Shown: positions 1 through 63,628, counted from the whole stretch's first letter. The stretch is DNA of 63,628 nt, filler included, from 4 parts of 4 records of this genome joined end to end with filler, not necessarily neighbours in it, one strand, 5' to 3'. Notes: generated from the letters alone by a model not told the origin. Program-made: numbers and translations.

Positions 1-828
1 GCCCAGGCCGCCTTCGATATATTCTTGGCCCTCGCCGCCATCGATCAGGTCGTTGCCGGTGCCACCGCGCAGATTGTCATCGCCCAGGCCACCGAAAATG
101 CTGTCGTTGCCATCTTGCGCGTCGATGAAATCATCGCCCAATTCGCCAAACAGCACGTCATCGCCGGTGCCTGCGAAAATGCCATCGTTGCCAGCACCAC
201 CGTAAACCGTGTCATTGCCCCCGCCCGCATCGATAAAATCGCCGCCACCCCGGCCATCGATCACATCATTGCCTGCGGTTACGGGCGTGCCGTTGCTGTC
301 GGTCGTGCCGGGGGTAAAGGTGTTGTTCGTGTTCGTGCCCGTGACCCCGTTATCAAAGGCGCCAGTGGGGCGGTCGGCGGTCAAGCCGCTGCCTTGGGTG
401 CCCAGGCTGTCAAAGCTGATGGCACGAATGGGGGCCGCGCCCAAAACCGCCTGGGTGGCAGGATCGCTGGCCAGTTCCGGCACCAGGAACAAATCACCGC
501 TGGTGGCTTGCAGCACTTTGGCCGTAACGGTGGCGGTAGTGCCATCCATATAAGTTAGCGTGGCGGTATAAACGCCCACGCCATCGGTGATATACACCGT
601 GCCATCAACGCGAAACCGATCAGACAGCGCGCTGTTATTCACATCATAGGTTGCCCCCACCGACCCCACGGGTGACAGGCTTTGAATGTTGCGAAACAGC
701 GGATCTTCCAGCGTGCCAAAGCTGCTGCCCAGCAGGGCTGCCACCTGATCGTTGGTGGTGTTTCCCTCGGTCACATCGATTTCGATGCCGGGATTGCCCA
801 GATAAATCACATCAAATGTGGTGGCCAT
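1..828 (-). CDS. Partial (3'-truncated) RTX/hemolysin-type calcium-binding repeat protein, probably of the Rhodobacteraceae Hint-domain protein class
   Basis: Absent from the ORF track because it runs off the edge. Manual translation from the ATG at 828 gives [23 protein letters not shown]... and later GGxGxDxLx-type nonapeptides ([36 protein letters not shown]). The Hint domain itself is not in the window. Confidence 0.85.
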
Positions 829-1036
829 ATGCCTGCCCTTTGCCTACTCTGGCAGGGTGCACGCCGTGGGCCATGCCAACTATCGTGGCAGGTTAGCCAA
901 GCATTTACAAATACTTAGCCCCTATTAAATGGTCACCGGGGCCAAGCCCCTTGGGCACACCCCTGCACCCTCGTGGCCAAAGAACCAGCCAATCGTGGCA
1001 AGAATAAGGAAAATTTAGCCCAAATTGTAAAAATGA

Positions 1037-2254
1037 TCAAGATTTGGCAACAATAGCGCCGCCCCCTTGGCCGGCCAGCGGGCGTTGCAGCAGCGCAACC
1101 AATGCCCCCAGCACCAAGACGCCTGCCGCCGCCAACAGGCTGGTGCCAATGCTGCCCGCCCAATCGCCCACCAGCCCCGCCCCATAGGGGCCAAGGGTTT
1201 GCGCCACGGCAAACACCACCGTGAACGTGCTGATCGCCTGCCCCCAGATGGCCGCGGGCAGGTTTTGGCGCACGAAATTTGTCACAGCCCCAGGCGCCAT
1301 AAACACGCATAGGCCAAACACCACCGCCGAGATCAGCAAGGCCGGGCCGCTGGGCAAAACCACCGGCAATGCCGATCCCAGCGCGATGCCCAGCAAAATC
1401 AGGCACAAGGGCACACCATTGGCAAAGCGCGCAAAGACCGGCCGCCAGATCAGGGGCGAGAGCGATATGCACAGGCCCAACACCACCCAAACCAGCGCGA
1501 TAAACCCGGCGCTGGTGGCCTGTGCGGTCATCCAGGCCGACAGGAACGTCAGATAAACGATATAGCCCAGCCCAAACCCCGCATAGCCGCCAAACATCGT
1601 CAGCATCTGGCGCTTAGGCAGGGCGGTGCGGGCGGGGCGATGCGCCTGCGGGGGGGGCCGCATTTGCCAGCCGGCCCATATGCCCAAGGGCACGAAAACA
1701 CAGCTGCAAAGCCCAATCAACACCCAGCCCATGGGCCACCACCCCGGGCCATAAAGCGCCAGCATTGGTGGCAAAACCGCCCCCGCCAAAACAATGCCCA
1801 AACCACCGCCCGTGCCAAACAAGATCGCAATGGCCAAGGCATTGCGCCGGGGGTCATCGGCAAATAGCCCCGCCGTCAGGGCGCCCGCGGTGGAAAACGA
1901 CATGGCGCCAAACACCCCTGCCAGCACACGCCACAGGGTTTGCCACCACAGCGCGGCATCCAGCCCCGTGGCCAATAGCGCCAGCGCCGTGCACCCCAGC
2001 CCCGCCACAAACAACCGCGAGGGCGAAACACGGCGAATGGCCAGCATTGTGCCCACCGCGCCCAGAATATAGCCAAAGGCATTGGCGGTGTTCAGCCAGC
2101 CCGCTTGCGCATAGCCCCAGCCCATTTCAACCTGCATTGCGGGCAACAGCAGCCCATAGGCAAAGCGCGCAAAGCCGTTGGTGACTGTCACGCCCAGGGT
2201 GAGGCCCAGCAACACCAACCACTGGCGGCTGTTTGAAAGGGGGGCCGCGCTCAT
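1037..2254 (-). CDS. YbfB/YjiJ-family MFS transporter
   Basis: GFARFAYGLLLPAM...AGWLNTANAFGY motif and about 12 hydrophobic helices. Start trimmed to the ATG at 2254. Confidence 0.85.
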   Translation of the reverse strand: MSAAPLSNSRQWLVLLGLTLGVTVTNGFARFAYGLLLPAMQVEMGWGYAQAGWLNTANAFGYILGAVGTMLAIRRVSPSRLFVAGLGCTALALLATGLDAALWWQTLWRVLAGVFGAMSFSTAGALTAGLFADDPRRNALAIAILFGTGGGLGIVLAGAVLPPMLALYGPGWWPMGWVLIGLCSCVFVPLGIWAGWQMRPPPQAHRPARTALPKRQMLTMFGGYAGFGLGYIVYLTFLSAWMTAQATSAGFIALVWVVLGLCISLSPLIWRPVFARFANGVPLCLILLGIALGSALPVVLPSGPALLISAVVFGLCVFMAPGAVTNFVRQNLPAAIWGQAISTFTVVFAVAQTLGPYGAGLVGDWAGSIGTSLLAAAGVLVLGALVALLQRPLAGQGGGAIVAKS

Positions 2255-2406
2255 GATGATGGTGCCACTGCCGTTGCCTTTGCTTTTACCTTGGTCACTG
2301 CCCTGCCCCTGCTTTTGCCGCGCTGTGCTGTGTTGTGCTGTGCTGTGCGGCAAAGGCAGGCTGCACCCGGATTTAGGTGCTGGCAAGCGCTATTTGGCGC
2401 AGGGGC

Positions 2407-3150
2407 TTAGCAGGAAAACAACCGCCCCGGCGCCCAGGCCGTATAGGCGCCGGCACCACGCGCCATGTGCCATGCCAGCACCTGGTTGCTCGATAGCGCG
2501 GGCAGGCCGGTTTCGGCCTCGATCTCGGTGATGACATCCAAGGTGCGCAAATTGGTGCAAGACATAAACACCGCATCCACATCGCCTGTGCCCGCCAATT
2601 CCAGCGCTGCCGCCTTGATCGAGGCCGGATCGATCCGCGCCACCCGCTCTTCCACCTCTTCGCCAAAAGACAGCGTGTGCGGCACCTGATGGCCCGCACC
2701 GCGAAACGCATCGGCCAAGGGCCCCGCCACCGAGGCGATATAGGGCGAGACAATCCCCACCCGCGCAATCCCAAGCGCCGACAGCGCCGCCAAAGCCGCG
2801 CTAAGCGGGTTTGTCACCATATGCGTGCGCACCGCCCCGCCCACCAAAGCTGCCACGGTATCGGGGCCAATCAGCGTGCTGCCCGAGGTGCAGCCATAGC
2901 CCACCGCCCCAAACTGCGCGGCAGGCGGCAAAAGGGCCGCGGCACTGGGCAGATGGTTGCGCATTTCGGTCAGCGTGTCCGGCGTGACCGTATCGCCCGA
3001 GGGCACCCGCGTGACATGCAAGGCCACATCGGGCATGGCAAAGATGCGGCGAAAATCCTGCTCTAGCGTTTCATCCGTTTGCAGCACGATCAAGCCCAGC
3101 GTTTTGGCGCCGATGGGCCCGGTTAACTGATAGGGAAAATTGGGCCGCAT
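2407..3150 (-). CDS. Asp/Glu racemase / maleate cis-trans isomerase family protein (EutA-like)
   Basis: LGLIVLQTDETLE N-terminus and catalytic Cys pair in YGCTSGS and FMSCTNLR. Confidence 0.85.
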   Translation of the reverse strand: MRPNFPYQLTGPIGAKTLGLIVLQTDETLEQDFRRIFAMPDVALHVTRVPSGDTVTPDTLTEMRNHLPSAAALLPPAAQFGAVGYGCTSGSTLIGPDTVAALVGGAVRTHMVTNPLSAALAALSALGIARVGIVSPYIASVAGPLADAFRGAGHQVPHTLSFGEEVEERVARIDPASIKAAALELAGTGDVDAVFMSCTNLRTLDVITEIEAETGLPALSSNQVLAWHMARGAGAYTAWAPGRLFSC

Positions 3151-4316
3151 TACGATATCTCCGGCAGGGTTTCAGGGGCGCGGGGCGACAGCAATTCGCA
3201 GCCCCCCTCGCGCAGCACGATGTTTTCCTCATGCACCAGAATGCGCGATCCACTGCCCAAGGCAACCCCCGGTTCCAGCGTCAGCACCATGCCCGCGCGC
3301 AGCGGCGTTGTGTCTTGCGGGGTGAACGAGGGCCATTCCGTCAGCGTCACGCCCAAGCCATGGCCCAGCCGCCCGCCACCGGGCTGGGCGCCGTGTTTTA
3401 CGATCTCGTCGCTGAGCATTTGATGCACATCGCAGGCACGCATGCCCGGGCGCAGGCGGTGCAGCACGGCTTCGGTGGCCTGCCAAAGGGCGGCATGGGC
3501 CTGTGTGACTTCGGTGTTGGCGGGGCCGATGCTGTAATTGCGATCAAAGTCGCAAAAATACCCGTCGCGCACGGCGCCGGTATCCAGCATCAGCACATCG
3601 CCCGCAGCCAGCGGCGTGGGCCCGGCAGGCGAGATCACATCGCCATAGCCCCCCTGCCCGGCCGCCCCCGCCACGTAAGACACCCAATCAGCCCCCTCCT
3701 CTAGCAGGGCCATTTGAAAGCGGCGAAACACCTGATCCAGCCCCGCGCCCTGCTGGGCAAATTCCGGCACCCGGTCAAACGCGCGCCCGGCCAGCGCACA
3801 GCTGGCGCGGATTTTGGCGATTTCCGCCTCGGATTTAATCTCGCGCACGCGGTGCACGGTATGGGTGGCATCCACAAACTGGCGCGGCGCCACGCCCGCC
3901 TCGACGCGCCGAAAATCGGCCAAGGGCATGCGCAGATGGGTTTCCAGCCCCATTGGCAGGCCGATGCGCCCATGGCCTGGCACCAGCTGGGCCAGGGTAT
4001 CTGCCAACAGGCTGACACCGTCATCGCCGGGCATCGGGGCGGGCCAGGTGCGGATATCTTGCACCCAGCTGCGCCCCATCAGATCGGCCCCGATGGCAGG
4101 TATCACCGCCACTGGCGCGCCTTGGGCTGGCACCACCACAAACCACGGGCGCGCCGGGCTTTCCCAAAACCGCGTTAAAAACCCCGTGACATAAAAGATA
4201 TCGGCCGCCGCGCTGAGCAGCAGCGCATCCAGCCCATCGGCCTGCATCTGCCGCTGCAATCGATCGGTGCGGGCCTGAAATTCGGCCGCGGGAAAAACCA
4301 GGCTGCGCGCGCTCAT
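3150..4316 (-). CDS. M24 family (Xaa-Pro) peptidase
   Basis: Creatinase-like N-domain, REIKSEAEI linker, and metal-ligand motifs DTG..GYFCDFDR, HGLG, TLEPG, HEEN. Confidence 0.9.
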   Translation of the reverse strand: MSARSLVFPAAEFQARTDRLQRQMQADGLDALLLSAAADIFYVTGFLTRFWESPARPWFVVVPAQGAPVAVIPAIGADLMGRSWVQDIRTWPAPMPGDDGVSLLADTLAQLVPGHGRIGLPMGLETHLRMPLADFRRVEAGVAPRQFVDATHTVHRVREIKSEAEIAKIRASCALAGRAFDRVPEFAQQGAGLDQVFRRFQMALLEEGADWVSYVAGAAGQGGYGDVISPAGPTPLAAGDVLMLDTGAVRDGYFCDFDRNYSIGPANTEVTQAHAALWQATEAVLHRLRPGMRACDVHQMLSDEIVKHGAQPGGGRLGHGLGVTLTEWPSFTPQDTTPLRAGMVLTLEPGVALGSGSRILVHEENIVLREGGCELLSPRAPETLPEIS

Positions 4317-5356
4317 TGCACGGGCCCCTCGCTGACAAAGGCCAGCACGCAGGCATCAGGCCCCAGATCAAGCCCCGACAACAGCGCCGCCACCCCCGCC
4401 CCGCCCGAGGGCGACGTGGCCAGCCCCAGATCGCCCATGCGCGCGATGGCGCTATGCGCCTCGGCCTCGCTGAGCGTGACAAACACATCGGCATCGCGCG
4501 ACAGCCCCGCCAGGGCAATCATCGAGGGGGTTTTACAATCGAGCCGCCCCATATCAGATACCGGCCCCTCGGTGGTGGTGATCGCCCCTGCACGGATGCT
4601 TTCGATCAGGGCTGGCGCGGCATCAGGTTCGACCACGATGATCTCTGGCCCATCGCCCCATTGCGCACGGGCATGGGCCGCCACCGCCCCCGCCAAACCA
4701 CCCACGCCTGCCTGCAGCAAAATATGCGTGGGCGGCTGGGGCATTTGCCGCGCAGCTTCGGCGGCCATTTGCACATAGCCCTCCATCACACGCAGCGGCA
4801 GATCATGATAGCCCGGCCACGAGCTGTCAGACAGCAAGGTATGGCCCGCGGCGGCGGCGGCACTGGCGGCCGCCTCCATGCTGTCCTCGTAGGTGGCGCC
4901 GGCCCGCACCACTGTGGCGCCAAAGCCCTGCAGACGGCTGGCGAAATCTGCAGGCACGGTTTCAGACAGGTAAATCACCGCCTGCGCGCCAAAGATGCGC
5001 GCACCAGCGGCCACGCTTAGCCCATGATTGCCGGCGCTGGCGGTTACAAAAACCCGCCCCGCCAGGGCCTGCGCCCATTGATCGCCCTCTACCGCTTGCG
5101 CCGCCAATCGCGCAATGGCGTAGGCCGCGCCAAGCGCCTTGAAACTGCCCAAGCCCATACGCCCGCGTTCGTCTTTGACATAAAGCGCCCCCACGCCCGC
5201 CGCTTGCGCCAAATCGGGCAGGGCCAAAAGCGGCGTTTCGCTATGGGCCGGGCATCGCGCCAACAGCTGCGCCGGGCCTTGAGCGCTGGCAATGGGCAGC
5301 GGCGCCAGCCCGGCAATACCCTGCCCGCGATAGGGGTTATCTAAACGTTTTTGCAT
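4313..5356 (-). CDS. Diaminopropionate ammonia-lyase-like PLP enzyme (fold type II)
   Basis: VKDERGRMGLGSFKALG (PLP lysine), ASAGNHG, SDSSWPGY, QAGVGGLA. Start trimmed to the ATG at 5356. Confidence 0.85.
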   Translation of the reverse strand: MQKRLDNPYRGQGIAGLAPLPIASAQGPAQLLARCPAHSETPLLALPDLAQAAGVGALYVKDERGRMGLGSFKALGAAYAIARLAAQAVEGDQWAQALAGRVFVTASAGNHGLSVAAGARIFGAQAVIYLSETVPADFASRLQGFGATVVRAGATYEDSMEAAASAAAAAGHTLLSDSSWPGYHDLPLRVMEGYVQMAAEAARQMPQPPTHILLQAGVGGLAGAVAAHARAQWGDGPEIIVVEPDAAPALIESIRAGAITTTEGPVSDMGRLDCKTPSMIALAGLSRDADVFVTLSEAEAHSAIARMGDLGLATSPSGGAGVAALLSGLDLGPDACVLAFVSEGPVQ

Positions 5357-5540
5357 TGTGGCCCTTTCCTGCGTCTTGCCGCCCGATGCGGGCAGATTAG
5401 GGCAATGGGCCGGGCGGGAATGGTAAAATTCGCCCGTAACAGGGCCTAATTTTCGGCGCATCGGCATATTTTCGGCCGAAATCCGGCCCGCATGCAAACT
5501 ATCGCTTTGCAATGCGCGCGTTTTCGGCGCAAATCACGCA

Positions 5541-6017
5541 ATGGATCAGTTTGATGCCCGCATATTAGAGGCGCTGCAACACAATGCCCGCCTGACCGCC
5601 GAGGCGCTGGCGCAGCGCGTGGGCCTATCGCCCGATGCCTGCCGCAAACGGCTGGCGCGGCTGCGCGCGGGCGATGTGATTGCCGCCGAAGTGGCCATTT
5701 TGCGCCCCGAGGCCGTGGGCCGTGGGCTGATATTGATCGTCGAGGTCACGCTGCAAAGCGAACGGCTAACCGATATCGATCGGTTCAAGCGCCGCATGCA
5801 AGACGCCCCCGAGGTGATGCAATGCTATTATGTCACCGGAAACGCCGATTTCATCATGATCGTTTCCATGCGCGATATGGCCGATTACGAAGATTTCACC
5901 CGCCGCCATTTCTTTGCCGAAGAAAACATCGTGCGCTTTCGCACCAGCGCGGTGATGGATCGGGTTAAACAAGGGTTTTCCATGCCCATCACCCCCAGAA
6001 CAGGCCCCAAACCATGA
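5541..6017 (+). CDS. Lrp/AsnC family transcriptional regulator
   Basis: MDQFDARILEALQHNARL HTH and EVMQCYYVTGNADF RAM domain; divergent from the catabolic operon. Confidence 0.92.
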   Translation: MDQFDARILEALQHNARLTAEALAQRVGLSPDACRKRLARLRAGDVIAAEVAILRPEAVGRGLILIVEVTLQSERLTDIDRFKRRMQDAPEVMQCYYVTGNADFIMIVSMRDMADYEDFTRRHFFAEENIVRFRTSAVMDRVKQGFSMPITPRTGPKP

Positions 6018-6679
6018 CCTCGAAAACCGCCCTGCAGGTGATATTGGAAGAATTGCAACCCATGACAGGCACATCGCTGCTGGATATTGGCTGTGGCAAG
6101 GGTGGCTTGGCGGGCCCGTTGCGCCAGGCGGGGGCCATTTGGCATGGGTTAGATCCGGCCGCAGACCCGGCGCACCCCGACATCGATTGCGCCCCGGCCG
6201 AAGACATGCCCTACCCCGACGCCAGTTTTGATTTTGCCATCTGTGTCAATGCACTGCACCATGTTCCGCTGGCCCATATGGGCGCGGCACTGGATCAGGC
6301 CGCGCGGGTGTTGCGCCCCGCGGGGCAGCTTTTGGTGATCGAGCCGCAGGCCCATGGCGCGCTCAGCCAGGTGATTGCGGTGATCGATGACGAGACCGAA
6401 ATACGCCTGGCCGCGCAAACCGCCATGGATCACTGCCGCAGCCTGCGCCAGCTGCGCCGCTTTGAATACCCGCGCACCGAAACCTACCCCAGTTTCGAGG
6501 CGTTTTGCGACAGCCTGCAACAGATCGCCCCCGAACGCGCGCCCTCTATTGCCAGCAAGCGCGCAGAGCTGGCCGCGGCCTTTGCAGCCCAGGCCTATCC
6601 TGTGGGCGAAAACAGCACCACCCCTGCCCTTTGGGCGCTGCACCAGCCCATGTCGGCCCGGCTGTTTACGCCCGCTTAA
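6014..6679 (+). CDS. Class I SAM-dependent methyltransferase
   Basis: LLDIGCGKG motif I, MPYPDASFD, ALHH, RVLRPAG. Confidence 0.88.
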   Translation: MTSKTALQVILEELQPMTGTSLLDIGCGKGGLAGPLRQAGAIWHGLDPAADPAHPDIDCAPAEDMPYPDASFDFAICVNALHHVPLAHMGAALDQAARVLRPAGQLLVIEPQAHGALSQVIAVIDDETEIRLAAQTAMDHCRSLRQLRRFEYPRTETYPSFEAFCDSLQQIAPERAPSIASKRAELAAAFAAQAYPVGENSTTPALWALHQPMSARLFTPA

Positions 6680-7626
6680 CCCCCGCCCACCGCGCCACCA
6701 GCTGTGGCGCGCGCGCCCGACCAGGCGCCTTTGGCCACCAGATCGGCCACCACCTGCGGCAATAGTTCAGCAATTGCCGATTGCGCCCGCGTCATCGGGC
6801 GGGCGGTGGGCTGGATCACATGCGCCCGCCGCCACAGGCCCGGGTCTGCGATGCGGCTGGTGCTGATCGTGCCCATGCGCGTTTCGGCCTGCACCGCGTA
6901 GGCAGGCAAGATCGAGGCGCCAAACCCCTCGGCCACAAGGCTTTTGATATTGGCGTAGGAATCGATCTCGATGCCCACCGTGGCGCTGGCCCCCTGGGCG
7001 CGAAACGCCTCGTCGATCAAATCACGCAGGCCATTGCCACGGCTGGGCAGCACCAAAGGCACGCCTTGCAAGCGCGCCAGCGCCGCCTTGGGCGGCATCG
7101 GCCATGCCTGCGCCCACAGGATCAGCAGCTCTTCCTCGAGCAATATATCAGATCGAAACCCCCGCTCTTGCAGCGGATGATACAAGATGGCCAGATCGAT
7201 TTTTCCCTCGCGCATCCAGCCCGAGATGAACCCGCTCATCGCCTCGGCAATGTGCAGGGTGATCTGCGGGTAGCGCAGGCGCGCGGCCTTGATCAGCGGC
7301 AGCGACACAAGCGCGCTGATCGTGCCCGGCAGGCCCAGCCGCACCACCCCCGCGGGGGCACCATCGAGGCTGCGAATATCGTCTTCGGTGCGGGCAATCT
7401 CGGCCAGGATATGACGCGCGCGTTCGGCCAATAGCTGCCCCGCCTCGGTTGGCATAACGCCGGTGCGCGTGCGCACCATCAAGCGGGTGCCAAGCTGCTC
7501 TTCCAGGCGGCGCAAATGCAACGACAGCGCCGGTTGCGCCACGTTCAGCACCTGCGACGCAGCTGTAACCGAGCCTTGTTGCGCAATCTCGTAGAAATAT
7601 CGCAGCTGTTTGGTATCAAGCGTCAT
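6676..7626 (-). CDS. LysR family transcriptional regulator
   Basis: LRYFYEIAQQGSVTAASQVLNVAQPALS HTH followed by a substrate-binding domain. Confidence 0.93.
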   Translation of the reverse strand: MTLDTKQLRYFYEIAQQGSVTAASQVLNVAQPALSLHLRRLEEQLGTRLMVRTRTGVMPTEAGQLLAERARHILAEIARTEDDIRSLDGAPAGVVRLGLPGTISALVSLPLIKAARLRYPQITLHIAEAMSGFISGWMREGKIDLAILYHPLQERGFRSDILLEEELLILWAQAWPMPPKAALARLQGVPLVLPSRGNGLRDLIDEAFRAQGASATVGIEIDSYANIKSLVAEGFGASILPAYAVQAETRMGTISTSRIADPGLWRRAHVIQPTARPMTRAQSAIAELLPQVVADLVAKGAWSGARATAGGAVGGG

Positions 7627-7647
7627 GGTGGCCACAGTGGTTTAGGT

Positions 7648-7662
7648 ATAACATTTCTGTAT
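7648..7662. promoter_or_regulatory. Putative LysR box (ATA-N9-TAT, i.e. T-N11-A)
   Basis: ATAACATTTCTGTAT lies between the divergent LysR and acyl-CoA dehydrogenase starts. Confidence 0.55.
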
Positions 7663-7746
7663 GCCAAGCATCTGATACATATATTTGCAAAATGGCAATC
7701 CCTGGCGCTAGGCTGGCCGGGCAGTGTTAGGAAAAGGCCGCGCCCG

Positions 7747-8907
7747 ATGAATTTTCTCGAAGACAGCTATCAAGATATCCGCCAAGGCGTGCGCGCCCTA
7801 TGCGCCCAATTTCCCGCCGAATATCACCGCAAGATCGACGAGGCGCGCGCCTATCCGGAAGAATTCGTATCCGCCCTGACAGCCGAGGGCTGGATGGCGG
7901 CGCTGATCCCCGAGGAATACGGCGGCGCAGGGCTGGGCCTGACCGAGGCCAGCGTGATCATGGAAGAAATCAACCGCGCCGGCGGCAATTCTGGGGCCTG
8001 CCACGGGCAGATGTATAACATGAACACGCTGGTGCATCACGGCAGCCCCGAACAAAAGGCACGAATTTTGCCAAAACTGGCCAGCGGCGAATTGCGTCTG
8101 CAATCGATGGGCGTGACCGAGCCCACCACCGGCACCGATACCACCAAGATCAAAACCACCGCGGTGAAAAAGGGCGATCGCTATGTGGTGAACGGCCAAA
8201 AGGTGTGGATTTCGCGGGTGCAGCACTCGGATCTGATGATCTTGCTTGCGCGCACCACCCCGCTGGCCGAGGTGCAGAAAAAATCCGAAGGCTTATCGAT
8301 TTTCCTGGTCGATATCAAACAGGCCATGGGCGCGGGCATGCAGGTGAAACCCATTGCCAATATGGTGAACCACGAAACCAACGAGCTGTTTTTCGACAAT
8401 CTGGAAATTCCCGCGGAAAACCTGATCGGCCAAGAGGGGCAAGGGTTTAGATACATCCTAACCGGCCTGAACGCCGAGCGCGCGCTGATTGCTGCGGAAT
8501 GCATCGGTGACGGCTATTGGTTCACCGATAAGGTGACAGACTATGTGAACACCCGCCAGGTGTTTGGCCGCCCCATTGGCCAAAACCAGGGCGTGCAATT
8601 TCCCATTGCCCAGGCCTATATCGATGTCGAGGCCGCCAATCTGATGCGCTACAAGGCCTGCGCGCTGTTTGATGCCGGCCGCCCCTGCGGGGCCGAGGCG
8701 AATATGGCCAAATATCTGGCAGCCGAGGCCAGCTGGAAGGCGGCGAATGCCTGCATTCAATACCACGGCGGGTTTGGCTTTGCCTGCGAATATGATGTCG
8801 AGCGCAAGTTCCGCGAAACCCGGCTCTATCAGGTCGCCCCGATTTCCACCAACCTTATCCTGTCTTACGTGGCCGAGCACGTGCTTGGCATGCCGAGGTC
8901 GTTTTGA
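7747..8907 (+). CDS. Acyl-CoA dehydrogenase family protein
   Basis: IPEEYGGAG, GVTEPTTGTD, NGQKVWIS, RQVFGRPIGQNQ, HGGFGF motifs. Start at ATG 7747. Confidence 0.93.
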   Translation: MNFLEDSYQDIRQGVRALCAQFPAEYHRKIDEARAYPEEFVSALTAEGWMAALIPEEYGGAGLGLTEASVIMEEINRAGGNSGACHGQMYNMNTLVHHGSPEQKARILPKLASGELRLQSMGVTEPTTGTDTTKIKTTAVKKGDRYVVNGQKVWISRVQHSDLMILLARTTPLAEVQKKSEGLSIFLVDIKQAMGAGMQVKPIANMVNHETNELFFDNLEIPAENLIGQEGQGFRYILTGLNAERALIAAECIGDGYWFTDKVTDYVNTRQVFGRPIGQNQGVQFPIAQAYIDVEAANLMRYKACALFDAGRPCGAEANMAKYLAAEASWKAANACIQYHGGFGFACEYDVERKFRETRLYQVAPISTNLILSYVAEHVLGMPRSF

Positions 8908-10004
8908 TGTTGCCGCTTCAGGGGGTCAAGGTGGTGGCGATCGAACAGGCGGTGGCGGCACCTTTTGCCTCGGCGCGGCTGGCAGATGCGGGCGCCGAGG
9001 TGGTGAAAATAGAACGCCCCGAGGGCGATTTCGCCCGCGGCTACGACAGCGTGGCGCGGGGGCAGGCCAGCTATTTTGTTTGGCTGAACCGCGGCAAAAG
9101 CAGCGTTACGCTGGATCTGGCGCGCCCGGGCCATAAACAGCAGCTCGAGGCGCTGATCGCCCAGGCCGATGTGATGGTGCAAAACCTAAAGCCCGGCGCG
9201 CTGGCCAAGCTGGGCTTTGCCACCGACCGGCTAAGGCGCGCCTATCCGGGTTTGATCACCTGCAGCATTTCGGGCTTTGGCGAGGCCGGCCCCATGGCCC
9301 ATCGCAAGGCCTATGACCTGCTTATTCAGGCCGAGGCGGGGCTGTGCTCGGTTACGGGGGGGCCAAACGAGCCCTCGCGCGTGGGCACATCGGTGGTTGA
9401 TATTGCCACCGGCGCCACCGCCTATGCCGCCATTCTCGAGGCGCTGATCCAGCGCGGGCGCAGTGGCAAGGGCACTGATATTTCGGTATCGATGTTTGAT
9501 GTCATCGCCGAATGGATGACGGTGCCCTTGTTAAACCACGAAGGCGGCCACAGCCCCAAACGTGTGGGCCTGGCGCACCCGTCGATCGCGCCCTATGGCG
9601 TCTTTACCCCTGCACAGGGCGCACCGATCTTGATTTCCATTCAATCCGACAGGGAATGGGCGGTGCTGTGCCAACAGTTTTTGAGCCAGCCCGAATTGGC
9701 CAATGACCCGCGCTTTGCCACCAATGTGGCGCGGGTTGAAAACCGCAGCGAAACCGATGCGCTGGTGGCCGCGGCCTTTGCCAAGCTCAGCGCCAGCGAT
9801 GCCATTGACCTATTGTCAAAGGCCAATATCGCCCTGGCATCGGTGAATGATATGGCCGGTTTGGCCGCGCATCCCCATCTGCGCCGCATTATCGTTGACA
9901 CGCCCGCAGGCCCCGTGGCCATGCCCGCCCCGGGCGCGCAGTTTGCAGACGCGCCGCGGCACTATGGCCCGGTGCCCGCGCTCAACCCGCTGTATCCCGA
10001 TTAA
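8907..10004 (+). CDS. CaiB/BaiF (family III) CoA transferase
   Basis: PLQGVKVV...LADAGAEVVKIE, LNRGKSSV, AYDLLIQAE. TGATG stop/start coupling to the upstream gene. Confidence 0.93.
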   Translation: MLPLQGVKVVAIEQAVAAPFASARLADAGAEVVKIERPEGDFARGYDSVARGQASYFVWLNRGKSSVTLDLARPGHKQQLEALIAQADVMVQNLKPGALAKLGFATDRLRRAYPGLITCSISGFGEAGPMAHRKAYDLLIQAEAGLCSVTGGPNEPSRVGTSVVDIATGATAYAAILEALIQRGRSGKGTDISVSMFDVIAEWMTVPLLNHEGGHSPKRVGLAHPSIAPYGVFTPAQGAPILISIQSDREWAVLCQQFLSQPELANDPRFATNVARVENRSETDALVAAAFAKLSASDAIDLLSKANIALASVNDMAGLAAHPHLRRIIVDTPAGPVAMPAPGAQFADAPRHYGPVPALNPLYPD

Positions 10005-11278
10005 ACCGCTTGGGCGGCGCGCGCCTGCAGCCGCGCCGCAGCCCCCCAGCTGGCCAGCAAAAACAGCGCCGCCATTCCAAGGCAGGCCGCCACCCCGCCC
10101 AGCTGATAGCACAGGCCCGACATCAACGTGCCCAAAAGCCGCCCCGCCGCATTGGCCATATAGTAAAACCCCACATCCATGCTGACGCGCTCGGCCTGGG
10201 CAAAGGCCAGCACCAGATAAGAATGCAGCGCCGAATTCAGCGCGAAAATGGCGCCAAAGGCCAACAGCCCCACCACCAAAACCACCGTCAGCCAGGGGGT
10301 GGGCGCACCGGCCCACCAAACCGCCACACAGAGCAGCGCGGGCACAGCCACCAGCGCGCCCACCAAGCTGCGCGCGCGCGCCACCAGCGTGGCACTGGGC
10401 GCCTTTGCCGCCCCTAGCAGCCGCGGCGCCGCCGCCTGCACCACGCCGTAAAGGATGGTCCAGGCCGCCATGAACCCGCCGATCACGAAAAACGCGCGCG
10501 CATTGCCTTGCTGCGTGCCATCGGACAAGACCGCGTAGAAATAGACCGGAATGCCCACCACAAACCACACATCGCGCGCCCCAAACAAAAACAGCCGCGC
10601 CACAGCCAGCCAGTTTAAATTGGGCTCGCGCGAGAATACCTCGCGGAATTTGGCGCTGGATTTGCCCTGCGGCAGGCCCGATGGCATGAAAAGGGCAATC
10701 GCCAGCAAAATCACCGCCAAGACCGCCGCAATGCCCAGCACCGCCGGGCGAAACCCGACCCCCGCCAATAGGGCCGCGCCCAGGAAAAAGCCCAAACCCT
10801 TGACCGCGTTTTTCGATCCTGTCAGCACCGCAACCCAGCGAAACAGCCCCCCTTGGGCCGTGGGGGCCAGGGCTTTCACCGCAGATTTGGCGCTGGTCTT
10901 TGCCAGATCCTTGGCCACGCCCGCCGCCCCCTGCACCGCCATCACATAGCCAACCGAGGCCCAAAGCCCCCAGTCCGGGCTAAGCTGCGCCAGCGCCAGC
11001 AGGGCCAATACCTGCAGCCCCAGCCCGGCATAAAGCGTAAAGGCCAACCCCAGCCGCGCCGCCAGCCAGCCAGCAGTAAGGTTGGTTATAATGCCCGCCA
11101 GCTCGTAGAGCAGGAACAGATAGGCCAGCTGCACGGGCGAAAACCCCTGCCCATGAAAATGCAGCAGCACCAGCATGCGCAGCGCCCCATCGCTGAGCAT
11201 AAACGCCCAATAGGCCGCCGTAACGGCGATATAGGCGGCCAGCCCTTCGGGGCGTTTGGGGGGCTGCGTGTGGCTCAT
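10001..11278 (-). CDS. arsJ: Organoarsenical efflux MFS transporter ArsJ
   Basis: [61 protein letters not shown]; directly downstream of a GAPDH. Confidence 0.92.
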
Positions 11279-12273
11279 AGGCGATCGCCAACCATGCGCG
11301 CCACATCGATCAAACGGTGGGCATAGCCCATCTCGTTGTCATACCATGCGTAAACTTTCAGCTGGGTGCCGTTGATCACCATGGTCGAGGGCCCATCGAT
11401 GATGCTAGAGCGGGTATCATTCACGTAATCAGCTGAAACAAGCGGGCGCGCCTCGAAGCCCAGGATGCCTTTCAAAGCGCCTGCGGCTGCGGCTTGGAAC
11501 AGGGCGTTCACCTCGTCTGCAGTGGTTTCGCGCGCCAGTTCAAACACGCAATCCGTCAGTGAGGCATTCAGCAAGGGCACGCGCACCGCATGGCCGTTTA
11601 GCCGCCCCTTCAATTCCGGGTAAATCAGCGTGATCGCCGTAGCAGAACCAGTAGTGGTGGGGATCAGCGAATTCAGCGCCGAACGCGCGCGGCGCAAATC
11701 CTTGGCGGGGCGATCAACGATGGTTTGGGTGTTGGTCACATCATGGATGGTGGTGATGCTGCCGTGGCGAATGCCGATGGCCTCATGCACCACTTTCACC
11801 ACCGGGGCCAGGCAATTGGTGGTGCAGCTGGCCGCGGTGACAATCTGGTGTTGGGTGGGGTCGTAGACATGGGTGTTCACACCATAGACAATATTGGTCG
11901 TGGGCCCGTCTTTCACCGGTGCGCTGACCACCACCTTTTTCACCCCGGCATCGAAATAGGGCTGCAGCGCCGCCTGGGTTTTGAAAACGCCCGTGCAGTC
12001 GATCACCACATCCACCCCCTGCAGCGGCAAATCGGCCAGATGGCGCGTGCCGATAAAGGGAATACGCGTGCCATTGATGCACAGGCCGCTGGCATCGGCT
12101 GAAAATTCTGCCGGCCAGCGCCCATGCACGCTGTCAAATTCCAGCAAATGCGCCTGCATGGCGGCATCGCCCACCGCATCGTTCACCCAGGCGATCTGTG
12201 CGCCGCTTTCCAAAAGCGGGCGCAGCGCCAGTTTGCCCACACGGCCCAAACCGTTGATTGCATAGGTTGTCAT
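11275..12273 (-). CDS. ArsJ-associated glyceraldehyde-3-phosphate dehydrogenase
   Basis: [24 protein letters not shown] motifs; sits between arsR-arsC and arsJ. Confidence 0.93.
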
Positions 12274-13106
12274 TGTGCCGGGTGCTCCTTTGCGATGGCG
12301 TCAAGATGGGCCTGCAGCGAGGCGCGGCCCAGCGTTTCAATGGGCAGGGCCACAAAGGCCGCAATGCGATTGTAAAGCGCGCCGTAAGCGGCCTGAAATT
12401 CCAGCATGCGTTGGGCCTGGGTGCCGGTGGCTTTGACCGGGTCGGGCACCCCCCAATGGGCGGTGATGGGCTGGCCGGGCCAGGCCGGGCAATCCTCGTT
12501 TGCGGCCAGATCGCACACGGTAAACACAAAATCCATTTTCGGCGCGTCACTGGTTTGAAAATGGCTGATATTCTTGGCGAAAAGCGGCGCGATATCGTGG
12601 CCTTTGTCTTGCAGCATTTGCACCGCCAGCGGGTTGAGCTGGCTATAGGGCGCGGTGCCTGCCGAATGGGCCACAAACCGCCCCTGCCCCAGCTTGTTTA
12701 ATATCGCCTCGGCAAAGATCGAGCGCGCGGAATTGCCGGTGCAAATAAACAAAATATGAAAGGGTGTGTCGCCCATGCGGTGCTCCTGTGCTGGCATGTC
12801 AGATTGGGGCTGCGCGCACACAGCCACGCGCCCGCGGCAGCAATCATCGAAAAGATAGGCCAGCAGCGCCTCGGCCTGTGCCATCTCGATGCGATAAAGC
12901 AGCGAGCGGCCCGCGCGGCTTTGGGCAATCAGCCCCGCCTGGCGCAGGCAGGCCAGATAGGCCGACAAGGTATTTTGGCGCGCATCCAACGCCTGCGCCA
13001 ATTCACCCGCCGCCACCGCCTGCGGGTAGCGCCGCATGAGCAGGCGAAACAGCGCCAAGCGCTGCGGATGGGCCAGGGCGGCCAGCTGATCAACATATAT
13101 ATCCAT
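12270..13106 (-). CDS. ArsR repressor fused to LMW-PTP-type arsenate reductase (ArsR-ArsC)
   Basis: N-terminal ALAHPQRL wHTH ending in CCRG; C-terminal [17 protein letters not shown]...EDCP, HWGVPDP. Confidence 0.9.
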
Positions 13107-13128
13107 ATTTCGCGAATATTGGATATAT
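13097..13128. promoter_or_regulatory. Putative ArsR operator (imperfect palindrome over the arsR start codon)
   Basis: ATATATCCA-TATTTCGCGAATAT-TGGATATAT; 9-bp outer arms plus a TTCGCGAA core. Confidence 0.6.
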
Positions 13129-13169
13129 GTAACAGCTACAAGACAAAGCTGTGAAGTTTTTGTGGGGCC

Positions 13170-14060
13170 TTAGCGCATAGCCCCGCCCATAGCACCCACG
13201 CGGCGGCAGTAAAACTCGTGCATCAAGCCCACCAAGACCGGCACCACCAGCGGCGTGATCGTATGGCCCATACCGGCGATCACATGGCATTCGGCATCGG
13301 GGATCAGGGCCGCGATCTGGCGGCCAAATTCGGGCGGTATCAAACTGTCTTCGGCGCCATGCAACACCAGGCAGGGCAGCACAACATCGGGCAGATGCGC
13401 GCGCAAATCGCCGGCGTTGATCGTGGCCAGCAGCTGCCTGTTCACGCCATCGGCCTCGACCCCACGGGCATAGGCGGCGCGGGCCATATCAACCACATAG
13501 TCTTGCGTCACCGGAAAGCCCGGGTTGCCCCAGATCTGATCCCAGTAAAGCGAGGTTTTTACATACTCATCCTCGGTGCCGGGATAAGACAGCAGATCAT
13601 CCAGCTTGCCCTGCCCCGCAAAGCCCGGGCGCGTCATCACCAGCGTGGCGCTCAGCAGCCGGTGGGCGTGGTGGATGGCCAGCAATTGCGCAATGCCGCC
13701 GCCCATCGACATGCCGAAAACATGCGCCTTTTCCAGCCCCAGCGCATCCATCAGCCCCACCACATCTGCGGCCATATCCTGCAACAGGTAGGCAGGCGTG
13801 GGCGCTTGGCCTGCGGCGATCTGGGCCAAAATGGTTTCGGCCTTGCCATCGACCCCGGGCGCCGGGCAGCGCTGCGAGCGCCCGATATCGCGGTTATCAA
13901 ACATCACCACCCGATACCCCAGCGCCGCAAATGCGCCCGCAAACCCCGGCGGCCAATGCGCCATGGTGCTGCCCAGACCGCGCACCAAGATCAGCGGCAC
14001 ACCGCCCTTTGGGCCCAGCTCTTGGTAGTCTAAGAAAATTCCATTGGCTTTGATCTGCAT
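13170..14060 (-). CDS. Alpha/beta fold hydrolase
   Basis: FDNRDIG, GMSMGG nucleophile elbow, [13 protein letters not shown]. Start trimmed to ATG 14060. Confidence 0.9.
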
Positions 14061-14232
14061 CTTTGCCCCCCTTGGCCGCGGCCCCCACCCTGCACCGCCA
14101 GCCCAGCCTTGGGCAAGCCCGCGCCGCCCGCGTGACGTTGGGGCACAAGCCCACCGCCGCGTTGGCAAACCAGCCCTGCCGCCCCTAACCTGTGGGCAAT
14201 GCCTGCGCCACTTTACGAAAGGAAATGCTGCC

Positions 14233-15438
14233 ATGACAGATGCCTTTATCTACGACGCCCTGCGCACCCCCCGTTCCAAGGGCAAGCCGGGCGGCACGCT
14301 GAACGAGGTCAAGCCCATTCGCCTGCTGGCGGGCCTGCTCGAGGCGCTGCAAGAGCGCCACAGCTTAGATACCGCGCTGGTGGATGATGTGATCATGGGC
14401 TGCGTAGCGCCGGTGCTGGAACAGGGCAGCTGCATCGCCAAGGCGGCGGTGCAGTCGGCGCGCTGGGATGAAAGCGTGCCGGGGGTGCAGCTGGATCGGT
14501 TTTGTGCCTCTGGCCTGGAGGCGGTGAACATGGCCGCGGCCAAGGTGGGCTCGGGGCACGAGGATCTGGTGGTTGCGGGCGGCCTGGAATCGATGAGCCG
14601 GGTGCCGCTGGGCGCCTCGGGCGGGCCGATGTTTGCCGACCCGGAATTTGTGTTGGGCCATCATTCGGTGCCCCAAGGTATCGGCGCAGATCTGATTGCC
14701 ACGCTCGATGGCTACAGCCGCGAAGATGTGGATGCCTTTGCCATGGAAAGCCAGCGGCGCGCGGCCCATGCCCGCGACAACGGCTGGTTTGATCGCTCGG
14801 TCGTGCCGGTGCGCGATATGAACGGCCGCATCATTCTAGAACGCGACGATTTCATAAAACCCGGCACCGATATGCAGGCGCTGGGGGGGCTGAAACCCTC
14901 GTTTGCGCAGATGGGCGCCTTGGGCATGGATGATATGGCGCTGGCGCGTTATCCGCAGGTGGCCCGCATCAACCATGTGCACACGCCGGGCAATTCCTCA
15001 GGTATTGTCGATGGGGCGGCGGCGGTTTTGATCGGGTCAGAAAAGGCCGGCCGCGCGCTGGGGCTGGCGCCGCGGGGGCGCATTTTGGCAACGGCTGTTT
15101 TGGCCACTGATCCGGTGATCATGCTAACCGGCCCCGGGCCTGCCGCCAAGAAATGCCTGGCCAAGGCGGGTTTGGGCGTGGATGACGTGGATATCTGGGA
15201 AATTAACGAGGCTTTTGCCTCGGTCGCGCTGCGGTATATGCGCGATTTGGGCATCTCGCACGAGATCACCAACGTATGTGGCGGCGCCATTGCCATGGGC
15301 CACCCGCTGGGCGCCACGGGGGCGGCGCTGGTCTCGATCGTGCTGGACGAGCTGGAACGCAGGCAAGCAAAACGCGCCATGATCAGCCTGTGCGTGGGCG
15401 GCGGCATGGGAATTTCAACTTTGATCGAACGGGTGTAA
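14233..15438 (+). CDS. Acetyl-CoA C-acyltransferase (thiolase)
   Basis: [32 protein letters not shown]. Confidence 0.93.
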
Positions 15439-15440
15439 GA

Positions 15441-17567
15441 ATGGGCCAGTTTCACTACGAAAAAGACGCCGCTGGCATTGTAACCGTAACCATGGATATG
15501 GACGGCCCGGTTAATGCGATGAACGCGCAATTTGACCTGCTTTACCAAGAAATGACGGATAAGCTATGCGCCGAGCCTGGGCTGAAGGGGGTTATTTTAA
15601 CCTCGGCCAAAGACACGTTTTTCGCGGGCGGCGATTTGAAATGGCTGATCAGCGTAAAACCCGGCCAGGAAGACGAGATCTTTGAAAGCGTCTCGCGCAC
15701 CAAGGCCAATATGCGCCGCCTGGAACAGCTGGGCGTGCCGGTGGTGGCCGCCATCAATGGTGCAGCCGCAGGTGGCGGCTTTGAAATCTGTCTGGCCAGC
15801 CATTACCGCATTGCCGTTGATGCCCCAAAGGTGAAAATTGGCCTGCCCGAGGTGACGCTGGGCCTGCTGCCGGGGGGCGGCGGTGTTGTGCGCATGACCT
15901 ATTTGTTGGGCATCGAAGGCGCTATGCCTTTCGTGCTGGAAGGGCGCATGCTGGGCGCGCAAGCCGCCTTGAAAGCCGGGCTGGTGCACGAGGTTGTGCC
16001 AGATCAAACGGCGCTTTTGGCCCGTGCCCATGCCTGGCTGCTGTCAGAGGCGGGCCAGGCGCCAGAGGCCTGCGTGCAACCCTGGGACAGGCGCGGCTAT
16101 AAGATACCGGGGGGGGCATCGAACACCGCCGCCGCGGCGCCAAAACTGGCCGCGGCATCGGCGATGTTGTGGAAAAAAACCCGCGGCCTGCTGCCCGCCC
16201 CTGCGCGCATTCTGGATGTCATGGCCAACACCTGCGCGCCGGTCGATTTTGAAAGCGCGCAGCGCTATGAAACCCGCGCCTTTGCCTCGCTCGTGCCGCT
16301 GGCGGTGACGAAAAATATGATACAGGCGTTTTTCTTTGACCTGAACAAAGTGCAAGGCGGCGCCGCACGGCCCAAAGACCACCCCAAAACCAAAGTCCAG
16401 AAATTGGGCATTTTAGGCGCTGGCATGATGGGCCAGGGTATTGCCTATAGCGCGGCCATGGCGGGGATAGAGGTGGTATTGAAAGACACCACACCCGCTG
16501 CCGCCGAAAAGGGGCGCGCCTATAGCGCGGGCCTGCTGCAGGCGCGGGTAGATAAGGGGCGTATGGACGCGCAAGCCGCCCAAGCCGTTTTGGCGCGCAT
16601 CACCGCCACCACCGACAGCGGCGCGCTGGCCGGCTGTGACCTGATCATCGAGGCGGTGTTTGAACGCGAAGACGTAAAATCGGCTGTTTTAGCCGAGCAT
16701 CAGGCGCTATTGGCCGAAGGCGGCATCTGGGGCACCAACACCTCGACATTGCCGGTCACGCGGCTGGGCCAGGGGGCGGCAAAGCCCGAAAACTTTATCG
16801 GGCTGCATTTCTTCTCGCCGGTGGATAAAATGCCGCTGCTGGAAATCGTCATGGGCGAGAAAACCAGCCAAGCCAGCCTGGCACGCGCCTTTGATTTTGC
16901 CCGCCAGATCGGCAAAACCCCCATTGTGGTGAATGACAGCACGGGCTTTTACACCTCGCGCACCATTGGCACCAAAATGGATGAGGCGGTGCAAATGCTG
17001 GCCGAAGGGCTAGACCCGGTGGTGATTGAAAACATGGCCCGCGCGGTGGGCTTTCCCACTGGTATGCTGGCGCTATACGACGAGGTGAAACTGTCGCTGG
17101 CCTTGGATATTTTTGACACCCAGGTTGGCATGGGCCTGCGCGACCCCGCCCAAGACCCAACACCGCAGGCGCGCGCCGTGCTGCGCGATATGGTGCACAC
17201 CCATGGCCGCAAGGGCCGCGCCCAGGGCGGTGGGTTTTACAGCTACGAGGGCGGCACAAAGGCGCTGTGGCCCGGGCTGCAGGCCTGGCGCAAAGAGGGC
17301 GCCGACATTGCGCTGCAAGATATCAAGGATCGCTTACTGTTTCGGGCCGTTCTGGAAACGCTGCGCTGCCTGGACGAGGGCGTTTTGCGCAGTAGCCAAG
17401 ACGCCAATATCGGATCGATCATGGGCATTGGCGCCCCGGCCTGGACAGGGGGCTATGCGCAATTTGTGCAAACATACGGCCATGATGCCTTTTATCAGCG
17501 CTGTCACGAGCTGGCCGAAAAATACGGGCCACGCTTTTTGCCCCCTGCCCACCTGGCCGAAACCTAG
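15441..17567 (+). CDS. Fatty-acid oxidation complex alpha subunit (enoyl-CoA hydratase/3-hydroxyacyl-CoA dehydrogenase, FadB/FadJ-like)
   Basis: FFAGGDL, GGGFEI, GLPEVTLG; LGAGMMGQG, TNTSTLP, GLHFFSP. Confidence 0.93.
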   Translation: MGQFHYEKDAAGIVTVTMDMDGPVNAMNAQFDLLYQEMTDKLCAEPGLKGVILTSAKDTFFAGGDLKWLISVKPGQEDEIFESVSRTKANMRRLEQLGVPVVAAINGAAAGGGFEICLASHYRIAVDAPKVKIGLPEVTLGLLPGGGGVVRMTYLLGIEGAMPFVLEGRMLGAQAALKAGLVHEVVPDQTALLARAHAWLLSEAGQAPEACVQPWDRRGYKIPGGASNTAAAAPKLAAASAMLWKKTRGLLPAPARILDVMANTCAPVDFESAQRYETRAFASLVPLAVTKNMIQAFFFDLNKVQGGAARPKDHPKTKVQKLGILGAGMMGQGIAYSAAMAGIEVVLKDTTPAAAEKGRAYSAGLLQARVDKGRMDAQAAQAVLARITATTDSGALAGCDLIIEAVFEREDVKSAVLAEHQALLAEGGIWGTNTSTLPVTRLGQGAAKPENFIGLHFFSPVDKMPLLEIVMGEKTSQASLARAFDFARQIGKTPIVVNDSTGFYTSRTIGTKMDEAVQMLAEGLDPVVIENMARAVGFPTGMLALYDEVKLSLALDIFDTQVGMGLRDPAQDPTPQARAVLRDMVHTHGRKGRAQGGGFYSYEGGTKALWPGLQAWRKEGADIALQDIKDRLLFRAVLETLRCLDEGVLRSSQDANIGSIMGIGAPAWTGGYAQFVQTYGHDAFYQRCHELAEKYGPRFLPPAHLAET

Positions 17568-17703
17568 GGGCGCAGCATTGCGCCCCTATACCCAAAAAAC
17601 CCAATAATTTCGTCCAAATAGGGGATTCACAGCGCGAATCACTTGTGCCATACTTGTGGCAGTTCCCGGCAGAGGAACACCACAGAGGCAGAGTATTCAC
17701 AGC

Positions 17704-18000
17704 ATGCGGCGCACATCCCCCGCCCTTGGCATTTTGGCGTTTTTCGCTGTCGCGTTCACATTGGGCGCGTATTTCACCTTTGCCGCTGTGCAAGGCGATT
17801 ACGGGCTGTTCCGCCGTGCCGAAATTCAGGCGGATGCGCGGCTTTTGCAAGATCAGCTTGATGCGCTCAACGCCGAGGTGGCCGCCATGGAAAACCTAAC
17901 CACGCGGCTGTCGGATGCCTATCTTGATTTGCAGCTGCTCGATGAACAGGCCCGCGATGTGCTGGGGCTGCTGCGCGCAGACGAAATCGTTATTCGCTAG
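17704..18000 (+). CDS. ftsB: Septum formation initiator (FtsB/DivIC family)
   Basis: Single TM helix, GDYGL, coiled coil, LLDEQARDVLG...DE; lies upstream of pdhA. Confidence 0.8.
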   Translation: MRRTSPALGILAFFAVAFTLGAYFTFAAVQGDYGLFRRAEIQADARLLQDQLDALNAEVAAMENLTTRLSDAYLDLQLLDEQARDVLGLLRADEIVIR

Positions 18001-18124
18001 GCTTTTTACGCAATCCTTTAGCCCTTTTGGGGCGCCCCAATGCGCAGGCACTGGGCGTGATAGGCATGGGCAAATCGGGCCTGGGCGAATTTTTCTCGCA
18101 TTTTCAGCCGAGCTGCGATATATG

Positions 18125-18144
18125 ATAGTTTAACGCTAAACTAT
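18125..18144. promoter_or_regulatory. Inverted repeat with perfect 8-bp arms upstream of pdhA
   Basis: ATAGTTTA-ACGC-TAAACTAT ends 26 nt before the pdhA ATG. Confidence 0.55.
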
Positions 18145-18170
18145 TTATGCAAACCGCGAGGAGGCGTTGC

Positions 18171-18395
18171 ATGGTTGCCAAGAAAACCCCTGCCAAATCA
18201 AATACATCCGGCGACGAACTGCGCCAGTATTACCGCGATATGCTGCTGATCCGTCGATTCGAGGAAAAGGCGGGCCAGCTTTACGGCATGGGTCTGATTG
18301 GCGGTTTTTGCCACCTCTACATCGGGCAAGAGGCCGTTGTGGTGGGGCTAGAGGCGGCCGCAGAAGAGGGCGACAAGCGCATCACCTCGTATCGC
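18171..18395 (+). CDS. pdhA: Pyruvate dehydrogenase E1 alpha subunit, 5' part (truncated by contig end)
   Basis: MLLIRRFEEKAGQLYGMGLIGGFCHLYIGQEAV. Confidence 0.95.
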
Positions 18396-18495
18396 NNNNN
18401 NNNNNNNNNNNNNNNNNNNNNNNNNNNNNNNNNNNNNNNTTAATTAATTAANNNNNNNNNNNNNNNNNNNNNNNNNNNNNNNNNNNNNNNNNNNN
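18396..18495. other. Artificial contig linker
   Basis: N44-TTAATTAATTAA-N44 (stops in all six frames); composition and apparent taxonomy change across it. Confidence 0.99.
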
Positions 18496-18540
18496 AGCCC
18501 TAAGTGCTGTGAGCCTGAAATCTACGGGGCTTCGAGTCTC

Positions 18541-18631
18541 TGTTTGCTCGAAATCTGACTGCCTGAATTCTGGCTGCCTGAATTCTTGGTGACTGGTTTG
18601 AATTTCTGGCTCAAAGTCGTTCGGCTGAAAT
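18541..18631. repeat. Degenerate 15-bp tandem repeat
   Basis: TGTTTGCTCGAAATC TGACTGCCTGAATTC TGGCTGCCTGAATTC followed by decayed units. Confidence 0.55.
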
Positions 18632-18682
18632 CCCAAAAACTAACAAAAAGAAACAGTAAGCCACGTGAAGCGGGGCGAAGCG
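18632..18682. repeat. Dispersed ~55-nt motif, copy 1
   Basis: CCCAAAAACTAACAAAA...AGTAAGCCAC...GGGGCGAAGCG, also found at 30004-30062. Confidence 0.8.
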
Positions 18683-18803
18683 ATCTTAGAGTGCAGATGA
18701 GGGTGTAAGTGCTTGTAAGTCAATGTCTAAGATTGATGCTCTGAAGCTGAGTGTTAAGCCCGAAATTACGGTATATGCCGACTTGACCGCTAAAAATGGG
18801 TAT

Positions 18804-18838
18804 AAAAAAACGCCGCTCACAGGATCGTGAACGGCGTT
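18804..18838 (-). terminator. Intrinsic terminator of lat
   Basis: AACGCCG-c-TCAC/GTGA-a-CGGCGTT hairpin with an A7 run (U-tract on the minus strand), just past the lat stop. Confidence 0.7.
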
Positions 18839-18863
18839 GAACCAGAAGGTATAACGATTTGGC

Positions 18864-20210
18864 TTAGGACATCGTGTCGAGTACTTTTTGGATGACCTGC
18901 ATGCCTTCGTTGAGTTCGTCCGCACTCAGGTTGAGTGGTGGACGGAAACGCATTGAACGTTCGCCGGAAGAGATCATCAGGAGGCCGTGCTGCATACATG
19001 CGTCCGCGAATGCGCCACGTTTATGTGCGTCCGGCAGATCAAAAGCGCAGAAGAGACCCTGACCACGTGGGTTGGAAATCAGGCTTGGGTACTTTGCCGT
19101 GAGTTCGTCCAATTGACCCTGCAAAGTTTTACCAATCGAGGCAGCGTTGGCTACCAGTTTTTCGTCGTCAATGACTTCCAGGTAGCGCGTGGCACGAACC
19201 ATGTCCGTCAGGCTGCCACCCCAGGTAGAGTTGATGCGGCTGGAAGCGTGGAAGACGTTATTTTCAACTTCGTCAACACGTTCGCCGGCCAGGAGACCAC
19301 AGACCTGCATTTTTTTACCGAAGGACATGAGATCGGGCTCAACACCAAGGCCCTGATGTGCCCACATTGTGCCTGTGATACCAACACCTGTCTGGACTTC
19401 GTCAAAAATCAGCAGAGCGTCATTTTCGACGCAGAGCTGCTTGAGAGCTGCCAGGAATTCGGGACGGAAGTGATTATCGCCACCTTCACCCTGAATGGGC
19501 TCAAGAATGATACAGGAGATGTGGTCCTGATGTTCGTGGAAGGCCATTTTGATCTGGTTGAGCGCCAGAGTTTCTTCTTTGATAACCTGAGCCAGATTGG
19601 CGTCGTTGAGCGGGAAGGTAACGGCCGGGTTGTGAATCCGTGGCCAGTCGGTAAACTGCGGGAAGTATTGTGTTTTGATTGGATCGGTGTTTGTGAGAGA
19701 CATAGTATAGCCGGTGCGTCCGTGGAAAGCCTGACGGAAGTGCATGGCCATGTGTCCGCGCTCGGAGCGATAGCCTTTTTTGAAGTTGTGCTGTACTTTC
19801 CAGTCAAACGCTACTTTGAGAGCGTTTTCGACAGCCATACCGCCACCTTCAATATAGAAGCTGTATTTGAAGTGATCCGGGACGGCCAGTTTGTGGAATG
19901 TTTCCACAAAAATTGCCATTTCCTGGGTATACAGATCCGAATTTGAGGGTTTGTTGAGTGAGGCTTTGCCGAGATACTCAATGAACGCTGGGTCCGAAAG
20001 CGCTGGATGGTTCATGCCGATGGGCATGGACGCGAAACACGTGAAAAAGTCCAGGTAGCGGCGGCCGTTGCGGGCATCCACCATGTAGGAACCCTGACTT
20101 TTGTCCATGTCGAGGACCATCGAAAGTCCGTCGGCAAGGATGTGTTTACCAAGTACGGAATGAACATCGTTTGCGGCTACGGCAAAACGCGGCTTATAAG
20201 CGGAGCTCAT
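18864..20210 (-). CDS. lat: L-lysine 6-transaminase (class III PLP aminotransferase)
   Basis: HILADG, YLDFFTCFASMPIG, NKPSNSD, AFHGRTGYTMSLT, EPIQGEGGD, FDEVQTG, FGKKMQVCG, NSTWGG. Start at ATG 20210. Confidence 0.9.
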   Translation of the reverse strand: MSSAYKPRFAVAANDVHSVLGKHILADGLSMVLDMDKSQGSYMVDARNGRRYLDFFTCFASMPIGMNHPALSDPAFIEYLGKASLNKPSNSDLYTQEMAIFVETFHKLAVPDHFKYSFYIEGGGMAVENALKVAFDWKVQHNFKKGYRSERGHMAMHFRQAFHGRTGYTMSLTNTDPIKTQYFPQFTDWPRIHNPAVTFPLNDANLAQVIKEETLALNQIKMAFHEHQDHISCIILEPIQGEGGDNHFRPEFLAALKQLCVENDALLIFDEVQTGVGITGTMWAHQGLGVEPDLMSFGKKMQVCGLLAGERVDEVENNVFHASSRINSTWGGSLTDMVRATRYLEVIDDEKLVANAASIGKTLQGQLDELTAKYPSLISNPRGQGLFCAFDLPDAHKRGAFADACMQHGLLMISSGERSMRFRPPLNLSADELNEGMQVIQKVLDTMS

Positions 20211-20899
20211 AGGAAATCCTTTGATTGGAATGTATGGAATCGAATAATTTGCTGAGTTGTTATTGATTTGGCAGCTGCCGAACCAGGAAGTCGAGCAGAT
20301 AAATGCGTTGGTGCCCACAGAAAAAATGTGGGGAAGTGGCGTCAGGCGCGGTCGGTACGCGCGCGCATAGACATATACCCGGTGGGCGTCTGAATCTGAA
20401 TCAAACTGCGCTGAATGGCCAGCCCGCCTAAGAATGACGAGCCGCGGATGGTTCCACGAACCATTGAAATTGTTGCCTGTAGTGTAAGCATGCGCATCCC
20501 GCAAGATACGGTTTTGTTGGGTAAAATTTCAAATGCTGGCGACATTCAATTTTTTGTGACTAAAAACGCATGGGCGGATTATCCCTTTCAAACACGGTCA
20601 TCCTTGCGCTGACAGGTTCTACATGAGAACGGTTTGATTGTGTTGCAGGTGTAAATCCAGTGTTTCTATAGAGCGGTCGGGTGTCAGAGGGTATTCAAAG
20701 CTTTGTAGCCGAAGGTGCGCCAGATGTCTTTTGCAAAAAAAATGCGTCTGGAATTGCGAAACACGTGAATTTGAATCAATATTTCCATAACTTATCGGTT
20801 TGCTCCGCAGAGCGTTATTGGTATGGACTGCCTGCATAAGTCGCAAACAATTGAGTGTACAATAACATACACGTTCGTTATTCCCGAGGAGTTACCTAG

Positions 20900-22210
20900 A
20901 TGAGTGTAACCAAAGCGTACAAACCCCGCTTTCAGCATTATGCAATAATGCTCACTATCTTAATTGGGGTAGTCTATTGGTTCCAGAGCGCCCTGGTGGC
21001 CGATTCTGTACTCTGGTTTATTAAGTCGCAGTTTAAGCCTCAAAAGAAAGAACTCGTCGAGTTTAACGGAGTGTGGGCTACGCCGTCCAAAGCGGGTGAA
21101 TCCCACATTGGCGAACCCATGCAAAAGAGCTACGTCGATCTGGAGTACTTCTTTGACTTCACGAGCGATGTTCGCACAGAGAAAGAGCATGGATACAACA
21201 AAGGTGCCGGCGAATGGATGGTTCGCGCGCCGAAGTTGGGTGAAGAAGCTATTGTTCTTGAGCCATATGGCTTCCTGCCGCTATCCTTTATCTTCGGGAT
21301 GCTGGCGGTCTTTGTAATCACCTTTATCTTACCGCCTTCGCTTGGCTACATCAGCCAGAAGGTGTATCGAGAGGTGTTTAATACCAAGGCGAAGATTCGT
21401 CTTCAGACGGGTTTCAACAATGACATTGTTGAGGTTCTGACGATGCGAAACGGTGATTTGGAGAAGCTCTTCGAGCAGAACCCAAGTTACGTTCGCGACG
21501 TATTCCGCACTGTGTGGAACCGTACAATTCCTGAAGATGAGCGCCAGGGTGATAATGGTGGACCAACACAGTTTGACAAGTTCTTCACCGATGATGAAGA
21601 TGTGTCGTCCTTCCGTAATCAAATCCTTCTTGGTCGTATCAAAGAAGTGATGTCAGAAGTTATCGTGACGGAAATTGAAGATGTTCGTTCGGCACGTGAC
21701 TATATGAAACTGCACCTGCGCATTTTCCCTGGTCTGCGTTTGTATATGGTGCATCACTTTGCACACAAATATTCGAACATCGTGACCGGTTTCGCCTATG
21801 GTGGTGCTGCTTTCCTGATTATCGCTGTTGGTATTCGCGGTCTGAAATTTATTCCGGCTACGCGTCCATCACTGATCTTCTTTGCCATCCTGATGGAATT
21901 CACAATGCTCTCGCTGCTTGCTGTGACGCTGTTCTACACAGAAGGCGAAGAGCGTATGGATAAGATGCTCAAGAAGATGGAAGACGCCAGTAAGAATCAG
22001 CTGGAATCGCTCAACCGACTGGCAACTGACATGCACAAAATGGCTGTTGCTTTTGAAGGTGGAACAACCGAGCTGATGAAAGCTAAAGTAGAAGAAGCCG
22101 TTTCCGAGTATCTGCAAAGCGAAGACAACGTCCAGTCTGCTGTAGCTCATGCTATTCGCGACAAACTGGTTGTTAGCATCAATAATTCTTTTCCGGTTGA
22201 AAACACCTAA
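20900..22210 (+). CDS. Four-TM inner-membrane protein with C-terminal coiled coil; TM3-TM4 resemble GldL/PorL
   Basis: Clean 436-aa ORF with a GAGGAG RBS and downstream terminator. FAYGGAAFLIIAVGIR...FAILMEFTML resembles the GldL TM pair. CDS is solid; the family call is tentative. Confidence 0.75.
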   Translation: MSVTKAYKPRFQHYAIMLTILIGVVYWFQSALVADSVLWFIKSQFKPQKKELVEFNGVWATPSKAGESHIGEPMQKSYVDLEYFFDFTSDVRTEKEHGYNKGAGEWMVRAPKLGEEAIVLEPYGFLPLSFIFGMLAVFVITFILPPSLGYISQKVYREVFNTKAKIRLQTGFNNDIVEVLTMRNGDLEKLFEQNPSYVRDVFRTVWNRTIPEDERQGDNGGPTQFDKFFTDDEDVSSFRNQILLGRIKEVMSEVIVTEIEDVRSARDYMKLHLRIFPGLRLYMVHHFAHKYSNIVTGFAYGGAAFLIIAVGIRGLKFIPATRPSLIFFAILMEFTMLSLLAVTLFYTEGEERMDKMLKKMEDASKNQLESLNRLATDMHKMAVAFEGGTTELMKAKVEEAVSEYLQSEDNVQSAVAHAIRDKLVVSINNSFPVENT

Positions 22211-22262
22211 GAATTATTGAGTTAACCGGAAACTGATTCTGATATAGGATCAACGACAATCT

Positions 22263-22303
22263 CAAAGGGCCACAAGTTATTGACTTGTGGCCCTTTGTTG
22301 TTT
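22263..22303 (+). terminator. Intrinsic terminator
   Basis: Perfect 15-bp stem CAAAGGGCCACAAGT-tattg-ACTTGTGGCCCTTTG followed by TTGTTT. Confidence 0.85.
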
Positions 22304-22627
22304 AAAGCAGTTTTGTGGCGGCGACCAGAGGTGAGGAACCGTGTCTACATTAGAGTTGTTGCACGGTCTATCTGCAAATCTTTCGCTTTGATACGCGTCG
22401 GTAGCTTGAATCCGGCCGAACTGTAACACGGGCACTACATGTGTGTTTGACTACTTGGAAACGCGGTCGAAACATGCAGCCGGCCACAAACGATGAAGAT
22501 GTAGGGTGACCCAGGGAGTGCATTCAAGAAACGCGAGCACTTCCGGTCAGAAAAAAGCGGTCATCCGCGGGCACATTCTCTTTCAGCGCACTCGTCAATT
22601 CATATTCTTAGATTGCGACTTCACAAT

Positions 22628-25600
22628 ATGACAAAACAAACGAACCGATGGTTGCTAACTGTCTTCGCAATTGTTTTGCCCTCGATTCTACACGTGTATT
22701 CACCGGTTCCGCTCTTGGGGCAGGTGCATGTGGATACCGACGAGCGCGGAATGACCATCGACGTAAAAACAGCGCCCGCACGCCTGATTGTTGAAAATAG
22801 CAGGTCTTATTTGCGTCTGCACGAGCAGGCACATGTTATGCCGGCCACGATGAAGGAATTTCTGGCAGAAGACCCCTTCAAGTTTAGCACTCAAGAACAG
22901 AACGGCCAGATCGGTAGAATTTTTGATTCCGGTGCGCAGCAGAATATTACAACGCTGGATGGCGTTGGACCGCTGCAGACAGAATTGCATGATAATATCG
23001 GCGTGGACCTGAGCAACTTTCCAGCCTACGCCGGTCATGACGAATTCACCTTTACGATTGCCGTACCGGATGCATCTACTCCACAGATAAGTACTGAGAT
23101 TCTAAGCGCTGATTTTGTGAGTGCTGAATTCAGTGAATCCGGTTTGTGCGATGTTGATTTGCCGCAAGCTTTTGGTGCATTTGATCAACAGGCGGTTTAC
23201 ACCTACCTGGGGAGCCACCGCGGCGTACATATTGCAGCGGTGCGCTACCAGCCATATCAGCAGGATGACAACTTTTGCCTGAAGACGGCAACGCGCACGC
23301 GCATTCGCCTGAACTTCAACCAGCCTGTTCCGACCAGCCCGAATCCTGAGGCTCCAAGACTTATGGTCTCCGTGCTGAATCAGGCACACGTTCCCTTTCT
23401 CGGAGAACGGCGCCGGCAGAGTAAATCGGCAGCCGACAAGGTTTTAGGCGGCGGCGATGCCTGGTTCTCGGTTGAACAGCCAACTGTAAAATTGACGACT
23501 GAGCGCGATGGAATCGCGCGGATAACTTTAGGCGAATTGGGTGCAGCCGGGCGCATCCTGCTCGGACGCGATCCGGCTTTTCTGCGCTTGTTTTATGACG
23601 GCGTTGAGCAGCCGATTCAGTTTGTGGACGATGGCAGCGGTCAGACGTCCGACGCTGATATTCTCTACTTTCTTGGGCGTCGCAGCACGGGAGATACGAC
23701 CTATTTTGACGTGCACAGCAATCACGCAGTTTTTTTCCTGACCTGGGCTCAGGAAGGCGAAGCTCCGCAAAGATTCGAGGCATTTCCGCAGGTCGATCAG
23801 GTGGCAGGAGATGTTGTTGATGTGACCATCAACCGTCATATCGAAGAGGATCATTTCTACAATCTGGGTGACGTGATTGTGGGACTGCCACACACCATTA
23901 ACCTGCACCGCAGCGAACCAGTGACCGGCGAAGGCTGGCTCTGGCGTGATTTGCGGCGCGGTGAAGTCTTTGAACAACGCATGCCGACGGCTCCAAGCGA
24001 ACGTCCGGGCAGTACACTCGACTTCGTGTTCCGCTACAAAACTATCAGTGATGATCAGCTCTATGCTCCCGACCACTTCCTGCAGTTTTTTGTGAACAAA
24101 GAAATGCGCGGTTCCGAACTTTTTGACGGCTACCGCGATCGCGAGTTGGTTGCACGGATTGGGACGGACTCGGTTCTGGCCGGGACCAACCTGATGGAGG
24201 TTACTTCGCTGGGCGCGCCGGAATGGCGTGAAAGCGTTGGATATGTAGACGTATCGGCGATGAACTATGTGGCGATGCGTGGCAGCGTCAAACCCTTTGC
24301 CTGGGCGGGAAGTGCCGAGTTTACAGTGGCTGCATCCGCAAACGCAGAGCGGCTTGTAATTCCCGGCTTCAGTCAACGCGACGTGTTTGTAATCGATGCC
24401 AAGAACAATCTGTTTGGAGCATTAAAGGCCGGTCGCGCAGGTGTAACGGTTCGTGCCGGTGCGCGTGCCGGAACAAACTCAGCCCGCAGCGTCTACATCA
24501 ACGATCAGGAAATTTTCTACGATAATATTCAAGGCGAAGCCGCGGTAATTGCGGACAACAATTCGGCAAGAATCATTAGTGTGTCCGATGTTCGCGGCGC
24601 GTATGCCGAGGCCGCCAATGGCACGGCAATCGTTTTGCTGTTTAACGACGAAAGCGATGTGAGTTCCGATTTCACTTCGGCAGCCGAAGCGTTGAATTTG
24701 AACGCAAATGGTGTTCGCGGTGGCACTTCCTGGATGGGAGCTGCAATTAAGGGCGGCGAGTCAATCAGTCGCGGCGGCGGTGACGCCCTGGTGGCTTCGA
24801 TTTCAACATTTCTGGTACACTCGACCGGTCAATCGCACGAGCTGGCAGTTAATCTTGAGGCGGGCCGCGAGCATGCGATCATCGCCGGTGATGCTTCAGT
24901 TGTTGAGCGTCCGGAAGTTTGGAGCGTTGGAACCAAAGACTTGAGCGCCACGTACCGCGCCGATCTGATCATCATTGCACATGCCGACTTCCGCACTGAG
25001 GCTGAAAGACTGGCGCAGTATCGTCGTGACCACAGCGGCCTGGCTGTAGAAGTTGTAGATGTTGATGACATTTACACTCAGTATAATCAGGGGCGCAAAC
25101 ACCCACAGGCAATCAAGAGTTTTCTGGACTTTGCGTATAACAACTGGGCTGCTCCGGCACCCGAAGCCCTGATTCTGTTTGGAGATGCTTCCTGGGACAT
25201 GCGCGGCGTTTCCGCCGATGCAATCAAAAAAGATTATGTGCCTGCATACGGCCGGCCGGTAAGTGATTACTGGTACGGTTTGCTCGATGGCACAGACCTC
25301 CTGGCCGATATTATCATTGGACGTATCTCCGTAGAAACACCGGAAGAAGCACGCGTTGTTGTTGACAAAATTATCAGCTACGAAGCGCAGCCCAAACGCC
25401 CATGGCAGAAGAACTTTCTGTTTTTGGCAGGGGGCAGCTCCGCGTTTGAGATTCGCGGATTCCGCTCGGATGCCATTTCAATTTCGGCCGACAATGTCTT
25501 GTCTACGCCACTTTGTGGCACGATCGACACTGTATTTAAGGCGAACGCCTCCAATGTTTCAACCTCGCAGGGACGCGTGATTCGCGAGAAGATTAATCGC

Positions 25601-28585
25601 GGTGCCGTCTGGGTGAACTACGTGGGCCATGCCGCACCGACTATTTTTGACATGGACTTTGGTGATGCCAGGGAATTGAACAACGGCGATCGTTATCCAA
25701 TGCTCGCCACATTTTCCTGCCAAACGGCGGCTTTTGCCGAGCCTTCTGTTGTAGCCAAGAATGAAGAGTTTGTGCGCGAGTCTGGTCGCGGAATGGTTGC
25801 CGCTCTCGGTACTACCGGTTTTGGCAACATCGCGGTGGATAACCTGCTGCTGCGTGGAATGTTGGCCGGGATTCGCTTCAAGAATCAGCGCCGTATGGGA
25901 GAAATTCTCTTTGAAGGTAAATGGTCCATCATGACGGGCATTGAGCGCGGCACGCAGAATCCCTTTGACTCTGTTGAGCCGGTTGTTTACAACACCGTCA
26001 TGCAGTATTCACTCATTGGCGACCCATACCTGGAATTGCCGATCGACACATTGCCGAACCTCTACGTTCTGCAGGAAGATGTGACGGTAGTGAATGCCGA
26101 CGGAAACCGGGCTATTTCTGAAAAAGATAACAAGGCCTTTGTAACTGCCATAGTTCGCAATGCCGGAATTTATATAAGTGACTCCGTAGTTGTGCGCCTG
26201 GAGCACGTGTTTGAGCAGGAATCACATATTTTCCTCGATACTGTGCCGCGCGAGTGTTTCCCGCGCGAATTCAAGTGGGAATTGGACGTGGCCACACGGC
26301 CGGGCCAGCACAAAATCGTACTTGATCTGGATCCCTTTGAAAACCTGGACGATGTAGACAGAGAGAACAATCGTTTTGAAATGAGTTTCTCCGTCTTTCC
26401 CGAAGGTGTTTTTGCTTTGGACCCACTGCCGCATTGGAATGTGGCTTTGGACAATCCTGTTTTCCGCGTCATGACGCCACGCGACTTTGAAAACTTCAAC
26501 TACGAGTTTGGCATTTCAACATCCATTCTGGAACAGGACATCTTTTTGCGTTCCGACGTCAGTGAAGCTACCGGTGAATATTACACCGAATGGCGTCCCA
26601 ACGTGGAGCTGACACAGGATCAGTCCTACTGGATGTTTGCGCGTTCAATCCTCAAGGACGGTGAGCGCCCCGGCGACTGGTTGATCATTCCATTTGTGAC
26701 GCGCCGCGTTCAGGAAACTCAACTCGCCGAAGCTTCATTACGCTCCCTGGGCGATTTTGCGGGCCTGCCGACAAGTTTTGAAATTTTACCCGAGGGTGAT
26801 TCCGTCATGCTGGCGGCGCGCAATATTCTGGTGCCGCTCAGCGTACGAGCATCAGGTAGTTTTTCTACTCGCATCATGCGTGTCCAGGTGGGAGACTCAC
26901 TCTACATCGATGATGCATTGGTGCGTGGCGTTCACGTCTACATCTTTGGCCCTGGCCAGCAGGACGCGCGCTACTACAAACGTTTTGACACTTATGATGC
27001 CGACTCCACGCTGATCGAAGAATTGTTGGGAGTCCTCGAAAATGAGGCCGGACCAAACGAAACAGTACTGTTGGCCAACTGTGATGAATCCTGGCGTCGC
27101 ATCGAGTCGCTCGAATTCGTGGAACAGTACCGCGCCGCAGTCAGAGGTCTTGGAGCCGAGTATGCCGACTCACTGGGTGAGTCCAGTACCTACTTCCTGT
27201 ATTCGCGCAATGGACGCGCGTTGTATGAAGAGTGGCGTGATGGTGGACTCGACAACACGCCGATTCAATATGATGGCGACATCGAGACATTTGCCGATTC
27301 GTATACTTTGTCTACACAAACCTTCGGACCCTCGCAGGAATGGCGCTCTTTTGCATTGGAGTCTTCCGGCGATCCCGACGGACAGTGGACTGTAGAAGTT
27401 TGGGGAACGGCTAACCGTAACTCTGCATATGAGTCGCTAAAAATCGTCGAAGCCAGAAATGTGGATCTGAGTGACATTGATGTTGAGCGTTACCCCTGGT
27501 TGCGCTTTGACCTGCGTGCCGTGCGCGGTAATGTAGACCGCGATCTGCTGCTCACCAATGTAGCCGTCACCTTTGTGCCGGAGGCCGAACTTGGAATTCT
27601 TGAGTCCGAAACCAATTTGTTGTCCGAATCTGTGCAGCGCGGCGAACCCGATCATCTGGATGTGACGGTTGAAAATCTCTCGCCACGCGCGCCCGCCAAA
27701 CCGTACTCAATTATTGGTTTGTTGGGCCCTTCAAGCGGACAAAGTGGCGGCTCGTATCGGCTTGAGTTTAACAATCCGGAGCTGCCGCCAATGCAGACCT
27801 GGTCTGGACGACAAGAAATCCTGACGGCCGATCTTGCCGAACTCTCGGAGTTGCGTTTAACAGTTGCCCCCGAGCGACTTGAGCGCGAACTATACGTCTT
27901 CAATAATGGTGCGCAGTTTGACCTGGCGGTGCAGAACGACGTCGTAGATCCTACCTTGAGAGTGTTTCTTGATGGCGAAGTGTTTGTGGATGGCAAGTTC
28001 ATTCACAATCGCCCCCGCGTCCGTGTGGAGCTCTTTGATGACTCACCTTTGCCGGTGCTGGACGTCAACAATCTGGAAATTGAGTTGCGCCGTCGTGGCC
28101 CGCTCGATGCTGAGACCTCAATGGCTGATTACAGCATTGAACTTGTCAACGATGGCTCCGGCTTAAAGGTTGTGGCTGAGTTTGATGCCGAGCTGCTGAT
28201 TGGCGATAATCCGCTGACAATTGAAGGCTGGGACGCCACGGGGAACTCCACGAGCGCCACCTTTAATCTGGTGGTTAGCTCACGCGCCGAAATTGGCAAT
28301 CCGATTGTCTCACCCAATCCTATTAGCGACAACGTCACCGTGCAATTCTCGCTGGTAGACAACTTTCTACCAACAAATGGTTGGATTGAAGTTTTTGACC
28401 TGATGGGCGGGCGCGTTGCAAGCGTTAGTTTTGCACCGGAAGTGGGGCAGAACACGGTCCAATGGAATATGCGCGCAGGCCGCAATCAACTGGTTGCGCA
28501 GGGTACGTACTACTTGCGTGTGTATGTTCTGGGTGGGTCGGCAATTTTATATAGCGACGCCGTTCCGATTATGTTCATCCGTTGA
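22628..28585 (+). CDS. Very large C25 (gingipain/PorU-like) cysteine peptidase with Ig/CARDB-like domains and a T9SS-type C-terminal domain
   Basis: DLIIIAH, VDVDDIY, LILFGDASWD, SDYWY, IGRI, catalytic NYVGH and FSC, YSLIGDP. C-terminus SPNP...IEVFDLMG...WN...GTYYLRV. Confidence 0.88.
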   Translation: MTKQTNRWLLTVFAIVLPSILHVYSPVPLLGQVHVDTDERGMTIDVKTAPARLIVENSRSYLRLHEQAHVMPATMKEFLAEDPFKFSTQEQNGQIGRIFDSGAQQNITTLDGVGPLQTELHDNIGVDLSNFPAYAGHDEFTFTIAVPDASTPQISTEILSADFVSAEFSESGLCDVDLPQAFGAFDQQAVYTYLGSHRGVHIAAVRYQPYQQDDNFCLKTATRTRIRLNFNQPVPTSPNPEAPRLMVSVLNQAHVPFLGERRRQSKSAADKVLGGGDAWFSVEQPTVKLTTERDGIARITLGELGAAGRILLGRDPAFLRLFYDGVEQPIQFVDDGSGQTSDADILYFLGRRSTGDTTYFDVHSNHAVFFLTWAQEGEAPQRFEAFPQVDQVAGDVVDVTINRHIEEDHFYNLGDVIVGLPHTINLHRSEPVTGEGWLWRDLRRGEVFEQRMPTAPSERPGSTLDFVFRYKTISDDQLYAPDHFLQFFVNKEMRGSELFDGYRDRELVARIGTDSVLAGTNLMEVTSLGAPEWRESVGYVDVSAMNYVAMRGSVKPFAWAGSAEFTVAASANAERLVIPGFSQRDVFVIDAKNNLFGALKAGRAGVTVRAGARAGTNSARSVYINDQEIFYDNIQGEAAVIADNNSARIISVSDVRGAYAEAANGTAIVLLFNDESDVSSDFTSAAEALNLNANGVRGGTSWMGAAIKGGESISRGGGDALVASISTFLVHSTGQSHELAVNLEAGREHAIIAGDASVVERPEVWSVGTKDLSATYRADLIIIAHADFRTEAERLAQYRRDHSGLAVEVVDVDDIYTQYNQGRKHPQAIKSFLDFAYNNWAAPAPEALILFGDASWDMRGVSADAIKKDYVPAYGRPVSDYWYGLLDGTDLLADIIIGRISVETPEEARVVVDKIISYEAQPKRPWQKNFLFLAGGSSAFEIRGFRSDAISISADNVLSTPLCGTIDTVFKANASNVSTSQGRVIREKINRGAVWVNYVGHAAPTIFDMDFGDARELNNGDRYPMLATFSCQTAAFAEPSVVAKNEEFVRESGRGMVAALGTTGFGNIAVDNLLLRGMLAGIRFKNQRRMGEILFEGKWSIMTGIERGTQNPFDSVEPVVYNTVMQYSLIGDPYLELPIDTLPNLYVLQEDVTVVNADGNRAISEKDNKAFVTAIVRNAGIYISDSVVVRLEHVFEQESHIFLDTVPRECFPREFKWELDVATRPGQHKIVLDLDPFENLDDVDRENNRFEMSFSVFPEGVFALDPLPHWNVALDNPVFRVMTPRDFENFNYEFGISTSILEQDIFLRSDVSEATGEYYTEWRPNVELTQDQSYWMFARSILKDGERPGDWLIIPFVTRRVQETQLAEASLRSLGDFAGLPTSFEILPEGDSVMLAARNILVPLSVRASGSFSTRIMRVQVGDSLYIDDALVRGVHVYIFGPGQQDARYYKRFDTYDADSTLIEELLGVLENEAGPNETVLLANCDESWRRIESLEFVEQYRAAVRGLGAEYADSLGESSTYFLYSRNGRALYEEWRDGGLDNTPIQYDGDIETFADSYTLSTQTFGPSQEWRSFALESSGDPDGQWTVEVWGTANRNSAYESLKIVEARNVDLSDIDVERYPWLRFDLRAVRGNVDRDLLLTNVAVTFVPEAELGILESETNLLSESVQRGEPDHLDVTVENLSPRAPAKPYSIIGLLGPSSGQSGGSYRLEFNNPELPPMQTWSGRQEILTADLAELSELRLTVAPERLERELYVFNNGAQFDLAVQNDVVDPTLRVFLDGEVFVDGKFIHNRPRVRVELFDDSPLPVLDVNNLEIELRRRGPLDAETSMADYSIELVNDGSGLKVVAEFDAELLIGDNPLTIEGWDATGNSTSATFNLVVSSRAEIGNPIVSPNPISDNVTVQFSLVDNFLPTNGWIEVFDLMGGRVASVSFAPEVGQNTVQWNMRAGRNQLVAQGTYYLRVYVLGGSAILYSDAVPIMFIR

Positions 28586-28620
28586 TCATGCTTTGTTACA
28601 ATTCGGGTGTTTAGAATACG

Positions 28621-28659
28621 CGGGCTCATTGTCATCAGGATAATGAGCCCGTCGTTTTT
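28621..28659 (+). terminator. Intrinsic terminator after the C25 gene
   Basis: CGGGCTCATTGTC-atcag-GATAATGAGCCCG followed by TCGTTTTT. Confidence 0.75.
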
Positions 28660-28731
28660 GCGGCATGTTTCGTATAAGTAACACGTCATCTAAAATCGCA
28701 CGTAGCAACTTGCATTTTTTCTACAAAACTA

Positions 28732-28762
28732 TTGTTCTACTGACGTAGAGTGCGTAACTTGC
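28732..28762 (+). promoter_or_regulatory. Putative Bacteroidota-type sigma-A promoter
   Basis: TTG (28732-34), 20-nt spacer, TAACTTGC (28755-62); approximates the -33 TTTG / -7 TAnnTTTG consensus. Confidence 0.45.
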
Positions 28763-28766
28763 TTTA

Positions 28767-29225
28767 GTCGTATCAAGATGATTAATGGCTTTGGTCGGAC
28801 TTCAAGACACTCTCCTAAATTTCGGAATGGATGCCGCATACGTCGTTTGTTCGCAATCCAGTATCTGTTCGTGAATTATCGAGCAAATGTTACATGCTGT
28901 TTGGCAACTGTGGAACACGATAGTTTAGGATTCAGCCCAGTTCTTGGTCTGCACATGCAAATATTTTCAATGCTACGACGTTGATTGTCCGATGCTTGCT
29001 TAGTGTGTACACAGGCATGCAGGTTGCAAGATGGAAGATTCAGGTTGGAGATACGCAGGATTACATCGGACAGATTGACTCGTCGGCACATTCAATGTGT
29101 CTCCCGGCTTCACGCGCCGTAGTCCGGGAGTTTTGGTTCAGCGCGTACGTTGATACTGCGCATTGATACGTTGTTCGGCGAGTTATGGCGGACGGGCCCG
29201 GTTGGCGGCCCGTCCGTTTTTTTTT
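28767..29225 (+). ncRNA. Candidate large structured non-coding RNA (unassigned)
   Basis: Lies between a promoter-like motif and a strong terminator with no credible ORF. 5'/3' closing helix CGTATCAA/TTGATACG and several nested long-range helices (see findings). Confidence 0.55.
29188..29225 (+). terminator. Strong intrinsic terminator
   Basis: GCGGACGGGCC-cggttggc-GGCCCGTCCGT followed by a T9 run. Confidence 0.88.
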
Positions 29226-29606
29226 GTGCCTATTATCACGAAATACCATCCGTTTGAGACTGATTACTAGTCGTTGGCACTATTACGCTGGTAGGGACTT
29301 GGGAATGTGTGCATGTTACATGTGTCAAACAGCTCCGGAGCGTTGACCCAGCAATGCCTTGCTTCGACGAACAGGTCGATTTGGAACTCCATGTAGCAGT
29401 GGTGTACCTCAAAAAATCACTCGGAAAACCTGAGGTAGGAAGGGACTACCCTGGAGCGAAAAAAAGGGTGAAAAATTTTGGATGGCGGCTGGCGGGGTAG
29501 GGGACTTCCCTTTTTTAAACGTCCTCAATCCAGTTACTTTTATTCAATGTTTTCAGTAATTATTGAAAATAGGTGTCGGGTTCCATTTCAGCACTTCAAA
29601 TAATTT

Positions 29607-29775
29607 GCTCGGGATTCGGCTTTTGACTCGGCTCGGGATTTGGCTTGGGATTTGGCAATTGACTCGGCTCGGGATTCGGCATTTGACTCGACTTTGGATT
29701 CGGCTTTTGACTCGGCTTGGGGGGGCGGCTCGGGATTCGGCTTCTGACTCGGCTCGGGATTTGGCTTAGGACTCA
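29607..29775. repeat. 12-bp tandem repeat array (~14 units)
   Basis: Units GCTCGGGATTCG, GCTTTTGACTCG and variants; one 13-bp unit at 29715-29727. Confidence 0.9.
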
Positions 29776-30003
29776 TCACTGGACTGATCAGCGGACTAGT
29801 CACAGACGCAACTGCGAACTCTGACTCAGTTGTGGATTAAGACTCAGCATTTTAGCCACACTCGACGCTTTGAGCCCGCTTGTCACATCCGTTCCAATCT
29901 GGTCTCAGGCTTGTTGGATTTTCTTGTTTGGCACTGAGATTTACGTTGCGCTGCGCTGCAGACACAGGGAGTTGCGGCAGACGCGGTGACTTCAGCATCG
30001 GCA

Positions 30004-30062
30004 CCCAAAAACTAACAAAAGCAAAAAAGTAAGCCACAGACCGCAGGGATAGGGGCGAAGCG
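30004..30062. repeat. Dispersed ~55-nt motif, copy 2
   Basis: Shares 17-, 10- and 11-nt identical blocks with 18632-18682 in the same orientation. Confidence 0.8.
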
Positions 30063-30078
30063 CTCAGGCCTCATGTTG

Positions 30079-30320
30079 CCAGGCCAAACCACAAGTCAGT
30101 TAAGAAAACAACAGCCAGTCCAAACCACAAGTCAGTTAAGAACACAACAACCAGGCCAAACCACAAATCAATTAACAGACCAACCGCCAAACCAAGCCAC
30201 AAGCCAGCCAGCCGCGAATAATCAAACCCAGTTAAAACTCGGTTAAAAGATCATTAACTGAACCAAGCCGCAAATCTGTTAACAGGTTAATACGCAGCAC
30301 TAGCCACACTTCTGTTAACA
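30079..30320. repeat. 36-bp tandem repeat, progressively degenerate
   Basis: CCAGGCCAAACCACAAGTCAGTTAAGAAAACAACAG at 30079, near-identical at 30115, diverged at 30151 and 30187, relics near 30263 and 30300. Confidence 0.85.
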
Positions 30321-30498
30321 ATTTAATCAACAGGCCAAGGTGAGTTAGAGCAAGTTAACAGAGCCGGGGCCAATCTGACCCAGGAGTAAGAACAAATGTT
30401 TGAATCTAAAACACCAGTGCCCACCACCTCAAAAGTCAGGAAAACGAGCACTGTGTTAAAGTCTGCATTAAACATGCCTGTCCACTTAATGGTATCAG

Positions 30499-32940
30499 CT
30501 AGAATGGCGAAGAAAGCGTTACTGACCAGCCAAAATCATTGCCGATGGGGCTTTCTACCGACCAGCCCGCGTCAAATCCCAGGAAAAATACGTTGCTGAT
30601 AAAAATTGGGATTTTGCCGATGCCAAAGCCGACTTCCGTATGTCCGTTGCTGCCCGTGCCGGTATAAAAACCACTCTCCAGGTTAAGTGGCGCGTTTTGC
30701 TCAAATATTCCACTGTTAACAAATAGGCTGACATCCAAACCCCGACCTTCGAAGGTTGGTAAGCCAATTGCGCGCCACCACAAATCGGTGAAATTGTGGC
30801 GTGCATACAATGCCACATATTCAGTGCCACCGAAGAAGCCCGGGCCGCCGGTGATAAATTGATCCGCGCGCCCAAAAACACGTAAACGCGTTGGCATTAC
30901 AAATTGATGTTGGATGGGTGTTTCGTCATCCGCTATGCCGCCCTTAAGCGCCAGTTCCAGCGTCATTGGTACATATCCGGAACTGAAGGTCGGAATGGTG
31001 CTGCGCACGCCGCCACGCAAGACGCGAAAGCGGTCACCAGTAGCATCGGCCTCGGCGTAGAGCGCTTCCAGCTGTGCTGTTACATCGAATCGCGTGCTGG
31101 TAGAAATACTCAGGTTAACATCATAGTTGCCCCAGGTGGCAACGCTGCGAATAATATTAAACTGCCCCTCGGCAACCGCCGGGTTAGCACGGAAAATGCC
31201 ATCTTCGTTGGGAGCAAAGGCAGACTTAAACAGTCCACTTTCGGAGGTCCTTGCGGTACTGAAGTGACGCTCCTGGCTGAACCCGGTATAAAAGTTAATG
31301 CGGTCGTGGCGCAACGTTAAACCCGCGCTCCAGCCATGGCGCTCAAAATAATCGTAGTGATCCTGGCTGAACAACGCGGCCAAAACTGTATTGGCCTCGC
31401 GGAAAAAAGACCTTCCATGCGGCTGCGTTGCCAGCTCGGCAAAGACCGAAGCTGCCGCCCAAAGGTTGCCGTGCTCCCAGTCGAGAACACGGCTGCTTAG
31501 GCGCGCGTTGCCATAGAATTCTTCGGTGCCAAAAGCGTAGAAACCTTCGCCGTCAAAGCGCAGCGGATCGTAAAACATTCTGAACTCCAGGCCTGGAGCG
31601 GCACCGGCAACGCGGTTAAACACAAACTCAGGGCTGTAGTTGTACCTGAATGTAGCACCATCGATAGGATTACCGGCAGCAATATTTGCCTCGCGTACAA
31701 GACTGTCTACTTTGGCGTACATCCTGGTTTCGCGGTCTGTTAACTGCGCCGGGGAAGAACGTTCCCAAAACTCAGCTGCGCTGGAATCGGCCAGGGGACT
31801 AACGCTGAAAATTGTTTCCTGTTTGTAGATCGAATCGGGGAGTGGTTTGTTAACAACAATATCGCGGTAAAAGCTGGTTGCGCTAAGCCTGCCGCCAACT
31901 TCGGCGATTCCAGCAATGACCGTGACAGAACCTGAGCCGGAAGAGTTGAGAAAGGTTGGAGCCCAAATGCTGTCGGCCACTTCTTCAAATTTTTGATGAA
32001 ATTTAACATCATCGATATAGCGGATCGCGGTGCCTGCACTGGGCTCGGCCCGCACTTCAATCAAATCATATGTACCGCTTACAATTGTCATGCTGCCAAC
32101 AAATCCCGGGAAAACATCCGAGTAGGGTTTGAAGTCCAGCGTCCATGCAACTTGATCGTCAAGCATGGTGCGTTTGTTAAGTGTGAATTCATATGAGTCG
32201 AGTGCGTCGGAGGCAAGCGGCGTTGTAATCACCGCGTTTGAAATGCGAAAGCGTTCTTCGTAGAAGCTGTAGAAATTGGTAATCGCCAGCAGGTTGTTGT
32301 CGGGTGTTATGTTGGCGGTCTGGCGCCGTTTTTCTATTGAAATATGAGTGACGTCGGCTTCATTATCGCGCATCACAGTTGAAAACGATTCGCGCAACTG
32401 ATTGCGGTCTTTGTCTTCGATCTCACCAAAAACATTGCCTTCGATTTCAAAGGAGAGTTTGCTGTAGAGTTCGGCTTTGAAGGTTTTGAGGCGTTCCTGA
32501 TTGGCGTCTTTGCGCTGTATGGCGCGCCGCACAATTTCCTCCGGAGTTGGTTCGGCGGTCACGATAACCTCGCCCATTTTGATATCTGTCGGCTGCAGCG
32601 CGATTGTGTTTATGTCGCTTTCGGATGTAATGCTGATGCCACGCTGTTTAACATAACCGAGCGAGGAGACATCGATTACGGCCGGAAGTGAAGAGACCGA
32701 GATCCTGAAAGACCCGTCGCTGAGACTGTAAGTGCCGACGTCATGACTCGAAACGTAAATCGTTGCGCCTGGAATTGTCTGATCGTTTTGCGCATTCTTG
32801 ACGAACCCCGAAATCGTAAATATGGATTGCGCATAACCCGGCGTCTGTTGGCCTGCAAAAAGAGTCACAAAAATTGCAAAAGCTGGAAGCAGACGCAAGC
32901 GGCCCGAAGCTGCTGCGCCAAAGTGGTAAGAATTTGGCAT
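30499..32940 (-). CDS. DUF5686-type outer-membrane protein with N-terminal carboxypeptidase-regulatory-like domain
   Basis: Signal peptide, ISGFVKN...IPGATI...GTYS..DGSF, EEIVRRAI, FNRVAG, terminal ...LSSPF. Start trimmed to ATG 32940. Confidence 0.75.
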   Translation of the reverse strand: MPNSYHFGAAASGRLRLLPAFAIFVTLFAGQQTPGYAQSIFTISGFVKNAQNDQTIPGATIYVSSHDVGTYSLSDGSFRISVSSLPAVIDVSSLGYVKQRGISITSESDINTIALQPTDIKMGEVIVTAEPTPEEIVRRAIQRKDANQERLKTFKAELYSKLSFEIEGNVFGEIEDKDRNQLRESFSTVMRDNEADVTHISIEKRRQTANITPDNNLLAITNFYSFYEERFRISNAVITTPLASDALDSYEFTLNKRTMLDDQVAWTLDFKPYSDVFPGFVGSMTIVSGTYDLIEVRAEPSAGTAIRYIDDVKFHQKFEEVADSIWAPTFLNSSGSGSVTVIAGIAEVGGRLSATSFYRDIVVNKPLPDSIYKQETIFSVSPLADSSAAEFWERSSPAQLTDRETRMYAKVDSLVREANIAAGNPIDGATFRYNYSPEFVFNRVAGAAPGLEFRMFYDPLRFDGEGFYAFGTEEFYGNARLSSRVLDWEHGNLWAAASVFAELATQPHGRSFFREANTVLAALFSQDHYDYFERHGWSAGLTLRHDRINFYTGFSQERHFSTARTSESGLFKSAFAPNEDGIFRANPAVAEGQFNIIRSVATWGNYDVNLSISTSTRFDVTAQLEALYAEADATGDRFRVLRGGVRSTIPTFSSGYVPMTLELALKGGIADDETPIQHQFVMPTRLRVFGRADQFITGGPGFFGGTEYVALYARHNFTDLWWRAIGLPTFEGRGLDVSLFVNSGIFEQNAPLNLESGFYTGTGSNGHTEVGFGIGKIPIFISNVFFLGFDAGWSVESPIGNDFGWSVTLSSPF

Positions 32941-33226
32941 GTGGGTATCTTGGGATTGAATTGGAGCGGAAAATTCCAAATGCTTGATGCCAGGAAATAT
33001 GTGCCGGGAACAGACTTCCAAAGGGAAACCTGTAGCCGCTCTACGCCGCTCTTCCAAAATTGTTACTTAAGACCGTGTTACCATCTGCGCAGAGAAGTAA
33101 TCGCGCAAAAAGTCGCGCAAAAAGTCGCGATTGCAGTCCGCATCCAAACCGAATGCAGACACTCCGACTGTGGCAAGTCAGAGTCTGTTTGTAACTGTGG
33201 CTACAGGAAATTCAGCCGTTTCAGCA

Positions 33227-35692
33227 TCAGAGTGGCGAGGAAAGCGAAAGTCCCCAGGCAAAACGTCCCTTAGCGATCGGTCCCACACCCCAGGCCGCAT
33301 CCAGGCGCAAAAACAAGACATTTGAAAATGGCGTTGGAATGCGTCCGATAGCAAAGCCGGCCTCAGAGTACCAGGCCGAACCACTTGATTTAAGCGCGCC
33401 GGCGGATGTATTGCGATAGTAAGCCGAACCACCCTGGACGGCCAGCTCAATGCCGCGATCGTCAATCTCGGGCAAACCAAACATGCGCCACACAAAATCG
33501 GTGAAGTTGTGCTCAGCATAGGCGCTCACGAACTGGGTGCCGCCAACTTCGCCTGCAGGAGCCGTAAAGAAGTGACCAAAACTGCCCAAGATGCCAAAAC
33601 GGCGGGGCATAATCGCCTGAAATTGTGTGGGTGTCTCGTCGGTCGTAATTCCGCCGCTGATACGCGCGCGCAGCAGCATTGGAGTGTAGCCCGTATAAAA
33701 AGTCGGGACTACAAAAAATAGCGCGCCTTCAGCTCCCGAGAACTCCTGCCCGATGCGGTATTCTTCGCCGATGAATCCGTTTAGCTCAAATGCAATATCG
33801 GCTGAGGAGCCGGAGAACTGCGGCCGGGTTTCGCCCCAGCGCAACTGTGCACGCAAAGAGCGGAAAGCGCCGCTCTCGGTCAACAAATTTGGTCGGTATC
33901 TGGCCGTTTCATTCTCACCGCTGATGGGCGAGTTTTCAAGACTTGTAGACAGCGAATCCATGCGCTCCTCCGCAAAACGCATCGAAAGCTGCAAGTCATT
34001 GTAGCCGGTAAAAATGTTGAAGTCCCAGCCGTCGCTGCTATAATAGTCGTAGAAGTCGGAGTGAAATACCAGCGCCGAGACAGCGTTAAACAGCTGCGGG
34101 TATGCGTCGCCCGGCAAACGTTTGGCATCACTAAACAACCCGGCGCCTACGCGCAAAAACACGTCACCACTGTCCAGAAGCCAGCCGCCTACATTTGCAG
34201 AGGCGTAGACTTCTTCCTGGCCAAAGCTGTAACGCACCGAACTTTTAACTTCCAGCGGACCCGGCAGGAATAAAGAGTTAACACCGGCGGCAACACCTTC
34301 TACGCGGTTAAAGTCGAGTAGTGGTACAACAGGTGAGTTAAGTGAATAACGTTCGCCAATCGAAACAAAGTCATCTTCTTCGGCCTGTACCAGACTATCG
34401 ATTTCATCGTAAATGCGGCGTTCATCTTCGGTCAGAACTCCAATACTGCGCTCGTCCCAGAACGACGTGTCGGCTGAATCTGCTGCCGCGGCGACCATGA
34501 CGGGTTCGTCGCGTTCAAACAGGCTGTCGGGCAGGAAGGGGTTGACTTCCAGTTCTTCCCAGATGCTGGTGGCGTTAAAATCCAGTTCAATTTCGATTGC
34601 TCCACTAATCAGGTCAATATGCGTTTTGCCGCTTGTCTCCAGGTAGGAGGGAAACCAGACGTCTTCAGCGATTTCCTCAAACTTTTGCGTGTACTGCAGT
34701 TCGCGTACAAAGGGGAGCGCGGCCTCATCGCTGGGGCGCAAGTCGGCCTGCACCAGTTGGAAGGTTTCGTTGACAATGTGCAGACTGCCCTGAAAAGTCG
34801 GGAATAGTTCAGTATCGGAGATTACATCAATCACATAGATTGTTTGCTGGCCACGCCGGATGCGTTCGCGGATTGAATATTTGTAATATGAAAGCGCGTC
34901 ATCGGCGATTGGTGATGTCAGCTCAGCGCCGGCGACGTCAATCACGTCATCATAAAAATTGACGAATTCTGTGAGTGCCACGAGGTTGTTGTCTTTGGAG
35001 ATGTTGGCCGTCTGGCGGCGGCGCACAATTTCCACCTGCGTGCGGTCTTCTTCGTAGTCGCGGTAAACGCGGGAGTAGGTTTCGAGTATAAATTCCTGAT
35101 TGCGTCTGTCAAAGGGTTGTTGTTTGGCGGCTTGTTCGCGGCGCGACTTGATTGAGCGGCGTTTCTCTGGTGGGTTCGCATTGATTTGCAGGCGGCCGAG
35201 GCCACGACCATCGATGAGCAAGAGCACTTTGGAGTACAACATGCCGTTGATGCCTTGCAGGCGCTCCAGGTTTTCGCGTTTGTTTTCTATCGCACGGCGG
35301 ATGATGTCTTCAGCCGTCAGTGATGCCACAACATTGACGCTGCCCAACTCAATCGCAACGGGCTGCAGGCGAATCAGCAGATCCTGCGCGGCGCCGGCAA
35401 CTTCAACTTCCTGGGGTTCATGCGCTATCGAGCTGATTACGAGCGTGGAACTGCCCGCATTCAGCGCCAGGCGGAAGCGGCCGTTGGTAAATGTATAAGT
35501 ACCATCGGCAGTGCCTTTTACACGGATGGAAGCTCCGGCGATGCCCGCACCAGTTTCGGCGTCCACCACACGACCTTCTACGATAATCTGGGCTGCGTCC
35601 TGCCCGGTCTGGGCGATTGCTCGATTGTTTGCAGCTTCAAACCCGACGACAAACAAAAAAATCAGAAAAATGCCGTGGAATATTCTGGACAT
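33227..35692 (-). CDS. DUF5686-type outer-membrane protein (paralog of 30499-32940)
   Basis: Same architecture with shared motifs RRQTANI..DNNL.A, FNRV.G, HNFTD..WR..GLP...RG, GF.IG.IP. Confidence 0.75.
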   Translation of the reverse strand: MSRIFHGIFLIFLFVVGFEAANNRAIAQTGQDAAQIIVEGRVVDAETGAGIAGASIRVKGTADGTYTFTNGRFRLALNAGSSTLVISSIAHEPQEVEVAGAAQDLLIRLQPVAIELGSVNVVASLTAEDIIRRAIENKRENLERLQGINGMLYSKVLLLIDGRGLGRLQINANPPEKRRSIKSRREQAAKQQPFDRRNQEFILETYSRVYRDYEEDRTQVEIVRRRQTANISKDNNLVALTEFVNFYDDVIDVAGAELTSPIADDALSYYKYSIRERIRRGQQTIYVIDVISDTELFPTFQGSLHIVNETFQLVQADLRPSDEAALPFVRELQYTQKFEEIAEDVWFPSYLETSGKTHIDLISGAIEIELDFNATSIWEELEVNPFLPDSLFERDEPVMVAAAADSADTSFWDERSIGVLTEDERRIYDEIDSLVQAEEDDFVSIGERYSLNSPVVPLLDFNRVEGVAAGVNSLFLPGPLEVKSSVRYSFGQEEVYASANVGGWLLDSGDVFLRVGAGLFSDAKRLPGDAYPQLFNAVSALVFHSDFYDYYSSDGWDFNIFTGYNDLQLSMRFAEERMDSLSTSLENSPISGENETARYRPNLLTESGAFRSLRAQLRWGETRPQFSGSSADIAFELNGFIGEEYRIGQEFSGAEGALFFVVPTFYTGYTPMLLRARISGGITTDETPTQFQAIMPRRFGILGSFGHFFTAPAGEVGGTQFVSAYAEHNFTDFVWRMFGLPEIDDRGIELAVQGGSAYYRNTSAGALKSSGSAWYSEAGFAIGRIPTPFSNVLFLRLDAAWGVGPIAKGRFAWGLSLSSPL

Positions 35693-35885
35693 AAGTTATA
35701 CCCGGATGTGTCAGTTGCAATCACGTGTAAGGCAATAAGTGGGGACGTTTATTTGGCGCAAATCCTGCACGAACGTCACCCCGCCGTTAAATGTTTCAGT
35801 ACTGTTCCTGATTCTGCCTGAATTTTGCTAAATTACTGCACGCCGTTTGTGTAATTCCGGCGGCGCATTCAGTAAATGTCATGGC

Positions 35886-36524
35886 ATGAACGACCCAAAA
35901 GAACGCATCGAAACCCGGCAGGAACGCCAAGTAAAGTCTCGCGAAGAGGACTCCGTCTTGATACGCGAGGCGGTAGAAGGCAACCAACGAGCGTTCACCC
36001 AGCTGCAGAAAAAGTATTACCCGGCGATTGCCAATCTGATTCGGCGTATGCTGCGCAACAGCGACGACGTAGAGGATTTGGTACAGGAAACCTTTGTTAA
36101 GGCTTTCAAGGCAATTGCCAGCTTTAACCATGATTATGCTTTTTCTACCTGGCTCTATAAAATTGCTTCCAACCACTGTATCGACTTTTTGCGCAAGCGC
36201 CGCTTAAAAACGTTTTCGATCGATCAACCGATTGAGACGCGTGACGGCGAAATGCGTTACGAATTGGCGGATGATTCCTGGACGCCCGACGGTGAGATTC
36301 AGGATCGTGAGAAACTGCGCATTCTTAACAAAGCGATTGAAGACTTGCCGGAGAAGTACAGACGTGTCATCAAGTTACGCCACGAAGAGGAGCTTGATTA
36401 CCAGGAAATTGCGGACCAACTTGGTCTTCCACTCGGAACGGTCAAGGCGCATCTTTTTCGTGCCCGCGCGCTCTTGTTTAAGAAGCTCAAGAACAAAGTT
36501 TACCATTTTTACCCGGACCGATAG
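35886..36524 (+). CDS. ECF sigma-70 factor (RpoE/SigW-like)
   Basis: DVEDLVQETFVKAF, FSTWLYKIASNHCID, YQEIADQLGLPLGTVKAHLFRAR. Confidence 0.93.
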   Translation: MNDPKERIETRQERQVKSREEDSVLIREAVEGNQRAFTQLQKKYYPAIANLIRRMLRNSDDVEDLVQETFVKAFKAIASFNHDYAFSTWLYKIASNHCIDFLRKRRLKTFSIDQPIETRDGEMRYELADDSWTPDGEIQDREKLRILNKAIEDLPEKYRRVIKLRHEEELDYQEIADQLGLPLGTVKAHLFRARALLFKKLKNKVYHFYPDR

Positions 36525-36549
36525 TCGGCCGCCCCAACCGAGGTATTAT

Positions 36550-37257
36550 ATGAAATGGATGCACCTTTTAACTGGTTTACGCCGGTGGAAGGCACTTTTT
36601 GCGTTTTGCCTTACCATACCATTTTGTTTGTCTCCGAGTTTAAATGCTGGAGGTTTTGCGATTGGCGGGGGACTTTCAACGCCGAGTGACGAGATCAACA
36701 ACGTCTACAATCGCGATAACTTCAGTGAGGATAATACCGGTCCACGTTTTTTGCGCGATGCTGCAGGCATAGGTTTTCATCTGGCGGCGCGTTATTACGT
36801 GGAGTTGGACGAGGAATTTTCACTGGTTTTTGGCATTGGGCTCAATCGCTTTAGTGAGTCCCAGATTGAAGTAATTGATGATGACACGCAGGAGTTTCTG
36901 GCGCTGCTGCAGTCCACACAAAATATCGTACCAATTTCGGTGGGCATCGACTATCCGTTGCTGCGCTCTTTTGCCGGCCTCTATCTGGCGGGGGATTTGC
37001 AGTACAACTACATTTTCCATACTGTAGACATCGTGCGCAATGATCTGGCAATTCCCTTGATTGATACGCCGAGCGACAATCGCGTAGGTGCCAGCCTGGG
37101 TTTTGGTTTTGAATTTGACCTGCAATTGTTGATCCTGGATCTTGGTTTGCGCTTTAATCATGCCAATCTGATCGGGAAAGAAGACCAGGAAGGTGACAAA
37201 ACCTATTTCACTCTTAATGTTAGTGTACTTTTTGGTGAAAAAACTGAATCCGAATAA
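36550..37257 (+). CDS. Outer-membrane beta-barrel protein
   Basis: Signal peptide, alternating beta strands, C-terminal FTLNVSVLF. Confidence 0.7.
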   Translation: MKWMHLLTGLRRWKALFAFCLTIPFCLSPSLNAGGFAIGGGLSTPSDEINNVYNRDNFSEDNTGPRFLRDAAGIGFHLAARYYVELDEEFSLVFGIGLNRFSESQIEVIDDDTQEFLALLQSTQNIVPISVGIDYPLLRSFAGLYLAGDLQYNYIFHTVDIVRNDLAIPLIDTPSDNRVGASLGFGFEFDLQLLILDLGLRFNHANLIGKEDQEGDKTYFTLNVSVLFGEKTESE

Positions 37258-37606
37258 CTATATTAACTAACCGATTACTGTCGGTTCTAGGTTGCTCACT
37301 CCAGCCAACCAGACCGCAGTTAATCACGTAGAACCGCTCAGCATTCAACCTGTACTGCATCCCCAGCCTGAGCGGTAGTCTGAACCATAATTTGCTTCAT
37401 TTGCTTCATTTGCTGAAGTGAAACGCTTGGACTAATGCGGAAGAACCAACACACTGTGGGCAAATAGCCGGCAGCTACAACACCGTATTCCGTGCAAAAA
37501 TGTCCAGGAGAAACCGACTAGACGCCTTAACCCGGGGTGTAGGTCTGCACTTGGCCGCACCTCACTGTAAATCCTAAAATGACCAGTAAAAAGCCACAAG
37601 ACCCAC

Positions 37607-38848
37607 ATGCCAACAAACCAAAGTACTCTTCCAAACTCAACTATAGAATCTACATCTGTATTGATAGTAGACGACAATAGCGAGTTTGTTGACTCGCTGG
37701 TGCGCAGCTTGCAGCATGACAGTCAATTTACCGACGTAGACATTCTCAAAGCGTATTCGGCGGAAGAAGCCCTCAAGCTCTTTCGGGATGGTGGACGGGT
37801 TGCGGTTCTGGTCTCCGATTTAGTCATGCCGGGTATGGACGGCATTGCCCTGATTGAACTGGTGCGCAAGATTTCACCGATGACCGTGCGTGTGCTTATC
37901 TCCGGCACAGGCGAACGCGAAGACATAATTCGAGCAGTCAATGACGGCGGAGTGTTCCACTTTGCTTCCAAGCCGATTGACTTTGACAGCTTTAATGCTG
38001 CTCTGCGTCAAAGCATCTGGCATTACAACATCAGCATCACGGAACAGGAGCTGGTCGATTCTACGCTCAAGAACATCATCAAATTACTGGTTGACTTGCT
38101 GACCTATGTAGATCCGGAGGCACATCAGCGCGCGCTGCGCGTGCGTGAGATCGTTGGACGGCTCTGCCGCCGTCTGCAGGTCAAGCCGAATTGGAACTAC
38201 GAGGTGGCGGCTATGCTGGCGCAGTTCATAGCCGTCAATCTTCCGCCGGAACTTCTGCTTCAAAGCATAGGCAATGAAAAACTGGCGGAAGAGCACCGCG
38301 GTTCAATTCCACGCAATGCCAAAACTGTTTATGATATGCTGAACCGAATTCCGCGCCTGGAATACGTGGCGGCCTCCGTGCTCTATCAACACAAACACTT
38401 TGATGGTAGCGGTTTTCCGGTTAACGGCATTGCCGGCAAAAAAATCGTTTTTGGTGGTCGCCTTCTTAAAGTCGCACTGGATTTTGAGTTGTTAACACAG
38501 TCGGGTATTGAGCCCCGATTGGTGCTGGATAACATGCACAACAATCGCGGCGTCTATGACCCGGATCTTTTGGCTGCGTTGGATGCCGAAGTTTTACAGT
38601 TGCGCAGTGACGTTTCGGTCAGACGGTTAAAGCTGCGCGACCTTCTGGAAGGCATGGTGCTCGCATTTGATGTTGTTAATACGAATGGTGTAGCCCTGCT
38701 GCCGGCCAACAGCAAAGTCACCGCTGAAGCTTTAAAGCGCCTGCAATTGATCGCGCGTTACCACAGCGTAGTTGAACCAGTGTTTGTGTATCGCAGGCTT
38801 ATGATTACAGGAAATGGGCCGGAACCTGCCAAAGTACCAGGCGAATAA
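37607..38848 (+). CDS. Response regulator with degenerate HD-GYP-like domain
   Basis: REC: VLIVDD, SDLVMPGMDG, SKP. HD-GYP-like HKHFDGSGFP, but AAMLAQ replaces the HD pair. Confidence 0.82.
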   Translation: MPTNQSTLPNSTIESTSVLIVDDNSEFVDSLVRSLQHDSQFTDVDILKAYSAEEALKLFRDGGRVAVLVSDLVMPGMDGIALIELVRKISPMTVRVLISGTGEREDIIRAVNDGGVFHFASKPIDFDSFNAALRQSIWHYNISITEQELVDSTLKNIIKLLVDLLTYVDPEAHQRALRVREIVGRLCRRLQVKPNWNYEVAAMLAQFIAVNLPPELLLQSIGNEKLAEEHRGSIPRNAKTVYDMLNRIPRLEYVAASVLYQHKHFDGSGFPVNGIAGKKIVFGGRLLKVALDFELLTQSGIEPRLVLDNMHNNRGVYDPDLLAALDAEVLQLRSDVSVRRLKLRDLLEGMVLAFDVVNTNGVALLPANSKVTAEALKRLQLIARYHSVVEPVFVYRRLMITGNGPEPAKVPGE

Positions 38849-39095
38849 GCTGCTGGGTATGTAATTTGCTAAATATGGATTCAGGCATGGTTGTTGAAGC
38901 TGTCTTTAATACCGCGCGGAGCTTCAAGCGCGCTGAAGTGGGCCTGCGGAGCCAACTGTGGGCAGATAACTAGTGGGCATTGGGTGTGAAATTCGGTAAT
39001 TGCAGCATATACCGTAACGATGCGCTTCGGGCTGCTATTCTATTAATCGGTGAACCACGCTTGGGGTCATTGAGGTCATTCACAGAGTCTTGGGG

Positions 39096-39195
39096 NNNNN
39101 NNNNNNNNNNNNNNNNNNNNNNNNNNNNNNNNNNNNNNNTTAATTAATTAANNNNNNNNNNNNNNNNNNNNNNNNNNNNNNNNNNNNNNNNNNNN
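39096..39195. other. Artificial contig linker
   Basis: N44-TTAATTAATTAA-N44. Confidence 0.99.
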
Positions 39196-39223
39196 GCGGG
39201 TTCAAGTCCTGCCGGGCCTACCA
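39196..39223 (+). tRNA. tRNA 3' fragment (T-arm, acceptor strand, CCA); resembles alphaproteobacterial tRNA-Ile2/Met(CAT); probable att core
   Basis: GCGGG-TTCAAGT-CCTGC-CGGGCCT-A-CCA. The anticodon is absent, so the isotype is uncertain. Confidence 0.75.
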
Positions 39224-39465
39224 AAATTCCGTCTTTTTCGTTTAAAAACAACGCAATAGTGACCCACGATTAGTGTAAACAGCCATATTAAGTTTCAATG
39301 GGTTATAAGCAAGGTGTCCCACGGCTTTTTGCTTTTTGCGCAAAGTTTCTTATGCAAACAACATTTCCCAGACGACAGCCAATAGATTCGCATAGTCGTG
39401 CGACGATCCCCCCCCAAACGTCTGATAACACGCCCAATGCGCAGTATTGTCACTGGTTCTCACGC

Positions 39466-39687
39466 TCACCCAGTGTCACACCTCCAAACCAATCGAAAAT
39501 CACTCCCCCCAACGGCCCCACACCGGTGACACTTTGCGCGCCTGACAACATCCCCGACCGTCTCAGGGGGATTAGGCAACTCTAACAAGCGGGCAACCTC
39601 AATTGGGGCCGCATAGCCACAACCGCAGTAAACCCAGATCAGGTGAGTGGATACTTGCGAAAGAGTGGTAGTGCCGCGTTGCTTCAT
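39466..39687 (-). CDS. Small hypothetical Zn-ribbon-like protein
   Basis: CGCG...CHRCG in a 73-aa ORF. Confidence 0.55.
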   Translation of the reverse strand: MKQRGTTTLSQVSTHLIWVYCGCGYAAPIEVARLLELPNPPETVGDVVRRAKCHRCGAVGGSDFRLVWRCDTG

Positions 39688-39771
39688 TGGATGTTCCGCA
39701 ATTGTTCTTTAATCAAGCCCCGATATACCACGGGTAAACTCGCCCGCTACCCCACATGTTCGGAGACCCAG

Positions 39772-40229
39772 ATGCACCGCGTAATCCCAGCCATTTTGAT
39801 CTGTCTATTTACAGTAGGCTGTGAGCCAGAAAAACAGACGCCAGTTGTGAGCATTTCGGAGAACCAAATCATCGGCGCTGTGACCCACGTTCGTGACGGT
39901 GACACGATCGAGGTTGCGGACATCCCCGTCCGATTAAGCGGCCTTACCTGCGACGAACGCAGAACCCCTCTTGGCAAGGCGGGAACCAAGGCGATGAAAT
40001 CACTGATCGCTGGACAGCGAATCACGTGTGACCTTACTGGAAGAAATCCTATGACCGCGAAATTGGCCGATGCCGCCTTACAGATGGCCGCGACCTAGGC
40101 GAAGAGCTTATCTCACAGGGCGTTTGCGGACGCTGTGAACGGTACGACCCACAAGGGACTTACATCAGCGCACAATCTATAGCAGGCGCGTTCCTAGGTA
40201 AGGTTCCGAACTATTGTAAGTCCGGATAA
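39772..40229 (+). pseudogene. Thermonuclease (SNase)-family lipoprotein, frameshifted
   Basis: VTHVRDGDTIEV...VRLSGL...ITCDLTGR, then the expected SYDREIGRC...DLGEELISQGVC...Y continues in another frame after GGAAGAAATCC (~40038-40048). Confidence 0.75.
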
Positions 40230-40270
40230 TTTTACTACGCCTACTCACTACGCCATGCGCGACCATCAAC

Positions 40271-40468
40271 AATGTCCGCCTTGCGCAGATAACGAACTTT
40301 GCAAAGTCACGCGGACGGCCCGAAGGAGACATCCAGCCGCAACCTGCGATGCTGCGGCGCGGCCTGTCATTGCGGAATTTCGCTGCTACCGCAAAACAAA
40401 TCGAAGGGCGAACTCACAGTTCGTGGGACTTTGCCACCGTTCGCGGCTCGTACGCCAATGGCCGCTTT
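40271..40468. repeat. Non-coding repeat element (AATGTCCGC-type motifs plus a 40-nt core), left copy
   Basis: AATGTCCGCC (40271), AATGGCCGCTTT (40457); core 40282-40321 matches 46301-46340 at 30/40 positions ungapped. Confidence 0.6.
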
Positions 40469-40633
40469 CGACCCTTAACTCATTGGGCCAGATGGGCCAT
40501 CAGGGCAATCCAAACTCCTTGGTTCGCACCCTAGGCGACAACCAAGTCTCCGGGCACCATTCGCAGCGCGATTTTGGAAAAAAGACTGAATTTGATTCAT
40601 CCTCTAGACGACATGCTCTTGAGGTAACCAACG

Positions 40634-41443
40634 TCACTGGAAAACGTATTTCACCCCAATGTAAGGTCCGTGTTGTTCTACATCATATCCAAAAGGGCCG
40701 CTGGCCAGCGTCGTGCTGTAATCCATGCTGAAGTATCGGTATCCAAAAATGATCGAGGTGTTGTCCCAAGGCTGATAGTCAAACCCGGCGTTGAAACCGA
40801 CTTGCAGATCATTCCCGCCAGCACCAAATCCGCCAAACTCCACGGAGGCAACAGTCGCCCATTGGTCGTTCAGTTCCCATTTGCCGCGTGCGCCAAGGAC
40901 TGGCTCCCACCAACCATCATCCCCACCCAGAGTTCCTGTTGGAATAGGCGTGACAATGGCAACTTCCTGTCGCAGTGAATTGTAGCGGGCGCCTGCCTGT
41001 ACATCGACAGTATATCGCCTTCCGCTCTTGCCAAATGTTCCGTTTGCAACTCGATATGCTGCGAGTAGACCCAGCCATTTTTGGCGTACATTGACATCAA
41101 CTGTACCAGCGCCCGGGCCTAGCGATGCGCTATCAGCGCTAATTGAATAGTAATTTGCATCAAAGATTAGGCCCCAGTCCCCCTTCCAGGCTTCAAAGCG
41201 CCCGGACGCTGCAAAATCAAGGTTTTCCAGCACCTGTCCAAGGTCCAGATCGATGGGTGCCGACACGCCGGAAACTGTCGTCGTTCCGGTCGTTCGAAGC
41301 GGTGTGAAAGCGTATAATGCACCAGTGTAACGCCAACCTGCATCACTTTGGTCCGGCCCTGTCATCGGATCAGCCGAGGACGTTCCCGTCGAAAGGCAAG
41401 TTGACAAAAGTAAAATGGCGACCACCGCCAAAGGTCTTTTCAT
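40634..41443 (-). CDS. Outer-membrane beta-barrel protein (hypothetical)
   Basis: Signal peptide, W.EPVLGARG, GYRYFSMDY, terminal HGPYIGVKYVFQ; AAGGA RBS before ATG 41443. Confidence 0.75.
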   Translation of the reverse strand: MKRPLAVVAILLLSTCLSTGTSSADPMTGPDQSDAGWRYTGALYAFTPLRTTGTTTVSGVSAPIDLDLGQVLENLDFAASGRFEAWKGDWGLIFDANYYSISADSASLGPGAGTVDVNVRQKWLGLLAAYRVANGTFGKSGRRYTVDVQAGARYNSLRQEVAIVTPIPTGTLGGDDGWWEPVLGARGKWELNDQWATVASVEFGGFGAGGNDLQVGFNAGFDYQPWDNTSIIFGYRYFSMDYSTTLASGPFGYDVEQHGPYIGVKYVFQ

Positions 41444-41653
41444 TTTGGATTTTCCTTTAGATTGTTTGAGTGGCTTCGCGAACAAAGACAAAGTTCGTTG
41501 AAAGAATGGGCAATAATTGAGATACTTCGGGTCGCTGAATTCGCCTTGGATGGTTCGGAACTGATATTCGTAGAACCCGAGAGACAAAGATCTGATGAAC
41601 TTCGACTTCGCGGCCAAATTGGCTGCTTTCTCTGCCTTCGGACATGACATTCC

Positions 41654-42427
41654 TTAATAATTGACCCTGAGACCAAATCCGATCCCCTGATCATAAGTGC
41701 GATCACTTCCCACTCCGACGAGGATATCTGCATAAACAGCAATGCCATCATTCACATTGTAACCGACTTGCACTTCAGCAGAGGCGGGCCAGGTGTCGTT
41801 CTCCCAGTCAAATGGAAGTTTCAGGTCACCTTTTACCCACCAATCCTCGGCAAACGGCTGAATCGCGATGAGCCTGAGCGCGGTTTGACTGACGTCGGTG
41901 GGGCCATTGTAGCTTTCAAAGTGTTGAATTAACGGCAACAAGGTTAACCCGGTCGATGTGTTGGAGAAAGCTGCCCCTACCAACGGTGCAAATTGATCCG
42001 ACTCGGTGCCGATGCCTTTCGAAGTGTCGCCCAGATCGATGATCCATTCCAGGCCCACGGCCGTTTTGACAACCCACGTTTCGTTTATGGCGCGTGCGGA
42101 TGGGAAGTAGATCAGCTTGGCATTGACCTTCTCCAAACCTTTTTCGCGCCCGCCAGTCACATCGGTTGAGTTATAGTGGAGTTCGTATTTGAACTTTAGA
42201 TTAGGCCGCAACATGAAAGAGCCATCAATGAAGGCGTCCTGTTTGTCCGCGCCCCCAAGATCGAAATACTGATATCGCAAATCGGTGCTGTTGACGGCCG
42301 CGAGCGGGTTTGAAGCATTCTCTTCGGCGTAGGCCGTTGTCGATGCGAGGCACAGGCTGCAGAAGGCGCCAAGGCCCAGAAACTTTTTCGCAACTGGACA
42401 TCTGGGAAAACTCGATTTGAGGTTCAT
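41654..42427 (-). CDS. Outer-membrane beta-barrel/transporter-like hypothetical protein
   Basis: Signal peptide, ASNPLA N-terminus, alternating strands, terminal GFGLRVNY. Confidence 0.7.
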   Translation of the reverse strand: MNLKSSFPRCPVAKKFLGLGAFCSLCLASTTAYAEENASNPLAAVNSTDLRYQYFDLGGADKQDAFIDGSFMLRPNLKFKYELHYNSTDVTGGREKGLEKVNAKLIYFPSARAINETWVVKTAVGLEWIIDLGDTSKGIGTESDQFAPLVGAAFSNTSTGLTLLPLIQHFESYNGPTDVSQTALRLIAIQPFAEDWWVKGDLKLPFDWENDTWPASAEVQVGYNVNDGIAVYADILVGVGSDRTYDQGIGFGLRVNY

Positions 42428-42536
42428 GTGCTCGGCCTTCTGGGCTGTGAATTGACTTGATTGGGAAGGCTGGGCCTGTACTTACAATTATTCCCGCAAT
42501 TCCCGCCCCGAATGCTCGGGACGGGAAAGGTGAGCA

Positions 42537-44180
42537 TTACTGCCAGCTTGCGAAGACCTGGCGCGCCAGTTCGCTTTCCGGGCGCAGGTTTTCGATGCCT
42601 TCGTAGGGGACGCCTTTGCCCAAAGGCAGGTGTGGATATTTGCCGATGGTTTTCGCGTGCCGTTTGATCATGTCCTGAAAGGATGCACCCGCCCAGAGTG
42701 CAATCCCGATCTGCGAGCTTTCCTCGCGGGGGTCACGCAACACGTTGAAGGTTTCTGCCGCGGCACCGGGTAGTCCCGGAGGAGGCAGGTGCATTTTGAA
42801 TTCCTGCTTCACGACAGAGCGCAAAACCGGGCCTTCATACACATAGACATAATCACGGCGCGAGTTGCCTTCACCTTCCAGCAACAGCGCTGTCTGGTCG
42901 ACACCATCAATAACCCGGTCACGCGGTATGAAATCAGTGGCGTTGCCGAGGCGTGCGAAGGTCGTAAACAAATCAGACACATGCACGATGTCGCCGGCTG
43001 CGCTTCCTGCTTCGATGACGCCGGGCCAACGGACGAATGCGTCAGTTCTTACGCCCCCTTCAAGGTGCTGTGTTTTGCCTCCACGATAGATCAGTTCCAT
43101 GAACCCCGATTGCGCCGGCGAATAATAGTTGAAGATACCGTTGTCGGCCATCAGCATGACGATGGTGTTATCCTCGATGCCGAGCTTTTCGACTTCGGCG
43201 AACAGGTCGCCCAGCCAGACGTCGAGCAGTTCCAGCTTTTCAGCCATGTAGCCACCATTGCGCGACGTTTGCTGTTCTTGATCGTATACAAAGTTCAGCG
43301 GGTAAAGCGGCCAGTACTGCAGGAAAAACGGTTCTTCTTTGCCGGCCAATTTGTTCAGCTGTTCAATCGCCTGGCTCTGATATCGCTCATTCATTTCGCG
43401 ATACTTGGCTTGTGTCCAAACCTCGCCCGGCTCCATGTCCACTTCACGGGCCAAACCGCCTGCTTCACCTTCCAGACCTGTCACCAGACCGTAGGGTTTG
43501 AAACGTTGATCGATCGCAAAGGGATTTGTCTGTCCGGAAGGGTCCAGACCAACCATGTTGTTGGCCTGCATCGCTTCACGTGTCATTAGAGACAGTTGCA
43601 CCTGCTGATGCGTTGGGAAAGCCGCCCAGTCGAACCCTTGGTTGTGGGGATAGGATTGCTCGATGTCGCCTTGGTGCCACTTGCCGACATGAGCGGTGTT
43701 GTAACCCGCTTCCTTTAGAACCTCGGCAATCGTCACTTCTTCCGCAGCAAGGCCCTCGCCAACCAACGCAACCTTTACTTCTTCCACGCCGGCGCGCACT
43801 GGATGGCGCCCTGTCAACATAGCGGTTCGTGTGGGTGTGCAGGAAGGCTCGGTATACATCCGCATCAGTGACATACCTTCAGCGGCAAGATCATTGATGT
43901 TTGGCGTGTCGATCCCGGTGACATAGTTCATTGACCGGTTGCCGAGCATCCCAAAGCTGACATCATCAATCAGAACATACAGGATGTTCGGTGCACCGCC
44001 CTTTTCCTCTCGGATTTCGGCGAGACGGGCTTCAATCTCAACGTCTTGTGCGTCCCATTGTTCGCCAAACTGAGCTTTGAGAAAATTGAACTCTCCATCG
44101 TGTATGATCGGGTCGTCCTGTGCAAACGCTGATGCGACGCTCAAAAGGAGAGCCGGTAGCGCAAACTTGAGTGGTTTCAT
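42537..44180 (-). CDS. Secreted formylglycine-type (S1) sulfatase
   Basis: PNILYVLIDD, SCTPTRTAMLTGR (CxPxR), VGKWH, ADNG, GGK...EGGVR. Confidence 0.9.
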   Translation of the reverse strand: MKPLKFALPALLLSVASAFAQDDPIIHDGEFNFLKAQFGEQWDAQDVEIEARLAEIREEKGGAPNILYVLIDDVSFGMLGNRSMNYVTGIDTPNINDLAAEGMSLMRMYTEPSCTPTRTAMLTGRHPVRAGVEEVKVALVGEGLAAEEVTIAEVLKEAGYNTAHVGKWHQGDIEQSYPHNQGFDWAAFPTHQQVQLSLMTREAMQANNMVGLDPSGQTNPFAIDQRFKPYGLVTGLEGEAGGLAREVDMEPGEVWTQAKYREMNERYQSQAIEQLNKLAGKEEPFFLQYWPLYPLNFVYDQEQQTSRNGGYMAEKLELLDVWLGDLFAEVEKLGIEDNTIVMLMADNGIFNYYSPAQSGFMELIYRGGKTQHLEGGVRTDAFVRWPGVIEAGSAAGDIVHVSDLFTTFARLGNATDFIPRDRVIDGVDQTALLLEGEGNSRRDYVYVYEGPVLRSVVKQEFKMHLPPPGLPGAAAETFNVLRDPREESSQIGIALWAGASFQDMIKRHAKTIGKYPHLPLGKGVPYEGIENLRPESELARQVFASWQ

Positions 44181-44440
44181 TATTGGTCTCTTTCTTTGCT
44201 TCGGTTGCTTTTTTCGGCGTGTTCCAGTGCGGACGCGATCTCTTGCTTAAGATCAGTGAGGCTTTCGATTATTTCGGCGATATCCCTTGAACGTTCTGCC
44301 GCCGACGCGATGCGTGTTAGCTCAACGAAATCTGAACAAATCTCATCAAATTCACTATTTAGGCGGCGGAGCGCGCGCATTGTCGCTTGCTGACTTGGAA
44401 ACGCGGCCGTCAGGATCGTGACTTCATTCAATCGTTCCAA
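44180..44440 (-). CDS. Small helical hypothetical protein
   Basis: 86 aa, TAATG-coupled to the sulfatase start; TTG start uncertain. Confidence 0.6.
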   Translation of the reverse strand: MERLNEVTILTAAFPSQQATMRALRRLNSEFDEICSDFVELTRIASAAERSRDIAEIIESLTDLKQEIASALEHAEKSNRSKERDQ

Positions 44441-44528
44441 TTTGCGGCCTCTTGCTTCCGAGCACTCAGTGAAATCGTGCTGCGGAATGTGGGCGATTGA
44501 AACGTATATCGGCGTATGCTACGGTAGC

Positions 44529-44558
44529 ACCTGTAGTTATTATTAAATTATAACAGGT
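44529..44558. promoter_or_regulatory. Inverted repeat ACCTGT-N18-ACAGGT in the divergent promoter region
   Basis: 6-bp arms around a nearly pure A/T spacer, between the small ORF and the TPR regulator. Confidence 0.45.
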
Positions 44559-44578
44559 ACTTAATCGGAGCTTGGCAT

Positions 44579-45907
44579 TTGGCGGCTGATAGTGCGACTT
44601 ATGATGTTGCCGACCGTGATGTTCGCGCTGCTCTAGCTCGAATAAGTGCTTGGGACGGGTTGGCGCGCTCTGAACGTCTCCGCGGTTTTCTTGAGTATCT
44701 TGTTGAAGAAACGCTCGCTGGGCGCGGTTCCGCAATCAAAGCAAAGACCATTGGAATGGATGCCTACGGTTACACTGCCGACGAACTCGACGGGCGTGAA
44801 AGCGTTGTTCGTGTTGATGCCGGGCGCCTGCGTCGCAAGCTTGAGGAATACTATGGCGACGTTGGGAAAGAAGACGTGGTCCGGCTTTCCCTAGCCAAAG
44901 GTGGATACACACCGACGTTCGAACGGACGGCCCAAGCTGTCGCCGAAACTTCCGGCGAAGTCGCGCAGCAAAAGTCCTCAAAATTTGGGCGATGGTCCGT
45001 GGGTGTCGTTGTTGTCGCTGCCATCATTTTTGGGTCTGGTATTCTTCTGGTCCAGAACAAAGGTTGGGACAAAAGCAAGAGTGTTGAGAACAAACTAATT
45101 GAACGTAGAGCAATATTTGACGTTGCACCCAATCGTTTGCGTTCGATCAACCTCGCGGAAATCGGGCGTGATCTCATTTTTCCTGCATTGGGCCCGGGCC
45201 AGCTTGAGGCCGCAGCAGTAACTTTTGAGGAAGCTATCAAAATCGATGAAGCGTATTTTGGGGGCTACGCGGGGGCGGCTCAGGTAGAAGCAACCGTAGC
45301 GTTGCTTGAACCAAACCAAGAACTCGCGCTTCAAGCACTTGAGCGCGCGAATACAAACGCCGAAATCGCCTTGGGTCTCGCTCCGCAAGATGCTTGGAGC
45401 CAGTCGGCAATGGCCTGGGTCGATTTTGCGAAAGGAAATGTGGAGAGCGCGACTCGGACGTCAGCACTTGCCGTTAGTTTGAGGCCGAATGACCCGCATA
45501 TTGCGGAGTTTGATACCCTGATTTCACTTTATACGGGTGATTTTGAACGGGTTATTGCTGTGAGTGACCGGATCGAACTGTCATTGACCGGTGAAACGGG
45601 ATTTGTTTTTCGAAATGCAGCCGGGTCCGCCCGCTATCACCTTGGTGACTATTCCGCCACAATCGTTGCATTTGAACAAGCAATTGCATCCGGGGCTCCA
45701 ATCGGGCCCCCAACGTTGGCCTACTTGATGGCAGCATACGAAAAGTTGGGACAGCATGATCGCGCGCAGAAACTTGCAGCACAGTATACTCATGCATGGC
45801 CGAATGCTCGAATTGACTTAGTATTACGTCGGTTGTTTGTGGACGCCACACATGCCGAAGACATAATCGGCGCCATGCTCAAAGCAGGTTGGTCTCCGAA
45901 CATCTAG
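44579..45907 (+). CDS. Membrane-anchored regulator: N-terminal wHTH-like domain, one TM helix, TPR domain
   Basis: RSERLRGFLEYLVEETLAG...VVRVDAGRLRRKLEEYY...KGGYTP; TM VGVVVVAAIIFGSGILLV; TPR-like helices. Confidence 0.72.
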   Translation: MAADSATYDVADRDVRAALARISAWDGLARSERLRGFLEYLVEETLAGRGSAIKAKTIGMDAYGYTADELDGRESVVRVDAGRLRRKLEEYYGDVGKEDVVRLSLAKGGYTPTFERTAQAVAETSGEVAQQKSSKFGRWSVGVVVVAAIIFGSGILLVQNKGWDKSKSVENKLIERRAIFDVAPNRLRSINLAEIGRDLIFPALGPGQLEAAAVTFEEAIKIDEAYFGGYAGAAQVEATVALLEPNQELALQALERANTNAEIALGLAPQDAWSQSAMAWVDFAKGNVESATRTSALAVSLRPNDPHIAEFDTLISLYTGDFERVIAVSDRIELSLTGETGFVFRNAAGSARYHLGDYSATIVAFEQAIASGAPIGPPTLAYLMAAYEKLGQHDRAQKLAAQYTHAWPNARIDLVLRRLFVDATHAEDIIGAMLKAGWSPNI

Positions 45908-46171
45908 GTAATGATTAAGCTGTCAATTTTTGGCGACTCTGGAGATATACCGAGCTAATATTTGGGCCGGTGTTTTGGAATGCATGTTCAAATCAGTTGG
46001 ATAGACGACGGTTAACTGTCACCGAACCTGTAGGCTAAGTGCGTTTGGCGAAAGGAGAAGAACGTCCTTCACCCGATTTGTGCAACAAAACCGGTGGAGA
46101 CGACTAAAACTAGCAATCTGCAATATCGACAGGTGGGCGTAGTTTGCTTGTGATCTGTTTGAAGGGGTCGC

Positions 46172-46340
46172 GAAGGTCCGCTTCTTCAAACCAAGCGATA
46201 GACATTTGCGCTTGTATCAAATGACCGCTTCCCTTCCGTTGTGTCGAAGGGCCATGTCCGCTTTGGGCTGGGAACAGCCATCCGCTGGGGGCGGCCGTAT
46301 TGCGTAGTTTGCAACTTTTGCCAAGTCGCGCGAACGGCCC
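46172..46340. repeat. Non-coding repeat element, right copy
   Basis: GAAGGTCCGCTT (46172), AATGACCGCTT (46220), ATGTCCGCTTT (46254) and the 40-nt core at 46301-46340. Confidence 0.6.
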
Positions 46341-46489
46341 ATGGTGGATTTTCACCACATAGTTCTATTGCTGCTTTGCACTTTCAAAAAAGGAGGTCGC
46401 CGGCCGCCGTGATGGGGCTTCTTCCCGCGAAACGGCATTTTTTTTGGGGTCTGAGGTAAGGTTTCTTACAATAAACATCTTCGACCCAG

Positions 46490-47728
46490 TTACGAACGTT
46501 TCATCATCAACTTTTGAATTTCCTCCGCAATAGAGCTTAGAGCTTCCAGAACATGATGAGGAGAGTGGTTGTTGCCGAACCACAGGGAGTAGCGCAGACG
46601 CGAGAGAGGAACAGTCTGGTAGTCAGGGTGAACGATATAGAACTTCGAGCTGACGTATTCGATACAGGGTCCTAGACCGTTTTCTTCTCTGCCATCGATT
46701 GATAAAGGTTGAAAATCGTCGTCATAAGGGTGGTAATTTCGATTTGCCTGAAACTGATCCTTAGGGAGTTTCAAGTCAATTTTGAGTTCATAAGTAGAGC
46801 ACGGCCCGTGCTGATCCTGCCATATCGAACCTAAAGCCAAATTTTGGGGAAGCTTTGTTCCCGGGATACCAAGAACAGGAGGAAGGAGTGGGCCATAGCA
46901 TTCGTCGTCCGCACCGTGTTGAAGGGCGAATGGACCTCCTAGCACTGGATCTTGGTCACCAACCGTCACCCGTAAGGAAGAGACGCGTAAGATCGCCTTG
47001 GCATAACACCCCACAAAAAACTTTTGTGTACGATCTCCGTTTGTTGAGCACATAGAATCGGCCGGAAAATTCGAGTAATACATTGTTTCGCCACTAAAGC
47101 TCGGTATGCAGGTGAAATCGAGAATGGCTCGTCGGACACTCGTTGCGGCAACGGCTGGCTGTATCATGTAAAGAAGGTTAAGTCGTTTCTCTTTCGTGAT
47201 TTCTGCCTTTTTGATGGCCTCTAACGCTACCCGTGCACCCAGAGAATGCGTGACAATTGCGACTTGTCGATCGCCCAAATTGTTTAGGATTTTGGCAAGG
47301 TGGGATCCAGCTTTGACTGCCATTGCTTCTGCCAGGGAGAAATCCGTCAGTTCGAATTGACTAGGCCAGACAAATGCTAGGACGCTTGCTTCCAAGCCTT
47401 GCTCGGTTAACGCCATATCCAAAGATCGTGCTGCGCAACCTGCTTCCTCTGAGCTGGTCTTGAACCCATGTACCCAAATGACTACTCGATCTCCAACTAA
47501 ACTCAATGCGGCTTGCTGAGCTAATAAGAACTCTTCTTCGCTTCGAAGTTCTCGAGACTTTTCGCTGGATTGAGCACCAGAATCCACAATGGCTGCATCG
47601 CCGGAGCTTTCAATACAAGGAACTGAAAACGACGCTTCAACCAAGTTCCCGATTGGGCGAACTAGAAACAGAAAAGAAATTCCAGCCAACAGGACAGGTG
47701 AAAGCAAAATAATAGACCACAAACGCAT
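46490..47728 (-). CDS. Alpha/beta hydrolase (DUF900-like) with N-terminal membrane anchor
   Basis: VVIWVHGF, FVWPS, THSLGARV nucleophile elbow, QDPVL, late NHS. Confidence 0.72.
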   Translation of the reverse strand: MRLWSIILLSPVLLAGISFLFLVRPIGNLVEASFSVPCIESSGDAAIVDSGAQSSEKSRELRSEEEFLLAQQAALSLVGDRVVIWVHGFKTSSEEAGCAARSLDMALTEQGLEASVLAFVWPSQFELTDFSLAEAMAVKAGSHLAKILNNLGDRQVAIVTHSLGARVALEAIKKAEITKEKRLNLLYMIQPAVAATSVRRAILDFTCIPSFSGETMYYSNFPADSMCSTNGDRTQKFFVGCYAKAILRVSSLRVTVGDQDPVLGGPFALQHGADDECYGPLLPPVLGIPGTKLPQNLALGSIWQDQHGPCSTYELKIDLKLPKDQFQANRNYHPYDDDFQPLSIDGREENGLGPCIEYVSSKFYIVHPDYQTVPLSRLRYSLWFGNNHSPHHVLEALSSIAEEIQKLMMKRS

Positions 47729-48212
47729 TGCGTAATCCTAGGTGGCCATTAGACTGTAATGCAAGGGTACAGAGGAGAAATTTTGCTCTAGAGCTTGAAC
47801 TGTAGATGCTAAAGGCCACAAAGTGCACGTAATCTATAGCAAAATATGAAACATTACTGCTTTTGGTCGCCTCGATTCTCTTGCAGTGTTCGACCACTTT
47901 GTGCAGCGACCCGACATACCAAAGTGGAACTAACATATTTGCGCTGAAAAGTCGCTCAAAATATCCGAAACGCTAGCTGATTAATATTCTGACATACAGA
48001 ACCTAACACCTCCAAACAAAGTGTATGTCATACACGGTTGGGTGTGGTAGCTATCACTTGCTCCAATTTTGAGCTCTTACCGCTGCCTTTCCTGCTGAAC
48101 TCAAGCATGCAAGGAAGCAGAGACATTCAAAATTTTATTGAAAATCGCCTAAAAATCACGAATAATCTTTACAATTTGGTGATCACTGTCCGTAAGAGCG
48201 AGAGGTTCAAAA

Positions 48213-49826
48213 TTGTCTCCAAGTATTAATGCACTCAAAGAACTGACGATCTACAAAAAACAACGACTGAAACAGCACTTCACGCCAGCCCAACCTTTCG
48301 GACCAAGAAGCAGCGAGGATCTGGGGCATGATGAAATTGCTCAATCTTTAATTTTCAACACTCGAAACTCGGTGTGGCAATCATATCAAGCCGATCCCAA
48401 AATCATAGTAGGTCGCCGAGGCTCAGGCAAAACAACTGTAGTTTCCAGAACCGAACTAAGAGGCCGGTTTAAGTACATAATGTTTGGTCAACTGTCAGAA
48501 TTGGCGCAGAAAGTTGATCAGGCTATTTTTTCCGAAGATCAGCTCAAGATGGGTCTCACCGAGCGTTGCGCAAAGTACTGGGACTTTGTTCTCAATGTTC
48601 AGCTAATGATTGAAGTCGTTCGAAGCAATCCTTCAACTCCTCTAGAAAGAATTTCATCCTTCCTCGAATCAATCGATAGTTCGCCAGACAATGGTAATAT
48701 TAGCTACCTGAAAAAGGCGTATAGAGCAGCAAACGCCATTGAACTGAACAACAATGTTGGATCTCTCCTTTTATCTATTCGTAGCTTTGTAGAGGCAGCA
48801 TCACATGGCTATCAAGAGGCACTAACTGACCTTGATTTCTTCCTCAAGGAGAGCAACCAGAGATCGGTCCTAGTACTAGATAACTTGGAAGAACTTGATC
48901 TAGATGATTACCGAACAGAGCAGGTCTTAAAGGGATTGCTCAAATGTGTGGGGATTTTTGGAAACTCATTTCGACAAATCCGCCTTTGCATACCGGCAGA
49001 ACACTACTTTGAGATTAAATCAAAATCATCAAACGTTACTAAAGACTTTGGCAATGCAATTGTTTTGCATTGGAGCCCTATTGAGTTGATGAGAATCGCT
49101 GCTTGGCGATACCTGATATTCCTTGCAACGCATAACCACATGCAACGGTTAAACAAATTTTCAAACATAGACTTGTCTAAACGTGACGATGTTCACTTTG
49201 TTTTATCAGACTTTATGAAAGACACCACAGTCAATAGAGGTCGAAAGATAGAAGGCACGCTTGCCTATATTTTGCGCCACACACAGCTCCTACCTCGGCA
49301 ATTCATCATGACGCTTAATTCAATATACAAGAATTCATCTGAGAATAGCTTCAACTATGGGGCAAGCGTTATTGATGGCATTCGACAGGTTGAAGGTGAT
49401 ATATGCGGCGACATCTTTAACTCCTTTCAAACAAAATACCCATTTTGCAGTGATTTATGTGACCGCGTCATAGAAAACTTACCTAGGTTTTTTTGTGATG
49501 CCGAGTTACACGAAGCATATGCTCAATTTGGAAAAGGTGCTCTAAAATCAAGAGCAGATATCGACTATCACTCCTTCAGAAAAATCTTAGCCGAGATCGG
49601 CGCCATAGGAAAGGTGACTGATGAAACCACGATGTACAAAGATGCGGACTTTGAGTACGGTATGCCTGGCCGCCTGTCACTTTCTCCTAAGGATGAAATT
49701 TGCCTACATCCGGCTTTTTCAGGGACTTTTGAAACTGGAGTAAACTCACGATCCGAACAATTCGTCTACCCACACTTAAAGTTTATTAAACTAGACGGAT
49801 ATGTAGACCGAACGTTACCTGTCTAA
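48213..49826 (+). CDS. P-loop ATPase (Sll1717/FunZ-like)
   Basis: Walker A IIVGRRGSGKT, Walker B VLVLDNLEE, LHWS..ELM, YILRHTQLLPRQFI, C-terminal LHPAF. Start codon uncertain. Confidence 0.75.
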   Translation: MSPSINALKELTIYKKQRLKQHFTPAQPFGPRSSEDLGHDEIAQSLIFNTRNSVWQSYQADPKIIVGRRGSGKTTVVSRTELRGRFKYIMFGQLSELAQKVDQAIFSEDQLKMGLTERCAKYWDFVLNVQLMIEVVRSNPSTPLERISSFLESIDSSPDNGNISYLKKAYRAANAIELNNNVGSLLLSIRSFVEAASHGYQEALTDLDFFLKESNQRSVLVLDNLEELDLDDYRTEQVLKGLLKCVGIFGNSFRQIRLCIPAEHYFEIKSKSSNVTKDFGNAIVLHWSPIELMRIAAWRYLIFLATHNHMQRLNKFSNIDLSKRDDVHFVLSDFMKDTTVNRGRKIEGTLAYILRHTQLLPRQFIMTLNSIYKNSSENSFNYGASVIDGIRQVEGDICGDIFNSFQTKYPFCSDLCDRVIENLPRFFCDAELHEAYAQFGKGALKSRADIDYHSFRKILAEIGAIGKVTDETTMYKDADFEYGMPGRLSLSPKDEICLHPAFSGTFETGVNSRSEQFVYPHLKFIKLDGYVDRTLPV

Positions 49827-49843
49827 TCAGACGAACTTGTGAG

Positions 49844-49891
49844 CCTAGCCCCAAGTTCCCCGCAACGTTATGCTGATGACTTGGGGTTAGG
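49844..49891. terminator. Hairpin between convergent genes (possible bidirectional terminator)
   Basis: CCTAGCCCCAAGT / ACTTGGGGTTAGG, 13-bp stem with one G-U pair. Confidence 0.5.
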
Positions 49892-49954
49892 TCTTTGGCG
49901 TTAGGCTACTACTTGACCCATCGGGGGACGTCCAAGTAGGCACCAAAGAATTAG

Positions 49955-50662
49955 TCATGTTGTGTGTGCGACATAAAGCGGAGAGTATATGTAGAAATTT
50001 CGTTCCAGGTTGTCCTTATACTCAAAAACCTTGAGCGCTAGAGTCTCAAGTGTAAGAGGCGTCCCTTTTGAGCTCTGTGCCATATCAACCATAATTTGTG
50101 AAACCTCCGAGTTTCGTAGGTTCGTATCAAACCGAGGTTCATTTTGATCGGTTGGGTCAACTGAACCCGCCCCCCTATCAAGGGCTTTTCGGATCAATCC
50201 CTTATCATTTCCCCATTCAGCAAGCCGGGTTGATACAAACGGAAAATAGGAAAGGGATGAAGAAATTTCAGAAGATGGGAGGCTATTCCCGATGACGTGA
50301 TGACCACTTCCCGCAAGAAGTAAAAAAGACGTAGGCCCATGCCCTCCATTCCCATCTACTGCCCCCAATGATGCAATCATCAGAAACTCTTCAGTTGGCT
50401 TACTTCCATGTACCGAATGAAACCGTGCCTCAAACCGACGCCACATTTCTGATTGACCTTCAGCCTTCTCGATATGCCGAGACAACCTTTCAAGTCGCGC
50501 TTGTCGACCGCTTGTCGCTTCATTCAAGTTAAGTGACGCTTGAAAACCCGCAATATCAAATGAGAAGGCAGCGGAAACCATCTCTATAATTGATCGATTT
50601 TTCGGCATCTGATCATGAAAGGTCTTTAATTTACTATCTGAAATATAGATGTAGTTTTTCAT
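49955..50662 (-). CDS. Hypothetical protein (DUF7019-like)
   Basis: MKNYIYISDSKL...Q N-terminus, LLLAGS.HHVIG, C-terminal SPLYVA; family recalled from pattern only. Confidence 0.62.
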   Translation of the reverse strand: MKNYIYISDSKLKTFHDQMPKNRSIIEMVSAAFSFDIAGFQASLNLNEATSGRQARLERLSRHIEKAEGQSEMWRRFEARFHSVHGSKPTEEFLMIASLGAVDGNGGHGPTSFLLLAGSGHHVIGNSLPSSEISSSLSYFPFVSTRLAEWGNDKGLIRKALDRGAGSVDPTDQNEPRFDTNLRNSEVSQIMVDMAQSSKGTPLTLETLALKVFEYKDNLERNFYIYSPLYVAHTT

Positions 50663-50775
50663 ACTGGGTACTCTTACAACAACCTTTGGAAAATCCTAGC
50701 CAATTTGGCAGGTCCACTAAAGGATGGTCAACCCTTTCGCATGAGTTCTGATGCCCCCGCCTGTTTTCCCTTGTG

Positions 50776-50797
50776 AATATGGGCGCGCGCCCACATT
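50776..50797. promoter_or_regulatory. Palindromic operator candidate
   Basis: AAT-a-TGGGCGCGCGCCCA-c-ATT, about 50 nt upstream of the 50847 ORF. Confidence 0.45.
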
Positions 50798-50846
50798 TCG
50801 TCTATATCGGACGGGATAACAGATCCCACAATTCTAGGAGATACCG

Positions 50847-51152
50847 ATGAAAGTAGAATTGATCATCCCCACCCACGACAACGACGGTTCAGACAACGCC
50901 GCGATCATTGAATCCGCGACTGCTGATTTGTGCAAACTGTACGGCGGTGCAACCGTCTACGCCGCGTCCGGGTTCTGGGTGAATGACGCGGGTCGCCTCT
51001 TTGAGGATCAGGTAAAGGTGCTGGTTAGCGCCGCGACTGCCAAAGACGCCGCCAAAGCTGAGCTGCGCAACCTCGCCAAGGACATTCTGGAAATAACCGA
51101 CCAAGAGGCGGTTTTCGTTTCAGTCGGTGGCGTGGCCGAAATCATCGAATAA
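50847..51152 (+). CDS. Small hypothetical phage protein (PII/DUF3574-like pattern)
   Basis: AGGAG RBS; YGGATV...GFWVN.GRL..D...L; ILEITDQEAVFV. Confidence 0.6.
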   Translation: MKVELIIPTHDNDGSDNAAIIESATADLCKLYGGATVYAASGFWVNDAGRLFEDQVKVLVSAATAKDAAKAELRNLAKDILEITDQEAVFVSVGGVAEIIE

Positions 51153-51208
51153 GGCACCGGGGCGGCAAGAGCCGCCCCACCACCCCCCCGAACAAAAGGA
51201 ACATCAAA

Positions 51209-51673
51209 ATGCCAGTCGCAATCGTAATGTCCAATCACGGCGCAATTCCCGCCGTTCTGATGGAAGACACCGCCGCCGCCCTGATCGAACGCCTGCAAGC
51301 CCTAGAAGGCGTCCCGGCACTCAAGACCGCCGATCAGGCCCGCCAATGGCTCCAGGAGCAGCCGCACCCCTCTGGATGGTTCAGCACCCCCACCGAGGCC
51401 CGCGCCCACGTCAAACGTACCCACGAAGCAACGCCCGTGCTACGCGGTGAAGAGATCCGCACTGCCCGCGAAGCACTTGGCATGTCCCGCGAAGAATTCG
51501 CAACCGCGCTTGGCTATGGCGGCAACAGCAACACCCGGCACAAGCTGATCTATGAGATTGAGAATGAAGCCACGGACAGGAAAAGCGGCAAGCTGCGCAT
51601 CATGAATGCGTCTGCGACCTTACGTCTACGCTCCCTAATGGCAGAACATGGCATTAAGACATTCGATCAGTAA
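51209..51673 (+). CDS. XRE-type HTH protein
   Basis: EEIRTAREALGMSREEFATALG...IYEIEN. Confidence 0.72.
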   Translation: MPVAIVMSNHGAIPAVLMEDTAAALIERLQALEGVPALKTADQARQWLQEQPHPSGWFSTPTEARAHVKRTHEATPVLRGEEIRTAREALGMSREEFATALGYGGNSNTRHKLIYEIENEATDRKSGKLRIMNASATLRLRSLMAEHGIKTFDQ

Positions 51674-51704
51674 TAGTAAATATTTACCCTACGGGAAATC
51701 TAAT

Positions 51705-52490
51705 ATGATCCTCCGAAAATTTCTAAAACCTAAACACTGCGTATTCCATAACCACACCATTCAAATTGGGACACTTCACAAATATCGAAGCGTGGATGAC
51801 CCCGAAATTGAAGATGATGAGGAGGGTATTTACCGATACCGAATTGAAATCGAACCCGGAACGATAATCGACCCAGCTTTGGTATCAGCCTTACAGCCGG
51901 GCATTCCCATTAATGGTAAAGGTAGACCCCTAAGTGTATACGGGCGCTTTAACATCAAGGGTGGAGGGTTGAGTTTCTCCCATGAGAAAGGCGATTTATA
52001 TCGTGTAAACTCGTGCAGTATTGACGTTGAATTCGAGGCCGCAAACAGATTTATGTTTTGCATGTCCGCTGACCTCGATGAGAGTCCTTTTGCAGGCAAA
52101 GATCACTCATGGTGCTTCCAACATGCAGAACGTGAAGAGTTCTTCAATGTCATATCGCAAAAATTATGGGAAACAATACCGCTTGACAGCTTTGAAAACA
52201 TTGATGAATTCCCCAACATCAAGAAATCCCAAATCATAGTTGGCTATCAAGCAAAGCGTGTTGATTATGCCCCCGAAAGACATGAATCCTTTAGAGTAAT
52301 TCGACCAAAAACAGCAATTGAATTGGAAGGCACACTAAAAAACGTGCCGTTTATTAAGAATGACCGAGATATCGGCCAACAAGAATTTCGATTCCTTTTT
52401 CACTACTTTTGCAATGGGAAACTCTTAAGGCCAAAGCCTGACTACGTTACACTCAAGTTAGACGATGTCCCAAGCATAATCTCACATTGA
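51705..52490 (+). CDS. Hypothetical AT-rich moron protein (DUF2971/ADP-ribosyltransferase-like motif pattern)
   Basis: LRKF, FMFCMS, VDY, FIK...QQEFRF. CDS likely real; fold call speculative. Confidence 0.6.
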   Translation: MILRKFLKPKHCVFHNHTIQIGTLHKYRSVDDPEIEDDEEGIYRYRIEIEPGTIIDPALVSALQPGIPINGKGRPLSVYGRFNIKGGGLSFSHEKGDLYRVNSCSIDVEFEAANRFMFCMSADLDESPFAGKDHSWCFQHAEREEFFNVISQKLWETIPLDSFENIDEFPNIKKSQIIVGYQAKRVDYAPERHESFRVIRPKTAIELEGTLKNVPFIKNDRDIGQQEFRFLFHYFCNGKLLRPKPDYVTLKLDDVPSIISH

Positions 52491-52538
52491 CCCCAACTTG
52501 CCTTCTGGCAACACCGTTAGATCAATGGACGGCTGCGC

Positions 52539-53051
52539 TCACCTCATCCGCAGGATCGCCGCCGTCTTATCCTTGGACGACTTGGACGACCCGAAGAAAA
52601 ACGCGACGATCTGGTTGAGGCTGGCCAGCAACGCCCCGACGACAAGCGCCACGGTTTCTTTCGACCCCTCGGGCACCGGCAACGCTAGAATCGCTACGAC
52701 CGTTCCGAACAGCCCGACAATCACACACGCGGCGATCACCATAGATGCGCGGCCCTCACCAGCCTGATAAAGGGCGCGCGCATCGGCCCGATCACCCGCC
52801 GCGATCTGCGCGCTTGCGGTTTCTGCGTCCAGCTCTGCAATCGCCAGAGACACCGCCGCCTCTTGGACCTGTGCGAATACCGCCGGATCTGCTTGCAGCG
52901 CTTTCAGAATGTCCTCTGAGGGTGTCTCTTTGCTTAGGCCGGTTGCATCCAGTGCCAAGCCAGCAATCTGTTCCGCCACCTTGCCTTTGCCATTGGTCAA
53001 GCGGCCCAACAGGTTCGGAATGATAGCTTGCGCGAGTGTCAGCCAGATCAT
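52539..53051 (-). CDS. Phage membrane protein (holin-like)
   Basis: C-terminal TM pair ending IVAFFFGSSKSSKDK; ATGA-coupled downstream of the endolysin. Confidence 0.65.
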   Translation of the reverse strand: MIWLTLAQAIIPNLLGRLTNGKGKVAEQIAGLALDATGLSKETPSEDILKALQADPAVFAQVQEAAVSLAIAELDAETASAQIAAGDRADARALYQAGEGRASMVIAACVIVGLFGTVVAILALPVPEGSKETVALVVGALLASLNQIVAFFFGSSKSSKDKTAAILRMR

Positions 53052-53692
53052 GCCGCAGCCCTCCGGGGACAGGTCGTGACGCCCAGCGGACAATCCGCCC
53101 CAGGTGTTACGGGGGTTTCCTCTTTGACCAGATGCAAACTCGCTTCGAATGTGCGCGCGTACCCTGCAATCATATCTGCCTTGTCGGTGCCGTTCACGAT
53201 CCGACGCGCGCCAGCATAATCGGCCTCATCGTCACCGATGTAGTCGGCTAGGTTCTTGCCCGTGAACATGCCCCGGATCATGCCCTCCCAAATGATCAGC
53301 GATGAGTATTCCGGTTCGGTTGCAAGATCCGGCTTGTTTACCAAATCAATGATACGACCATGCTCCAATGTCAGAAAAACCGACATCTTGGCATAGTTTG
53401 ACAACCACGTAAGCTGGGGGTCGCCGCGCCCGTAGTAAATCACGCGCACACCGCGCATCAGCCAGATTGGCTCGCCGTAGTCGCGCCCCTGCCCTTCGCC
53501 GATTTCGCTGTCATATTTCCAGCGCGCGGTTTCGTGATACGCCGTCGCCAGTACATAGGCACATTCCTCAATACGCCGCCCCCGGCGCTCTGCCTCATCA
53601 ATGATGCGATCCATCGGCAACCGCTGCCAATCGGGCAAAGACCCACGAAACAGCTTATCAGTCACGTGATCATAAAATGGTTGCCTGTTCAT
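53048..53692 (-). CDS. Phage endolysin (GH19/chitinase-like lysozyme fold)
   Basis: AYVLATAYHET, YYGRG..QLTW..NY, DLVNKPDLA, GMFTGK.L.DY, DY.GARRIVNGTDKA. Confidence 0.85.
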   Translation of the reverse strand: MNRQPFYDHVTDKLFRGSLPDWQRLPMDRIIDEAERRGRRIEECAYVLATAYHETARWKYDSEIGEGQGRDYGEPIWLMRGVRVIYYGRGDPQLTWLSNYAKMSVFLTLEHGRIIDLVNKPDLATEPEYSSLIIWEGMIRGMFTGKNLADYIGDDEADYAGARRIVNGTDKADMIAGYARTFEASLHLVKEETPVTPGADCPLGVTTCPRRAAA

Positions 53693-54087
53693 CTGTCATC
53701 CTCTCGTTTTGTTGTGGTTGGAAACAGCCGGCCAATCAGCCAATCGGCAATGCGACCGCTGCGGGCTTCGGTGGCGTCCATGACGCCCACAAAGATATTG
53801 ATCAGCCAGCTACTCGCCGCGCCCGCCCCGATCATGATCAGTTGCGGGGCCAGCCCAAAATGGTCGAACTCAGCGGATGCAATCACCGCAATCGTCGCGA
53901 CCACCGCAGCGGTTGCCATGATGCCCACCAACTTACGGGTGCTGCGCCGATGGCGGGCAATCAAACTGCCCGCCGCAAGCGCCATAAACAGCCCGCCAAG
54001 ATACACATGCGGCGCAAGGCTGATGCCGACCCCGGTTAAGGTCAGAGTCAACCAATCACGCGCTGTTTCCAGTGCTTGTTCTTTCAT
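53689..54087 (-). CDS. Phage membrane protein (holin-like, 3-4 TM)
   Basis: Hydrophobic 132-aa ORF overlapping the endolysin start. Confidence 0.6.
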   Translation of the reverse strand: MKEQALETARDWLTLTLTGVGISLAPHVYLGGLFMALAAGSLIARHRRSTRKLVGIMATAAVVATIAVIASAEFDHFGLAPQLIMIGAGAASSWLINIFVGVMDATEARSGRIADWLIGRLFPTTTKREDDR

Positions 54088-54152
54088 CTCGATTTTCCTG
54101 ATTTAGAAAAGCTGCCCGAACCATTTAGTGGCTGCTGGCAGGCTGTGAGCGC

Positions 54153-54360
54153 TTAGCTGATGGTCTGAATAAACGCCGCGTGCTCGTTAAGCGCGGCAGA
54201 CAGGGCGGCGCGCTCTGCATCGTTCAACGCAGCCCCACCACCAAAGGCGGTAAACTCTTGGGCGGTGTAAACATCCGCATCCGTGCCACCGCGCCCGACA
54301 ACGGTGGTGGTCGTCAAAGCGTTGGCGCTCGAATTGATCGATCCGGTGATACGATCCGTG
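54153..54360 (-). CDS. C-terminal fragment of an upstream phage gene (possibly tail-associated)
   Basis: Open frame ...TAFGGGAALNDAERAALSAALNEHAAFIQTIS* running off the contig end; not in the ORF track. Confidence 0.5.
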
Positions 54361-54460
54361 NNNNNNNNNNNNNNNNNNNNNNNNNNNNNNNNNNNNNNNN
54401 NNNNTTAATTAATTAANNNNNNNNNNNNNNNNNNNNNNNNNNNNNNNNNNNNNNNNNNNN
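54361..54460. other. Artificial contig linker
   Basis: N44-TTAATTAATTAA-N44. Confidence 0.99.
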
Positions 54461-54710
54461 CACCGGCCACCCGTCCTTCGTGATGTCGGCCAGCTTCACC
54501 AACCAGGTGCTGGCGCAGATCGAACTGTGGAAGAACGGCGACAACTACAAGCCGGGCGTCTACATCCTGCCCAAGCATCTCGACGAGAAGGTCGCGCGCC
54601 TGCACCTCGGCCGCATCGGCGTGAAGCTGACCACGCTGTCGCCCGAACAGGCCGCCTACATCGGCGTGAAGCCCGAAGGCCCGTTCAAGCCGGAGCATTA
54701 CCGCTACTGA
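54461..54710 (+). CDS. ahcY: Adenosylhomocysteinase, 3' fragment
   Basis: [19 protein letters not shown]...[14 protein letters not shown]...[10 protein letters not shown]. Confidence 0.95.
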
Positions 54711-54845
54711 TCGGCGACTGGGCATCGCCTTGTCCTACGGATTGGCCGGGCCGCTGCGCCCGGCCTTTTTGCATCCCGCGCCCGGCAACCGCTTGCCCCC
54801 GGGGCCCCAGCCCGTAGTCTGCCCCCGATGGGACAGGAGGCTGAC

Positions 54846-55811
54846 ATGCGGTTCATCGTCTACGGAGTGGGCGCCATCGGGGGCGTCGTCGCGGCCGCGC
54901 TGGCACGCTCGGGGCAGGCCGTGCTGGGCATCGCCCGCGGCGCGCAGCTCGAGGCGATCCGCGCGAACGGTCTGCGCCTGAAATCGCCCGACGTGGACGA
55001 GGTCCACCGCTTCGATTGCGTGGCCTCCCCGGCCGAGATCGCCTTCGGCCCCGAAGACGCCATCCTGCTGTGCATGAAGACCCAGCATGTCGAGGCGGCG
55101 CTGGACGCGCTGGCGGCAGCGGGCGTGCGGGATCAACCGATCTTCTGCCTGCAGAACGGGGTCGAGAACGAACGCCGCGCCCTGCGCCGCTTTGCCAATG
55201 TCCATGGCGTCACCGTCATGCTGCCCGCCACCTTTCTAGAGCCCGGCAAGGTCGTCTCTCACGCGGGCCCGCGCTTCGGCATCTTCGACGTGGGCCGCTA
55301 TCCGCAGGGCACCGATGCGGCGGACGAGGCCTTTTGCGCTGCCATGAACGGCGCCAATTTCGCCGCCTACCCGCAGGCCAGCGTGATGCGCTCGAAATAC
55401 GGCAAGCTTCTGATGAACCTTGGGAATATCCTCATGGCCAGCCTTGGCCCCGGTTCTGACGCGGGCGATCTGCGCGACCGTCTGAAGGCCGAGGCAGAGG
55501 CGGTTCTGGATGCCGCCGGCATCGACGTCGAGGATGTGGGCCGGGCCGATCCCCGCCGCGCCGAGCACCTGAACGTCACCGACATTCCCGGAGAGCCGCC
55601 GGTGGGGGGCTCTACCGCGCAAAGCCTGCAGCGCGGCACCGGGTCGGTCGAGACGGATTTCCTGAACGGCGAGATCGTGCTTCTGGGGCGCCAGCACGGC
55701 ATCGCGACGCCGCTCAACGCCGCCATGTCCCGCCTTGCCGTGAAAATGCTTCGCGAAGACCTGAGGCCCGGCGACCTGAGCCTCGACGACATCGTGCGGC
55801 TGATCGGCTGA
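54846..55811 (+). CDS. Ketopantoate reductase family protein
   Basis: YGVGAIGG, LCMK, LQNG, KYGKLLMN, STAQSL, ETDFLNGEIV. Confidence 0.88.
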   Translation: MRFIVYGVGAIGGVVAAALARSGQAVLGIARGAQLEAIRANGLRLKSPDVDEVHRFDCVASPAEIAFGPEDAILLCMKTQHVEAALDALAAAGVRDQPIFCLQNGVENERRALRRFANVHGVTVMLPATFLEPGKVVSHAGPRFGIFDVGRYPQGTDAADEAFCAAMNGANFAAYPQASVMRSKYGKLLMNLGNILMASLGPGSDAGDLRDRLKAEAEAVLDAAGIDVEDVGRADPRRAEHLNVTDIPGEPPVGGSTAQSLQRGTGSVETDFLNGEIVLLGRQHGIATPLNAAMSRLAVKMLREDLRPGDLSLDDIVRLIG

Positions 55812-55936
55812 GCGGGGGAAAACGCGCCCCGCATTTCCCTTGCCACAAGAGGCAGAGCCGCTAGGCTGTCGCCACCTGCCAGAGCGGCAGAACACCAAAG
55901 GGGCAAAGCCCCATCAAGGACCGAGGGAGTCGGAAT

Positions 55937-56278
55937 ATGGGAAAACGGGACGAGCTGATCCAGAAATACGCCGAGGATCTGCGCAGCAAGTGCGGCATGG
56001 AGCCGGACATGGATCTGCTGACGAAGGTGACGATCGGCTGCGGCCCGTCGATCTACAACGCGGATTCCTCGACCGTCGCCTCCAGCCAGGCCGGAGAGCT
56101 GGAGACCGTGAAGGACAAGTTCCTCGTCAAGAAGCTGGGCCTCTCCGACGGGCCCGAGCTGATGGAGGCGATCAACGCGGTGATCGAGACCTACGGCAAG
56201 TCCGAGCGCAACAAGTACCGCGCGGTGATCTACTACATGCTGACGAAGCACTTCAAAAAGGAAGCCGTCTACGGCTGA
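55937..56278 (+). CDS. DUF2853 family protein
   Basis: LLTKVTIGCGPSIYNADS...FLVKKLGL...RNKYRAVIYY. Confidence 0.85.
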   Translation: MGKRDELIQKYAEDLRSKCGMEPDMDLLTKVTIGCGPSIYNADSSTVASSQAGELETVKDKFLVKKLGLSDGPELMEAINAVIETYGKSERNKYRAVIYYMLTKHFKKEAVYG

Positions 56279-56296
56279 CCTGTCCGGCGTTCGACG

Positions 56297-56322
56297 AAAA
56301 AGGCCCCCACGTGGGGCCTTTT
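56297..56322 (+). terminator. Intrinsic terminator
   Basis: AAAAGGCCCC-cacgt-GGGGCCTTTT. Confidence 0.8.
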
Positions 56323-56593
56323 GCATGGTCCGGGGACGGCTCAGTGAATGGCTGGGATGGCAAGACGCGCGGCTGTGCCAACAAGACAGAGGCTGGATGC
56401 CGCGAGGTACATTCATGCGACCGCAGGGAATACCCGCACCAGCGCCATTCGGCCCGCCTTGCCCGGCAGGTCGCGAACGCCATCCTTGCCGGCGCCAAGG
56501 GGCAGTCTTTCAGCGACAAATGCTAACGGTTTGAACCAATTGCGCCCGACTTGGCGTTTGCCACGCCGTCTTGTCTTGCGGTACAACCAGCCC

Positions 56594-56695
56594 ATCGGCC
56601 AGAAGGCCCGAACCGAAATTCGTTTCACGTGTGGTGCTTAGGGAGCACGTGGGGTGGACAGGGGGTTCCGGGTGCGGCCGGGACCCCCTGTTTTT
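56594..56695 (+). ncRNA. Candidate ~100-nt small RNA
   Basis: TTGCCA-18 nt-TACAAC promoter-like motif (56558-56587), internal CACGTG/CACGTG hairpin, and terminator CAGGGGGTTCCGG/CCGGGACCCCCTG + T5 on the plus strand. Confidence 0.4.
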
Positions 56696-56740
56696 ATGCG
56701 TCACGCCGGGAACAGCGTCAGTACAAGATATGGCCGGACC

Positions 56741-57160
56741 TCAGGGATCCAGCCCCGCCAGATCGCAGATCACCGCCCATTCCTCGGCACTGACGGGCTG
56801 CACCGATAGGCGCGAGTTCTTCACCAGCACCATCTCGGACAGGCGCGGGTCGTCCTTGATCTGGTCCAGCGTCACCGGCCGTTTCGCTGCCTGCACCGCC
56901 TTGATGTCCACGCACTCCCAGCGCGGATCGTCGGTCTTGCTGTCCGGGTGCGCCTCGGCAATCACTTCGACGATCCCGACCACGGCGCGCTCTTTCTGCG
57001 AATGGTAGAAGAAACCGCGCTCTCCCACCTTCATCTCGCGCATGAAGTTCCGCGCCTGATAGTTGCGCACGCCGTCCCACTCTTCGCCCGCATCCCCCTT
57101 GGCGACCTGATCCTCCCAGGACCAGGTCGAGGGCTCCGACTTGAAGAGCCAGAAGCTCAT
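56741..57160 (-). CDS. EVE domain-containing protein
   Basis: FWLFKSEP...WDGVRNYQARNFM...FFYHS...RLSVQPV. Confidence 0.92.
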   Translation of the reverse strand: MSFWLFKSEPSTWSWEDQVAKGDAGEEWDGVRNYQARNFMREMKVGERGFFYHSQKERAVVGIVEVIAEAHPDSKTDDPRWECVDIKAVQAAKRPVTLDQIKDDPRLSEMVLVKNSRLSVQPVSAEEWAVICDLAGLDP

Positions 57161-57429
57161 CCGATCACCTTCTTCCACTCGGTCAGGGTAACGGACTCGA
57201 ACAGCCCCGCCTGCGCGTAGGGGTCGCTTTCGGCCCAAGCCTTGGCCGCGCTCATGTCGGCCACGTCGAGGATCACGAGGCTGCCGCACATGTCGCCGGC
57301 GTCGTTCAGCAGGGGTCCCGCCTGCATCACGACGCCGGTGGCGTCGATGTAGTCCAGATGGGCCTGACGGTTGTCCTTGCGGGTCTGCAGGGCACCGTCC
57401 TTGTCACGGGCGAACAGGGCGACGAGCAT
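57157..57429 (-). CDS. YciI family protein
   Basis: R..NRQAHLDY, AGPLL, GSLVIL, DPYAQAGLF. Confidence 0.9.
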   Translation of the reverse strand: MLVALFARDKDGALQTRKDNRQAHLDYIDATGVVMQAGPLLNDAGDMCGSLVILDVADMSAAKAWAESDPYAQAGLFESVTLTEWKKVIG

Positions 57430-57432
57430 GTC

Positions 57433-58380
57433 TCATTCCTCCTTGAGGGGTCTTGCGAGCAATTGGTCCATGGCCTCGGGCACGGTCAGCGTGCCGTCGG
57501 TCAGGCGGGAAACGGTGCCGCAGATCGGCAGCGGAATGCCATCGCGGCGGCCCAGCGCCTCGGCGGCCCGCGTGGTGGCGGCGCCCTCGACGGTGGTGGC
57601 GGGGTCGAAGGCCTCTCCACGGCCCAGCGCGAAGCCAAGGCGATAGTTGCGCGACAGGTCGGAGGTGCAGGTCAGCGTCAGATCGCCAAGACCGGACAGC
57701 CCGGACAGCGTCTCGGGCTCGGCGCCAAGGTGGACCGCAAGGCGCGTCATCTCGGCGAAGCCCCGGGTCATCAGCGCGGCGCGGGCGCTGTCGCCAAGAC
57801 CGGCGCCGATGCAGGCCCCGCAGGCGATGGCGACCACGTTCTTCAGCGCGCCGCCCAGTTCCGCGCCGATCACGTCGCGCGAGCGGTAGAGCCGCAGCGC
57901 CGGAGTCGACAGCGCCTGTTGCAGCGCACGGCCCGTGGCTTCGTCCGCGCAGGCCAGCGTCAGGGCCGTGGGCAGGCCCCGCGCGATGTCGGCGGCAAAG
58001 CTCGGCCCGGTCAGGATGGCGGGCACCGCCTCTGGCGCGCAGTCTGCAAGGATCGCCGCGGGGCCGGTCAGGCGCGTCACGTCGATGCCCTTGCAGCAGG
58101 CCACCAGCGCCTTGCCGTCCAAGGGCAGCGGCAACCCCTCCAGCAGCCCGGCGAGGCTTTGCATCGGCGTGGCGAAGAGCAGCGCATCCGCTGTCAGCGC
58201 CTCGGCCACATCGCCGGTCAACGTCACCGGGTCCGGCAGGGTCACACCCTCCAGCCTTGGGCAGGCGCGGTCCCTCCACGCCCCGGCGTTGCGCGCCCAA
58301 AGCGTCACCGGCCCGTTCGCCGCGAGAGATACCGCCAGCGCCGTGCCGAAGGCGCCCCCGCCAAGGACCGCGACCCTCAT
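57433..58380 (-). CDS. gpsA: NAD(P)H-dependent glycerol-3-phosphate dehydrogenase
   Basis: [38 protein letters not shown]...SRNY. Confidence 0.95.
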
Positions 58381-59456
58381 GCCTTGGCGCCTTTCTTGCC
58401 GGAGCCGATCAGCGGGGCGGCCTGCGCGTCCAGCGGCCAGCGGGGCCGGGCCACGATGGTCTCGTCATGGGGCGCACCCGCCGAGAGCAGTGCACCGCCC
58501 GCGTAGGCGATCATCGCCGCGTTGTCGGTACACAGCGCCAGCGGCGGCGCGGTGAAGCGCAGGCCCGCCTCGGCGCAGACGCCTTCGAGCGCGCCGCGCA
58601 GGGCACGGTTGGCGGCGACGCCTCCGGCGACGGCAAGGGCGGGGGATGTGGGGGACTCGTCCATGTAGAGGGAGATGGCGCGCCGCGCCTTTTCGGCCAG
58701 CACGTCGCGCACCGCCGCCTGAAACCCGGCGCACAGGTCGGCGCGATCCTGCCGCGTCAGCCCGCCCTGCGCCGCCACGATCTGGTCGCGCTGGCGCAGC
58801 AGCGCGGTCTTCAGCCCGGAGAAGGACAGGTCGCAGCCGGGCCGGTCCAGCAGCGGGCGCGGAAAGCGAAAGCGCTTCTCGTCGCCCTTCAGCGCCTCGG
58901 CCTCGACCGAGGGACCGCCCGGCTGCGGCAGACCCAGAAGGCGCGCGGTCTTGTCGAAGGCCTCTCCGGGCGCGTCGTCGATGGTGCCGCCGAGGCGGCT
59001 GAAATCCTGCGGGCCGCGGACGGTCAGGAACTGGCAATGCCCGCCAGAGACCAGCAGCATCAGGTAGGGAAAGGCCAGCCCGTCGGTCAGGCGCGGCGTC
59101 AGCGCGTGGCCCGCAAGGTGGTTCACGCCCACCAGCGGTTTGCCCAGCCCCGCCGCCAGCCCCTTGGCCAGCATGACGCCCGACAGCACCCCGCCGATCA
59201 GCCCCGGCCCCGCCGTCACCGCGATGGCATCGACGTCGCGCAGGGTCACGCCTGCCTCGGCCAGCGCCTCTTCGACGCACAGGTCCAGCCGCTCGGCATG
59301 GGCGCGGGCGGCGATCTCGGGCACGACACCGCCATAGGCCGCGTGCAGCGCGCCCTGCCCCTTCACGACCGACGCCAGCACGTCCCGCCCGCGCAAGAGC
59401 GCGGCGGCGCTGTCGTCACAGCTGCTTTCCAGCCCGAGGATGAGGGGATCGGTCAT
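58377..59456 (-). CDS. tsaD: tRNA threonylcarbamoyladenosine biosynthesis protein TsaD
   Basis: [47 protein letters not shown]. Confidence 0.95.
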
Positions 59457-59531
59457 GCGGCCTTCCATTGCCTTGCCTTGCGCCAGCAGGTACCACCGCC
59501 GGTGCTGCCCCACAATCCCGGGAGCCCCTGC

Positions 59532-60239
59532 TTGGCCCTGCCCGTCCTCCTGATGACCCGACCCGAGGCGCAATCCCGCGCCTTTGCCGCCGCGCTGGCG
59601 GATGCCGGGCCGTTCCGGCTGATGATCTCTCCGCTGATCGGGATCGCCTTCACGGGGGCGCTGCCAGAGATGGCGGGCGTGACCGGGCTGATCTTCACCT
59701 CCGCCAACGGCGTCGCGGCCTATGTGGATCGCGGCGGCCCGCTGTTGCCCGCTTACACGGTGGGCGAGGCCACCGCAGAGGCCGCCCGCGCCGCCGGGAT
59801 GCAGGCCACCGCCGCCGAGGGCAATGCCGAGACGCTGATCGCGCTGCTGAAGGACCTGCGCCCGCAGGGGCCGCTGCTGCACGTCCGCGGCCGCCATTCG
59901 CGCGGCGATGTGGCAGGCCGTCTGAGCGCCGCCGGTGTGCCGGTCCGCACGGCGATCCTGTACGACCAGCCCGCCCTGCCGCCCACGCCCGAGGCGCAAA
60001 AAGCGCTTCGCGGACACAAGACCGTTGTCGCACCGGTCTTTTCTCCGCGCACCGGCGCATTATTGTCCGGATTGGACGTTCGGGCGCCGCTTCTTGTCGC
60101 GGCCATGAGCGAAGCGGTGGCCAAGGCGCTTGCGCCACTGCATAAACAGGACCTGAAGATCGCATCGCGGCCCGACTCGGCGGCCATGCGGGAACTGGTC
60201 GCGGACCTGCTTCGCCGGGCACGCGCGGGGGAGCATTGA
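59532..60239 (+). CDS. hemD: Uroporphyrinogen-III synthase
   Basis: [30 protein letters not shown]; divergent from tsaD. TTG start approximate. Confidence 0.88.
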
Positions 60240-60279
60240 TCCGGCACTTCGGGGCCGGACGTGGAAAGGATAGACGAAC

Positions 60280-62016
60280 GTGGCACGAACGACACGGGGC
60301 AAAAGCGGCAGCGGGACCCGCCGGAGCACGGCATCGACCCGGCGGACGCCGGCAAAGAAGACGGGCACCTCTGCAGGGGACGACAGCCTGACCTCGGTCG
60401 AGGACAGCATCGCGGGGGCCGACACGACCGCCGCCGACACCATCGCCACGGTAGAGGACACCTACGGGGCCGAGACGCCGGACACCATCGCGGGCGACGC
60501 GACGCCGGACACGCTTGCCGCCGACGACACGACCAAGGCCGACGCCGACAGCCTCTCGACCGGGGATGCGGACAGGCTTGGCGACGACACGTCCGCCTCC
60601 GACACGGTTGCCGACGAAGACACGGCCAGCGCGGAGGCCGATACCATCGCCGCCGAAAGCACCTCTGTCGAGGATACCTATGGCATGGGCTCGGACGAGC
60701 TTTCCGCCAAGGGTTCGAGTCAGGACACGATCGGGGCCGGAAGCGACACGATCGCCGGGTCCGACAGCCTCTCCGGCGCCGACACCCGTCCCGAGGAACC
60801 CGTCAGCGGGCTCGAGGACGACACGCTCGACCGCAGCGCAAGCGCGCCGTCCGGGGCGGACGACACGGCGGGCGATGCCACGCTTGCCGGCGAAGGCCGC
60901 GACGTGGCCGCCGGCTCCGAGGATGACACCGTGGCCGCCGCGCCGACGGCGACCGCCACCCCGCAGCCTGTCGAAAAGACCGTGGAGCGCAGGGGCGGCT
61001 TCGTCCCGATGCTGTTGGGCGGTGCGATCGCCGCCGGTTTGGGCTTCGTCGCGGGAACCTATGCCGGTTTCGGCGGGGACGATGGCGAAGACCCCTTCGT
61101 CGCCGAAACACAGGCCGCGCTGCAGACGCAGGGCGACCGGATCTCGGAACTGGATTCCGGCCTTGCGGCGCTGGACGCCCGTCTGGCCCAGACGGAGGCC
61201 ACCGTGGCGGACATCGACACCGCGCCCCTGTCCACCGCGATCACCGGGCTCGAGGAAGGCGCCGCCGCTGGTCAGGCCGGGCTGACCGACCTTGGCACGG
61301 CGCTGACGGCGCTCGACGAGCGGCTGACCGCGCTGGAAAAGGCGCCGGTCGTCGAATCCGTCTCTCCCGAGGCAATCGCGGCCTACGAGCGTGAACTCGA
61401 CACCCTGCGCTCCGAGATCGCCGCGCAAAGCGCCGCCATCGCGGCCGAGCGCGAAGAGATCGAGACCCTTGCCCGCGAGGCGATGGAGGCAGAGGCGCAG
61501 GCCGACGCCAAGGCGATCCTTGCGGAAAGCCGCGCCGCGCTGGCCGAACTGACCGCCCGTGCGCAGGATGGCCGCCCCTTCACGGACCCTCTGACGACGC
61601 TTCGGGAAAACGCGGTAGAGGTGCCCGACGCGCTTGTCGCCACCGCCGAGACCGGCGTTCCGACCGTCACCGCGCTGGCCGACAGCTTTCCCGATCCCGC
61701 CCGCGAGGCGCTGCGCGTGGCCCGCGCCGGTGAGGAGGGCCAGAGCGGCAACCTCGGCAGTTTCCTGCGCAGCCAGCTTGGCGCCCGCTCCGTCGTCCCG
61801 CGTGAGGGCGACGACCCCGACGCGGTGCTGAGCCGTGCCGAAGCGGCGGTGAAGGCCGGGGACATCGCAACCGCCCTGTCCGAACTGGAGGCCCTGCCAC
61901 CCGAGGCGCAGGCCGAACTGGCCGAGTGGACCGAACAGGCCGCCCTGCGCCGCGACGCGCTGGACGCGGCCTCGGCAATGGGCGAGGAACTGAATAACGA
62001 ACAAGGGTCTGAATAA
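60280..62016 (+). CDS. COG4223 / alphaproteobacterial mitofilin (Mic60)-like protein with a long acidic N-terminal region
   Basis: TM helix, coiled coil, C-terminal GVPT...F..AAR-like, RS..PREGDDPDAVLSRAE; located between hemD and hemY. Confidence 0.82.
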   Translation: MARTTRGKSGSGTRRSTASTRRTPAKKTGTSAGDDSLTSVEDSIAGADTTAADTIATVEDTYGAETPDTIAGDATPDTLAADDTTKADADSLSTGDADRLGDDTSASDTVADEDTASAEADTIAAESTSVEDTYGMGSDELSAKGSSQDTIGAGSDTIAGSDSLSGADTRPEEPVSGLEDDTLDRSASAPSGADDTAGDATLAGEGRDVAAGSEDDTVAAAPTATATPQPVEKTVERRGGFVPMLLGGAIAAGLGFVAGTYAGFGGDDGEDPFVAETQAALQTQGDRISELDSGLAALDARLAQTEATVADIDTAPLSTAITGLEEGAAAGQAGLTDLGTALTALDERLTALEKAPVVESVSPEAIAAYERELDTLRSEIAAQSAAIAAEREEIETLAREAMEAEAQADAKAILAESRAALAELTARAQDGRPFTDPLTTLRENAVEVPDALVATAETGVPTVTALADSFPDPAREALRVARAGEEGQSGNLGSFLRSQLGARSVVPREGDDPDAVLSRAEAAVKAGDIATALSELEALPPEAQAELAEWTEQAALRRDALDAASAMGEELNNEQGSE

Positions 62017-62017
62017 T

Positions 62018-63553
62018 ATGCTGTGGTCACTTATAAAGATCGTCGTATTCGTCGCCCTCGTGGCGGCGCTGACCCTTGGCGCGGGCTATCTCATGGAAAG
62101 CTCCGGCGGTATCCAGATCACCGTCGCGGGGTCGGAATACACCCTCGGGCCGGTGCGCTCCGTGATCGCCGTCATCCTGCTGGTCTTCGCCGTCTGGTTG
62201 TTCTTCAAGCTTTTCGGCCTGCTGATCGCGGTGCTGAAGTTCATCAACGGCGACGAGACCTCGCTGTCGCGCTACTTCGACCGCAACCGCGAGAAGAAGG
62301 GCTATCAGGCCCTGTCCGAGGGGCTCATGGCGCTGGCATCGGGAGAGGGCCGGCTGGCCATCGCCAAGGCGCAGCGGGCCGAGAAATACCTGCACAAGCC
62401 CGAACTCACCGACCTCGTGACCGCTCAGGCGGCCGAGATGGCGGGCGACCGGCGCAAGGCCGAAGAGACCTACAAGCGCCTGCTCAAGCATGAAAACACC
62501 CGTTTCGTGGGTATCCGGGGCATCATGAAGCAGAAACTGGCGGCCGGGGACACCGACACCGCCCTGCAACTGGCGGAACGCGCCTTTGCCCTGAAACCCA
62601 AGCACTCCGAGGTTCAGGACACGCTGCTCCAGCTTCAGGCGCAAAAGCACGACTGGGCGGGTGCCCGCAAGACCCTGACCGCCAAGCTCAAGCACGGCAC
62701 CCTGCCGCGCGACGTCTACAAGCGCCGCGACGCGGTGCTGGCCCTGTCCGCCGCGACCGAGATCGACGATGCAGAGACCAGCGGCAAGGCGGCCGAGCAG
62801 GCGATCGAGGCCAACCGCAATTCGCCGGACCTGATCCCCGCCGCCGCCATGGCCGCGCGCGGCTACATCGCGCAAGACCGCAAGCGCAACGCCCTGCGGG
62901 TCATCAAGAAGGCGTGGGAAAGCCACCCGCACCCGGACCTCGCCGCCGCCTTCGCGGCCATCGAGCCGAACGAGACGCCCGACGAGCGCGTGAAGCGCTT
63001 CGTCCAGCTGACACGGATCAACCCCGAGCACCGCGAGACGAAGCTGCTCAAGGCCGAACTGAACCTCGCCGCAGAACACTTCCCCGAGGCGCGCCGCGCG
63101 CTTGGCGATCTGGCGCAGACCGACCCGGACGCCCGCGTTCTGGCGATCATGGCGGCCATCGAAAAGGGTGAAGGCGCCTCCGACGCCGTGGTGCGTGGCT
63201 GGCTGGCCAAGGCGCTGACCGCGCCGCGCGGTCCGCAGTGGGTCTGCGACAACTGCAACACGATCCACGCGGAATGGACGCCGATCTGCACCAACTGCCA
63301 GGCCTTCGACACGCTGTCGTGGAAGACCCCGCCGCAGGCGGAGGTGGTGCTGCCCGCGGGCGCCAACATGCTGCCTCTGCTGGTGGGTTCGGGCGTCGAC
63401 GAGATCACCCCGGTGCCGGTCGAAGAGAACGCCGTACCGGGCGTGATAGAGGTCGCAACTCCGGAGCCCGACGCCGACACCGTGGCCGCCCCGACGGCCG
63501 AGGATGCCGAGATCGTCGAGGACGAACCGCCGGCGCGCGCGACGGCAAAATAG
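62018..63553 (+). CDS. hemY: HemY-like TPR membrane protein
   Basis: Two N-terminal TMs, TPR helices, AWESHPHPDLA, C-terminal WVCDNC...CTNC zinc ribbon. Confidence 0.88.
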   Translation: MLWSLIKIVVFVALVAALTLGAGYLMESSGGIQITVAGSEYTLGPVRSVIAVILLVFAVWLFFKLFGLLIAVLKFINGDETSLSRYFDRNREKKGYQALSEGLMALASGEGRLAIAKAQRAEKYLHKPELTDLVTAQAAEMAGDRRKAEETYKRLLKHENTRFVGIRGIMKQKLAAGDTDTALQLAERAFALKPKHSEVQDTLLQLQAQKHDWAGARKTLTAKLKHGTLPRDVYKRRDAVLALSAATEIDDAETSGKAAEQAIEANRNSPDLIPAAAMAARGYIAQDRKRNALRVIKKAWESHPHPDLAAAFAAIEPNETPDERVKRFVQLTRINPEHRETKLLKAELNLAAEHFPEARRALGDLAQTDPDARVLAIMAAIEKGEGASDAVVRGWLAKALTAPRGPQWVCDNCNTIHAEWTPICTNCQAFDTLSWKTPPQAEVVLPAGANMLPLLVGSGVDEITPVPVEENAVPGVIEVATPEPDADTVAAPTAEDAEIVEDEPPARATAK

Positions 63554-63598
63554 CCCTTCCCCTTGGCCGGGCGGCCTGCTAAGAGGCCGCCCACCAGT

Positions 63599-63628
63599 GC
63601 CGCTGTAGCTCAGCTGGTAGAGCACGTC
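63599..63628 (+). tRNA. tRNA 5' part, probably tRNA-Thr (truncated by window end)
   Basis: GCCGCTG-TA-GCTC-AGCTGGTA-GAGC-A-CGTC acceptor strand and D-arm; anticodon not visible. Confidence 0.75.

Follow-up and report, generated by a model that had tools for sequence, protein, structure and literature searches.

A candidate structured non-coding RNA gene of ~460 nt, conserved mainly in its 3′ half, in a narrow uncultured lineage

The stretch of DNA analysed here, referred to throughout as the window, comprises 63,628 nucleotides (filler included) and contains a long interval poor in open reading frames between a giant peptidase gene and a convergent neighbour. The question raised by this interval is whether it holds a large structured RNA and, if it does, of what kind. 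The first-pass annotation, made from the sequence of the window, had proposed a structured RNA of ~400-450 nt with its own promoter, a closing helix and a terminator, and had considered that it might belong to an undescribed class of large RNA. The analysis reported below supported a structured, non-coding RNA candidate that is encoded on the + strand and ends in a terminator; it did not support several of the helices or the assignment to a large class.

Genomic setting and boundaries of the RNA

The RNA candidate lies within an ORF-poor stretch of 1.9 kb (28586-30498). Its upstream neighbour is a giant gene of 1990 aa on the same strand (22613-28585, +), assigned to its family by a Peptidase_C25 domain and termed here the C25 gene, and its downstream neighbour is a convergent DUF5686 gene of 852 aa (30499-33057, -) with a paralogue behind it. 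On the + strand, the first ORF of 150 aa or more downstream of the RNA begins at 35847. An intrinsic terminator directly after the C25 gene had been noted in the first-pass annotation and is present (28620-28652, +); it has a stem of 14 bp with a T-rich tail after it, is strong, and stands 110 nt ahead of the RNA. This terminator was found in the window only, no counterpart being detected between the C25 gene and the RNA in either of the two related loci described below.

Relatives were sought in genome contigs with the DUF5686 protein and 27 loci were recovered. Two of these, L001 from MAG G001 and L002 from MAG G002, encode proteins with 66% and 64% identity respectively, and the other 25 loci encode proteins with 27-39% identity, mostly in genomes that carry the labels Kapaibacterium, Ignavibacteria or Bacteroidota. 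When five of the genomes were searched at the DNA level, the RNA candidate was located in G001 and G002 only, where it is single-copy and where the matches were restricted to the 3′ part of the RNA (window 29056-29224 at 84% identity and 29095-29225 at 90%). The homologue search advised at the outset thus showed the element to be conserved in two related MAGs, with compensatory changes that are described in the next section. Gene order is collinear in the window, L001 and L002 (C25 gene, RNA, convergent DUF5686 gene), and the flanking genes share ~64-72% DNA identity between the window and the two relatives. L001 and L002 are about 90-92% identical to one another throughout; the three sequences, two of them near-identical, therefore amount in effect to one comparison, and an R-scape-type statistic was not possible. 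The host lineage of the window, G001 and G002 appears to be Bacteroidota-like, judging from the neighbours with Peptidase_C25 and DUF5686 domains. The L001 record is labelled as a Hyphomicrobiales MAG, yet the remote homologues of the C25 and DUF5686 genes are in Kapaibacterium, Ignavibacteria or Bacteroidota, and the label looks wrong.

Identity between the window and L001/L002 was 32% in the upstream intergenic DNA, 47-50% over a promoter-like string, 100% over the 11-nt block that follows it, and 37-40%, which is near random, in the inner part of domain 1. It was 56-58% in domain 2, 75-78% in domain 3 and 88-97% in the terminator, and 26-31% in the DNA past the last T.

The promoter-like string (28732-28762, +) consists of TTG (28732-34), a 20-nt spacer and TAACTTGC (28755-62). 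The TTG, the spacing and the TA..TTG are preserved in L001 and L002 within a segment of only 47-50% identity. From these features of the sequence we infer that the RNA may have its own promoter just upstream, and this is the preferred reading. The motif itself has low information, since a relaxed version of it matched seven times in the window over both strands; TAnnTTTG was not enriched in the intergenic DNA of the window (2 seen versus 2.5 expected) and a scan for sigma-70 promoters returned no sites. Of the promoter named in the first-pass annotation, the motif string is present and its arrangement is conserved; as a promoter it is putative. An ECF-type promoter (GTAAC ... CGTA, ~28678-28704), noticed by eye on the alignment, was rejected, its spacing differing by 2 nt in the relatives.

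The invariant block TTTAGTCGTAT (28763-28773, +) is presumed to represent the 5′ end of the RNA; its 11 nt are identical in all three sequences, between flanks of 32-50% identity, and it contains the 5′ arm of helix P1 (28767-28772). The 3′ end of the RNA is an intrinsic terminator (29187-29225, +) with a 12-bp stem (nine GC pairs), an 8-nt loop and nine T, the hairpin occupying 29187-29218 and the nine T 29217-29225. This GC-rich terminator with its run of nine T, also called from the window alone, is conserved in L001 and L002, and the level of identity given above extends to the loop. Alignability stops at the last T of the terminator when the window is compared with its relatives and also when L001 is compared with L002.

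Conserved structure in the 3′ half

The RNA sequences of L001, L002 and the window were folded singly and gave the same four-part layout: a domain 1 closed by P1, a domain 2, a domain 3 and the terminator. P1 pairs GUCGUA (28767-72) with UACGAC (28974-79) on the + strand and closes domain 1 only; both of its arms are invariant in the three sequences, and it was present in all three independent MFE folds with a pair probability of 0.34 in the window and ~1.0 in L001 and L002. Domain 1 (28774-28973, +) is a variable insert of ~200 nt, the length of which is conserved and the sequence and inner helices of which are not. Domain 2 (28985-29073, +) is a branched hairpin with a closing helix at 28985-28992/29066-29073. 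Domain 3 (29077-29184, +) is a three-way junction with a closing helix at 29077-29085/29176-29184 and includes two hairpins, P3b (29101-29130, +), which has an invariant apical region of 16 nt, and P3c (29135-29157, +).

The folding check suggested by the first-pass annotation, MFE against dinucleotide shuffles, showed the candidate as a whole to fold only marginally better than the shuffles: the 459 nt gave z-scores of about -1.9, similar on both strands (-1.89 on the + strand and -1.97 on the - strand). Domain 1 of the window folded alone (28767-28979) gave a z-score of -0.50, with 60 of 200 shuffles as good, and domain 1 of L001 gave -3.2. The 3′ half (28980-29186) gave -2.19, with 6 of 200 shuffles as good.

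RNAalifold consensus energies were also compared with those of column-shuffled alignments in which the gap and conservation patterns were preserved. The whole region gave z-scores of -6.95 (+) and -5.31 (-), and none of the 150 shuffles was as good on either strand. For domain 1 the consensus fold did not reach significance (z -1.3, structure conservation index 0.42, with 19 of the 200 shuffles as good). Domain 2 gave a z-score of -5.6 and domain 3 a z-score of -6.5 with a structure conservation index of 1.0, none of 200 shuffles being as good in either case, and the terminator gave -5.0.

A curated structure of 91 pairs was assembled from P1, domains 2 and 3 and the terminator, and 95.6% of its cells pair. 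Both-sided changes were found in 10 pairs, compared with 4.1 ± 1.5 after shuffling (0/500) and 0-3 when the partners were slid by 1-3 columns; these figures come from a structure derived from the same alignment that was used to score it, and most of its pairs never vary. The clearest examples are three helices. In the helix that closes domain 2, 100% of the cells pair; one A-U pair has become U-A and a single one-sided change is present. The helix that closes domain 3 is likewise unbroken, with both sides altered at two pairs and a single one-sided change, and hairpin P3b has two one-sided changes. Domain 2 is conserved chiefly in its helices. In domain 3 both the stems and the loops are nearly invariant, a pattern which fits the recognition of a specific shape. 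The many G-U pairs, together with a T-run on one side only, point to the + strand. The constrained part of the element is thus the 3′ ~240 nt (domains 2 and 3 and the terminator) and the P1 helix of 6-7 bp.

All of the helices listed in the first-pass annotation can be drawn at their positions in the window, and they fared differently in the relatives. The global closing helix (28769-76/29163-70) is possible in the window only, since L001 and L002 have a different sequence where its 3′ arm falls. The helices assigned to domain 1, which make up the majority of those drawn by hand, were similarly unsupported; besides the z-scores of -0.50 and -1.3 given above, the segment is unalignable to the relatives at 37-40% identity. 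In domain 2 the core TTGTCCGATG (28985-94)/CATCGGACAG (29064-73) is conserved and carries the A-U to U-A change, and the core pairing TGTCCGATG/CATCGGACA was confirmed, but the outer pairing CGACG/CGTCG is broken in the relatives, and CGTCG belongs instead to the covarying helix that closes domain 3 (29077-85/29176-84). The hairpin CTCCCGG/CCGGGAG (29101-30) is conserved. A further hairpin, GCGCGTA/TACTGCGC, competes with an alternative and is only a candidate, its columns being invariant and its 3′ arm carrying a 1-nt deletion in the relatives. The view that all of the ~400-450 nt are structured was supported for P1, domains 2 and 3 and the terminator and unsupported for the ~200 nt of domain 1.

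Known RNA families and distribution

No known RNA family was matched. Rfam 15 at gathering scores gave no matches in the whole window, as had been anticipated for a novel RNA. At E ≤ 10 there were five matches in 28500-30600, all far under threshold (e.g. 17.7 versus 80 bits), and in the homologous loci L028 and L029 there were only two noise matches, to animal lncRNA/miRNA families. ARAGORN detected no tRNA or tmRNA in 28000-31000. RNase P RNA (RF00010) had no match in the window, and neither ARAGORN nor Rfam located tmRNA (RF00023) there; full-score copies of both sit elsewhere in G001 and G002 (290-297 bits for RNase P RNA and 173-174 bits for tmRNA), so the element is no diverged copy of either. 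The absence of RNase P and tmRNA hallmarks, remarked on in the first-pass annotation, was thereby upheld. A riboswitch or cis-regulatory leader was excluded on the grounds that the next gene is convergent (30499-33057, -) and no same-strand gene follows.

6S RNA was rejected as well. It is a single rod of ~180 nt with a central bubble, whereas the element is made up of three separately closed domains and a terminator, and neither 6S model (RF00013, RF01685) matched the window. 6S RNA is a housekeeping-type sRNA and its slot is formally open in G001 and G002, where both models gave no match; in a control 6S RNA was recovered from no more than 5 reference genomes out of 14, a rate at which a missing match carries little weight, and this lineage may have a 6S RNA that has diverged beyond the reach of current models. 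The element is missing at the syntenic site of a sister genome (see below), which would be unexpected for a housekeeping RNA.

Among intergenic, terminator-ended bacterial sRNAs, staphylococcal RNAIII is a long multi-hairpin regulator. The element resembles stand-alone intergenic sRNAs, RNAIII included, in its intergenic position, its terminator with a T-run, its lack of a conserved ORF and its narrow taxonomic range, and it resembles RNAIII-type sRNAs in its length of several hundred nt and in having a conserved 3′ module beside a variable part. Unlike these sRNAs it has no embedded peptide gene and no similarity to any curated sRNA family, and its promoter is putative. A literature search on structured ncRNA discovery in Bacteroidota yielded general discovery papers and nothing specific to the element.

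The distribution of the element was assessed with a covariance model, R1, comprising domain 3 and the terminator. Among 151 order-level genomes R1 matched G001 and G002 only, plus one weak match (E 0.105), and within the family of G001 and G002 two of the four genomes hold the element. In 29 sequence sources, which included syntenic loci of more distant relatives, R1 detected the window's own copy only, plus two weak matches. Weak R1 matches in the window at 53880-53975 (-) and 56610-56697 (+) had E-values of 0.13 and 0.31, scores of 17-19 bits and a GC content of 0.60-0.65, and are probably terminator-like hairpins. BLAST searches gave three matches of 20-39 nt in 61 relatives (E 0.001-0.007) and one match of 40 nt in 401 class-level genomes (E 7e-4), all judged to be chance. 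A metagenome scan with an invariant 18-nt motif gave 10 loci, all with dissimilar flanks and all attributed to chance; a second invariant 18-mer had no matches in viral contigs, and blastn gave no match in plasmids and phages.

In the sister family genome G007 the orthologous C25 gene and DUF5686 pair are present with only ~120 nt between them (L057, G007:C138, 8322-8444). R1 run on this syntenic region with filters off gave a best E-value of 0.23, for the terminator only, and the element is absent. The whole non-coding region of 1.3-1.9 kb, including the RNA, is therefore either a gain in the lineage of the window, G001 and G002 or a loss in G007, and its absence at this site indicates that the element is young or dispensable.

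Expression and nature of the element

In an RNA run from an estuary metatranscriptome (X1), 5% of the sampled words of 28000-30600 were present. One X1 contig of 245 nt matches 28800-29044 with five differences, at a depth of 3.3; it has no strand or end information, DNA carry-over is possible, and domain 3 is uncovered. Outside 28800-29044 there was no cover on the rest of the 2601 nt (28000-30600), which is no evidence of silence. The chance of such a contig falling wholly inside the 463-nt RNA was ~0.09 by our own estimate. The metatranscriptome mapping recommended in the first-pass annotation thus yielded one RNA-library contig within the RNA.

Segment 28763-29225 (+) is probably, with appreciable room for doubt, a non-coding RNA gene of ~460 nt belonging to a narrow uncultured lineage, with a trans-acting regulatory or protein-binding role. 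The element has no match in any known family and looks like an orphan sRNA of a known kind; a new class of large RNA is not demonstrated. Orphan sRNAs of narrow range are common in bacteria. The RNA would be transcribed from its own promoter directly upstream (TTG-N20-TAnnTTG) and would regulate in trans. Its working module would be the 3′ half, comprising domains 2 and 3 and the terminator hairpin, which would either pair with targets via the invariant 16 nt at the apex of P3b or bind a protein, and domain 1 would be a tolerated variable insert. The combination of a fast-changing domain 1, a helix-conserved domain 2 and a near-invariant domain 3 fits a trans-acting RNA with a working 3′ half.

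Target searches gave no signal over background. When the P3b loop was paired with 42 start regions of the window, the best duplex had an energy of -22.7 kcal/mol, at about the 1st-2nd percentile of background, which is expected for 42 tries. Complements of the P3b loop with at most three mismatches occurred at 64 and 66 sites in G001 and G002 respectively, compared with 211 and 233 for a reversed control, and a site with one mismatch ~10.8 kb away in G002 had no counterpart in the window. To our knowledge, almost no regulatory RNAs have been described from uncultured Bacteroidota-like lineages. The RNA is well delimited and has a conserved three-way-junction domain, and offers a defined subject for mapping of metatranscriptomes, structure probing and searches for targets or partners; without more distant homologues or a function it leaves the understanding of large structured RNAs unchanged.

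The main rival to a separate RNA gene is a long structured 3′ UTR of the C25 gene, or an sRNA cut from that UTR, in either case without a promoter of its own; we regard this as possible and somewhat improbable. Domain 3 and the terminator would then serve to stabilise the C25 mRNA or to regulate it, or would be freed from it by processing. In all three genomes the RNA lies behind the C25 gene and shares its strand, and its promoter motif is a weak one. Between the C25 stop and the RNA no terminator-like site was seen in L001 or L002, in which the terminator of the RNA is the first one downstream. The element is accordingly like 3′ UTR-derived sRNAs in lying directly 3′ of a gene on the same strand and in having, in two of the three genomes, the first terminator after that gene. 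It is unlike them in the window, where a separate, strong terminator with a 14-bp stem comes right after the C25 gene, 110 nt ahead of the RNA, and in the conserved promoter-like arrangement at its 5′ end; the 11-nt invariant block and TTG-N20-TA..TTG occupy the expected start position amid DNA of 32% identity. The X1 contig lies in the RNA, and the final 586 nt of the C25 gene have none, a weak point against the 3′ UTR.

The element could also, though improbably, be the first representative of a new class of large structured RNA, ribonucleoprotein or catalytic in role, comparable to OLE, ROOL or GOLLD and with domain 3 as its tertiary-structured core. OLE, ROOL, GOLLD, HEARO and raiA are large structured ncRNAs of unknown or RNP function that are represented in Rfam, and these classes occur in many genera and have many covarying pairs. 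The element is like these RNAs in exceeding 400 nt, in having several independently closed domains and in being non-coding; its length of more than 450 nt with a multi-domain layout, the near-invariance of both stems and loops of domain 3 beside neighbouring DNA saturated with change, and the lack of a match to known families are all consistent with such a class. It is unlike them in being found in three genomes, in being constrained only over its 3′ ~240 nt and in having no Rfam match. It occurs in two of the four genomes of the family and in no further genome among the 151 order-level or 401 class-level samples, is not in the syntenic loci of more distant relatives or in viral contigs, has ~200 nt (domain 1) that are unconstrained, and is missing at the same site in the sister genome G007. 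The large RNA class raised by the first-pass annotation, seen in the window and two related MAGs only, was therefore not borne out. It is correspondingly improbable that domains 2 and 3 form the tertiary-structured core of an undescribed large RNA, ribonucleoprotein or catalytic, that is specific to this Bacteroidota-like lineage and carries domain 1 as a variable peripheral domain; if this were true, the apparent rarity of the element would reflect thin sampling of the lineage.

It is very improbable that the conserved segment has no RNA function and is instead a site acting at the level of DNA (for recombination, attachment or protein binding), or a case of chance conservation beside a terminator. 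The abrupt end of alignability at the last T in every comparison, with DNA beyond it that varies in length and content, forms a pattern resembling an insertion hot spot. This reading is opposed by the compensatory changes that maintain the helices, by the G-U pairs that favour one strand and by a consensus fold far below that of the shuffles; the element is moreover single-copy in each genome, is unmatched among plasmids, phages and viral contigs, and is represented by a contig in an RNA library.

There is no conserved reading frame in the RNA. No ORF longer than 68 aa was found in the candidate on either strand, the best conserved part of the RNA contains 1-nt and 2-nt indels, and tblastx showed all six frames to be equally conserved, several of them with stops. 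Domain 1 of the window and domain 1 of L001 contain ORFs that bear no relation to each other (E 0.13). The sole shared ATG frame starts at an invariant ATG (29095), is shared over ~20 codons and would encode a peptide of 23 aa in the window but of 46 aa in L001. That the RNA encodes a small peptide, for example from the ATG at 29095, alone or as a dual-function RNA, is barely credible: the frame common to the window and L001/L002 over those ~20 codons is terminated by a 1-nt indel, giving 23 aa versus 46 aa, nucleotide conservation continues past the window stop codon into the terminator loop, and both the six similar tblastx frames with their stops and the unrelated domain-1 ORFs count against it.

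The non-coding gap 3′ of the RNA in the window contains two arrays of tandem repeats, at 29603-29774 (12/24/36-nt period, ~7-13 copies) and 30078-30207 (36-nt period, 3.6 copies), neither of which occurs in the corresponding, shorter regions of L001 and L002. Short repetitive ORFs cross the arrays, such as a 71-aa ORF at 29588-29803 (-), and were judged to be probable products of the repeats. Within the same gap an island at 30014-30063 has 80% identity to L002 and matches a terminator-like hairpin located directly 3′ of the DUF5686 stop in L001 (12408-12427) and L002 (12461-12475). In the window this island lies ~440 nt past the DUF5686 stop, with an insertion carrying 36-nt repeats in between. 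Another terminator-like hairpin that bears a T-run (29499-29511, +), weaker than that of the RNA, is located ~280 nt 3′ of the RNA terminator in window-specific DNA, and a further short transcript is possible.
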